Source: Eledone cirrhosa (taxonomy: Eukaryota). Taken from it: a stretch of DNA of 64,000 nt. How positions within the stretch are numbered: position 1 is the first letter of the stretch; each line of letters opens with the position of its first letter. This document shows positions 1-64,000 of this stretch, one piece after another. The notes beneath the pieces are model-generated. The model was not told where the DNA came from and searched no databases. It saw only the letters and a list, made by a program, of their open reading frames with translations. The stretch lies in contig OZ024745.1 of NCBI GenBank assembly GCA_964016885.1, forward strand, positions 60,698,001 through 60,762,000. The letters run 5' to 3'. Both the position numbers and the translations under genes were made by a program.

Positions 1-606
1 TATTTGTTCTAGGACATTACTTTTTTTTTTTTATTTTTTTTTTTTTAGTTCAAATCCCGCTGAGGTCATCTTTGCCTTTCATCCTTACAATATCGATTAA
101 AAATAAGGTCAAATTATTGGCCTTGTGCCAATTTTAGAAAGAATATTGATTTCTAATTTAGATATAAAGCCAGCAAAGATTTCAGGAAGATCAAAGTTGA
201 TTTAATCAATCCCCGGTGACATAAGGCATTTCATGGGCATTTAAAACCTGGCGGAGACCATCACTCTCTGAATCTTAACACAGCCGATTTCTTCCAGGGT
301 AGAAGAGTGTGAGTGATAGAGAGGAGGTGATATAGAGGAAGAATCAACCCTAGTACTGGACTGGTACTTTATATTGACCTTGAAATGAGAAAGGCATAGT
401 TGACATCGATAAGATTTTTAACTCAGCGTGCACCTCTATCGAAGTATAAATGCGCACGAGTTTTAATTAAAATATAATTTCCTGATGTTATTCGGAAGAT
501 ATTGAGGAGATAGATTTACAAGAACGATTTCTGATATCATAATGAAATATTAATCTATCTGGGAATCAGAATCTAATATATAAATTTGAGCGACTTCCGT
601 CACACA

Positions 607-863
<257 letters not shown>

Positions 864-1573
864 TATGTCTGTGAGTGTGTATTTCTGTAAGTGTGTCTGT
901 GTTTGCACGTTTATATTTATATACTCATACATATAAATGTTTGCTTATGTACACATACACATACACATATACACATACACATATACACATGCACATATAC
1001 ACATACGCGTCAACGTGTTGAAAAAGATTCTAGTATTTATAAACTTCTGATGTAGTTTGTTCGGTCTGTCTGTTATCGGCTTTGAAGTGAACCGGTCAAT
1101 GCTCTCCTCGCTTTTTTGCATTTCTTTATCGTTCTATATCCCATACTGTATCAAAACAATGTTTATTTATCAGAGATGAAGTTGAAGAGTATGCCTGCAT
1201 TATTGTTGTTATTGCTGTTGCTGTTCTTTTCGTTTTGTTGTTTTTATTGTTTATCACTGTTCTGTTTGCAGGTTTGGTTATTTTGTAGTTTATATTGTTG
1301 CTGTTGTGGCTGATTAAGTTGCGTGCTCTTTGGCCCGCCAACCTTTCTGTTCTTTTTTGTAGGGTGACGGTCATTAGTCGTTTTCTTTCACTCCTCCTCC
1401 CTCATAACCAAGATTTTATTCTCCATTATAATCAGACAATTGGGTGCCGTTTAAGAGGATAATCTAGTTGAATATCTTGTTTAAGTTATCCGAGTGTATA
1501 TCTCCGTAAATTTCGGACCAGGTTTCATAGCGGTACTTGTTCACACCCAGAACTGTGTTCTGTTCCTCTAGGA

Positions 1574-1740
1574 CAGAGTTTTCCAAAAATTTTCAAACGC
1601 GGAATCCTTTTTGATTCAGAAACTTTTGGGGTAACCCCAAAGTCTAATACTGTTATATGGTTGTAATATAAATATACTCCTCTACCTTTTTTCACGGAAC
1701 CCCAGACATTCGTTTGCGGAACCCACTTTGGGAACCACTG
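1574..1740. mobile_element. hAT/Charlie-type MITE
   Basis: TIRs CAGAGTTTTCCAAA / TTGGGAACCACTG; perfect 8-bp TSD CTCTAGGA at 1566 and 1741. Confidence 0.8.
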
Positions 1741-4466
1741 CTCTAGGACAATGCATGTCACCAACCAACTGAAGTTTAATTCTGGCGACACATTCAACAT
1801 ATAAAGCTTCACTGCTCACCGATTCATGTATTTTGGAATGAGGCCACCCCTCCAATCTCCAATCTCTCTCTCAATCTCTCTCTCTCAATCTCTTCCTTTT
1901 CTCTCTCATTCACTGGAGAGTGAAATGTTTCTTTGCATGAACTTTCGAGAGGAATCTAAACTCTCTTGTCGCCCAGCAGGAATAAAAAAAAAAAGACCTA
2001 CGTCACTCCATATTCCACTCAATTATTTCTCTAAGTGTGTTTGACCTTTTCTACAAGTCGGCTTTTGACTGGCTCATACCGGTACGTTTTTCCCTAAGAA
2101 CTTTGGAACATGGCTAATGAGACCTTTCTTTCTTCTCTCAAGACGAACATTTTGCCCCCTCATAGGTCTGTCTATTTCTCATCTAGAGAGATCTACACAA
2201 CTATTTAGGTAGCCTTTGTAGCGCTCTTGTTGTAGATGTTCATACTGCTGCTGTCGTTTCTGTTGATGAAGCTGGCGGTCACCAATGCCACCATTCCAAT
2301 ATAGGAATGGTGGCATTGGTGGTGTTGGTGATGTTTACAATAGCGATTGTTCTGGTCGTTCCAGCTTCCATAATGTCCGTAGCTAACATCGTTGTAATGT
2401 TACTACTGGTGGTCGTCGTGGTCGTGGCCAGATTTAGACCTTGGGGGGTTTGAAGTTTTCGAGATCCTATATTTGAGAGGACACTTTTAGTAGGTAGTCC
2501 CGTGAACCATTCCTCGTAGACGAAGGCTTTCTATCACATGAGCTTGGTTGTGCTGTCTTTTCAATCACATGACTCGCATTGACTAATTAGAATTTTGCCA
2601 AAACCAACGCACGTGTACGACTAGAAATGCGAGGAACTAAGTGACAAAGGAGTGAAAAGAAAATTGATGAGCGTATAGGTATGAATTTATCTAAAATTTG
2701 CCAAATGATACCAGCCTGTTATGTTGTAAGATTACTGGCTAGATCAACAGTGTAGTATTAAGAAATTGAGTTTCATAGAACGACTGATATTTGCTAGGAG
2801 GAATTGGTTAATATGTCTATATTTGATTAAACTTAAAGCGTTTTCCCATTCGTTTTTAGAAAACGACAGGGTAGGTTTTAGAAACCGACAGGGTAGGTTT
2901 TAATGAATACATAGCTGCTATTTCTTGCAGGTCGAGTGACCATGCAGAGGCTTACTCCTTAGTTCTTGTGCCTGTATATGTTTATGTGTGTAATAACCAG
3001 GATTATATATCCATACCTAAGGATTTCATGACTTCATCCATCTAAAGGCGAATGTAATAATCAATGGGTAGAAAATAATAATATGCATCCATTTAAAGTT
3101 TTTTTTTTTGGCTCATTGTCACATTGTAGCAAAACAAGGACAGTTTGAAAAATGACATATACTTAAGTCAAGCTGCTTCACTTATGGCAGTAAGAGTTAC
3201 ATGAGGGACTTCCGCTCTGAAGAACTAAAATGAAAGTAATAGAAGTAGCAGCAACGGCAGCAGATCCCGGAAGCATCTGTTACAACAGCATCAATTGGTC
3301 AAAACTCCGGAAACGGCGATGAAGATCACCTCGTTCTCTATCCTATACGATCACAAGCTTGAAGCCTCCTTTCTAATAGCGTTTTCTCCCTCCCCCACCC
3401 TCATCTGGAGGTTGGATAGGGGAAGCAGTCCGTTCCGAGATGAAAATATAGAAAGGAAAGGAAGGTGAGAGGTGAACACAACCAGAAGATGTCTACGGCG
3501 TTGAAAAGACACACTACGCACGCAGTCACACAACGTTTTAGTGATACGTGGGGTAGGACTAAGAATTATGTAATTTAGTGTTCGACCTAGAACAGGGTTT
3601 CTCAACCTGGACGATTTCAACTGTTGGGTGGGTGATGAACAACTGAACAGAAAATGGTGAACGATTGGAGTTTTTAGTGGGTGATATAGGGTTTTGAGTA
3701 TTAAGAAGGTATTTCAACATGTGCTACCCACCAAAAAAATATTCAAAGGAGATATGCAAAGAACCTATATAAAAAAAAAAACAAAAAAAAAAAAAACAGG
3801 AGCCTAAACGAGAATAACTGGGCCACATTCTTAGATAACATATTATCAATCCCACAAACAATGAATATTTCGGTATTTCCTATAGTTTTCAGAAGAGTCA
3901 TTAACATTTAAATAGTTCTTTGAACGAAATAACATGTGAGGGGATATAAAACAAATAAGGGAAGACCAAAAACAAATTTGCCAATACCAATAAAATTAAT
4001 CAAGACGTGATTTCAGTATAAACTCGCCAATGGCGCCATCACCGAGAGATCACACATAAATTTGACTTCAAGTGATGACCTTTAAAAACTCTGAACACGC
4101 TAAAATCGAATTATTTGTTTGAACGAATTTTCTGTCAATTCTGCCTTGATAATGATGATGACTATGTTAGGCTTTTGTACCATACTGAAATACAATGGTT
4201 GTCAAAAGGCAACTGCATTGTCCATTTTGTCGAACTATTTGATCCAATATGTTTAAAGACACTACACTATCCACTTCTTTGATTGGTTCAAAATGTAATA
4301 TTTTTTTCCTTAGAGACAACTTTACCTTTCATTCTTTCGTAGTCGATAAATGAAGTTTTGTACCGGGGTCTATTCTTTCTCTATATTTCTTTCATAAGGA
4401 TTGACAGAATCGTTAGAGCATCGGACAAAATGTTTGGGGGCATTTATTTAGGGCCCTTTATGTTGT

Positions 4467-4690
4467 GAAGACGCGTGGTTGAGTGGTTAGAGAATTGGAT
4501 TCGCAATCGTGAGGTTGTGAGTTCGATTCCCGGACTGTGCGATGCGTTATGTCCTTGAGCAAGACACTTTATTTCACGTTGCTCTTTCTACCTGGAGTTG
4601 CGACCGATAAATAGTATTAGCAATTGAAAAGACCAGCGGAAACATTATTTCTTCGGTCTGATTTGACGAAAGTCGATCGATTGTCGATGT
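4467..4690 (+). mobile_element. tRNA-derived CORE-like SINE, family B, inserted in a SINE A
   Basis: A box TGGTTGAGTGG, B box GAGTTCGATTCCC, TGTCCTTGAGCAAGACACTTTATTTCACGTTGCTC; flanked by ATGTTGTGAA/ATGTTCTGAA. Confidence 0.7.
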
Positions 4691-4988
4691 TCTGAATCCA
4701 AATTCCACCAATGTCAAGATTGCCTTTCATCCTTCAGGAGTCAATAAAATAAAATACCAGTAAAATACTCGGTTCAATTTAATCCACATTCCCCTCCCTC
4801 CACAATCACTGGCCTTGCACTTAAATTAAAAGCCATTATTATTTTGACAGAACACATTTTTTTATCTAATCATACTTATCCGTAATATCTTGATGGGGTT
4901 ATGTCAATGACCGTTACTCAGGTTAGCAAGCATCACGAGGTACTTTTGACACGCACGCAAATACATACACACTTACACACACACGTGC

Positions 4989-5064
<76 letters not shown>

Positions 5065-5142
5065 ACATATACTTGTATACAGGCACACGCAAACACACAA
5101 ACAGGCACACAAGCACTCGCAGGGACACAGACACATATATAT

Positions 5143-5859
5143 ATTTAACGAAGGGTTAAAAATAAAATGTTAGAATGGTTATATAATAACAAGAATAATA
5201 GTTGTAAATATATAATAGGAATATAAAGAATATAAGAATATATGATTTGGTTATATATGGTTTACTTCACGTGAATCAATTAAAAAGTACATATAAAACA
5301 GTTACCAAAAGTTGTTAACGTTGTTATTGTTTCTGATGTGAGGCTGTTGTAGTCTGTTGTTGTTGTTGGTATGAAAGCAGCGAGCGACAAATAATTGTTG
5401 TTGTTGTTGTTGTTGGAATTTGGAGACCGTTGTAGTAGTTGTGAGACCGTAGTTAGTAAGAGTGAGAGAGAGATGGCTTGTATATCTCTGAATGGTCTGT
5501 AATTAGTTGTAGACCACTGTGGCTTGAACATGGTCTGTAGGAGTAGGGTTCCAATCGCTCTGTGTGTATCTGTAAGCCTCATGGGGTCTGTTGATAGTGG
5601 TGAATCCTTACATAGTTTGTTGTGTATCCTAGCGCTTCGATATCTCTGTGTCTGTAGACCCTTGGGGTCTATTGATAGCAGTAAATCCTTACATAGCTTG
5701 TTCTGTAGTGGGGTGCTCCGATGTATCTCCTGAAGTGGGATAATAGCACAGGCTTTATATAGCTATCGCTTCCTGTCCCCCACCTTGAGGGGACAGTCAA
5801 AACATCAACCTGTCTGCACCAAAAGGGGGGTTGACCTAGAATTTGATCTTTAGGTATCA
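5143..5859 (-). mobile_element. Possible solo LTR
   Basis: Minus strand starts TGATACC, has TATATAAAG ~100 bp in and an internal duplication; terminal CA and TSD not clean. Confidence 0.3.
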
Positions 5860-7007
5860 CCCAAAGTTCAAGGCGCGGACAGATTTCGCTACATATATAT
5901 ATGCACAGACATACATAAATATGCAGGCATGCATATGCAAATACATACGTAGTTGTTTTGGGACGTTTTGTCGGTTCCAACAATGAGTGTTGTTTGCACG
6001 TGAAATTAACGTGTAAGTGGCTGAGTATTCCATCCACACATGCATCCTTAACGTATTCTCAGGGAGATTCAGTATGTGACAAGCTGGCGTTTTGAATTAC
6101 ACATACAAGTTATGTTTTTCAGCTGAATGAACTGGAATCGAACTCACGACATTACGACCAGGAGCCAACCCTCTTAACCACTAAGTCAAGCGCCTTCACG
6201 CAAATATACAAGCACACAAACTTACATATACACGTGTGCACATACGCATGCGCACATACATGCATGCGCACGTACTCATGTGCACGTACACAATCACAAG
6301 TCATTCACCTATACATTTATTCATGCAGTCATGCACATACTGACGCACTAACACACACTCGGTTCTAGAGGTAGCCCGAGGACATCAGATGACACGTGTC
6401 TTTGCGCATGTCTCTTCAATGTTCTGTGTCCTTGTTTCACCGTTCTTCACGAAATAAAATAGTTACAAATTCATTTTTGTGATGTAGTTAGTTACTAACA
6501 TCATAAATGAATAAATACAATAAATACAATAAATACAATAAAGAAATAAAGAATTAAAGAAATAAAGAAAGTAGGAAAGAAAAGAAGAAAAAAAAGGAAA
6601 GGAAAAAGAAAAAAAGGGAAAAGAAAAGAGGGTAATTAATTATTTTCACCGAGGACGAGAGATAAGCCTCTGGCCAACTCAGACTGTCACCCCAATTCGT
6701 TGCATGATTATAGCTATTTCACATCATTTACGTCATTAAATCCTACATAAATTGCTTCAGTCTCACATTATCTCACTTTCCTTTCATTATTAAAATAGAA
6801 ACAATTATTAAATCTGAAATCTTTTATTTATTTATTTTATTTTATTTTATTTTATTTATTTTTTTCCTATGTAAAATGTTAAAATAAATCATTAAAATTT
6901 CAGAAATTATGAGTAAGCTTCAAGTCTGCCGAAGATCCAATTCGCGTTTGATTCTCTTCTGAAATGGCACTTCAAACCCTGGTGGAGCTCTGAACACGGT
7001 CGGTTTC

Positions 7008-7069
<62 letters not shown>

Positions 7070-8368
7070 TCGATCCCAGTATTAAACTGGCACTTTTTTT
7101 TATCGACCCCAAAAGGTTGAAAAGCAAAGTTGACCTTGGCGGGATTTGAACACAAAGGGCTGAGTTCAAACAAATACTGCAAAACGTTCTAACCACTTTG
7201 CCAATTTGCCACCTTTTAAAACATGTAACTGAAACCTCCTAAAGGACCTTTAAATGCCAGGGTATAGCTCAGGGTATAGATGGTTGTTGCTGCTGTTATT
7301 GTTATTATTGTTGTTGTTGTTGTTAGTGTTGATGTTGATGTATTTCTTCATATATATTGTTGATGTTGTACTCACTCGCACTGAGCAAACAATCCACCAA
7401 CTGCATGGCTGTTATTGTTATGTGTTGTTGTTGTTGTTGTTAGTGGTTTTATCCTCTAGGTCGTCCCTGGTCGAGTACACCCACCTATTATTAGAAGCAT
7501 ACTAGCTTTGACCATCCCATAGATTGTGAAAAAAGGTAGAGGAGTATATTTATATTAGGACCATATAGCAGACTTTGGGGTTCCCCTTAAAGCTTCTGAA
7601 CCAACAAGGGTTCTGCGTTTGAAAAAGTGTGGAAACCCTGCCATAGAGGATCTTACGTGTGCTTCTTTCTTTAAGACTATCTGCAATGATTTAAGGGAGT
7701 TTTGTAGATATTCCTAGTACGTAGAGCGACCACATACAGGCTATTTCGTTGGCTTCTTTCTAGTTTTGATGGATACGTCGCTTAGTAGGTTTGATGGTTG
7801 GTGTTGTTTAGCCCCAGGTCAACTCGAATAACACGGACCTATGATCAAAGATATTCCATCTATGACCATTCCATCTTTTCCCTGTGTGTTAGGAACCCAG
7901 GATGGCATTATCCAACACATCTTATGGGGGTAGGGTGTGATAAACGAGACACTTTGGTTGTTATTTCTAGCAGATCGAGCAAACATGTAGAGGCTTCCTC
8001 GTTTGTTCCTTCTGTGGCCAGCTGACAGTCACGAAACATAGCTTACCACATTAATTCTATTCTACTTAAACTGAGAAAATTGATTTTTATAATAATTTCA
8101 TTAAAAAAAAAAAAGTTAAACTGACCACAATATATTGATTAAATTTGTATATTGATTTACATCTCGTTAGGGATGTAAATATTACAAGATCGCTAGCCTG
8201 GACATTGGTACACACAGATACTCACACGTGTACGTAATCACACTCTCACAAGCTCAGAAGCAGACGCGCGTATTCGCACGCACACTCTTACATGCGCGCT
8301 TATGCTCACACCCAAACGCGCGCATTCGCGCGCACACAAACACACATATATAAATATATATATATATA

Positions 8369-9300
8369 CTAGCAGAGGTACCCGGCGTTGCTCGGATATT
8401 AAATAGCAGTTGTGTATACCATTTATGTCAATACTTCAGTGCTGCTTCGAAAACTATACTTTTACAAAATCATCGGCTTTTTCCAAAAGGGGGTTCCTGC
8501 CTCCAGGGGTCCCCTACCCAATAGGTGCAAATTCTCAGAGTTCACACACATCTGTAGGACAAACGTAGCCCATGTGTCAAGTTTTGTGAAAATTGGTTGC
8601 GAACTCTAGAAGTTATGACGTTTTGTTGCATTGCACTGCAATGCTTCAGTCGACTCCAAGAAAGTGGTTAAAGTGGTTATCTGTCGGGGGGTGGGTGGGG
8701 GCTATAATCAATATCTGGAAAAATGACAGTGCCCATGACCATCCGGAGTACATAAGTAACCTATGTCTTATGTTTGCTGAAAATACTGTAGAAATGCATA
8801 AGGTTTATACATACGCGCGTGCGTTCGTGTGTGTGTGTGTATGTGTGTGTGTGTGTGGGGGGTATATGTATTTGTGTGTGCGTATGTATGTGTATGTCCG
8901 TCGGGGCATACGTATGTACTGGCCTAAATCTTCACTATTTACTTTTACTATTTTAATAACCTCTGTCATTTTCGTTTTCAATTTTATTTGCATCATTCTT
9001 AAACTCCGGGGCTGGAAATCATTCTGTTATTTTAAATAGAATATTAGTCTAACTCCATTTATACCATAAACTTGGTCTTGTCTTTGCATGAAATTGTTCT
9101 TCACGCTCCACATAACGACGTATTATCCTCGCTTTTTACCCGTTCATTGCCAGGGAACGTCTTCACGAACCAAAATATCGTCTTCCTGTTTTCGTTCGGT
9201 TGCAACGTTTCTCGAAATATTTACTTCTGCGTTCACAAATTACTCTCAGTTCAATTTGAATGGGAAATTCCTGTTTCGTCGATTTTCTCCGTAACCATGG
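8369..9300 (-). mobile_element. Non-autonomous Helitron-like element (5' boundary uncertain)
   Basis: CTAG terminus at 8369-8372 with adjacent hairpin CCCGGCGTTGCTCGG; 8800-9240 recurs inverted at ~26425-26900. Confidence 0.6.
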
Positions 9301-9970
9301 AAGCTTGTAGCTTGAAAGACGACTCAACGCCTCCTTGGGTCATTCTGCATAACTGTGTAAATTTTCGCTGCATTCCACCAAGCCATTTCGACGTTTATCC
9401 GACTACACCTACATATACAACGTCCGACCACTTCCAATACATATTTGATAGGACTCCAGCTCACACCTTCTTCTTCTTCTTCTTCTTCTTCTTCTTCTTC
9501 TTCTTCTTCTTCTTCTTCTTCTTCTTCTTCTTCTTCTTCTTTTTCTCCCCCTGGAACATTGGGCTGCGAGCCATCCCCACACAACGCCATGTTCTGAGTC
9601 TGCTGTTCAACTCCACCGTGATGCACGGTGCGTCATGGTGCATCTAACCATTTTTTTAGGTCTTACTAGGGCTGATTTCTTCCTGAGAGAAAGAAAGAGA
9701 TGGAAAAAGGCAGAGAAGATTCATCCCCGGAGGAATAATAAAAAATGTTTACACTGCACATTTCATTTTTTCAAAGCTAAAGCTACCGATCCAAAATCAG
9801 TAATTCAACTCCGTGAAAACTTTCAAATATATGCTGTTCTAGCATGAATATTATGCTAAGGGGCAGCTGTCCACAAAGTAAGATTTACTTGCATATTCCC
9901 GCTCATATAAACACATAAATACATGCATACATACATTACAGTTGATATTTTTTTTTATTAAAGCGTTTTC

Positions 9971-10020
<50 letters not shown>

Positions 10021-10338
10021 CGAAACATAAGTCAATTGCATGAACTCATAATCCTTTATTTACTGCTTTATTTGTATGAAATTGTAAATAAGACAATGAA
10101 TATTGAAAGCGACTACGGAAAAAGGGGGAAATAACTCACCGAACGCGATAGTAAATAGACCGTTTGGGGGGCCCAGGAACCACATTTTTCAAGTTAGAGA
10201 TTTGAAACCTCGTTTATTTGCTTCCTTGGCACTTTTTACATAGGTGTGTAAATGTTCATGTCCGTCCGACCACGTCTACTACCATTTAACCGTGCACAGC
10301 TAAATTTCAACCACCACCCATTTCACAAATATATATTA

Positions 10339-11243
10339 CTAGCATTAAAGCCCGGCGTTGCTCGGGGTCATTAAGTTACCAAAGTTAGGTTGCACCACCC
10401 ATTTTATGGCACCACTTTTTTGTCTGCCAGGCACAGGGTGAATGAATTGCAGACCTGGAAGCAGGAGCTGCGCCAGCAGTGACAATTGTAGTTTCGCCTA
10501 TGGATATTATCTCTGTGCAAAAAAGTGTTGAAATTTATTGTTTCACAGTACTTGCGCAACACACGCGTAGACGATGCCAGCCGAACAACAGAGCTGCGAT
10601 GGAGTTGTTCTGCATGGTTGTCTGTGTGTTTTCTAAATTTAAGACAGTAGGGAGGGTTGTGATATGAGGGAGAGTTAGCTTTTGTTTCTAGCAGGTTTAG
10701 TGACCTCATAGAGGATATGTGTTTTCTAAATTTAAGACAGTAGGGAGTGGTGTGATATGGGGGAGAGTTAGCTGCTGTTTCTAGCAGGTTTAGTAACTTC
10801 ATAGAGGATATGTGTTTTCTAAATTTAAGACAGTATGGAGTGGTGTGGGGAGGGGTGTGATATGGGGGAGAGTTAGCTGCTGTTTCTAGCAGGTTTAGTA
10901 ACCTCATAGAGGATATGTGTTTTCTAAATTTAAGACAGTAGGGAGTGGTGTGAACGGACAGTATCACCATCAAGCTTGGAAAGAGAAAGTAGCAGAAAGT
11001 ATGAAGTTGTATAGATTTTGAATGGTAGTAGAAAGAGTTCAGCAGTTTAAATGAGAGAGAAAAATCGTAAAATATTGAGTTTTATCTATTTTTTGCGTAA
11101 TTGTGGGTGAAATTGAAAAAATTATCTGCGTCAAGACGCATTCGAAACTATTTCGAATACTGATTTGTAAATTTCAATTGAAGAAATTCTATATCGTAGA
11201 TTTCTATAACGAAGGAGCATGACCACACACTGAGCTTTATAGA
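10339..11243 (-). mobile_element. Non-autonomous Helitron with internal ~66-76-bp tandem repeats
   Basis: CTAG plus CCCGGCGTTGCTCGGG at left, TCTATAAAG (minus) at right; 4-5 repeat units at 10625-10952. Confidence 0.7.
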
Positions 11244-11269
11244 TTATGATATATATATATATATATATT

Positions 11270-11416
11270 TCGTTTCTGAATTTGTTTAGCAAGATTCTTT
11301 ATCTGAAATCGTGTGTTGAAACCGATATTGTTATACTTTGGGAGGGTCATGTTGCCAATAAGAAACACACGTGTGTTTCTTATTGGCAACATGACCCTCC
11401 CAAAGTATAACAATAT
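11270..11416. mobile_element. Foldback insert in (TA)n; 3' end of the HHR family seen at 25606-25943
   Basis: Perfect 46-bp arms 11325-11370 and 11371-11416; 11270-11348 is nearly identical to 25606-25685. Confidence 0.8.
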
Positions 11417-11426
11417 ATATATATAT

Positions 11427-11479
<53 letters not shown>

Positions 11480-12885
11480 GTGAGAGAAAGAGAGCGAGAG
11501 TGAGAGAGAGAGCGAGAGAGAGGGAGATATTCGTTTTTGTTTGATTAATCTCAGGCACTCCCAGCAGTGGCGAAGGGTAACCTGGAAAGCAGGGCATACA
11601 GTCCAATCGCCATGGCGGAAAGTGGCGCTGTGCAGCCCCCTCCCTCATTCCCTCTAAATGACCCCCCGGTCAAAGCCGCATGTAGTGTTATCTAGTGTGT
11701 GTGTGTGTGTTATCTTTTTATGTGTCTACGATTTAGTAAGCAGCCAAAATTCTGCTTGCTTCAACCGACGCAATTGATCAACTCAATATTCTATAACGCA
11801 TGCACTGCATGCGTTGCATGCACGCACCCTTCGCCCCTGACTCCCAGACCAATTACTGCAAATCATTGACATAAACTATTGTGTAAGGAGTGAAACTGAA
11901 GACAACGCCATCTGCCAGTAAAAAGAATATCTCTATTCCAGTCACTAAAGTCACATTCATGTAATCTTTCAGATATAATCCTACATTTAGACGAACTTTG
12001 CAATCTACTTTCTGGATATGTTATATATTGTGTGGATACATCCATCCCTAAACTATTAAATCCCACCCCCATAAAAAAATAACTAGTAAGAATATAAAAA
12101 AAAAATGAATATTTGCTCCAGTGCTCTTAAGTCAAATAATCACTCCCTCCCTTTACAGAGCAGCAATGCATTATCTTTTGAATCTTTTAAGAGAAAGTAG
12201 GGAACAAATTCAGCTTAATACACTGACATAGTTTGTGGAAAGGATTGGCTACTGCCAGTCAATTCTAAAAGTCACCAACAGATGATAAAAACCTATCCAA
12301 TGTTTTGAACTATTTCTATATGAGGTTTAATGTCAACAGCAACCATCCACCTAGTTCATAGGATATTAATTACACTGGTCTAGTGGTAAGGGTGATGGAC
12401 TGATTGTGTGTTGTGTTTATGAGCAAAACACTTCATTTCACGTTGCTCCAGTGTACTCAGTTGAAAATAAGTACCAGCAATAGCTGGGAGTTTAACCCTG
12501 CGATGGACTGGCGTCCTGTCTAGGGTAGGGCTGGGGAGTCTGGTACTCTCAATCACTTCACGCCACACAACCGGGATAAATACTGGCCTGACGAGCCTCC
12601 TAGCTTGAGACAGACTTTAGACTAGGCTTGAACTACTCATTTGTGTTTTAAAAGATAAGTGTAAGTAAAATATTGAATTCTAATTTAGGCAGAAGGTCAA
12701 TAATTTGAGGTGAGGAGAAAGTCGATCATAAAAATCCCAGTACTTTACTGATATTTTGTTTTATTGACTCTTTCTAACATTTGAGGGAGAAGGGAAAGTC
12801 GATTATATCGACACCCACTACTTTATCGACTCTGGAAGGATGAAATGCAAACTTAACCTCGGTGACACACACATACATAGATACA

Positions 12886-13002
<117 letters not shown>

Positions 13003-13031
13003 GTGGTAATACAACAGTTATTTCACCATAC

Positions 13032-13069
13032 CGAGAACAATTGTTTCACCTTAGCGGATCGTCAGCTCG
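13032..13069 (-). ncRNA. Minimal type I hammerhead ribozyme, left arm of foldback
   Basis: Minus strand reads CGAG-CTGACGA-tCCgctaaGGt-GAAA-CAATTG-TT-CTCG: helix I CGAG/CTCG, intact core, palindromic helix III. Confidence 0.85.
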
Positions 13070-13082
13070 TAATGGTCCATTA

Positions 13083-13120
13083 CGAGCTGAGGATCCGCTA
13101 AGGTGAAACAATTGTTCTTG
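13083..13120 (+). ncRNA. Minimal type I hammerhead ribozyme, right arm of foldback
   Basis: CGAG-CTGAGGA-tCCgctaaGGt-GAAA-CAATTG-TT-CTTG; inverted copy of 13032-13069. Confidence 0.8.
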
Positions 13121-13711
13121 GTATGGTGAACTAACTGTTGTATTACCACTTCTACCTAACTCGTCCCATGGACTGAGTGCTCTACCACTACGGATATTAC
13201 CTGCCAGTGTTCTATATATATATATATATATATGCTTAATATAGAAACTGCTTCTACAGGACTAGAACTATTTCATTCGAAGAAATCATTTTTATATTAA
13301 AAATTTATACGATACTAGGTATTGAGTACCTTACTTACTGTGGTTACCCCTGATTGAACCCGGGATATACATCTCTCTCTCTCTTTCTTCCTTTCTCCCC
13401 CCCCCCCCTCTCTCTTTCTCTCTATCTCTCTCTCTCTGTATATATATATATTTTTCTTTTCGGGGGTATGTGTTACCCATATGAAATGTCTCCCCCTATT
13501 GGGGATAATCGACTAATTTTTAAATTACATTTGTGATAATATTTTACACGTTTTTATTGTATGTAAACTTCCCCCTTTGTATTTGTCCCCTTCTTTTGTG
13601 CTCCTGTGGCTAATAAAGAAACACACACACACACATATATATATATATGCTGGGCGCACAGGCATTAGGATGTGTGTTTTCCTTCCAGCGACATATCAAA
13701 TATATCGATTT

Positions 13712-13799
13712 TCATCTGATGAAACCGTTCTCATAATCAACAGAAAATGCATGAAGGACATCTCGATTGCATGGAGAACCGTGGAAATAATTATTATGA
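13712..13799 (+). ncRNA. Type I hammerhead ribozyme with long helix II
   Basis: TCAT-CTGATGA-aaccgttctc...gagaaccgtg-GAAA-TAATTA-TT-ATGA; helix I TCAT/ATGA, palindromic helix III; between (TA)n tracts. Confidence 0.7.
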
Positions 13800-13834
13800 T
13801 TAAACGATATATGTAACCTCAGCATCTTATTTTG

Positions 13835-13885
<51 letters not shown>

Positions 13886-13911
13886 CAGTATATATATATG
13901 TACAGTATATA

Positions 13912-13996
<85 letters not shown>

Positions 13997-14191
13997 TGTA
14001 CATATATATATATATATATATCCATTAAAATCCTTCTATTTTTCTCCGGATTACTTTTGGAACTACAACTGGAACCGTCGAGCAAACTCTACGTGAGCTG
14101 TCCATCTACTGTGTGTAATATTTATATTACAACACTACGGAAAATACTGTATATATATATATATATATATATGTACAGTATATATATATGT

Positions 14192-14267
<76 letters not shown>

Positions 14268-15172
14268 CATACATACATACACGCAAACGCAAATGGCTTA
14301 TTATTATGGTTGGCGAGTTGGTGATTAGTAAAATTAAATTGCACCGGACTGATTCATAAATGAAACCATTGAGATAAAAACTGTAGTTAAACAAAAACCT
14401 AAACGAAAGAATGTCAGCAGTTGTGTCAGTAGAAAGTCAACATTGATGCTGTAATGGCTGCGAAATGTCATTTTCATTTCCTTTTTTTCTACAGGAGTGG
14501 GAGAGAGGGGGGGGGGCTCACGTGAACTGAAAATGTCTCGTGATACCATTACATAATCTGGTCCCCCGGGACCGCAAAGCGGCCTAACCCTTAAACAGTG
14601 AGTGGGTAGTAAATACAGATCTATCTAACTCACACACAATAAACAGTATATATAATTATAGATAACTTTATCGCTTCAACAGTATGAATTGTTAATCCAG
14701 ATTTCTCGTTTCTTTCGTATCACGTCATCCACCTTCCTTCTGCCTTTCTACTGTTATTGTTGTTGTTGTCGTTGACGTTGTCGTTGTTGTTGTTGCTGGT
14801 GGTGGTGGTGGTGGTGGTTTAGCCCCAAGTCAAACATGACCAAGCAAACCTATGACCGAAAGGGTTCAGCTGTGACTCACATCTTTTTTCTATGAGGTCA
14901 TGGAACTCATGACTTCAATACCAAATGTGTTCCTCACCCTTTTTTTTTTAAGAATGTGGGTGTGATTTGAGGGATATTTGAATAGCAGGACTAATTAACG
15001 TGTTGGTTAGTATTTCATGATCTAATGTGCTCCCGGTCGAAGTTTTTAGCAATCAAAGAAGATAAAGGATCACCTAAACGATTATTCTATAGCTGGAAAG
15101 ATAAATGATTATTTAACCAACCTACCCAAGACCGCCCTTAATTATGATATAAAATCTTTCATTTTATATTGT

Positions 15173-16250
15173 CTTCTTCTTCTTCTTCTTCTTCTTCTTC
15201 TTCTTCTTCTTCTTCTTCTTCTTCTTCTTCTTCTTCTTCTTCTTCTTCTTCTTCTTCTTCTTCTTCTTCTTCTTCTTCTTCTTCTTCTTCTTCCACGTAT
15301 CCATGGGATGGTTGTGGTCGCAGAGTCCTCAAGTACTCCTTTCAGTGGGTCCTCTCAGAAGCAACTGTCTCCATTTGATCTGGCTGGATCCCCAAGCGAA
15401 ATCAGCTGAGCTCCTGTATGTTATCCAACCATCTTACTTGGGGTCCACCTCAGGGTCTCTTGTCAGTTAGTTTTATTCGTAAAATTGGTCCAAGGATTCT
15501 TTCTTGGGACATTCTAACTACATGTCCATAATATCGGAGCTGTGATCTCTCAATTAGGAGAAGTAATAGCGCTACATGAAGCGACTCTCTGATCTCCGAG
15601 TTACGCACTCTATCGAGTAACGTTACTCCAAAGAACCTTCGGAGGAGGCCCATTTCGGCCGCTTGTATTCGCGACCATATTCTTTCGGTCATTACCTAAG
15701 ATTCATGACCATAGGTGAAGGTTAGCACGAAACCGAATTGAAGATAGCGAGTTTAACCTTTACACCTACGACCCTTCTTCGTGACCGAATATTGAAGCTG
15801 GTGCATTTGATTCAGGTTCTTGCCTTCCCCCCTTGAAAACAGTCTCGAGATACTTGAACTTCTTCACCTGCTTCAGTGGAACTCCATTCACATGTAGAGT
15901 GCACTGTGCAGGCTACCTCGAGAAAATGGGTGTCTCAGTCTTCGCAGCACTGATTTTCATTCCAGCAGTGCAGCGCTCGGCATTAAAACTATCAAGAGAA
16001 AGTCGGATATCACCTTCTAACGATTTAAATAATACCATGTCGTACGCAAATTTCCCTGATCCTACATCCGAGGAAAAAAGGAGGCGTACAAAGCTTGGCT
16101 TGGAAATAAGTCCTCCTTCTTGCACTTGCACAGATCAGCAAATAAAGTGTTCTGGCAGACCATCTGCCGACTTTGTAATAAAAAGTCCCTCTCCACTCCT
16201 GATATCAGGAACGAGTCTGATGTTCTTTCTTCGCAGAGCTGCATCTTCGT
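15173..16250 (-). mobile_element. Degenerate RTE-clade LINE 3' fragment with (GAA)n tail
   Basis: ORF 15450-15692 (RIQAAEMGLLRRFFGVTLLDRVRNSEIRESL...QLRYYGHVVRM) is the RTE post-RT region; frameshifted; (TCT)n at 15173-15292. Confidence 0.85.
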
Positions 16251-16985
16251 GAGGTGGAAAGAATACATCTGATGTACATGAGGTGAATCTGGGAGCGATG
16301 CCTAATTTCTCGGGGCTGAGGCCACAAGAGTAATTAAAAAGCTCAACTATGTATATGTAGCCGATCTCACGGACTTTTACAAAGGGCCGAGAAGATAAAG
16401 TTAATATAAAGGTTGATATGTTCATGCGCAGAGATGCTACAAAATAGCCTATAAAATAGGGCAATGAAAAGAGAAGTTGCCACCGGCCGCTGTGTGTGAG
16501 TGTGTGTGTGTCAACTTCTTTTTCCGCCATTAAAGGATCTTCACTCTATTTTATATGCTATTCTATAGCATCTCCACATCACTCACTCTTTATATTAATG
16601 TGTGTACATTTTATAATATATACTAACACACATATATATATGGGGAAAACCCGAGATTATAAACTATTTTCAATATAGTTGGGGGAAAAACCTCAAAATA
16701 ATCCCCGTGGTGAAATATAGTGATTCGACTGTCCCACAACTACCGTTATCGTTGAAACAACAACAATATCAGCAGTATTCTATCACCAACACAGAACATA
16801 TCTTACCTCTATCTACATACAATCTCAACGCCTATCATATGTACCCCCCCCCCCTTATTATACAGTCTTAGACATGTTCATAAACCACAAGCCTAGACTT
16901 GTTCTGTTTTGTTGTATGAAAACATGTAGAAACATGTCCGCGACTGACAGCTCTCTCTCTCTCTCTCTCTCTCTCATTATATATG

Positions 16986-17147
16986 TGGATTGGCAGTGTC
17001 GGATGCTATGCTTAAAGTTACGGCCCTTTATGGTCTGAGTTCAAATCCCGCCGAGGTTAACTTTGCCTTTCATCCTTACGAGGTCGATAAAATAAAGTAC
17101 CAGTAATACACTAGGATAATTGCTGGCCTTGTGCCAAAAGTAGAAAC

Positions 17148-17152
<5 letters not shown>
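16986..17152 (+). mobile_element. SINE family A
   Basis: GGATTGGCAG...GAGTTCAAATCCCGCCGAGG...GTAGAAACAATTA. Confidence 0.85.
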
Positions 17153-17191
<39 letters not shown>

Positions 17192-17568
17192 TCTGTTATT
17201 AATTCTGGCAATATTACAAAAATTATAGTGCAAATTAATTTGGCCTACTTCGTTATACTTATTTTTATCTAAAGACATTTTTTCCAATTCCAACCCGCCC
17301 GTCCCCAGTCTACCGAGATCACTGATGTTATATTCTTATAGAATTCTAGTAAATAATCAGGAGCTGATTATACAGAGCGGTTGTTGGTCAGGCAGAAATT
17401 AAAAATTAGAATTGGAGCTCTGAAATAGCAATATATATATGGATGTATATATAATGTATTTTGCAATACACTTTATGCTTAATTAAAAGCATTTTGAAGA
17501 CCGTAAGCTATTGTTTTTTAGAGTAATGACTAATTCACTTACTTTGATCTCAGCAAACAGGGGAGATA

Positions 17569-17613
17569 AGCCGACAAGGCCTTGTTTCGCATTTGTTGAA
17601 GCTTATCAAGGCT
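17569..17613 (-). ncRNA. Type I hammerhead ribozyme, U3:A8 core variant
   Basis: Minus strand AGCC-TTGATAA-GCttcaacaaatGC-GAAA-CAAGGCCTTG-TC-GGCT; GUC cleavage triplet, 10-nt palindromic helix III. Confidence 0.75.
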
Positions 17614-17616
17614 AAC

Positions 17617-17659
<43 letters not shown>

Positions 17660-17680
17660 TTCGTATAACCATGTACATTA

Positions 17681-17718
17681 CGAGCTGAAGGTCCACTAAG
17701 GTGAAACAATTGTTCTCG
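17681..17718 (+). ncRNA. Minimal hammerhead ribozyme (A9G), second copy of the 13-kb family
   Basis: CGAG-CTGAAGG-tCCactaaGGt-GAAA-CAATTG-TT-CTCG; downstream ~95 bp match 13121-13213. Confidence 0.7.
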
Positions 17719-17813
17719 TTATGGTGAACTAACTGTTGTGTTACAACTTCCACCTAACTCGTCCCATGGACTGAGTGCTCTACCACTACGGATATTACCT
17801 TCCAGTGTTCTAC

Positions 17814-17870
<57 letters not shown>

Positions 17871-17891
17871 TAGCTGTCAGTCGCAACAAGT

Positions 17892-18151
17892 TAGTACATG
17901 TCTCACTCAACACAGCAAGAACAAGTCAAGACTTGTGCTAGTCCAAACATGCAAGTTAGTACATGTCCCGTTCAACAAAACAGAACATGTCTAGACATGC
18001 AAACAATATATGTATAATATATATATATTGTGTGTGTAATCCGCCCATTATATTGGTTGCATGTCTAGACATATTTTGTTTTGTTGAACGGGACATGTAC
18101 TATGGACTAGCACAAGTCTTGACTTGTTCTTGCTGTGTTGAGTGAGACATA

Positions 18152-18155
<4 letters not shown>
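17892..18155. repeat. Imperfect foldback; related copies at 16868-16952 (-) and 19424-19520 (+)
   Basis: ATGTCTCACTCAACACAGCAAGAACAAGTCAAGACTTGTGCTAGTCCA and its reverse complement bound the segment. Confidence 0.75.
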
Positions 18156-18195
<40 letters not shown>

Positions 18196-18455
18196 TCACC
18201 AATTCAGCGGCTTCACATGTTATAATCTAGGAATTATTAAAATAGATACGTTTTAATTGCACACCCCATCAATTTGCGGGTATAATACTATTACACACAT
18301 ACACACGTATACATATACATATATATATATAATATAATATATTATATTATAATATAATTGTTTCTACTTTTGGCACAAGGCCAGCAAATACCCAGTGCAT
18401 TACTGGTACTTTATTTTATCGACCTCGTAAGGATGAAAGGCAAAGTTAATCTATA

Positions 18456-18524
<69 letters not shown>

Positions 18525-18527
<3 letters not shown>

Positions 18528-19344
18528 TTCCTACATTTCTCCTTTTGAATATTCACCCACAATTATTATTTTTTTCTCTCTATCTCCATACATAATCTCC
18601 CTTCGTTATTATTTTTTTCTCTCTATCTCCATACATAATTTCCCTTCGTTAATTTTCAAATTCCTTTAATTTATACATTATCTTCCAACGGTTCCCAACC
18701 TCTCTATATTAAAACATTATATCTTTTTCTCAGTTATAAAAACTATCTCTTTCTCTCTATCACCCATCTCTCCCTTTCCACCTTCACTCTCATCTCCTCC
18801 CTTTTTTTCATCCTTTCCACCCCCACCCCTCCCTAAATATAATATATTTTTTCCTCGCACATATCCTCCCTTCGTTAATTTTCAAAATTTTTAATTTATA
18901 CAGTATCTTCCAACGGTTTTCAACCCCTCTATATAAAATATATCTCCTCTCTGTTATAAAAACTATCTCTTTCTCTCTATCACCCATCTCTCCCTCTCAT
19001 CTCCTTCCCTTTTCATCCTTTTCTCTCCCCCCCTCTCTAAATAAAATATTTTTCCCAATATCACACATCAATCTAAAACCACTTTTCATATGTTGATTTA
19101 AAACTGCACTATCAACAAGTGTTTTTTTAGCCTTCATATCATGTTCTCCTGTTTTATCTGATGAAAACACAAATATTATTGTTTGATGATGTTTGTTTTT
19201 GAAATGCGCATAATAAAATATATTGAACTCCTTTAACCATCTTTTGATCTTATATTATGCATACTCCAGTCCCACAAACTGTAGAGTGCTTCTTATCCGA
19301 TATCTGCATTGCTTTATTGTACTACAATAAAACTCACCTCCTAC

Positions 19345-19345
<1 letters not shown>
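18525..19345 (+). mobile_element. Penelope-like 3' region with HHR, in (TA)n
   Basis: Internally duplicated pyrimidine-rich segments, then HHR 19152-19218 and a tail shared with 47085-47205. Confidence 0.6.
19152..19218 (+). ncRNA. Type I hammerhead ribozyme
   Basis: TTTTAT-CTGATGA-aaacacaaat...gtttgttttt-GAAA-TGCGCA-TA-ATAAAA; 6-bp helix I, palindromic helix III. Confidence 0.85.
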
Positions 19346-19400
<55 letters not shown>

Positions 19401-19687
19401 GAGAGAGGGGGTGGGGTGTATATGTAGCTGTCAGTCGGGAACAAGTTAGTACATGTTTCACTCAACACAGCAAGAACAAGTCAAGACTTGTGCTTATAAA
19501 CTAGTCCAGACATGCAAGTGACGTTAGGAGTGGGAGTAGATACACTTGGTATAGGTTGTTATATTGTTGTTGTTGGCAGTGATGTGGGTTACAATAGCGA
19601 CAGTAGCTGTTGTGTTGACCAGTTGACAACTGGAATCACCCGACATGACACCATCCGGATTTCTAGGTTTGATTTCAAAAATACTTA

Positions 19688-19855
19688 ATAATTGTTTCTA
19701 CTTTTGGCACAAGGCCAGCAATTACCCCAGTGTATTACTGGTACTTTATTTTATCGACCCCGTAAGGATGAAAGGCAAAGTTAACCTCGGCGGGATTTGA
19801 ACTCAGATCATAAAGGGAGGTAACTAGGCTGGAAAGCATGTCTGACCCTCTACTA
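19688..19855 (-). mobile_element. SINE family A
   Basis: Family A body and B box; further copies at 18355-18452, 21325-21470 and 51100-51220. Confidence 0.85.
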
Positions 19856-20512
19856 ATATGTCTTTTTCATACCTCAAATAAATTTTCCAATATATACAAC
19901 TACGCGCGTTGTGTATTTAAATAAATTTTGTATATTAGAACTCTGCCGACTTTCGATATAATTTTTTTTTTTTAACGAAATTCACTATATATTGGGGTCA
20001 ATAAAATAAAGTACCAGTAAAGTATTGGGCGATTTAATTTGTGCCTAAATTAGAAATCGATTTTGTTTTGTTAACTCAATTCATAGCATCATATAAAAAA
20101 CAGTTTATATTTGACATGAGCTTTTGGTACCCGAATTGGACAGGTCATCGAAGCTGTTGTAAAGTTATAAACTAGACCGTTTACTTTTTTAGAGGTCACG
20201 TGTCACGACAGCATTGAATTACTAGAATCAGCGAGGCTATCCTTTTGCCTGGATGTGTTCACTTTGAAGACCATAATGTTGGGATGGGAAATGCTGCAGT
20301 TGATGTACTGCAGCCCGATTGTATAATATCTGCTGATATAAAGCAATTCTCTGCATATAACAACTTTAGTAACAACTGTTATAAAGACTGCTGCGCAGAA
20401 ATGTGGTCCGACCAGGAATTTGATACGGAAGTATCATTACCAAAACACTGCCAATGATTAACTATTGTGTGCACTCTGGCTGATAGCTTATATATATATA
20501 TATATATATATA

Positions 20513-20687
20513 CAATGATATTAAATAAATGGAAACTATATTTATATATTTATAAACACATTTTATAAATATAGTTTCCATTTATTTAATATCATTGAAT
20601 ATTTACTCCAGGAAACTGTTGAGTGCTCTAAATCAGTTATAAACATTTATATTTGTCGGACTTCCAACAAATTAAATACCCTTTCTA

Positions 20688-20690
<3 letters not shown>
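20513..20690. mobile_element. Foldback 3' fragment of the 54085/62714 HHR family
   Basis: ~34-bp inverted arms CAATGATATTAAATAAATGGAAACTATATTTATA plus a tail homologous to 62785-62860 and 63060-63100. Confidence 0.7.
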
Positions 20691-20774
<84 letters not shown>

Positions 20775-20930
20775 GTAGGTCCCAGGTTGAGTCGGGGATA
20801 ACCACAGTAAGTAAGGTACTCAATACATGGCAGAGTAAGATATATTTATTGTATAGAAGGAGCTTCTACAGGATTTCATCTGAATGAAACAGTTCTAGTC
20901 CTGTAGAAGCTCCCTCTATACAATATATAT
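20775..20930. mobile_element. Foldback insert in (TA)n with truncated HHR-like remnant; related copy at 13235-13370
   Basis: Arms TATTGTATAGAAGGAGCTTCTACAGGA / TCCTGTAGAAGCTCCCTCTATACAATA; GTATTGAGTACCTTACTTACTGTGG shared with 13319-13343. Confidence 0.6.
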
Positions 20931-20940
20931 ATATATATAT

Positions 20941-21202
20941 CTAAGGCGGGTAAAATTCCCGAGATCCATGGACGAGTTCTCTCCAGCGGTCTCTGTCCCT
21001 CATTATCGCTGCCATGTCCTGCGTCTCCAACAGACCAGTGTCTGTCCTTAGGGCATCAACATACGTTAACCTTGGTCTTCCTCTTCTAGTGTGTCCATGT
21101 AGGGGCTCCCAAAGGAGCACTGAGTGCAATGTCAACTCTGGATGTCGGTGAGCATGTCCAGCTAACCTCAGTCTCCTCTGTGTCACTTTTGAGCTGACTT
21201 TT

Positions 21203-21203
<1 letters not shown>
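20941..21203 (-). mobile_element. RTE/RTEX LINE C-terminal fragment
   Basis: QRRLRLAGHAHRHPE...LLWEP.HGHTRRGRPRLTYVDALRTDTGL...MRDRDRWR; (TA)n on both sides. Confidence 0.85.
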
Positions 21204-21237
<34 letters not shown>

Positions 21238-22041
21238 GCACAAAATTTACGAAGGTCACCGAACTTTGTTTCATCGAGCTCCAACTACTACTCATTCACT
21301 CATTCACTCATTCACTCAATGAAATAATTGTTTCTACTTTAGGTACAAGGCCAGCAATCACCCAGTGCATTACTGGTACTTTATTTTATCGACCCCGTAA
21401 GGATGAAAGGCAAAGTCAACCTCGGCGGGATTTGAACTCAGATCATAAAGGGACGTAACTATGCTGGAAACTCATTAGCTTGCAAGTGAGAAGCTATCAG
21501 CCAGAGTGCACACAATAGTTAATCATTGGCAGTGTTTTGGTAATGATACTTCCGTATCAAATTCCTGGTCGGACCACATTTCTGCGCAGCAGTCTTTATA
21601 ACAGTTGTTACTAAAATTGTTATATGCAGAGAATTGCTTTATATCAGCAGATATTATACAATCGGGCTGCAGTACATCAACTGCAGCATTTCCCATCCCA
21701 ACATTATGGTCTTCAAAGTGAACACATCCAGGCAAAAGATAGCCTCGCTGATTCTAGTAATTCAATGCTGTCGTGACACTAAAAAGAGTTGTCACCTGAT
21801 ATAACGGTCTAGTTTATAACTTTACAACAGCTTCGATGACCTGTCCAATTCGGGTACCAAAAGCTCATGTCAAATATAAACTGTTTTTATACGATGCTAT
21901 GAATTGAGTTAACAAAATTACATCGATTTCTAATTTAGGCACAAATTAAATCGCCCAATACTTTACTGGTACTTTATTTTATTGACCCCAAAGGCATTTT
22001 ATCCGACGCTCGCCCAATAAGTATAAAAGCCAAACTCGTTA

Positions 22042-22280
22042 TTTTCAAATCGGTGTTTGTGCCTACCCTTATCTATGGTCATAAATCTTGAGTAATAACC
22101 GAAAGTATACGATCGCAAATACAAACGGCCGAAAGGTGGGCCCTCCGGAGGATCTTTGAAGAAATGTTACTCGATAGGGTAACTTGGAGATCAGGGCATT
22201 GCTGGAAAGTTTTTACGAGCAAAGCCAACCGGCAGGAAGCCCAGAGGTAAACCACGAGCAAGATGGTTGGATAACATGTA
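22042..22280 (+). mobile_element. Decayed RTE LINE fragment
   Basis: Translates FKSVFVPTLIYGHKS*VITESIRSQIQTAE, homologous to the 15.7-kb fragment. Confidence 0.65.
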
Positions 22281-22964
22281 CTTTGATGGAAAAAGAAGTT
22301 ATCAAGGTACCTTAATTAGAATTGACGGTGGTTGTGTGATCTTATTAGAAGTGGCTGTTGTTGTTTAGCCTCTGTCATCGCCCGCCCCTCCCATCGAATG
22401 ACTTGTAATACGTAGGTAGCCAAATTTTGTTTAGCTCTGGGTCAACATGTATCAACATTATATCTCTGTAAAAAGATATTTCTCCAAAATTACTGATACG
22501 TTTAATTATACATACATACACGCTGGATTTTTATGTAATTATATCCTAGAAATAAATTATTAAAATATCAGTAATCAATATAAACTATAGGTTTTCTCTT
22601 ATGCAAACCTAAATTTATCAAAACACAGATTTCTCAGAATAAACAAACAGTCTATTTTTAGAATCGTTAAAGGAGTTACGTTTTTCTACTATGAAAAATA
22701 GTCTATATAAGTTGGTCATATAAGCCAAATTGGACAGCATCACCGGTTGACGCTGTTCCCTTTTTTTTTCCAATTTCCAGAGACTTCATAGTAAAAAAAC
22801 GTGCGTTGAAAATGTTATCTTTAAATACAAAGTTCCCAGTCTGTATGATTGTTGATATAACCAGTTATCCTGGTATAAATTGAACACCAATCCTTGACTC
22901 CAAAATTAAAATACATTCAACGCTATTGCCATCACTATTGACGGCATGGTTCCACTTGTACATA

Positions 22965-23312
22965 AATAATGGTTTCTACATTTGGCACAAGGCCAGCAAT
23001 TTTGAAGGGAATATAAAAGTCGATTAAATCGTGGTGCTACATCAACCCAGTAAGGATGAAAAGCAAAGCTAACCTTGGCAGGGTTTGAACCCAGAATGTA
23101 AAGGGTCGTAATTGGCAAAAGGGTGGTTGACTGGCAGTATCGGTAGAGGGTCGGACTCCATGCTTTGCAAGCACAGGTACGTCCCATTATGGACTGAGTT
23201 CAAATCCCGCCGAGGTTAACTTTGCCTTTCATCCTTACGGAGGTCGATAAAATAAAGTACCAGTAATGTACTGAGTAATTGCTGGCCTTGTGCCAAAAGT
23301 AGAAACAATTAT
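22965..23312. mobile_element. Two SINE A copies in opposite orientation (old minus copy interrupted by young plus copy 23125-23312)
   Basis: Family A motifs on both strands. Confidence 0.75.
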
Positions 23313-24910
23313 ATGCCGCAAAGCTTGCCCGACACTCCACCAATACTGCTAATCCACCGCTCTTAACACTAGTACATAAATAATACAAAATTCTCGTTTG
23401 TTCAGGTTGTCTTCCATTTCGATTATTTGTGTTTCATTGGGTGTGGTCTGTGGAGGAGCCAATGTGTGAAACTGTTGGCGGTCAGTCGATATGTTAAAAT
23501 AACCGCCACATTTTCTTTAAGTTACTGTCTTAAAAAGGAAAATCAAAGCAAAAGGAGGAGATTTATTTAAACTTTGAAACAATGTGTGAAAAAAAACCCG
23601 TGACCATCTCGAATAAAACATCATAGTGTAAAATGACGGAGTACTGAAGTTACGTGTGTGTGTGTGTGGGGGGGGGGGAGAGATTCAGAAGTTGTTGAAT
23701 GGTATCGCAAATGAGTTGACCTCTTCTCTGATACCTGTATCTGTTAATATCAATGTATCTTCCGGGTCTGTCTATATAACATGTCAATCAACCTGCCTAT
23801 CTATCGGCGTCTCTGTCTCTCTCTATTTCTCTCTCTCTCTCTCTCTGATCCTATCTCTTCTAAAGTTAATTTCTCTCTTGTAACGTCTGTGCCTATTTCT
23901 CATTTAACACATACGTCCAGACATTTAATGTCTATGTCTCTCCCTTTTTATATGTATCTTTTGTTTTTTCTTTTAAAACTACGTTCTCTTTGTCTATGTT
24001 TTAGTGTTAAAATCTCATTTTAAACCTTTGTCTGCCGGTTCCTCTTTCAATGGCTGTCGGAATTTTCGGGCTGCTCTGATCTTTCCTCCATGGCTAGTCA
24101 TTATTATCTTCTCTCTTTTGAATATCAACCGATTTATATAGATAATATTTCTTCAATTTATTTCCTAATACGTTCTAATGACATCTCTTTCCCATATCTT
24201 TGTGTCGTCCTTTTTAACTTCTTTCACAGTAGTAGTAGTAGTAGTAGTAGTGGTAGTAGTAGTAGTAGTAGTAGCAGCAGCAGCAGCAGCAGTAGTAGCA
24301 GCAGCAGCAGCAGTAGCAGTAGCAGCAGCAGCAGTAGTAGTAGTAGTAGTTGTTGTTGTTTTGTTTAGACCGTCTTTTTGTATATCAGGAAATATCCTTA
24401 GCTACAGGCGAGTTCTGATCAATCAGACCTTATGATCAATAACATTCCAGTCACAATCAACTTGTCTTTGATTATCCATAAACATCTCATCGTTTAAATA
24501 TCCAATGTTTCCTCTTTCACTTACATATTTCCTTTTCTTTTTAAATGACGGTGTCCCAACATGGCCTCAGCCAGTTGGATGGAACAGGTAAACAATGGTC
24601 TAACGAGTTTAGGTATTTAAAGCCCCTACAGACGGAAAAAGTGTTCACTTTTTTCACTCTCTTGAGAGAGGCTTATATACCGAAACCCGTTACACTATTT
24701 TTATTGTCAAAAACCTGCGTTGAAGCAGGTAATTTTAAGATAACATACACCGAAGTAGAGTTTAGATATTATTTTTATTGAGGCTATATAATAAGTTTCG
24801 TTACCCTCGAGTTTCGCCTGCTTATCACAGGGTCGTGAGACAGACCCTGAGATAAACAGGCCAAACTCCAGAGTAACAAGACTCACCTTTTAGCCTTAAT
24901 AAAATGAGTT

Positions 24911-24974
<64 letters not shown>

Positions 24975-25022
24975 GACATCTCTTTCCCATATCTTTGTGT
25001 CGACCTTTTTAACTTCTTTCAC

Positions 25023-25080
<58 letters not shown>

Positions 25081-25244
25081 TTTTTTTGGAATCTCTGCTT
25101 CGTAGAATCGAGACGTATCTGAGGACCTTGCGATTTCAGAGTCAGGTTCGATCATTACATCGATCGTGCCTCGAGCTGGTCGCCAGAGGAACGATTGTAA
25201 TATGTCTAATACATTTTATTCGTCGCAACACTGATTCTCCGTTT

Positions 25245-25277
<33 letters not shown>

Positions 25278-25437
25278 AGGAGGTTGTAGTTCACTTGAAG
25301 CATTGTGTAATGAGGTATAAACGTTTGAATATGTATAATAAAGCCAAAACAATGCAGGTATGGACATAGAAAAAAGAATGCAATTGCAAAAGATATTGTT
25401 GACAATTCGTCTTTTACCTTAGATTTATTTTAAACGT

Positions 25438-25472
25438 CCTTAATTTTCGAGATAATATCTCTTCTTCAGAGG
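25438..25472 (-). ncRNA. Minimal type I hammerhead ribozyme
   Basis: Minus strand CCT-CTGAAGA-aGAGATAtTATCTC-GAAA-AT-TA-AGG; helix III reduced to an AATT palindrome. Confidence 0.6.
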
Positions 25473-25560
25473 GAAATAAATGTCTCAAACCAGCGTTCTA
25501 AATATCTTGCCAAGATATTTAGAACGCTGGTTTGAGACATATTATTATACATATTCAAAC

Positions 25561-25605
<45 letters not shown>

Positions 25606-25608
<3 letters not shown>

Positions 25609-25935
25609 TTTCTGAATTTGTTTAGCAAGATTCTCTATCTGAAAACGTGTGTTGAAACCGATATTGTTATACTTTGGGAGGGTCACACACAAAAACAAGA
25701 TGGCGCAGGACAGAGCAAAGGAGAGGCACAAAACAAAGAAAAGAATCCCCAGTCACTGAAGGGGTCACAGAATGTGTGACGAAAGAACTTTGACAATATA
25801 TGAACAACCGTCCGCTTGTGAACCAGCCAACCAACCGGAAATTTATAAAAAAAATTGTTTTTAAATTTATAATAAATTGGAGTGAAAGCAACTGGTGCTG
25901 TGTTTCTTATTGGCAACATGGCCCTCCAAAAGTAT

Positions 25936-25943
<8 letters not shown>
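25606..25943. mobile_element. HHR-bearing insert with inverted 3' end
   Basis: Left ~80 bp is the inverted family terminus; right part carries HHR 25752-25794 and ends in ...CCCTCCAAAAGTATAACAATAT; (TA)n on both sides. Confidence 0.75.
25752..25794 (+). ncRNA. Type I hammerhead ribozyme (A9G, slightly decayed)
   Basis: GTCA-CTGAAGG-gGTCACAgaatgTGTGAC-GAAA-GAAC-TT-TGAC; inside a foldback insert of the 11270-11416 family. Confidence 0.7.
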
Positions 25944-26022
<79 letters not shown>

Positions 26023-27024
26023 AATAATGGAGCTGCGGCGTTGCAAATGGGTTACATATGAAAAAGTTTGTCCTTCATCAGTGGCCTTCCAACCGTCGTA
26101 GGCATTTTATCGCTTTAAAGGCCATATACCTCAGGTTGGTGCGAGCAACGGCTAAAAAAAGTCGTTGGGACATGTAAATAAAGGGGACGCTAGGGTAAAC
26201 AAACAAAATGGTTTAAGCAACAGAAAGTGATATATATATATATATATATATATAGTAATAATAATAAATTTGAAGACTAAAATCCAAAGAGGGCTCGATA
26301 AGGATAAATATATATCAAATATATAAGAACCGTAGAGCAAATATTTATTAAAATAACAGATTAAAGTTTAAGCAAAGAATTGCTGCGCTTTCACCCTTAA
26401 CGGGATCTTCTGAAACTAAAAAAATCAATCTGTGAACGCAGAAGTAAATATTTCGAAAAACGTAGCAACCGAAGGAAGACAGGAAGACGATACTTTGGTT
26501 CGTAGAAACGTTCCCTGTTAAAGAACGGGGGAAAAACGAAGATAATACGTCATTATTTGTAGCGGTGAAAACAATTAGATGCAAAGACAAAACCACATTT
26601 ATGGTATAAATGAAGTAGACTAATATTCTATTAGGTGGTTCGTGGAGACGTTCCATGGCAATGAACGGAAAAAACGAAGATAATACGTCATGGTGTGGAG
26701 CGTTGAGAACAATTACACGCAAAGACAAAACCACGTTTATGGTATAAATGAAGTCGTAGACTAAAATTCTATTTAGAAAACCGAATGATTCTCGGCTTCA
26801 GAGTTCAGAATAATGTAAATAAATTACAGAGGTTATTGAAATCAACAATAATTAAATATATACATTCACGCATCCATATACGTACATACACATGCATACG
26901 CGGAAACACCCGCCGTGGGTATGAAACTTTAATCTGTTATTTTAATAAATAAATAAACATATATATATATATACATACTGTATATATATATATATGTGAG
27001 TGTATATATATATATATATACATA

Positions 27025-27071
<47 letters not shown>

Positions 27072-27132
27072 CTGTATATATATATATACATACTGTATAT
27101 ATATATACATACTGTATATATATATATACATA

Positions 27133-27167
<35 letters not shown>

Positions 27168-27285
27168 TAGACATAGAATATTCGAAAATATTCTGTATGT
27201 TTATAATAAACATTTTGAAGACCTAATCGCTATAGAATAGAATACGTCACGTATTACAATTAGATTCTCGATAAAAGCAAGGGAA

Positions 27286-27328
27286 GTAATCTACGCGTTT
27301 CATTCTCGTTAGAAATCATCAGGACTAC
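27286..27328 (-). ncRNA. Type I hammerhead ribozyme, copy 1 of 4 in the 310-bp array
   Basis: Reverse complement of GTAGTC-CTGATGA-tTTCTaacgAGAAt-GAAA-CGCG-TA-GATTAC. Confidence 0.9.
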
Positions 27329-27595
27329 ATATCCAGTGCTTTTATCGAGAATGACACAGCTAGAGACTTATAGAATACTTAGCTGTGTACAGGAACTGGT
27401 TTGAAAGAGCGGTTGCCGGTCCGGCAGAAATTAGAAATTGGAATAAATGCTCTGAAATAGCGATATATATGTGAATATAGACATAGAATATTCGAAAATA
27501 TTCTGTATGTTTATAATAAACATTTTGAAGACCTAATCGCTATAGAATAGAATACGTCACGTATTACAATTAGATTCTCGATAAAAGCAAGGGAA

Positions 27596-27638
27596 GTAAT
27601 CTACGCGTTTCATTCTCGTTAGAAATCATCAGGACTAC
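27596..27638 (-). ncRNA. Type I hammerhead ribozyme, copy 2 of 4
   Basis: Identical to 27286-27328, offset by exactly 310 bp. Confidence 0.9.
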
Positions 27639-27783
27639 ATATCCAGTGCTTTTATCGAGAATGACACAGCTAGAGACTTATAGAATACTTAGCTGTGTAC
27701 AGGAACTGGTTTGAAAGAGCGGTTGCCGGTCCGGCAGAAATTAAGTCTCTAGCTGTGTCATTCTCGATAAAAGCACTGGATAT

Positions 27784-27826
27784 GTAGTCCTGATGATTTC
27801 TAACGAGAATGAAACGCGTAGATTAC
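27784..27826 (+). ncRNA. Type I hammerhead ribozyme, copy 3 of 4
   Basis: GTAGTC-CTGATGA-tTTCTaacgAGAAt-GAAA-CGCG-TA-GATTAC; helix I extended by the 16-bp inverted repeat ATTCTCGATAAAAGCA/TGCTTTTATCGAGAAT. Confidence 0.9.
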
Positions 27827-28093
27827 TTCCCTTGCTTTTATCGAGAATCTAATTGTAATACGTGACGTATTCTATTCTATAGCGATTAGGTCTTCAAAAT
27901 GTTTATTATAAACATACAGAATATTTTCGAATATTCTATGTCTATATTCACATATATATCGCTATTTCAGAGCATTTATTCCAATTTCTAATTTCTGCCG
28001 GACCGGCAACCGCTCTTTCAAACCAGTTCCTGTACACAGCTAAGTATTCTATAAGTCTCTAGCTGTGTCATTCTCGATAAAAGCACTGGATAT

Positions 28094-28136
28094 GTAGTCC
28101 TGATGATTTCTAACGAGAATGAAACGCGTAGATTAC
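28094..28136 (+). ncRNA. Type I hammerhead ribozyme, copy 4 of 4
   Basis: Identical to 27784-27826, offset by 310 bp. Confidence 0.9.
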
Positions 28137-28293
28137 TTCCCTTGCTTTTATCGAGAATCTAATTGTAATACGTGACGTATTCTATTCTATAGCGATTAGG
28201 TCTTCAAAATGTTTATTATAAACATACAGAATATTTTCGAATATTCTATGTCTATATTCACATATATATCGCTATTTCAGAGCATTTATTCCA

Positions 28294-28331
<38 letters not shown>

Positions 28332-28335
28332 TGTG

Positions 28336-28367
<32 letters not shown>

Positions 28368-28371
28368 CATA

Positions 28372-28479
<108 letters not shown>

Positions 28480-28842
28480 TCACACATACATATATATACA
28501 CACATATGTGAGTAGACACGTTCGATTCCGCTTAATTTTGAAGCTTCAGTAATTGAAATTCTTAGGCAACTAACCGAAATCATAGGGTAGGATATAAAGT
28601 AGTAGATGTTCCCACCGTAAGATATTGTGGCTATATAACATATGTCGCCATCTGTGAATCAATCCAAGTCGTTCAAGCAACTCAGCTACGTGGCATAGAA
28701 CTGTTTGAATATGACTGTGGCATACAAATAATTTACATATGTTCAACTCATTTTTTTCCTTTTTCCTTTGATATTTTTCATACGTCTCAACAGAAACATT
28801 TTACACATTTGAAATCATTCAATGATAACATTTATGGTAATG

Positions 28843-29039
28843 CAGATCCGCCAACCTCTAAATACCCAAACGGGGAGTACCATGAAAAAGAGTGCCCCAA
28901 AACGGGGAGAAATGAGGCAAAAATGAGGAGATTTTACATAATGAAAGCTATACCAATTTTCATAAGAGAAGACATCTCTCACCCACACCAAAGTGGGTGG
29001 AAGATCTCCCCCGTCAGGCGGGGAGAGTTGACATGCCTG
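28843..29039. mobile_element. MITE-like element, inverted second copy at ~35082-35264
   Basis: Imperfect TIRs CAGATCCGCCAAC / GTTGACATGCCTG; apparent 6-bp TSD GTAATG. Confidence 0.6.
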
Positions 29040-29094
29040 GTAATGTAAGTTAAGAAAATATTACTTGGTTCAGTCACAAGCTAAGGTAGTGGAT

Positions 29095-29910
29095 AATAGT
29101 TTCTAAATTTAGCACAAGGCCAGCAATTTGGGAAGAGAGGGAAAAGTTGATTAAATTGAGCCAGTACTTTACTGGTACTTTATTTTATCAATGAAAGTCA
29201 AAGCTAACCTTGGCGGGATTTGAACTCAGAATGTAAAGGAAGATATCTATATCTTGCAAAGCATGTTGTCCGACGCTCTACCGTTACTGCCAATTTATCG
29301 CCCTTACTGTAGTCAATAATGGCTTCTGATTTAGCAACAAAGCCAACAATTTTGTGGAAGGGGGTGGGGAGTCGATTAAATCGACCTCAGTACGTTACTG
29401 GTACTTTATTTTGTCGACTCCCGTAAGGATGAAAAAGCAAAGTTAGCCTTGGTGGTATTTGAGCTAAGAACGTAAAGGGACGTGGACCTCCGTTTGTTCA
29501 CAATAGTGAGAGATGGGGGAGAGCGGGAGAGACGGAGGCTGTAACAGTGGGAGTTTGGTCCCTTTTGTATTCGGACCTGGTGTATATATGTGTATGTAAG
29601 AGAGAATGAGTCTAAAAGCTGCTTCTATTCATGCAACTATCTATGATTGAATAAGTGCAGTCCAATGATTGAAAGATTTAAAAGAATAAACAATGATGTC
29701 TAATTTAGGCACAAGGTGAAAAAAATCATGGGGTGGGAAAAGTCGATTGCATCGATCCCAATATGTAACTGGTACTTTATTTTATCGACCGCGAAAGAAT
29801 GAAAAAGCAAAGTTGATCTCGGTAGGTTTTGAACTCAAAACGTTAGAAAGTCGTAACTAAAACTAAATATAACAAAACATTTTGTCTAGAGCGCTAGCGA
29901 TACTGTCAAT
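29095..29910 (-). mobile_element. Cluster of three older SINE A copies
   Basis: Diverged family A bodies at ~29095-29300, 29320-29480 and 29700-29910; other old copies at 48-150, 290-430, 7075-7215, 56320-56515, 56990-57135 and 58915-59070. Confidence 0.75.
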
Positions 29911-30206
29911 TATTCACTCTTTTAAAATGAATAAATAGGTTGCTGTCACAATTACCAAAGGTTTCTTTCTGCATTAAATCAAGTGGGGGTTGTTCTCAGG
30001 AAATTATAGCGTACCATGTAAATTTCTATAGCAAACTCAGTCTGTCTCGGTTTACTTACGATTGTTGCCATTTATTTTACTTCATTATGTTTCCTAAACG
30101 TCTTTTGGTAAAATATGAATGTTACCAATTATATTTCCTAATTTCCTAAAAATATAAGCTGTATGTATATAGTTTAATTAAAAGAACACTTCCATTTAAT
30201 AAGAAA

Positions 30207-30240
<34 letters not shown>

Positions 30241-30569
30241 TCCTCTTGTACCTTTATTTCCTTAAAGCTTTCCTCCTTTTTGTAATATTCACAAGAAAAA
30301 TAAATAAATAAATTACAAAATCGCCTCAACTCCCTCAATTTCAGTCCTAATTAGTCTGTCTTCCTCTGTCCCCTTTCTCGGATTACTTCTCTATATTCCG
30401 CCTGCCTCTACCCCCTTGAAAACAGCTGTCCTGACTGAGAATTTCTGTATAGGTTCACGTGATGAGGTGTTAGGGATCAGAAGTGAAAAAAGTGGGGACG
30501 GGTTGAAGAAAAGGACACAGCTGGAAATAATTATAACAGCAGCAGTAGTATATGTCCCTTGCTGCCACC

Positions 30570-32763
30570 ACCACCACTACAACTACTGCTACAACCACCA
30601 TTAGTACAACCACTACAAGAACCATACTACAACCACCACTAGAATCACCACTACTGCCACCACTACTACCACCACTACTACCACCACTACAGCCACCACT
30701 ACAGCCACCACTACTGCTACCACTACAACCACCACTACAACCACCACTAGAATCACCACTACTGCCACCACTACTACCACCACTACTACCACCACTACTG
30801 CCACCACTACTGCCGCCACTACTGCCACCACTACAGCCACCACTACAGCCACCACTACTGCTACCACTACTACCACCACTAGAATCACCACTACTGCCAC
30901 CACTACTACCACCACTAGAATCACCACTACAGCCACCACTACAGCCACCACTACTACTACCACTACTACCACCACTAGAATCACCACTACTGCTACCACT
31001 ACTACCACCACTAGAATCACCACTACAGCCACCACTACAGCCACCACTACTACTACCACTACTACCACCACTAGAATCACCACTACTGCCACCACTACTA
31101 CCACCACTAGAATCACCACTACTGCCACCACTACTACCACCACTACTACCACCACTACTGCCACCACTACTGCCGCCACTACTACCACCACTACAGCCAC
31201 CACTACAGCCACCACTACTGCTACCACTACTGCCACCACTACAACCACCACTACTGCCACCACTACTACCACCACTACTACCACCACTACTGCCACCACT
31301 ACTACCACCACTACTACCACCACTACTGCCACCACTACTGCCGCCACTACAGCCACCACTACAGCCACCACTACTGCTACCACTACTGCCACCACTACAA
31401 CCACCACTACTGCCACCACTATTACCACCACTACTACCACCACTACTGCCACCACTACTACCACCTATACTACCACCACTACTGCCACCACTACTGCCGC
31501 CTCTACTACCACCACTACAGCCACCACTACAGCCACCACTACTGCTACCACTACTGCCACCACTACAACCACCACTACTGCCACCACTACTACCACCACT
31601 ACTACCACCACTACTGCCACCACTACTACCACCACTACTACCACCACTACTGCCACCACTACTGCTACCACTACAGCCACCACTACTACCACCACTACTA
31701 CCACCACTACTGCCACCACTACTGCTACCACTACAGCCACCACTACTACCACCACTACTACCACCACTACTGCCACCACTACTGCTACCACTACAGCCAC
31801 CACTACTACCACAACTACTACCACCACTACTGCCACCACTACTGCTACCACTAAAGCCACTACTACATCCACCACTACTGCTACCACTACTACCACCACT
31901 ACTGCCACCACTACTACCACCACCTCTACCACCACTAGAACCACCACCACAGCCTCCACTACAACCACCACTACTACCACCTTTACAACCACCACTAGAA
32001 CCACCACTACTACCACCACTACAACCACCACTACAACCACCACAAGAACTACTACTACAGCCAAAACTACTACCAACACTGCAGCCACCACTACTGCCAC
32101 CTATACTACCACCACTACAACCACCACTACAACCACCACTAGATCCACCACTACTACCACCACTATAGTCACCACTACTGTCACCTATTCTACCACCACT
32201 ACAACCACCACTACAACCACTACTAGATCCACCACTACAGCCACCACTACAACCACCACTACTGCCACCACTACTGCAGCAACTACAACCACACTACTGC
32301 CACTACTTCAACCACCGCTACTACCACCACTACTACCATCACTACAACCACCACTACTGCCACCACTACTACCACCACTACTGCCACCATTACAGCCACT
32401 ACTACTACCACCAATACTGCCAACACTACAACCACCACTACTGCCACCACTACTACAACCACCACTACAACCACCACAAGAACTACCACTACAACCACCA
32501 CAAGAACTACCACTACAACCACCACTACTGCAACAACTACAACCACCACTACTACCACCACCGCTACTGCCACCACTACCACCACCACTACTACCTCCAC
32601 TACTACCACCACAACAACCACCACTACTACCACCACTACAACCACCACTACTACCACCTCCACTACTACCACCACAACAACCACCACAACAACCACCACT
32701 ACTACCACCACTACAACCACCACTACTGCTGTACTGCTACTACTACTACTACTACTACTACTA
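30570..32763. repeat. 2.2-kb minisatellite, ~12-bp unit CCACTACTACCA with higher-order variants
   Basis: Directly visible; source of the PPLL and poly-V ORFs. Confidence 0.9.
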
Positions 32764-32856
32764 CAATAAATGGAAGATTGAGCAATCTTTAATAGTCTTG
32801 TACCATTATTTGTAAAACCCAAAGACTATTAAAGATTGCTCAATCTTCCATTTATT

Positions 32857-32857
<1 letters not shown>
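32764..32857. repeat. 36-bp-arm hairpin where (TAC)n flips to (GTA)n
   Basis: CAATAAATGGAAGATTGAGCAATCTTTAATAGTCTT (32764-32799) inverted at 32822-32857. Confidence 0.85.
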
Positions 32858-32919
<62 letters not shown>

Positions 32920-33259
32920 ATAGTAGTAGTAGTAGTAGCAGCAACAGTAGTAGTAGCAGCAGCAGTAGTGGTGGTTGTAGTAGGGGTAGCAGTAGTAGTA
33001 ATGGTAATATCGGGACAGAGTTAGCCACCCGCAGAAACGAGCCCCGCCACTTGGAATGACTGTGCATCTCCCTGGGACCATGAAGTGGCATACGCCTGGG
33101 GGCTCTGTACGTCGGAGGCGAAGAGTGAACGAACCGTGGCGGCGGCGGTGGCGGTTGTGGTGGTGGTGGTGGTGGACGGTAGCGTGACAACCTTTCGTTG
33201 GTGACAAGTTTCGGGAAGTGATACACAGTTTGTTTATCCCACAAGAGTCGAAACCATTA

Positions 33260-33448
33260 TAAGAGGGTTGGCTGAAAAGTTCATAGGCCGACCAATATAC
33301 TCTCATGTAATGACCAAATAAGGTTTATTTTTCAACATAGTCCCTAGAAAGAAACAATGCAGTTATTAATAAGAGTTGAAATTAATGCATGCAAGATTTC
33401 AGAGCTCTTGCATCAGCCCTTCATAGTCAACCTATGAACTTTTCAGCT
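33260..33448. mobile_element. Mariner-derived MITE
   Basis: GAGGGTTGGCTGAAAAGTTCATAGGCCGAC with partial inverted copy GTCAACCTATGAACTTTTCAGC. Confidence 0.65.
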
Positions 33449-33601
33449 ATGGATTGGAAAGGGTCATGGAATGGAGGAATCGTTATGAAAAGAATAACAG
33501 TGAAATTAGAGTTTCCTCTTTTACATTATTAGGTGATACTGTTTTGTACGGAATCTAACGTTAAGAGATTTACATTTTTTTTTTCAATTAAAAAAAATAT
33601 A

Positions 33602-33678
33602 TACAGGGTGTGTGGAAAGAAAATCCCTATTTACACACACACACACACACACACGCGTTTCTTTTCACATAACCTGTA
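33602..33678. mobile_element. Tiny Tc1-like MITE
   Basis: TA-CAGGGTGTGTGGAAAGAAA ... TTTCTTTTCACATAACCTG-TA. Confidence 0.5.
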
Positions 33679-34670
33679 TATATTTGCTGACCGTATATGT
33701 TAAAAACAAAACTATCCGAAACCGCGTAAGATGCGGTGTTCACTGTATATCGAGTAAGACATGTAATTTAGGTCGTTAACGTTTCTGTTGCAAACACGCG
33801 AAACAAAAATTGTTTACGGCATACCGCTTCACTTAATTATATTCACTCTGATTGGTTGCTTTGCCTGTTTGCTTCCTATTTATTAATAGTACGAATGCAA
33901 CACACCGCAGACATACTTTGTATGTAACTAATATCATTTGTTAACTACAGTAATAGAAGATTGTAATTTATCAATTTATTTATGCCGAATGGTGGAGTAA
34001 ACAACGTAATTATGCAGAGCTAGCTCTGCCGTATTTACAATTAAAGCATTCATACAGAATATCAATCAAGCAACATTAAATTTTATATTGTTTGAAACAG
34101 TATTTAGGTTTTGGTGAGGTGCAATTAAAGCGACCATTTGAGTAGAAGAAGATGCGAGATGTTGATGGTGGAGGGGAGATTGGTAGTATGTTTTGCTATT
34201 AACGATCCCTGAATATCTATACCGGTATTGTATACAGACAGTTGTATATGAGATTATGCACCAGCTGATAAGTAATCCTTTCAAAGAGGCTTGGGGTCCT
34301 TCTGACACCATTCATAAAATCGTGTACCTAAACTATAGCAGGCCAATGAAGGAGCCTCTACGAGGTGGTTAGACTCACAGGAAATAGCAGCCAAATCACT
34401 ATTAAAAGAAGAAAAAAAGGAAGAACAAGTCAGATAATATAGTCCTTGATATACAAAAATGCGGATGGTCACGGCTGGAACACATTTGGCTTGTTCAATT
34501 AGGATACTGACCTAGACCTAAACAACAACAAATGAAGCATGCCAAAATCTTCCACGAAGAACGAAAAACAATCCAATTATGGCAACCTCTGAAAGGCTAC
34601 ACCAGAAAAAGAATATCCCCTTAAATACTGAATACTTGCCGATTTTATAGCAGGTATAAAACGACACGTT

Positions 34671-34975
34671 GAAGGCGCGTAGCTTAGTGGTTAGGCTGTT
34701 CGGCTCATGTTTGTAAAAATGTTAAATCTATTCCCGGCGGTGCGTTGTGTCCTTGAGCAAGACACTTTATTTCACGTTGCTCTAGTACACCCAGATGACA
34801 AAAATAAGTTGTAACTGTAATTGAAAAGGTCAGCAGTGTTATTCTGAATCTCTCCAAGAACTACGTTAAGTGTATGTGAAATGCTCAGCCACTTGCACAT
34901 TAATTTCACGAACAGGCTGTTTCATTGATCAAACAACTGGAATATTCATCGTCAGAACCGACGGATGACCAACAA
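34671..34975 (+). mobile_element. SINE family B
   Basis: GAAGGCGCGTAGCTTAGTGGTTAG...GTTGTGTCCTTGAGCAAGACACTTTATTTCACG; relatives at 5950-6200 (-), 12378-12620, 55901-56180 and 59570-59680. Confidence 0.75.
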
Positions 34976-35359
34976 TGACAGTACAACCTACATAGCTAGC
35001 ATGGCGCATTGTGTTTTTCTGCTGATTGCACAATGTAATAAAAATAAACCTATACATATACACCTTACACACACGAGGACAGACCTCCCCGTCCGACAGG
35101 GAGACCTCCCACCCACTTTCGGGTGGGTGAGAAATGTCTTCTCTTGTGAAAATGGGTATAGTTTTCATTATGTAAAATCTCCCCACTTTACTTCAATTCT
35201 CCTCGTTTTGGGGCGCTTTTTTCATGGTACTCCCCGTTTGGGTTTTTAAAGGTTGGCGGGTCTGCAAGGGAGACTGTGGTTAACAGACCTGCTAGAAGTA
35301 CCAGCCAAATTTCGTTTAAATCACACCCGAGACTTTTAAGGAAAGACAGCTACATTAGA

Positions 35360-35542
35360 TAATTGTTTCTACTTTAGGCACAAGGCCAGCAATTACCCAG
35401 TGCATTACTGGTACTTTATTTTATCGACCCCGTAAGGATGAAAGGCAAAGTCAACCTCGGCGGGATTTGAACTCAGACCATAAAGGGACGTAACTATGCT
35501 GGAAAGCATGGCGTCCGACCCTCTACCGATACTGCCAATCCA
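35360..35542 (-). mobile_element. SINE family A
   Basis: Near-identical to 62866-63050. Confidence 0.9.
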
Positions 35543-35637
35543 AGTCGTATATACACTTAAAAGGACTTGGTGGTCACGGTGGAAATGCTTTGATTATTAG
35601 TTTGCTCGATATGGGTTCACGTGAGACTAAATAACAT

Positions 35638-35738
<101 letters not shown>

Positions 35739-35974
35739 GACCGACACGAATATTTATATATATATTCCTGAGCGTTACGAGTATGTACAAATAAATAGGA
35801 GAGGGAAGGTGACAAGCATTTCACATGGTGTTGTACACGGTCTATGATTGTGCGTAGCGTGCATGTGTGTGTGAGTGTGTGCGTGCGAATATGCGTGCAT
35901 GAGTGTCTGTGTGTGCGTGCATTTGTGTATGTGTGTGTGCGCGCTCGTGCTTATGTGCGTTTGCATGAGTGCAG

Positions 35975-36012
<38 letters not shown>

Positions 36013-36384
36013 AAATTTATAGCCGTTCCAACAGGTAATATGGGGTGGAGGGCAGGTAGGCAATGAAAGTTGGAGCCAAAAGGCCGCTGGTTAAGACAAG
36101 CGACGACTTCAGAAGGTGAACATTTTTATCAAACCCATGGAGACAAACGAATTATAAGCTCTGCTCATGTCGCCTTGGAATCGTTCTTGCAAGACAGACG
36201 ATGTGTTTCAGACGGCTTGGCGCCTCAGTAATTTCGTGGACAAACAACATGGCACCCTTTTCGTTTGTACGGGCGGCAGGATCTACAGGGAATTTCTGTC
36301 TTGTGTTGGTTGCTGAAAAAGATTTATATTTGTTGCTGGGAAATTTTATGTCTGTTTAATAATTTGGAAAGAAACTATATATGA

Positions 36385-36469
<85 letters not shown>

Positions 36470-37757
36470 CGCGCGCGCGCGTGTGTGTGTGGATGGGTGT
36501 GTGTATGTATGTACATATGTATGGATGTGTGTGTATGTATATATATGTATGTGTGTATGTATGTATGCAAATATGTATGCATGCAGGTATGTATGTATGC
36601 AAATATGTATGCATGCAGGTATGTATGTATGTGTCGATGGATGGGTGTGCATACGTATGTATATAAGTATGGGTGTGGTGTATGTATGTTTGTATGTTTG
36701 TATGTTAAAGGCCCGCAGTTGTTGTCACAACACCTTTCTAGGAGAGGGAAACTCTGAAAAAAACCAAAAAAACCTGCGGCTTCAAAAGCATCCGATGATG
36801 TTAATCAGTTCTCCTTTTCGGGTAGTGTTTTTGATGCTCAGAGAGTGGGATTGGTCGTGTGCAAGGCCTTTCCCCACTTAAAAAACCTTCACAGCACAGG
36901 CATTGCTTGTTCAGGATATGTTACGGGTTCGTGTGGCTGGCCGTAGCCTAAAAGTGCACCAAACTCTATTATCTGACAAGCGATTGTATATATGTTTGCA
37001 TGCATATATGTTTGTATTTATGCATGCATGCATTTATGTATTATGCATGCATGTATGTTTTTATGTATTATGCATGCATGCATGTATGTATATATGTATG
37101 TAAGTAAGTAAGCATATATGTATGTATAAAAATGAGGGGAAACTTATTCGTGTGTGTATTTATTTTATTAAAACACATTTTAAACGTCGCTGTGAAAAGT
37201 GGATACTGCGATTAAACAACATTTTGTCTTTGTAATTCAGTTCTGTCCGAGTTTGAGTGCACTAAATAGCTAAATGTTACTATTTTATTTCTGGACAGAT
37301 TTTCTACTTTTATAGCGAGGTTTTAATGTGTTTTACTAAACCGAACACTTGTACGTCTATCTGTCTACTATGCAACTGAAAACACACACATACACCGCTG
37401 TGTAGTACTGCTATCCGAATATCTAAAATTTTGAATTTTTCTTAAACTCTGAAGAGTATTTAAAGGCCATGTTTTAAGCATTGGTTGCGTGGTATACATA
37501 CATATGTAGCAAAATCTTGACACATTTTCATAGTCCGCCACACACGACCACCTTAATACTGACCTACAACCTCAGAGTCCCATAACTTAGATAACGTTCT
37601 CTGGCAGAAGGACTAACGGCGCCAATGGTACGCAGGGAGAACAATAGATAAATTTCCCTTTTGGAAGATCAGTCTGCTTTTCGACTCTGCAAAGAGACAG
37701 TTTACTTTCTGACTCAGCAATAGAGAGATCGCTTGTTTCGTCCAGTTTGTAATGTAA

Positions 37758-38537
37758 TCTATATATATAAAACTGAGGATGTTTGTCTGTGTGTGTGTGA
37801 GTTTGAATCCCTAAAACTAGAAAACCACCCAACCGACTGTTTTCAAACTTTACACATGTAATACTTATGTTTCAGGGAGTGTTCTGAGCAAAAAAGATTT
37901 CAAATTTTCAATGTCCTAGGGACCGCATTAGGCGATTTAGCGATCTCTCTCTATTATTCTTAGTCTTTCTCTTTTTAGATAGATACATACATATAACGTC
38001 GCGCCCTTATAATTGTTTCTACTTTTGGCACAAGGCCAGCAATTACCCAGTGTATTACTGGTACTTTATTTTATCGACCCCATAAGGATGAAAGGCAAAG
38101 TTAACCTCGGCGGGATTTGCACTCAGAATGGCAAGGGCCGTAACTCTATGCGTCAAAGCATGGCGTCCGACCCTCTACCGATACTGCCAATCCCTTATAA
38201 TATCTGTCTGTATGTCCGATTGTCTGCATTACGTCACTTCCTACAATTTGCTCTGCGTCCAGAACGCGCCTTTATAATATCTGTCAGTATGTCTGGCTGT
38301 CTGCTGCTTCCGGTTATTTTGCCACCCTTGCTCAAGACAAATCTCGCACTCATTCCCCAAACAGTTGGTAAGTGCACACAACGTCTTCCTCACGTTTTAA
38401 GCCACAATGTTGCTTACTTACGTACCACCAGATCCTTACTTCTTTGCCCGCCGTGGTTGTGGCAATACTAAGCTTAGCTAAGGCGGTTATATATTTCACA
38501 ATACCTTATCCTGTGCAACGCCGGGTACCACTGCTGG
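37758..38537 (+). mobile_element. Non-autonomous Helitron interrupted by a SINE
   Basis: Starts A|TCTATATATATAAAA, ends CCTGTGCAACGCCGGG-TACCACTG-CTGG|T; SINE at 38012-38192 with duplication CCCTTATAAT (38004, 38192). Confidence 0.75.
38012..38192 (-). mobile_element. SINE family A inserted in Helitron
   Basis: Family A sequence with 10-bp TSD. Confidence 0.9.
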
Positions 38538-38952
38538 TGATATATACACTCTCGCTAGCCAGCCATGCTGGGGTCGACACTAACTGAAATATTTTTTATT
38601 AATACAGGTTAGGCCAGTTAAATATTACTACAGTTACACACATGACACAGTACAACTATACATATATTATTTTTCCATTGTTCATTGCTGTACATGATGC
38701 CAAAGTAAATCATGTTAAAATAAAAACAGTGTCTTTGTTTATGCTTAACCGTGTGACATGGGAAAAATCATTTGCCCTATGGTAATGTCACTTCACACCA
38801 CAAGCGAGTACAACTTCTTGCTTCCTTGAATATGGCATAGCTTCTCTCAACTCACTGAGGCCAACTTCACCTGCTCACTTGCCATGTTGTATTAGTCTTC
38901 ACTTGTTGTTCATCTCGTCGACTTATCTGACATTACAGAACACAGTCCAGTG

Positions 38953-39052
<100 letters not shown>

Positions 39053-39761
39053 GTCAGGTCACCAGTTGGTGCTACTGGTAACATGTATCCCAGTACAACC
39101 TGTCTCATGGTCGGGTCGTTGGCGACTAAACTGGCAACCCCACCAAGGTTTCTTGGTGAGGAGGGTGACTTTGGACATCCTGCAGGACTAAAAACAAAAC
39201 CTGTCAAAGGGCAAGGGAGCTCTTAAGACTCAATAGCCATCCAAAATCACCGGGAGAGATGACCCCTTAGCCTTTGTCAAGGCAGAATTCTAGGAGAAGG
39301 AAAACTCTGATATAACACCTGCAACCCTGATGGTATCCAATGATGTTGACTTGTTCTTCTTTTTGGTAAATATCATCTTGGTTAAGAGAGTGGGACTGGC
39401 TTTGTGCAGTGCCTTTGCTCACTATAAAAGCTTCACAGCACAGGCATTGCTTTATATCTGGAGATCTCTCTGCACTTGTCATCACATGGTACCATGGGCC
39501 CTGCACTATGTGTCAATAATGGTCACAAGTGTAGTCTTTGTACCAGAGTTTTCAAGTCGCTGGCTGGACTAAAAAGTCACATTCGTTCAGCGCATCGGTA
39601 GGGGTTCTCCTACATGGATATAAAGTAGTGGCCGTACTCGAAAACGAGTTGGCAGCCACCATGTATGTATGTATGTATGTATGTATGTATGTATGTATGT
39701 ATGTATGTATGTATGTATGTATGTATGTATGTATGTATGTATGTATGTATGTATGTATGTA
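39053..39761 (+). mobile_element. ~605-bp non-autonomous bipartite RTE-type element with (ATGT)n tail
   Basis: RTE-like 5' motifs (TGGCAACCCC, GGAGAAGGAAAACTCTGA) fused to an ORF end encoding [25 protein letters not shown], a C2H2-like finger typical of RTE C-termini; no RT. Confidence 0.75.
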
Positions 39762-40488
<727 letters not shown>

Positions 40489-40539
40489 CACATGCACAAG
40501 TTATTCTTGGTAAACTGTTTGTGGCGAGGCACATACACA

Positions 40540-40910
40540 AAGTCCGAACACAAAAGAACCAAACTCCCACTATCACTGCCTCTGTCTCTCCTCATCTCTC
40601 ACTATTATGAGCAAAGGAGGGGGGGGGGCACAGGCGCTGGTCACCCCACGGCCCCGGCGAACAGAATGGAGAAAGCGTTTACCCAGAAGGTGGTGTTGGA
40701 GACGCGCTGGAAGAGCCATTCCAACTCGCGAGGCTCATACCTGCGAGTAGCCAATTCTGTGCCGATGGTGGTGAGCATGGAGGTGGCCCTAGGGCCAAGG
40801 ACACCAGAAGTCTCCACCGCCACGGGCTCGACCGCAAACCTGTCGGAGAGCGACCGATATTTGGAGAGTTTACCCTCCTCGGCCCAAAGTGCAGCAGAGC
40901 CTACCATCAA
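40540..40910 (-). mobile_element. CRE-like (restriction-like endonuclease) non-LTR retrotransposon 3' fragment
   Basis: [31 protein letters not shown]...[13 protein letters not shown]...NAFSIL resembles the CRE-clade C-terminus; 3' UTR recurs at 58140-58283 (-) and 29490-29585 (+). Confidence 0.75.
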
Positions 40911-41093
40911 GCTACTCCCTCAACGATTTCACACTTCGTCACTACTACTGTACTACAAAGGAACAAACGAAACGAATCAACAACAACAATCCAACCAAAA
41001 CTCATATTAACTACCGCTATACATGCTATACATACATACATACATACATACATACATACATACATACATACATACATACATACATACATACAT

Positions 41094-41497
41094 GGTGGCT
41101 GCCAACTCGTTTTCGAGTACGGCCACTACTTTATATCCATGTAGGAGAACCCCTACCGATGCGCTGAACGAATGTGACTTTTTAGTCCAACCAGCGACTT
41201 GAAAACTCTGGTACAAACACTACACTTGTGACAATTATTGACACATAGTGCTGGGCCCATGGTACCATGTGATAACAAGTGCAGAGAGATATCCAGATAC
41301 AAAGCAATGCCTGTGCCGTGAAGCTTTTATAGTGAGCAAAGGCACTGCACAAAGCCAGTCCCACTCTCTTAACCAAGATGATATTTACCAAAAAGAACAA
41401 GTCAACATAATTGGATACCATCAGGGTTGCAGGTGTTATATCAGAGTTTTCCTTCTCCTAGAATTGTGCCTTGACAAAGGCTAAGGAGTCATCTCTC
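41094..41497 (-). mobile_element. 5'-truncated copy of the bipartite RTE element
   Basis: Reverse complement match; (CATA)n tail at 41028-41093. Confidence 0.8.
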
Positions 41498-41547
41498 ATA
41501 TATACATACATACACACACACATGCACGCGCGCGTACACACACACGC

Positions 41548-41603
<56 letters not shown>

Positions 41604-42133
41604 TATATACTCCCTTATTCATAACAGCTACTAGACAGGCGAAGACTGTCTAACCAACCACCCCTACAAATGGAAGACGGCGTGACGATCTTCAAAACTG
41701 ACACGCCAGACAGTCGAATTTCACCGAACACGATCACAGTCGTTTAACTTAATTCAACAGGTCAACTATGAATAAATTAATAAAATACATATTGTGATTT
41801 AGTTGAACAACTTCAGTTTTCTTTGACTGCAGTTCTCAAAATTATGACAGTTACTTGATATTCATTAAAAAAGATATAAATAGAAGCATAATAACAAAAG
41901 ATTAATATGCTATGCTACAGGAGAGAATTTGACAAGAGCAGGCACAAATAACAACGGGGTATTTCCTATATATTATTTATTCATTGCTTATATGTAAAGA
42001 AGAGTGAAGAAACTGAAATCCTATAGTTTTCTTTGATATGTTCATTGTATGTGATTTTGTTTGTGTGTGCGTGGTTTAGCACATAACCATACACAAATAT
42101 ACCCACAAACACGCATGCACACACAAGTACACG

Positions 42134-42219
<86 letters not shown>

Positions 42220-42365
42220 TTTTGAGTTTATGTTGGTTGTATACCAACACCCCAGTATGCAGGCTGGAGCACTCGACGAAGTGCGCAGGTTGGTTTGGTT
42301 ACTCCGGAGTAGTGTAAAATAAAGTTAAATAAAAGTCAAATGATTAAAATTTAGCTTCGTTTATT

Positions 42366-42420
42366 ACTGCTATATATATTTCAGTGACAGCCATCTTTGG
42401 CTGTGACCTCTTCAGGCAGT
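42366..42420 (-). ncRNA. Type I hammerhead ribozyme, left arm of 160-bp foldback
   Basis: Exact reverse complement of 42546-42600. Confidence 0.88.
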
Positions 42421-42545
42421 TTGAATTAGTATGGTATAGACAAGTACATATGTTGTTTAGGTGTATGATATTGTCAATACTCTGAGTATTGACAATATCA
42501 TACACCTAAACAACATATGTACTTTTCTATACCATACTAATTCAA

Positions 42546-42600
42546 ACTGCCTGAAGAGGTCACAGCCAAAGATGGCTGTCACTGAAATATATATAGCAGT
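42546..42600 (+). ncRNA. Type I hammerhead ribozyme, right arm of foldback
   Basis: ACTGC-CTGAAGA-ggtcACAGCCAaagaTGGCTGTcact-GAAA-TATATA-TA-GCAGT. Confidence 0.88.
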
Positions 42601-42638
42601 AATAAACGAAGCTAAATTTTAATCATTTGACTTTTATT

Positions 42639-42689
<51 letters not shown>

Positions 42690-42694
<5 letters not shown>

Positions 42695-42736
42695 TATGTA
42701 TACGTACATACATATATGTATACAGACGTACAGTAG

Positions 42737-42792
<56 letters not shown>

Positions 42793-43575
42793 CATGCACA
42801 CATATATATATGTACGTATGGATTCACCGAACATTTATTATAATGCTCGGTGTGTAACAAACATCCCGAATTAAGCCATACAGTGTCTAGCAACCATCGT
42901 TGCTCATTTGTTTAACACTGACAAAGGAACGATGTACTAGTTTCAAGCTTATTAGCTATCGCCAGCAACGTATACCTTCCTGCCAGATGATTGAACGTCT
43001 GAAAGTATATACTTTCCTTATGCATATTAACGGCTGAGCAGCCTAATTTGCATATCGAGTGATTTAATCGGCCGGGCGCACCGAAAACGATAAACGGAAA
43101 TAATGAAACGAAATTTCATTTCTCACTCTTAGTACGGATGTTACTTAAATATAAGTATGTATACGTACATACATATATGTATACAGACGTACAGTAGTAT
43201 GTATATATATATATACATACATGCACACATATATATATGTACGTATGGATTCACCGAACATTTATTATAATGCTCGGTGTGTTTGTATATTTAAGTAACA
43301 GCGGTACTAAGTGTGAGAAATGAAATTTCGTTTCATTTTTTCCGTTTATCGTTTTCGGTGCGCCCGGCCGATTAACTCAGTGTTGAACAAACGAGCAACG
43401 ATGGTTGCTAGACACTACGGCTTAATACGGGATGTTTGTTTACAAACACACCGAGCATTATAATAAATGTTCGGTGAATCCATACGTATATATATATATA
43501 TGTGTGCATGTATGTATATATATATATACATACTACTGTACGTCTGTATACATATATGTATGTACGTATACATAC

Positions 43576-43580
<5 letters not shown>
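42690..43580. repeat. Nested inverted-repeat complex
   Basis: Outer arms ~42690-42920 and 43378-43580; inner arms ~43064-43152 and 43286-43375; a third direct copy of the outer-arm start lies at 43150-43283. Confidence 0.75.
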
Positions 43581-43663
<83 letters not shown>

Positions 43664-43846
43664 ACTAGGAAATATCATTAAAAAACACGTGGGTGAAAAC
43701 ACAAGGACAATTCCTGCACATCAGGTGCCTTCTGTGGATCGTTATAGTTTCGAATGTATTAAAGACAGGACTATTCATCACAGTGCATTAATAACTATTC
43801 TCGGATTATATATATATATATGTGCATGCCCATATATGGACTGTAC

Positions 43847-43938
43847 CCCTTGATAAGTTCAGCTAGATTCCCGCCGTTCTAATACTGCTGGCTCAGTTCG
43901 GATCTAGCTGTCGAAACGGCCGGAGCTCAGCCGTCGGG
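43847..43938 (+). ncRNA. Type I hammerhead ribozyme, U3:A8 variant with long helices II and III
   Basis: CCC-TTGATAA-gttCAGCTAGAT...ATCTAGCTGtc-GAAA-CGGCcggagctcaGCCG-TC-GGG; its 3' half recurs in both arms of 45877-45992. Confidence 0.72.
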
Positions 43939-43954
43939 TTCCCCCCCCCCCCAT

Positions 43955-44005
<51 letters not shown>

Positions 44006-44684
44006 TTAACTTTGACTGGGTGAATTATGTTTCAGAGGAAGAAATCGTGAAGTAGAAGGATGCATAGTTTTTCTGAAGAATATCCGGTTTGAAACCATCT
44101 TTTTATCCGGTTGTTTTGTTATATTCAACAAAGGAAACTTCATGGAAGAGGTCGATAAGTTTACTTGCAGCTAAGAGGAAAAATTTAAAGTTTCGAGCAT
44201 TTTTCTTTCGTCTGATTGAGGAAGAAAACGTGGTTGAAGGCATAGGAAAGAGGGGAAAATGAAAGAAGCAATGTTGTGAAAGTATGAAGAAAATAAATGC
44301 CACTAGGGAGGTGAGGTGAGGTGAGGAAATTAGAAGTGGAGAGGGGAGGTAGAAAGAGTTAATTAAAATCTTGCCGAGGTTAACCTTGCTCTATTTTCTT
44401 TCAGGTCGATAAAGAAAGTACCAACCCAATGATGGGTCATCTCTCTCTCTCTCTCTACTCAGTTGTAATATATCCTGCTGAATCGAGAAAGAGAGAGAGA
44501 GAGAGTTGAGACGGCCTCTGTGTCTTCTTGCTTCTGCATGAGCACCTAAAGCCCTTAGTGAGAGCATGGTACATACTATCAAGTCATACTGGATTGTCAG
44601 TAACGGCATATTCATATACGATGGCTGCCCCCTCGTTATCGAGTATGGCCGTTGCACGATTTACCATTATTAATTAATTCTATC

Positions 44685-45142
44685 GGGCAATGCCTGTGCT
44701 TAAAGATATTTTTTAAAGTGAGGAAAGACTGTGCACTGAGCCAATCCCACCCTCTGAGCGACAGTAGCTATAACCCGAAAAGAAGAAAAGATCAACACAT
44801 CATCAGTAACTACTAAGCCGCAGGTTTTATATCGGAGTTATCCCAGTTTCCTGAGTTGCCTTCTCCTAAAAGAATGCCCTGACAAAGGCTAGGGGTCCGT
44901 CACTCCCAGTGGTTTAACTGCGCAGTACATGTGTATATACATATTTACACACTTTTGGATGGTCGTTGACTCTTATGAGTTCATCCGCCCTTTGTCAGGT
45001 ATTGTTTTTTGTCATGTAGGGTGTCTAATATCACCCTCCTCACCAATTAAACTTGGTCGGGTTGCCGATTAGGTCGCCGACGACACGACCATGCTTCAGG
45101 TTGTACTGGGTTACATGTTACCAGTAGCACTCAAGAGTGACC
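44685..45142 (-). mobile_element. Older diverged relative of the bipartite RTE element
   Basis: Shares GTGCTACTGGTAACATGTA.CCCAGTACAACCTG, GGTGAGGAGGGTGA, CCCCTAGCCTTTGTCA and GCACAGGCATTGC; another fragment at ~36720-36908 (+). Confidence 0.65.
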
Positions 45143-45182
45143 CGACATAATATTCATATATGCATACATACATTCATACATA

Positions 45183-45300
<118 letters not shown>

Positions 45301-45463
45301 TGAAAAACACCTGGAGGTTATATCCGTAGTAAGTAGAGCACTCAGTCAATAGGACGAGTTCGGTATAAAGTTAGTTCCACAGCAAAACTTTTTCACCACA
45401 ATCTAACTCGAGTTGAAAATCCGTTGGGTGAGACGCGCATCCTGATCCTCGTTAATCTCTGTT

Positions 45464-45502
<39 letters not shown>

Positions 45503-45518
45503 GTGTGTGTATGTGTGC

Positions 45519-45578
<60 letters not shown>

Positions 45579-45754
45579 AAGAAAATGTTCGCTCTACATG
45601 GCTGAATACATTAGTGTCTGCAGTTCTGTTCACATGCCAACACAAGAGAGCAACAATGAAGGGATCATTCTACTGACACGACGATAAAATTGAGGCTTGT
45701 TTGCATAATGGCAAACGAATCGAATGTTATTAATATTAAAAAAACTCAGATTAC

Positions 45755-45799
<45 letters not shown>

Positions 45800-45800
<1 letters not shown>

Positions 45801-45987
45801 CGAAGGAAATGTGGTAAGGAACCAGGTGGACCATAACGCAGCAAAGTACTCAATACTTAGGGTAGTAGAGTGGGCAATAGGAACGAGTAGGACCCCGACG
45901 GCTGAGCTCAAGCCGTTTCGACGGCTAATTCTGGACTCAATTAGCCGTTGAAACGGCTTGAGCTCAGCCGTCGGGGTCCTACTCGTT

Positions 45988-45992
<5 letters not shown>
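45800..45992. mobile_element. Foldback insert carrying HHR 3' halves (family of 43847)
   Basis: 54-bp arms 45877-45930 and 45939-45992, each with GAAA-CGGCTTGAGCTCAGCCG-TC-GGGG; unique tail on the left. Confidence 0.75.
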
Positions 45993-46047
<55 letters not shown>

Positions 46048-46426
46048 AACGGAGAAAGCTAATGGCAATACTCCGGCCAAATTCCAACTCACTCAACAAA
46101 CTGAGTATATTCCTAATTAAACGTTCGGGGTGCTAACTATATTGTATTGTATGGAGAATTGGCTGTATCATTTCTTGTGAGATATATCAAATATATCACT
46201 TCCCAGACGACTCGTTTCATTATAAGATTTCTACAAGTTGGGTGAAATTATACAAAATTATGTAGAAGCTTGTATAAGATCAACAGATATATATCAAGGA
46301 AACAAGAAGCAAAGAGAGGGGGCCAGATACGTAGTTAGTGGTGTGTATGTATTGTGTGGTTGCATGTATTGATGTATGCGCGCGCGTTATACGGAAGAGG
46401 TGTGGCAGGTTTTCGTATTCAGGATA

Positions 46427-46461
<35 letters not shown>

Positions 46462-46490
46462 AAAGAATAGAGGTGTAACACACAAGTTAT

Positions 46491-46874
46491 TATATATTGG
46501 TAAACGGAATAGAAAATGCTGACAAATTGTTCAAATTGTTCAAATTTAAAGACAATGCCACCCACACCCAGCGCATCAGCAAGGAATCCCACTTCACTAA
46601 CAAACACGGACCCCGTCTAAACACTTCTCCCTAAGACGAACCCACAACATACACACGTCAACATACATACCTGGTACACAGACATACACACATAGGTATG
46701 TATGTTGACGTGTGTATGTTGTGGGTTCGTCTTAGGGAGAAGTGTTTAGACGGGGTCCGTGTTTGTTAGTGAAGTGGGATTCCTTGCTGATGCGCTGGGT
46801 GTGGGTGGCATTGTCTTTAAATTTGAACAATTTGAACAATTTGAACAATTTGTCAGCATTTTCTATTCCGTTTA

Positions 46875-46884
<10 letters not shown>
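46491..46884. repeat. Long palindrome (~180-bp arms) in (TA)n, no HHR seen
   Basis: Arms 46491-46672 and 46694-46884, differing by one 9-bp unit (AATTTGAAC). Confidence 0.85.
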
Positions 46885-46916
<32 letters not shown>

Positions 46917-46923
<7 letters not shown>

Positions 46924-47202
46924 AGATCAAAAGATGGTTAAAGGAGTTCCATGTATTTTATTATGCGCATTTCAAAAACAAACATCATCATGCAATAATA
47001 TTTGTGTTTTCATCAGATAAAACAGGAGAACATGATATGAAGGCTAAAAAACACTTGTGGATAGTGCAGTTTTAAATCAACATGGAACTCCTTTAACCAT
47101 CTTTTGATCTTATATTATGTATACTCCAGTCCTACAAACTGTAGAGTGCTTCTTATCCGATATCTGCATTGCTTTATTGTACTACAATAAAACTCACCTC
47201 CT

Positions 47203-47205
<3 letters not shown>
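46917..47205. mobile_element. HHR-bearing insert with inversion (family of 18525-19345)
   Basis: Minus-strand segment with HHR (46917-47083) joined to a plus-strand 3' tail; ~33-bp overlap forms an inverted repeat. Confidence 0.75.
46956..47022 (-). ncRNA. Type I hammerhead ribozyme (same family as 19152-19218)
   Basis: Minus strand TTTTAT-CTGATGA-...-GAAA-TGCGCA-TA-ATAAAA. Confidence 0.85.
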
Positions 47206-47270
<65 letters not shown>

Positions 47271-47431
47271 TATCAGTTTCAGAAGATCCCGTTAAGGGTG
47301 AAAGCAGCGATTCTTTGCTTAAACTTTAATCTGTTATTTTAATAAATATTTGCTCTACGGTTCTTATATATTTGATATATATTTATCCTTATCGAACCCT
47401 CTTTGGATTTTAGTCTTCAAATTTATTATTA

Positions 47432-47537
<106 letters not shown>

Positions 47538-48169
47538 AATGTATGTATATATAAATATATAGCCATCACTGGCAATACAGAATAACTCGATGGTATGTAC
47601 CAGCTATATGCATCTCCGCGCATGACGACTCCACTCTTTACACCCCTCAGTGCTTCGTAAAGGTCCAAGAGATCGGCTACGTATATACGGTGTTTGTTGC
47701 CATTAAAAAGCTGTGGTACACCTATCAAATGTAAGAGGTCAGAGTTGTCATGGTCCCTTCACTTAATGCCTCAAAGCGGGTATCTTCAACCTATCTTATA
47801 ACATCTCCGCGCACGAGCACACCACAAGAAGAAGAAGAAGAAGAAGAAGAAGAAGAAGAAGAAGAAGAAGAAGAAGAAGAAGAAGAAGAAGAAGAAGAAG
47901 AAGAAGAAGAAGAAGAAGAAGAAGAAAGAGAGAGAGAGTGAGAGAGAGAAAGAGAGAGAGAGCGAGAGAGAGAGAGAGAGAGAGAGCTATATAGGGAGAG
48001 AATCGACTTCGAAATGAAGAAAAAAAATTGACTGCAGCGGGATTCGAACTCAGAAAGCCGGAACGGTTGCAGCAAAGCAATCATTCTATCCGACGTTCTA
48101 ACAACTCTGCTAATTCACCGCATACGTACATATATACATACATACAAGTGTATGTTTTAGTGACTCCCC

Positions 48170-48202
<33 letters not shown>

Positions 48203-49299
48203 CCACACACACACATACATACACACACATACACATACACACACGCGCGCACATACACACACATACAGATAGACACAGACATACACACACACGCACACAC
48301 ACACAGGCACATAATACATACATACATACATACATACATACAGAGACTTACACAGAGACATACACAGAGGCATACACACAGACAGACAGACAGACCGACA
48401 CACACACACACACACACACTCACACACACACACACACACACAGCTGCAGACAAAGGCACATGATGCTTATTAAAAATTGATTTCCGGTTAAAATATTAAC
48501 CTTCCGATCGCGGAGGGAAATTTTCCTTGAAGTCGTCACTTTGTGTGAGTGAGTGTATGTCTATGTGAGTTCGTGCGTATGTCTGTGTGTGTGTGTGTGT
48601 GTGTGTGAGTGTGCATGCATGTGTGTATGCGTCTGTGTGCGTGTGTGTTTATCTGTGTCTCCGTGTGCGTGCGTGCGTATGTATGTATGTATATATGTAT
48701 CTGTGTATGTATATATGTAAGTGTGTATGTTTGTATGTATGTATATATGTATGTATATATGTATGCATGTGTGTGTGTGTATGTATGTGTGCATGTGTGT
48801 ATGTATGTAGGTATATGTTTATGTATATATGTATGTATGTATGTGTGTATGTATATATGTATGTATGTATGTATGCATGTATGTATGTATATATGTATGT
48901 GTGTATATTCTCAGATTCTCAGAATTCAAGCTGGTCATCAACAAAGTCACAAGACTTTGTATGAGTCAAAAAATTTCCAGGGATTTCTGAATATGTGAAT
49001 GAATTAGTGTGTGTGTGTATGTGTGTGTGTGTGTGTGTGTGTAGGATGGTGTATGTATGGATATACATGCACTCATGTAGCTGCTCATCTATCTTTATTG
49101 TATGTATATGTGTGTATCCATGTGTATGTAAGTGTGTGTATGTTTAGGTTGCGATTTTTTCTTTATGTAAGCTTGTATATAACTTATTTGTATGTATGTT
49201 CCTTTACACTTTTATTTGTTTCAGTTATTAGACTGAGACCATACTGTGGCATTGTATTAATGAACACATACAAATACATAAACACATACACAAACATAT

Positions 49300-49357
<58 letters not shown>

Positions 49358-49446
49358 GTGTAAAATGTAAACAGAAATAGCAACACAATCGGTACAGTAT
49401 ATGGAAGGGATATATTAGGTTAACGCTTGATATAGCAGGAAGAGGG

Positions 49447-49482
49447 TCTTAACGTTTCGGACGCTAGTCCTTCATCAGAAGA
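49447..49482 (-). ncRNA. Minimal type I hammerhead ribozyme
   Basis: Minus strand TCTT-CTGATGA-aGGACtagcGTCC-GAAA-CG-TT-AAGA. Confidence 0.85.
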
Positions 49483-49772
49483 AAGAATGAGAAATAAGAT
49501 AGATTGAGGGGACGGGCGGGTTGGAATTGGAAAAAACGCCTTTAGATAAAAATAACAGGTCCATTCATGTTGACATCTCTTGCAAAACATATATGTCGGT
49601 TTTTTTTTTCGAAGGAAAAAAAGCAGTGATTTCGAAGTTTTGGCTGTAATGATAGTAATCAGATTAAAGAGGTTCTATAAAGCCGGAACGTCGAAGTTAC
49701 TGCCAACCTATATCTGCTTATATGTACTGACTGTTCATTCAATTAACGTTTGACGGGTTCTATGTTTATATT

Positions 49773-49803
<31 letters not shown>

Positions 49804-49939
49804 GGGGGGGGGGGGGTGCATGTGTATGCGTGTGTGTATGTCTATATATATATATATATATACATATATATATGCAAATAGTATTTGAAAAGTACAAAGC
49901 AAACATTTAGCTTAACAATTAGCTTAACGCTTGATAGAG

Positions 49940-49975
49940 TCTTTACGTTTCGGAAAGCTCTCCTTCGTCAGAAGA
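49940..49975 (-). ncRNA. Minimal type I hammerhead ribozyme, paralog of 49447-49482
   Basis: Minus strand TCTT-CTGACGA-aGGAGagctTTCC-GAAA-CG-TA-AAGA; helix II covaries with the 49447 copy. Confidence 0.85.
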
Positions 49976-50978
49976 AAGAATGGGAAATAAAAGATGAATT
50001 AGTAAAATAAGAGAGAGAAGAGGAAGGAACGGGAAAAAAATTTGAGAAAAAACACGCGTGTATTCAGTCAGCCATTTTGGAATAGATATATTAACATTTT
50101 AAAAAAGAAAATTGCTCCATTGTGCAGTAACGACGAAATTTATGATGACGATTGACGAAATTAAAGTTGCCGATGAAGAAGTTAAAGTTAACGATGGTGA
50201 AACTGTAACTGACGATAACGAGATTGAGGATGATGATGATGATGATGATTTTGAGATTAGCGTTGGCGAGATTGTCGCTGATACTGACGAATTTGTGGGG
50301 GAAAACCCTGTATATCAACGGCGGAAGGTTAGCACGGTCACTGTGACTGAAACTAGTTTAAAAAAAAACCCCACGCACTTACACATACACAAACACACAT
50401 ATATTTCTGTGTATGTACACCTGGGCCTCTTTTTTTTTTTTTTAACCTATAAAATTCTGATCAATGCATGCTTCCGTTTATTTCTATAATAAAATAAACA
50501 GTGAAATGAAGGAAGAGAAGAACATGCAATTCTGATGCAATATTCTACTATATTGCATTAGGCCTGCTGCATTTCATACAACGAAAAAGAACGATACATT
50601 CTTGGAAGATAAACAACAAAAAATGCAACACGACAACAATAAAAAAAACAACAGACCATCACGAAAAAAAAGCACTTAAACAACACTCGGGAGGGGGAGC
50701 GGGTGCTCTACGTGGTCACTCGATCTGCTAGATAAAACAGCCAAGTATTGTTGAATTCATACACTAATGTGTTTAAAAAAATGGAAATCAAAACTTCGTA
50801 GTCACTCTCACTTATTTTTCTCACGTAAACCTATACTCTGATCATATGTATTGAGTGCTCATTCAGTTATTGCTTGAACGAAAGCACCCACTTCAGTATA
50901 CTCACATGATTATGCGTGCGCGCACAAGTACAAGCACTTATATACACACGCATACATACATACCACACAAACACACGG

Positions 50979-51073
<95 letters not shown>

Positions 51074-51678
51074 TATATATATATATAAAATAATAATAAT
51101 AATTGTTTCTACTTTAGGCACAAGGCCAGCAATTACCCAGTACATTACTGGTACTTTATTTTATCGACCCCGTAAGGATGAAAGGCAAAGTTAATTTCGG
51201 CGGGATTTGAGCTCAGACTGTAAAATAATAATAATAATGCAAGGGCGTTTATTGATTGGTGACGCGCGTTTCGCTATTGATCAGCTCAAAGTTCGATCTT
51301 CATCGATCTGGCCCGACTCTGGAATCAAAAGCTCGTTGAACGTCTGATGTAGTAATGACAGAATGAATATACATAGGAAAGTCTAACGTCCATATGTTGG
51401 TCAGTTTATGTTATTTTGATTGGTGGGTTAATTATGAGGAATGTTTTGGCCTGTATGATAGGGGGGGGGGGGTGAGCGTAGTGACGAGGTAGTGGTGGGG
51501 ATCAAAGGTTGATGTGAGTTGCCGGGGTGTGGTGTTTGGCCTGCCCTAGACAAGTCGGCGTGTACGTTTCTGAACATATAATCACATCAATAAATAAATA
51601 TATATCTAGGGATATTTTACTTTTCGTATTATTTTATTCTATTATATTTTTTTAAGTTTTTCTTGGTGTGAATGCGTG

Positions 51679-51749
<71 letters not shown>

Positions 51750-52737
51750 GTATGAGAATTCTTTAAAAATCATTCCTATCTATAAATTTCTTTTTTGCGA
51801 ATGACTTTCAGCACAAGGACTTTGAACAACTTCTAAAAATCCCTGGCCTACCAGTACTATTGATATGAGTGTGGGCCATTTCTGATTTGAAATAAACTCT
51901 GAATAAACGAATCTGTTTATAAGCCAAGTCCATCATGAAGATCACCTCACCGCGTTCCATTGGCCGAGAAGGGTAGGCAGTTTTCCTCTATCCACTAGCT
52001 ATAAAGAAATTTAAAATAGATACTTTCCTCTTTGACCAATCCCTGATCAAATACTTCAAGCACATGTGTATTAGGTTAAGTAATTTGGTAGAGCTGAACC
52101 ATATTAAGAGGACAGATGGTTCTGTCATTCACGTCGCTGGTTGGCGTGGACTTGCCTCCTCAGGTGTTGATGTTTAAGCTTAATATCTGCAAAAGGTTAT
52201 TCTGTGGTGTCGTTGAGAGATGATCCCCTTGACGGATTGAGCGTTATTCGAAACGGTTCCAACTGGTGGTTATTTAGTTTGACCAACTAACAGACGTTGC
52301 TTTATGTTTAAGCAGTCTAGCCTCTGAAAACCGGACCGAAACCATCAGTGTTACGTATTGATGGTCGACACTATCGTAGGGTTTTGGATTCATCCAAGTG
52401 ATTTAGACAGCCACCAAAGCCAGGTTTATTACCTGTCCTTTCTAAGGTAAGATAAAGATTGATGGGAATAGATCTAGGTAACTACACGGGTCTGGATACT
52501 CCCTACCACACTATCGATTATAAGTGCCAAACTCTTGATCACCAATAAGACAACATCCACTAAGTCACTTGGTCTGCTAGAAACAATAGAAAAGATCTGT
52601 CAAAAAATCACACTCGAACGCCTTAGAAAATAAAGACATCATATAGGTCGTAGGTATACTGTCTTAGAAAAAAGACAAGATGGTCAGAACTGGAATGTAT
52701 TTGGTAAAAGGCCTACAAGATGAGGATTGGTCTTGGG

Positions 52738-53038
52738 CAGTGGTTCCCAACCTTTTTTCCTTTGGGCCTCATTTTCAGAATGAAAATTTTCTCGCGCTTC
52801 ACCAAATTTTATGTGATAAAAATATCACAATCATAAAATATGACAATAATATTTTTGACTATTTATACAGGGACTCATGCATGCAATTACAAGTAATCCA
52901 TAATTATATTTGAAATTTTAAAATCATATTTATTCTTGGCATGTGAATTTTTAAAAACTGATTCTCAATCTTTGATTGTCTTTCAATCATTCCGCTTCAC
53001 TTGCTGTCCTCTTCCTTCGCACCTTTTGGGAAGCATTG
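52738..53038. mobile_element. hAT/Charlie-type MITE
   Basis: TIRs CAGTGGTTCCCAA / TTGGGAAGCATTG; 8-bp TSD GTCTTGGG/GTCTAGGG. Confidence 0.75.
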
Positions 53039-53350
53039 GTCTAGGGCAAAACAACAATGAAGGAGTTCATTAAGGATGTCTTTATATCAATGTGTAAGGC
53101 GACGAGCCGTTAAGTACACCTTAACAATCTTATCTAAGCCTCATTTAGAGATATTCTTAATTTCAATGTTAATTATCTCAAATAGATTTGCTTTATGTTT
53201 ATTTTTGTATTTCTTTTTGTTGCTAATCTACTTTTGTGAACAGGTGTCGGGTCAGTAACACTGTCCTAGAAAAGAGAAAAGATATGAACTGGTATCTGAT
53301 AGTTGTTATGTAGCCCCAAGTCAAGTCAGCCCTTCTTCAACATATGAATA

Positions 53351-53424
<74 letters not shown>

Positions 53425-53434
53425 ATGTGTGCGT

Positions 53435-53470
<36 letters not shown>

Positions 53471-53477
53471 ATATATG

Positions 53478-53509
<32 letters not shown>

Positions 53510-54084
53510 TACATACATATATACATATATATATATGTATACTATAGAGTAAAGCATGTCCAGAGAATTATTTGATAATATATATACATCATCTCTACTC
53601 CCAATCAGCATAATTAAGCACACAAAAAATCAATTAGACCAGGCTATAAGAATAAAAGGCACCTATGAAGAAACAGTAAATAAATACGCCACAGCAGCGC
53701 TTTCGCATCCAACCGCTATAGAATATTTACCCAACATTTCAACAGCACGTGGGAATTAATTAAAAATACGGTCAACCATACATAATTAGGTAAAAATTAA
53801 AGTTAGAAATGCTTATATACATACCAGGATATAAACCACTAAATAAATAAATATATATATATATATATATGCAAAGTTTTATTTAAATTGTTGGGTTACA
53901 ACGAGTAAATGTTTATAACTGATCTATCTCTCTCTATTTAGTTGCATGCATTTCTTCTTTTTCTTTCTTTCTTTCTTTTTATAACTGTCCATAATATTTT
54001 TCACTACCAAATCAACTTTTCAAATGCAAGTCGAAGTTGAAAGGTATGTCGAATCTATCTATTTATAAGACTGTTTATATTGTA

Positions 54085-54146
54085 TTTTGTCTGAAGAAGG
54101 CATAACATATTGTTAATATGATATCCCTGAAATATATATAATGAAA
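54085..54146 (+). ncRNA. Type I hammerhead ribozyme (family of 62714-62774)
   Basis: TTTTGT-CTGAAGA-aggcataacatattgttaatatgatatccct-GAAA-TATATA-TA-ATGAAA. Confidence 0.75.
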
Positions 54147-54188
54147 TAAATATGGTTTTATAAATATAATTTCCATTTATTTAATATC

Positions 54189-54254
<66 letters not shown>

Positions 54255-54302
54255 GAAAATATATACAGTTGAAATTGCAAACTTGACTGTCACCACACAT
54301 TA

Positions 54303-54341
54303 TGAACCTGAAGATTGCGAAAGCATGAAAGTACTTGTTCA
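54303..54341 (+). ncRNA. Minimal type I hammerhead ribozyme
   Basis: TGAAC-CTGAAGA-tTGCgaaaGCAt-GAAA-GTAC-TT-GTTCA; 5-bp helix I, GAAA-capped helix II, AGTACT palindrome. Confidence 0.87.
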
Positions 54342-54492
54342 ATTAACACTTAACATTTAATATTCTACCATACTATTTCATTCTAATACCATTATAAATT
54401 TTAAAGGATTGTAAATAAAACGAGTAAATCAGACAAAGTTGGAATCCCTTTTATTAATATAATCTTCTATACACAATCATACACAGCCGTGT

Positions 54493-54882
<390 letters not shown>

Positions 54883-55126
54883 GCATGCATGTGTAGATAT
54901 GGATGTTACTGTATGTGTGGATGTGCATGTTTTGAGTTGTATGTATGCATGTGTATATGCTTTGTATCTGTACATGTGTATATGCAGTTATTAGATGCAA
55001 AATTTTTGGAATGTTTTACATATTTTTACTGTTCCATTAATGGATTGTACTTGTAGTTTCCTAACTAGTTGTGTTCTTTCTGTTCATGTGAAGCCTAGCT
55101 TCTCAAGATTTGTATTGAGATGTATG

Positions 55127-55160
<34 letters not shown>

Positions 55161-55261
55161 TGTATGTATGTATGTATGTATGTATGTATGTATGTATGTA
55201 TGTATGTATGTATGTATGTATGTATGTATGTATGTATGTATGTATGTATGTATGTATGTAT

Positions 55262-55861
55262 GGTCACCAGTTGGTGCTACTGGTAACATGTATCCCAATA
55301 CAACCTGTCTCATGGTCGGGTCGTTAGCGACTAAACTGGCAACCCCACCAAGGTTTCTTGGTGAGGAGGGTGACTTTGGACATCCTGCAGGACTAAAAAC
55401 AAAACCTGTCAAAGGGCAAAGGAGCTCTTAAGAGTCAATGGCCATCCAAAATCACCGGGAGAGATGACCCCTTAGCCTTTGTCAAGGCAGAATTCTAGGA
55501 GAAGGAAAACTCTGATATAACACCTGCAACCCTGATGGTATCCAATGATGTTGACTTGTTCTTCTTTTTGGTAAATATCATCTTGGTTAAGAGAGTGGGA
55601 CTGGCTTTGTGCAGTGCCTTTGCTCACTATAAAAGCTTCATGGCACAGGCATTGCTTTATATCTGGAGATCTCTCTGCACTTGTCGTCACATGGTACCAT
55701 GGGCCCAGCACTATGTGTCAATAATTGTCACAAGTGTAGTGTTTGTACCAGAGTTTTCAAGTCGCTGGCTGGACTAAAAAGTCACACTCGTTCAGCGCAT
55801 CGGTAGGGGTTCTCCTACATGGATATAAAGTAGTGGCCGTACTCAAACGAGTTGGCAGCCA

Positions 55862-55863
<2 letters not shown>
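55262..55863 (+). mobile_element. Copy of the bipartite RTE element
   Basis: GGTCACCAGTTGG...TTGGCAGCCACC; preceded by (TATG)n, followed by (AT)n. Confidence 0.8.
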
Positions 55864-55902
<39 letters not shown>

Positions 55903-56183
55903 TTAGAGCATCGGGCTTACAATCCTGAGGTTGTGTGTTTGATTCTCAGACAGAGCTTTGCGTTGTGTTCTTGAGCAAAACACTTTATTTTCATGTTTCT
56001 CCAGTTTACTCAGCTGAAGAAATGAGTTGTGACATCACTGGTGCCAACCTGTATCGGTCATTGCCTTTCCCTGGGACAACATCAGTGGCGTGGAGAGGCG
56101 AGGCTGGTATGCATGGGTGACTGCTGGTCTTCCACAAACAACCTTGCTCGGACTTGTGCCTCGAAAGGGAACTATCTAGGTGC

Positions 56184-56228
<45 letters not shown>

Positions 56229-57359
56229 CGTGTGCGCGTGCGTGTGTGTGTATTTGTGTGTGTGAGTGTGTGTGTGCATACGCGTACATGTATATGGTAC
56301 TTTTAATTATTTACAAAGGTCGGTGGATTGCAGAATCGGAAAAGCGTCGGACAAAACACTTTGTGGTATTTAGTTATCACTTGCTACCTTCTGAGTTCAA
56401 ATCCTGCCAGGTTCAACTTTCATTAGATAAGATAAAGTACCTGTTAAATACTGGTGCGATATAACGCACCTCCCATACTCCCAAATTGCAGGCCTTTTAC
56501 CAATGTTAGAAATACTATCACGGTTCATATAGATCTTTATTGTGAATAATCTTAATACTATTGCTAATAAAAATACCCGGTCAGGTGTGCACTAAATGTA
56601 AGTCTTCACCACAAAAACCTATAAGAAGATATTGTCTTCCTTACATCAACACCCGGGAGTAGTAGGTGAACGTACGATGACGATACGTAAATATACTGAA
56701 ATGCATCCTACCCTCTTTTCTGAAAATGCTGTGAATATGTTTGCAGCTTAAATACTCACAGGAAGACTAAATGTATGTTTATTATATGTAAACATATTGT
56801 ATATGGGTTCATTTATTCTGAATCGCACTGAGTTTAATTTTTATCATTGATTAAAATCTGATTCATGTCTTAAACTTTAAAAATGTGCTATAAACGATCC
56901 GTAAGTATTTCTTTCGTCTTTGACAAGATTGCTGAAGTTGTTCAGTATCTACTGATACTGCTAATCCACCGTTCTAATATTAATTAAATAATGGTTTCTA
57001 ATTTAAGAACAAGGCCAACAATTTTAGGGTAGAGAAAAGTTGATTAAATCGATTACTGGTATTTTTTTTATAGACCCCGTAGGGATAAAAGGCAAAGCTA
57101 ACCTCGGTGGGATTTGAACTCAGAACATAAAGGGCAAATAATGGAAGGTAATATCCATTTGGATTTATTGCAGCATCAAAAATGTATTCAGTTTAAATTA
57201 ATATTTAATCCTACATCTGTAACCAATTTTTTCAGTTTATTATAAAATTGCTTTCTTAGAGAAATGAAAAATATAAGTATAATAAACGCATAAATGTTAA
57301 CGGGACGCTATAGTACAAGAAAGATATAGGGGATATTTCACCACCAACTAACTTACTTT

Positions 57360-57480
57360 CCGCCTCTGGGTTCTGGCTGACAGGATGGACAATGCATTTC
57401 CCCGGAGGATGGCGATGGAGACGCGCTGAAACAGCCCCTCCACCAGGCGGGGCACGCATCTGCGGCAAGCTCACAAAGTC
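57360..57480 (-). mobile_element. CRE-like retrotransposon C-terminal fragment
   Basis: Minus frame encodes LFQRVSIAILRGNALSILSAR. Confidence 0.65.
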
Positions 57481-58139
57481 TCTTCACTATGCTCCTTTTC
57501 TTTTTTCTTTTTTTTGTTGTAAATTTCGATTGATATGACTATCGCATGTCTGAACGAATAAATCTCTGACTCAAAATCCAGTAAGGTCAACATAGATCTT
57601 CGTACATTTTCCCATGTAGTTTGGGTTGTTGCTATATCATGACTAAACCGTTAAATCTCACTTTTCTTCCTGTCAGACCGATGACTCACTCAGAGGCACA
57701 CTGACATTTTTCCCTTCTTCATTCGCCCAAATTCCCTTTTCTTTCTTTCTTTTCACAATATACCCTCCTCTAAGATCCTGACGAGCAAAAGTGTTAGTCT
57801 TTTTTATCTGTTGTACTTGACACTTTGTCTTCGTTCGAACCTCCCCATCTCGCAGTTTTACAATCTATTCACTACCCTCAATATCTTAAATCCAACATCC
57901 ATCCATTCATATTATGTTTCAGAATCCAGTCATTGTTCACACTATATTTGAGAATATATTGCATGCAGAAACAACGTCTAAAAATCCTATCAACCCAACA
58001 CAATCTTCCTGTATTACACATGTCGATCTTGTTTAATTCGAACGCCTGTGAAGAAATGTGGTAATTTTAGCTGCTAGAAACGATAGCCAAACCTGTCTTC
58101 AATGAATATTTTCTAGCTTAGGTATTTAAATATATACAC

Positions 58140-58283
58140 CAGGTTCGAACACAAAAGAACCAAACTCCTACTGTCTCCGCCTCCGTCTCTCCCACTCTCC
58201 CCATTGTGAGCAAATGGGGGCCCACGCGCTGGCCACCCCGCGGCCTCGGCTGACAGAATAGAGAAGGCGTTTCCCCAGAGGAT
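58140..58283 (-). mobile_element. CRE-like 3' end fragment
   Basis: CGAACACAAAAGAACCAAACTCC...GAGAAGGCGTTT matches 40545-40680. Confidence 0.65.
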
Positions 58284-59759
58284 TTTAGATTATTCCCATT
58301 ACACTTCCTTCACATAACAAATATATATTTGTAACAAACCACGAATACGTAACTAAAAAAAAAAAAGATCTAAAAATTTAGCGCTTCAATACATTGTTGT
58401 TACTGATGTTGCTAAGCCCATGTCAGTCCTGATTAAGCAGACCTATGGTCAACGACGTTCCGACCGTGACTAACCTGCTTCTTTCATATATGCAGAGAAC
58501 CCATGACCAGATTATCCAATGTGTCCTTTTCTAAGACAGTGGGAGCAGAAGGAGATTTAGTTGCTATTTCTAGCAGGTAAAAACTGGCGTAGCTTGAGTG
58601 AGTGCCGCCCGGGGCAGCCCTTCAGTTTACTGCCGCTCCCGCTCCGACTCCTCACGTACTCAAATATATACCAACAGATCCAAAAGTGCCCCACCCCAAT
58701 AAAACTGTTACTCGAGTTGGACCGCTCCTATCGTCCCCATCGTTTTAATTACTATTTGTATATGGTAAAGAGAGGATTTTAAAGTAGAGTACGGATGATG
58801 ATGAAACAGTTATTGTCGTTTAATCCAAGATCAGCCCTGGTAGGTCATGCTTATGATAAAAGGCATTCTGGTTATGAACAGCACGTATTTTATTGTGCAT
58901 GGATAACTATAGTGTAGGCGGCGATTTAGCTGAGTCGTTAGAACGTCGGATTGAGTATTTGTTCCGTCTTTTGGCCCTCTTAGTTTAAAACGCACTCAGC
59001 TCAACTCTGCCTTTCATCCTTTCGAAGTCGATAAATAAAATATTAGTTCAGTACTAGGATTGATTCTCCCCCTCCCCTCTCTCTCTATCTCTTTTCACTG
59101 GAAGAAATCGGTTGAGTTCAGACCTCACGAAGGGATGGTGAATTCAAAATATTGAAATTTCTTTTCTTCTAAAGTTTGAAAAAATATTCTTTAGAATAAT
59201 TGAAATGTTTTTTTATTTTCAAATTTAAAAAAAATGTTTTTTCGAAAATTTGAAAAAAACTTTTTTTTTCAAAAATTTAAATCTTCGATATTAATTGTGG
59301 TTTTGGATTACAAAAAAAAATTAAAAAAATAAAAATAATAATTTCTTGATAATTGACATTCTATTTTATGTACAAGTAAATATTGTCTGAAATAGAAACA
59401 TTTGCAGTGGTGGTAAAAAATAGTGTCTCATTCTGTTTAATTTCTTTTGTTCCAAACTATTTGTATTTTTGTTAATATTGGTTTGGTGTGGAGAAACAAA
59501 CTACGTCCATAACCTTTAGAGGGGTCTCCAAGACCAGTAAGATCGATTTGGTTGACTCTCTTCTTGAAGTGAAGGCAAGCGGTTAGGATGCTGGATTCAC
59601 GATCATAAAGCCGCGGTTTTTATTCCAGGCCTGGATGGGTGGTTTTATTCTTGAGAAAAGTAGTTTATTTCAAATTATTATTTCTGCCAGGAGTTGCGAC
59701 TGACAGATAGTACCGGCTTTCGAAAGAACAATAGAAATATTTGTTTGCTTGGCCGGATT

Positions 59760-60130
59760 TGACAATCAGCTTGCTTCTTTTCCTGGAAAAGTTTAAAGTC
59801 TATGAGTACAGGAAACCTGTGCAAGAATGAAACTTCAAACATCCTGCAGCTCTGGTTAAATCGGGGACTAGGAGGGTTGGAACGGACACAATGCGGGGGA
59901 CGAAATGATGAGATAGGTGAGTAGGGGGTGGTTAGTGGAAGTAGCTTGTGACAAGCCTGCTCCGAGGACCAGAGTTCACTGTAGTAGCAATAGAAGAGAG
60001 CGAAAACTGGCATATCTGATGACTGGCATGTCAGCACCATCGTAAGTATGATAACGGAACGCAGCCGTTGAGTTGAGTTAATAAACTGAAGAAGGATGGA
60101 GTATTTTCTAACGCCGAAGTGGAGGGCATT
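59760..60130 (-). mobile_element. Decayed CR1/Jockey-group LINE 3' fragment
   Basis: ALFYCYYSELWSSE and FPVLIDFKLF resemble the LFYRYYxGxCSxE and FPxxYDLxxFK motifs of this group's C-terminus. Confidence 0.5.
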
Positions 60131-60285
60131 ACTGGTACTTTATTTTAACGACCTCGTTAATCTCCATGTTAAAATAATTCCATTGATTTTATAAGTTAAG
60201 GTTCTCATCTGACCTGTGGAGGTCATAGCTTTTATATAAAAGTATTTAATTCTATTTATCGCTATAAATATATAAACATGCGCAT

Positions 60286-60857
<572 letters not shown>

Positions 60858-61468
60858 GGTGGCTGCCAACTCGTTTTCGAGTACGGCCACCACTACTTTA
60901 TATCCATGTAGGAGAACCCCTACCGATGCGCTGAACGAGTGTGACTTTTTAGTCCAGCCAGCGACTTGAAAACTCTGGTACAAACACTACACTTGTGACA
61001 ATTATTGACACATAGTGCTGGGCCCATGGTACCATGTGACGACAAGTGCAGAGAGCTCTCCAGATACAAAGCAATGCCTGTGCTGTGAAGCTTTTATAGT
61101 GAGCAAAGGCACTGCACAAAGCCAGTCCCACTCTCTTAACCAAGATGATATTTACCAAAAAGAATAACAAGTCAACATCATTGGATACCATCAGGGTTGC
61201 AGGTGTTATATCAGAGTTTTCCTTCTCCTAGAATTCTGCCTTGACAAAGGCTAAGGGGTCATCTCTCCCGGTGATTTTGGATGGCCATTGACTCTTAAGA
61301 TCTCCTTTGCCCTTTGACAGGTTTTGTTTTTAGTCCTGCAGGATGTCCAAAGTCACCCTCCTCACCAAGAAACCTTGGTGGGGTTGCCAGTTTAGTCACC
61401 AACGACCCGACCATGAGACAGGTTGTACTGGGATACATGTTACCAGTAGCACCAACTGGTGACCTGAC
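60858..61468 (-). mobile_element. Full-length copy of the bipartite RTE element
   Basis: Reverse complement of 39053-39660, within (TA)n. Confidence 0.8.
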
Positions 61469-61472
61469 ATAA

Positions 61473-61504
<32 letters not shown>

Positions 61505-61653
61505 GTATATATGTATATATATATGTATATATCTATATCTATATGTATATATATATATATCTATATATCTATATGTATATATATCTATCTATATATCTAT
61601 ATGTATATATATATATCTATATATCTATATGTATATATATCTATCTATATATC

Positions 61654-61747
<94 letters not shown>

Positions 61748-62033
61748 CATATATATACACACACATATATATATATATATAGTATTAATTATACTATTTA
61801 TGGTTATGTAAATACAAAAACCTTTTGCAGTTATATATATTTTTATACTATATGTATTTTAACCTGTATTTTAACCTGTATTTTTGATTGTATCTTTTAA
61901 TATGAATGTAATCTCTAAGTGTGTACTGCCACTCTAAATGCTGTAATGAATGTTGACCCACAATATTTGCATATGTATCTGTATGTCTCTTGGGTGAAAA
62001 GGAGGTCATATAAGTGTTCATTCATTAATAAAT

Positions 62034-62080
62034 TGCTCCGAAGAATCCAAACCTCGGTTTGGAGGAAACAGTTGTAAGCA
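62034..62080 (+). ncRNA. Hammerhead ribozyme with U4C substitution (probably decayed)
   Basis: TGCT-CCGAAGA-aTCCAAACCtcGGTTTGGAg-GAAA-CAGTTG-TA-AGCA. Confidence 0.68.
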
Positions 62081-62111
62081 TAAAAATGTTTTGAACAGTT
62101 CTTTGATTCTT

Positions 62112-62172
<61 letters not shown>

Positions 62173-62239
62173 ATATATATGTATATATATATATACATAT
62201 ATATACATATATATGTATATATATATATATATACATAAC

Positions 62240-62573
62240 ATTTTTTCCCTTTGATTTATATGAAATTTAAACCATAGGTAAATAACAAGATATGATGCCT
62301 ATTCACAAAAGTTTTGAATTGATATTTTGAAAAAAATTATATACATGAAACAAAATAAGAATAAGATTTAATAATATAATTTTGATTTGATATATTACAA
62401 AAAATAATGTTTTCCAATTTTTCATGCATTACATTTTACATTGAGTAATATTGAAATGCAGAGTTTTTCTCCATAAATTATATCACTGATTTAAAATCAA
62501 TCATCATCTTCTTACGAAAAAAAAAAAAAAAAAAAAATTGTGAAACGCAGCAAGGTGCGGGTAATTCAGCTAG
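62240..62573 (+). mobile_element. Helitron 3' fragment
   Basis: CGCAGCAAGGTGCG hairpin followed by CTAG|T at 62570-62573. Confidence 0.5.
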
Positions 62574-62713
62574 TATATATATATATATATATACTCTTAA
62601 CACTATGACTTACTAAAGTAAACAAACCACTATCCGGATGGCCTCCAAAAACAACGGTCACCTTTTTGAAAGGGTACGTCAATTATCTATTTGTAAAACT
62701 GTTATATATTGTA

Positions 62714-62774
62714 TTTTGTCTGATGAAGGCATACCATGATTTAACTTGGTATCCTTGAAATATATATAATGAAA
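62714..62774 (+). ncRNA. Type I hammerhead ribozyme
   Basis: TTTTGT-CTGATGA-AGGcATACCAtgatttaactTGGTATCCTt-GAAA-TATATA-TA-ATGAAA. Confidence 0.8.
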
Positions 62775-62865
62775 TAAATATGGTTTTATAAATATAGTTT
62801 CCATTTATTAATATTGTATATCTACTCCAAATATTTGTCGAGTGCTTTATATCAGTTATAATAAT

Positions 62866-63050
62866 TGTTTCTATTTTAGGCACAAGGCCAGCAATTACCC
62901 AGTGCATTACTGGTACTTTATTTTATCGACCCGGTAAGGATGAAAGGCAAAGTCAACCTCGGCGGGATTTGAACTCAGATCGTAAAGGGACGTAACTATG
63001 CTGGAAAGCATGGCGTCCGACCCTCTACCGATACTGCCAATCCACCGCCT
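62866..63050 (-). mobile_element. Full-length tRNA-derived SINE, family A (about 20 copies in the window)
   Basis: Minus strand has A box TGGCAGTATCGG, B box GAGTTCAAATCCC, body GCCTTTCATCCTTAC.GGGTCGATAAAATAAAGTACCAG, AATTATT tail; flanking duplication TATATCAGTTATAATAAT (62848, 63053). Confidence 0.9.
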
Positions 63051-63108
63051 TATATATCAGTTATAATAATATTTGCTTGTTGTATCCCAACAATTTAAAT
63101 TGAACTTT

Positions 63109-63312
<204 letters not shown>

Positions 63313-63664
63313 GTGCATTTTAATGGGGTCGTTAAATTAAAGTACCAGTAATACACTGAGATCGATTTAATCGACTTCCCCCTTCCCTCAAATTGTTGGT
63401 TTTGTGCCTAAATCAGAAGCCATTATTTTGACATGGAGACCATAACCTGGGAAGCGGTTAAGAACGTGGTGGATACATAAGAATAGCTGGTCACAAAGTA
63501 CAGTTAACCTATTGACCTGCCAGTTGCATCGATTTTCAAATGACGCGCTGCAATGCATAACGTGCATAAATAGCATCCAAAACTTATCACGTATATAAAT
63601 AAATCTCCGATGACGTTTTTCCCCGGAGCTAACTTCAGTATCTATCTATCTATCTACCAGTCTG

Positions 63665-64000
63665 TTCTGTAGAACTTTCCGCCATGGACAACTTCCAAAG
63701 GTCCCTGGCCTGGCAGTGCTACCGAGGAGCTCTACCAGTTCGAAATAAGATCTACAGGCACGGACGCCCCGGCAGAGATCCTTTCAAGAGGACGTGTCCA
63801 AGATGCGAGCAGGGCATTGAAACCGTCCTGCACGCAATTGTACACTGCCCGGGCGTAACCCACCTGTGGAACTACGCATAACAACTGCTGTCGCGTATGG
63901 GACAAATCCAGTTGACTGCCGAGTCCATAGTAAGGATCAAACCGCCAACTTCTTTCAAAAACGAGAGGCGGTTTACCTCTGTACAGTGGCTATAATGAAA
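63665..64000 (+). mobile_element. L1/Tx1-clade LINE fragment (CCHC zinc-knuckle region), runs off window
   Basis: FQRSLAWQCYRGALPVRNKIYRHG...CPRCEQGIETVLHAIVHCP...LW; in-frame stop at 63879. Confidence 0.8.

What the first reader, a model, noticed from the sequence alone, without database searches (positions are those of the whole stretch)
27164..28297. 310-bp HHR monomer as two tandem plus two inverted copies: candidate retrozyme / circular RNA replicon
Seen: exact 310-bp period, four apparently identical intact HHRs and a ~517-bp-arm palindrome. A 16-bp inverted repeat extends helix I past an internal loop. No credible coding ORF. Transcription in either direction crosses two sense HHRs 310 nt apart. 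Established: non-LTR retrozymes are tandem units of a few hundred nt, each with a type I HHR, that self-process to monomers and circles. Inference: a very recent insertion copied from a circular or multimeric template; it could release a 310-nt RNA from either strand or form long dsRNA.
Basis: partly seen in the sequence, partly recalled or inferred. Interest (0 to 1): 0.88.

Follow-up and report, generated by a model that had tools for sequence, protein, structure and literature searches.

The report
Penelope-mobilised hammerhead retrozyme, two-armed insertion
This is one copy of a very young, abundant 310-base self-cutting-RNA parasite of a known kind (an animal retrozyme), and the shape of its many insertions suggests that a borrowed Penelope-type reverse transcriptase copies one small RNA circle round and round from both ends of the cut DNA.

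Summary
In detail: two back-to-back arms of a 310-bp non-coding unit (1.87 and 1.79 copies), four identical type I hammerheads, inside a (TA)n tract. It is not a one-off. The family has an estimated 1,500-1,800 loci. Of 64 scored loci, 54 have two divergent arms, and in all 54 one arm ends at site A and the other at site B, about 30-35 nt apart in the unit: the inverted copy plus 'tail' typical of Penelope-like elements (PLEs). Related 320-bp families support the ribozyme by covariation. The multimer arms allow mechanistic tests. Arm lengths are independent, both arms of a locus share one haplotype (25 haplotypes among 59 loci), and variants are mostly single-unit. This argues against fold-back copying and later local expansion. 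It favours two reverse-transcription starts on one circular monomer; a linear multimer template is not excluded. Cleavage, expression, circles and the partner PLE are not shown. Read-through of this particular locus would form dsRNA rather than release monomers.

The parts
26959..27163 (.). Left part of the target: compound (TA)n microsatellite
   Evidence: Sequence. The same CATACTG variant occurs in the same orientation on both flanks, as expected for insertion into one tract and not for a fold-back read.
27164..27743 (-). Minus arm, 1.87 units, outer (3') end at site A (unit position 271), inner (5') end at unit position 2
27742..27743 (.). Head-to-head junction, 2-nt TA microhomology shared by both arms
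   Evidence: 35 of 54 two-arm loci show overlap of 1 nt or more, 7 are blunt, 12 have inserted bases
27742..28297 (+). Plus arm, 1.79 units, inner end at unit position 65, outer (3') end at site B (unit position 310)
27988..28297 (+). Reference 310-bp unit as used here (non-coding, 34.5% GC)
27784..27826 (+). Type I hammerhead 1: helix I 6 bp, core CUGAUGA/GAAA/UA, helix II 4 bp after a U10.1-U11.1 mismatch, palindromic helix III; predicted cut 27820/27821
   Evidence: cleavage not tested
28094..28136 (+). Type I hammerhead 2, identical; predicted cut 28130/28131
27596..27638 (-). Type I hammerhead 3, identical; predicted cut 27602/27601
27286..27328 (-). Type I hammerhead 4, identical; predicted cut 27292/27291
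27760..27848 (+). Ribozyme domain closed by a 16-bp helix (27760-27775 with 27833-27848) beyond an internal loop; repeated in every unit
   Evidence: the helix is kept by compensatory changes in related families
27821..28130 (+). Predicted 310-nt cut-to-cut monomer (circle precursor)
   Evidence: inference from the two predicted cut sites; fold
28228..28247 (+). 8-bp hairpin just upstream of site A, inside the block conserved with related families; candidate RT-binding signal
   Evidence: fold; block 75% identical to family 2; stem changes seen by eye; role is inference
28259..28297 (+). 'Tail': sequence between site A and site B, present only at the outer end of the plus arm
   Evidence: 28-39 nt here, depending on how the TA-like bases at site A are assigned
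28298..28478 (.). Right part of the target microsatellite; a target-site duplication cannot be read inside (TA)n

Best explanation
It is a recent insertion of a 310-nt non-LTR retrozyme, a non-coding passenger of Penelope-like element (PLE) machinery. SHOWN: a dispersed family of tandem arrays in (TA)n, each unit with a type I hammerhead; most loci have two divergent multimer arms, one ending at site A and one at site B; one haplotype per locus; independent arm lengths; microhomology at the join. INFERRED: tandem transcripts self-cleave, probably as ribozyme dimers through the palindromic helix III, and a host ligase closes the monomer into a circle. A PLE RT-endonuclease binds near the hairpin before site A and cuts both strands of a (TA)n tract. 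It then starts reverse transcription twice on the same circle, at A from one DNA end and at B from the other. Each enzyme runs round the circle until it falls off at random (mean about 4-6 turns), and the two cDNA ends are joined by microhomology. This gives the head-to-head array with a tail on one side only.
For: Family size: 4,054 exact cores of one haplotype; 782 forward-strand B-ends, so about 1,560 B-ended loci. Geometry: of 64 scored loci, 54 two-arm loci are all A+B, 9 are single arms ending at A, 1 is a single arm ending at B. Census without pair selection: of all 52 distinct B-ends listed for C1:1-101.4 Mb, 50 have a divergent A-ended arm, 1 is single-armed, 1 runs into an assembly gap. 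113 of 118 outer ends abut TA repeats. This matches the PLE inverted copy plus 30-40 bp tail (PMC8557442) and the two internal RT start sites and both-strand extension shown in vitro (PMC11167929). Two starts: arm lengths rho 0.22, p 0.11, B arm longer in 27 of 54. One template: no real arm-private fixed variant among the 60 arms of 4 or more units (the single listed case, L050, is one 2-nt deletion aligned two ways), while two random loci share a haplotype 18% of the time; 25 haplotypes among 59 loci, with derived ones fixed across 13-28 units. One-step synthesis: pooled arm lengths fit an exponential (KS p 0.33, n = 118); within arms 49 single-unit against 12 multi-unit variants, where stepwise growth predicts 57% singles (p 1e-4); 21 of 42 arms of 6 or more units have no variant. 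5' ends are not piled at the cut site: 2 of 108. Ribozyme: 19 of 33 consensus pairs show two-sided change over 8 sequences, with C3-G8 replaced by U3-A8 in the relatives; 0 of 23 fixed variants hit the 12 core positions (about 1 expected by chance, so weak). Intact RT + GIY-YIG frames of 938 and 1,096 aa exist in the genome.
Against: No RNA evidence was obtained: expression, cleavage and circles are untested. Helix III is only 2 bp as a monomer, and the hammerhead fold is 1.5 kcal/mol above the minimum-energy fold. In vitro, PLE insertion did not need ribozyme cleavage and used uncleaved RNA (PMC11167929), and 8 of 9 Xenopus retrozymes did not cleave. Two loci are mosaic for one variant (L078, L080) and one variant sits in the outermost unit of both arms (L065), as a heterogeneous linear template would give. 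Four long arrays show periodic variant blocks, so later duplication does occur. Single-unit variants may include assembly errors, which would inflate the star-like signal. The autonomous partner was not found. All scored loci but the window's come from one chromosome of one assembly.
Confidence: 0.63

Rival explanations
1. Same element and same two PLE start sites, but the template is a linear, uncleaved multimer transcribed from a genomic array; the ribozyme is dispensable for insertion.
For: Uncleaved RNA was the substrate in vitro and ribozyme mutants inserted normally (PMC11167929); weak monomer helix III; young source arrays are homogeneous, which alone gives one haplotype per locus; L065 mirror variant and L078/L080 mosaics.
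Against: Without a monomer bottleneck a new variant cannot become fixed across a long array, yet 25 haplotypes are each fixed across whole loci. Only 2 of 39 mirror-position checks (one pair) were shared between arms, and only 2 single-unit variants recur between loci. Read-through of two-armed loci would fold into dsRNA.
Confidence: 0.23
2. Insertions are short (one to two units per arm) and the arrays grow later by unequal exchange, as proposed for vertebrate retrozymes (Li et al. 2026 preprint).
For: It explains homogeneity; periodic variant blocks in L048, L050, L051 and L071/072 (periods 7 and 27 units in L050 and L071/072) show that duplication happens.
Against: 49 single against 12 multi-unit variants versus 57% expected; 40 against 4 in arms under 15 units; half of the long arms have no variant. 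The multi-unit variants lie in only 6 of 60 arms.
Confidence: 0.07
3. The inverted arm arises by self-priming fold-back of the first cDNA (model in PMC3846280), not by a second start on the RNA.
For: Microhomology at 35 of 54 joins; a few joins carry short fold-back-like pieces (L041, L034, L074).
Against: A fold-back copy cannot be longer than its template or gain the tail. The tailless A arm is the longer in 27 of 54 loci, and no A+A or B+B locus was seen.
Confidence: 0.04
4. The palindrome is an assembly or read fold-back artefact, or the unit is only the pLTR of a coding PLE.
For: This locus's own junction was not bridged by any listed contig in 4 public runs. The partner PLE is unfound, so its terminus is unknown.
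Against: The flanks are not inverted; 54 loci have almost all different joins but the same A+B rule, with different outer ends on the two arms; an independent run shows TA loose ends at site A. No PLE protein match adjoined a unit where this was tested, and arrays fill the insertions.
Confidence: 0.03

Closest known systems
Non-LTR retrozymes of animals (Cervera and de la Pena 2020, PMC7229834; Li, Clavereau and Pollet 2026, bioRxiv 10.64898/2026.07.22.740005)
   Same: Tandem non-coding units of 150-450 bp, low GC, one type I hammerhead per unit, dimers to large multimers; proposed to be non-autonomous PLE derivatives copied from circular RNA.
   Different: Those texts do not describe divergent two-armed arrays, tails or microsatellite targets (term counts: 'inverted' 0 and 'microsatellite' 0 in PMC7229834; 'tail' 0 and no relevant 'invert' passage in the preprint; supplements not seen). 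Here the PLE link rests on insertion geometry rather than on sequence similarity to a pLTR, and circles are not demonstrated.
Insertions of endonuclease-bearing Penelope-like elements (PMC8557442, PMC3846280, PMC11167929)
   Same: Inverted 5'-truncated copy, head-to-head join, 30-40 bp tail at one end, (TA)n target, start sites downstream of a hammerhead.
   Different: No coding frame; both arms are multimers of a 310-nt unit (up to 45 units); the inversion is near-obligatory and the A+B pairing held in 54 of 54 two-arm loci.
Non-autonomous Chlamys elements such as MRC1 (PMC8557442)
   Same: Non-autonomous PLE passengers with multicopy head-to-tail insertions.
   Different: Chlamys/Naiad elements are reported to lack canonical hammerheads and share 3' ends with known autonomous partners; this unit has a hammerhead and no partner was found.
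L1 twin priming (recalled, not looked up)
   Same: Two priming events from the two target ends give an inversion joined by microhomology.
   Different: In L1 the second site is variable and the arms cover different parts of a linear RNA; here both sites are fixed, adjacent and internal, and both arms repeat the whole unit.

Membership tests
Non-LTR retrozyme | Tandem repeats of 150-450 bp, dimers to multimers | tested here: met
   310-bp period; arms of 0.3 to 45 units
Non-LTR retrozyme | Type I hammerhead in every unit | tested here: met
   Complete core and three helices; covariation in relatives; not matched by Rfam models; U10.1-U11.1 instead of G-C, also seen in PLE-end hammerheads of this genome
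Non-LTR retrozyme | Non-coding, low GC | tested here: met
   Longest Met frame 30 aa; GC 34.5%
Non-LTR retrozyme | Self-cleavage to monomers | not testable with these tools
   Needs in vitro transcription
Non-LTR retrozyme | Expressed as linear and circular RNA | not testable with these tools
   Only contigs of runs of unrecorded kind could be laid; they cannot show RNA ends, strand or circles
PLE-mobilised insertion | Inverted 5'-truncated copy joined head-to-head | tested here: met
   54 of 64 scored loci; 50 of 52 listed B-ends
PLE-mobilised insertion | 30-40 bp tail on one end only | tested here: met
   Ends at unit 271-282 and 306-313; A+B in 54 of 54 two-arm loci
PLE-mobilised insertion | AT-rich or (TA)n target | tested here: met
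   113 of 118 outer ends
PLE-mobilised insertion | Shared terminus with an autonomous RT + GIY-YIG element | tested here: inconclusive
   No linked match in 46 GIY-YIG loci out of 10,595 first-look candidates, 60 loci of related families or 2 loci of a hammerhead-related family
Autonomous PLE / pLTR of a coding element | RT + GIY-YIG frame attached to the repeat | tested here: not met
   No such frame between or attached to the arms in 40 loci scanned for frames of 250 aa or more or 16 loci searched with 5 PLE proteins (the hits in L161 lie away from the array)
Viroid-like RNA replicon | RNA-to-RNA replication, ribozymes in both polarities of the unit | tested here: not met
   The motif scan finds one hammerhead polarity per unit; the minus-strand cores are inverted DNA copies. 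RNA replication itself is not testable here.

The most novel reading that the evidence does not exclude
The family is a genomic record of the PLE integration reaction: a dimeric PLE enzyme holds one 310-nt RNA circle and starts rolling-circle reverse transcription at two adjacent sites, one from each end of a double-strand cut. This single reaction would account for the tandem repeats, the inversion and the tail, and the arm lengths would report the processivity of each enzyme in vivo.
Probability: 0.45. Interest if true: 0.75.

Novelty: new member of a known kind. Interest (0 to 1): 0.52.

Why it matters
The element class is known. What this family adds is a test bed for an open question: how PLEs make tandem, inverted and tailed insertions, and whether ribozyme-made circles are the templates. 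That idea was proposed in 2014 and 2020 (PMC4209133, PMC7229834), while the one in vitro study found cleavage dispensable (PMC11167929). Because both arms are multimers of a tiny unit, with well over a thousand very young loci, fold-back, local expansion and circle models make different predictions that can be counted, and a first count favours two starts on one circle. The unit is also a minimal natural substrate for reconstituting PLE retrotransposition, and an estimated 5 Mb of near-perfect palindromes is a large potential source of dsRNA.

Tried and rejected
Rfam: no hammerhead at gathering or up to E = 10; read as a gap in the models, since motif and covariation hold. DNA search of the genome with the unit returned nothing, not even the window, because common words are skipped; patterns were used instead. 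Public runs: no RNA holder listed, which says nothing on expression. Laying four runs: two hold the unit as a single closed 340-nt contig without differences, which tandem DNA and a circle would both give, and the run kind is not on record; the locus-specific join was not bridged, and such a hole proves nothing. Partner search: GIY-YIG loci, their 3' flanks, loci of the conserved motif and two loci of a hammerhead-related family gave no linked frame; the sample is small. My first idea that site B is the unit boundary and site A a chance internal priming site was dropped once the A+B rule appeared. Several variants that first looked locus-private proved shared when more loci were added. The 5'-end histogram was distorted by dropped short BLAST pieces and was redone. 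A-arm 5' ends near site B: 10 of 63 against 4.3 expected (p 0.009), but noticed after the fact and not significant in a scan test (p 0.45), so not used as support. Two loci were left out of the 64-locus count: L056 (complex duplication) and L075 (assembly gap); L071 and L072 were treated as one locus. Earlier scan notes by sequence and by place: nothing.

Full report
OBSERVATION. The sequence has an exact 310-bp period (279 of 281 positions, against about 63 at offsets 309 and 311). Two arms point away from each other: 27743->27164 on the minus strand (1.87 units) and 27742-28297 on the plus strand (1.79 units). They have no difference from the unit and share a 2-nt TA overlap at the centre. 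Each arm holds two identical hammerhead cores. Both flanks are one compound (TA)n tract whose variant repeat reads the same way on both sides. The unit is non-coding (longest Met frame 30 aa on the circularised unit) and 34.5% GC. Rfam finds no hammerhead.

THE RIBOZYME. It parses as type I: helix I of 6 bp, core CUGAUGA / GAAA / UA, helix II of 4 bp behind a U10.1-U11.1 mismatch, and a palindromic helix III, closed beyond an internal loop by a 16-bp helix. A short palindromic helix III is the reported mark of metazoan hammerheads that cut as dimers (PMC4209133, passages). A diverged relative at window 17.3-17.6 kb led to a second family with 320-bp period, and a conserved motif led to more (6,656 matches). 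Across 8 sequences, 19 of 33 consensus pairs show two-sided changes. I chose the seven relatives by their parsed hammerheads and several are close kin, and the predicted consensus mispairs the core, so this supports the helices and is not a formal test. The relatives replace C3-G8 by U3-A8 and keep a palindromic or near-palindromic helix III of different sequence. None of 23 variants fixed in loci of this family touches the 12 core positions, which is weak alone (about 1 expected). Activity is untested. The hammerhead fold lies 1.5 kcal/mol above the minimum-energy fold, and a transcript of the whole locus would pair both sense ribozymes into a long hairpin.

THE FAMILY. The exact 38-nt core occurs 4,054 times and its control 0 times. 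The B-end pattern has 782 forward matches, so about 1,560 B-ended loci. The density on C1 (52 B-ends plus 9 single A-ended arms in 101 Mb) extrapolates to about 1,800 loci, and at 3.0 kb each (192 kb in 64 loci) to about 5 Mb. These are estimates from one chromosome. I fetched 66 stretches; two of them cover one locus, and with the window that makes 66 loci. Leaving out one complex locus and one with a gap gives 64. Fifty-four have two divergent arms, and every one pairs an end at site A (unit 271-282) with an end at site B (unit 306-313); 9 are single arms ending at A and 1 at B. Some regions were picked because A and B matches lay close, so I also completed a census: of all 52 distinct B-ends listed for C1:1-101.4 Mb, 50 have a divergent A arm, 1 has none and 1 is cut by a gap. 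Outer ends abut TA repeats in 113 of 118 cases. Joins show overlap in 35 of 54, are blunt in 7 and carry inserts in 12.

WHAT THE GEOMETRY MEANS. An inverted 5'-truncated copy, a 30-40 bp tail at one end and (TA)n targets are the described marks of PLE insertions (PMC8557442, passages; PMC3846280, passages). In vitro, an anole PLE protein cut and extended both target strands and began reverse transcription at two adjacent internal sites, with the tail lying between them (PMC11167929, parts 1-2 of 4). Sites A and B fit these two starts. The genome holds PLE frames with RT and C-terminal GIY-YIG of 938 and 1,096 aa, whose family ends also abut (TA)n. I did not find one sharing this unit's end.

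MECHANISM TESTS. (1) Two starts or fold-back. A fold-back copy cannot exceed its template or gain the tail. Arm lengths are uncorrelated (rho 0.22, p 0.11), the B arm is longer in 27 of 54 loci, and no A+A or B+B locus occurs. This favours two independent starts. (2) One template. There are 25 haplotypes among 59 loci, each fixed in both arms, for example 28 units in L048, 18 in L052 and period 308 or 311 in both arms of L050 and L041. Two random loci share a haplotype 18% of the time, and no real arm-private fixed variant was seen. (3) One step or later growth. Arm lengths fit an exponential (means 4.4 and 6.2 units, pooled KS p 0.33). Within arms, variants are 49 single against 12 multi-unit, where stepwise growth predicts 57% singles (p 1e-4), and 21 of 42 arms of 6 or more units are invariant. 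Four long arrays do show later duplication, and singles may include assembly error. (4) Circle or linear multimer. 5' ends do not collect at the cut site (2 of 108), so reverse transcription passes through it. Only one mirror pair of variants was shared between arms in 39 checks. A linear route offers no bottleneck to fix new variants across long arrays, whereas a monomer circle does. Against this stand the L065 mirror pair, the mosaics L078 and L080, the in vitro result that cleavage is dispensable, the inactivity of 8 of 9 tested Xenopus elements, and my failure to find clear source-daughter pairs. I put the circle at roughly 3 to 1 over the linear template.

PUBLIC RUNS. Six runs from four studies and four organism labels hold 90-100% of the unit's words. 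In the four laid, one shows 557 contigs with TA loose ends at site A, and two show a single closed 340-nt contig (310 + 30) without differences. This shows the unit outside this assembly and nothing about RNA. The join specific to this locus was not bridged.

COMPARISON AND NOVELTY. It meets the testable features of a non-LTR retrozyme (PMC7229834, passages; Li et al. 2026 preprint, parts 1-3 of 5 plus term search) and of a PLE-type insertion, so it is a new member of a known kind. Circles as templates for more-than-unit copying were proposed before, and multicopy non-autonomous PLEs are known (MRC1). In five full-text searches and the passages read, I found no description of retrozyme arrays with two multimer arms under an A+B rule, nor these tests. 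The library lacks most subscription papers, and I read no supplements, where such structures could be shown. The host looks like an octopod cephalopod from recalled repeat content and chromosome sizes; I did not test this. A recent octopus repeat annotation has no occurrence of 'ribozyme' in its main text (PMC13282606, passages). Three unchecked notes of this scan report similar PLE-type concatemers or palindromes in other genomes; I saw them after forming my reading and do not count them as support.

VERDICT. A real, correctly spotted retrozyme insertion of a large young family. The class is known. The value lies in the two-start, one-template, multimer record it gives of PLE integration. Interest 0.52.

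Noticed in passing
window 17305-17620: Truncated copy of a related 320-bp family (about 75% alike over the block around sites A and B) whose hammerhead has a U3-A8 core; its loci also show divergent arms with two end sites about 30 nt apart.
   Followed up: partly
window 12995-13150 and 42320-42640: Short palindromes inside (TA)n, each with a hammerhead-like core on both strands; they look like stump-sized inverted PLE ends of other families.
   Followed up: no
window 49430-49980 (minus strand): Two similar but non-identical hammerhead-like motifs 493 bp apart with microsatellite between them.
   Followed up: no
window ~25470 (minus) and ~54300 (plus): Hammerhead-like motifs matching the 3' flanks of coding PLE families in L121 and L114.
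   Followed up: partly
window 30500-32800: 12-bp minisatellite with strong GC skew and open frames up to 736 aa; probably low-complexity.
   Followed up: no
L124:3150-3350, L203, L204: A very abundant family (8,740 exact cores) shares this unit's helix II and U-U mismatch but has a different 3' end; the retrozyme may be a chimera of its ribozyme and the A/B block.
   Followed up: partly
L046 and L080: Two loci of different haplotype have the same inversion join (unit positions 310 and 89), hinting at a preferred stall or joining site.
   Followed up: no
census loci: Single-armed loci end at site A in 9 of 10 cases, suggesting that A is the primary or more robust start; A-arm 5' ends are mildly enriched near site B (10 of 63, noticed after the fact).
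   Followed up: partly
L041, L046, L068, L076, L157, L161: Two fixed variants (an insertion and a substitution) lie within two bases of the predicted cut and ligation site; they could be ligation or RT scars.
   Followed up: no
runs X1 and X2: Each holds only the window's haplotype as one closed contig, although about two thirds of sampled genomic loci carry another base at unit 128; the run kind is not on record.
   Followed up: no
L111, L112, L113: Long open PLE frames (RT then GIY-YIG); L116 is a palindromic pair of truncated frames of the L111 family.
   Followed up: partly
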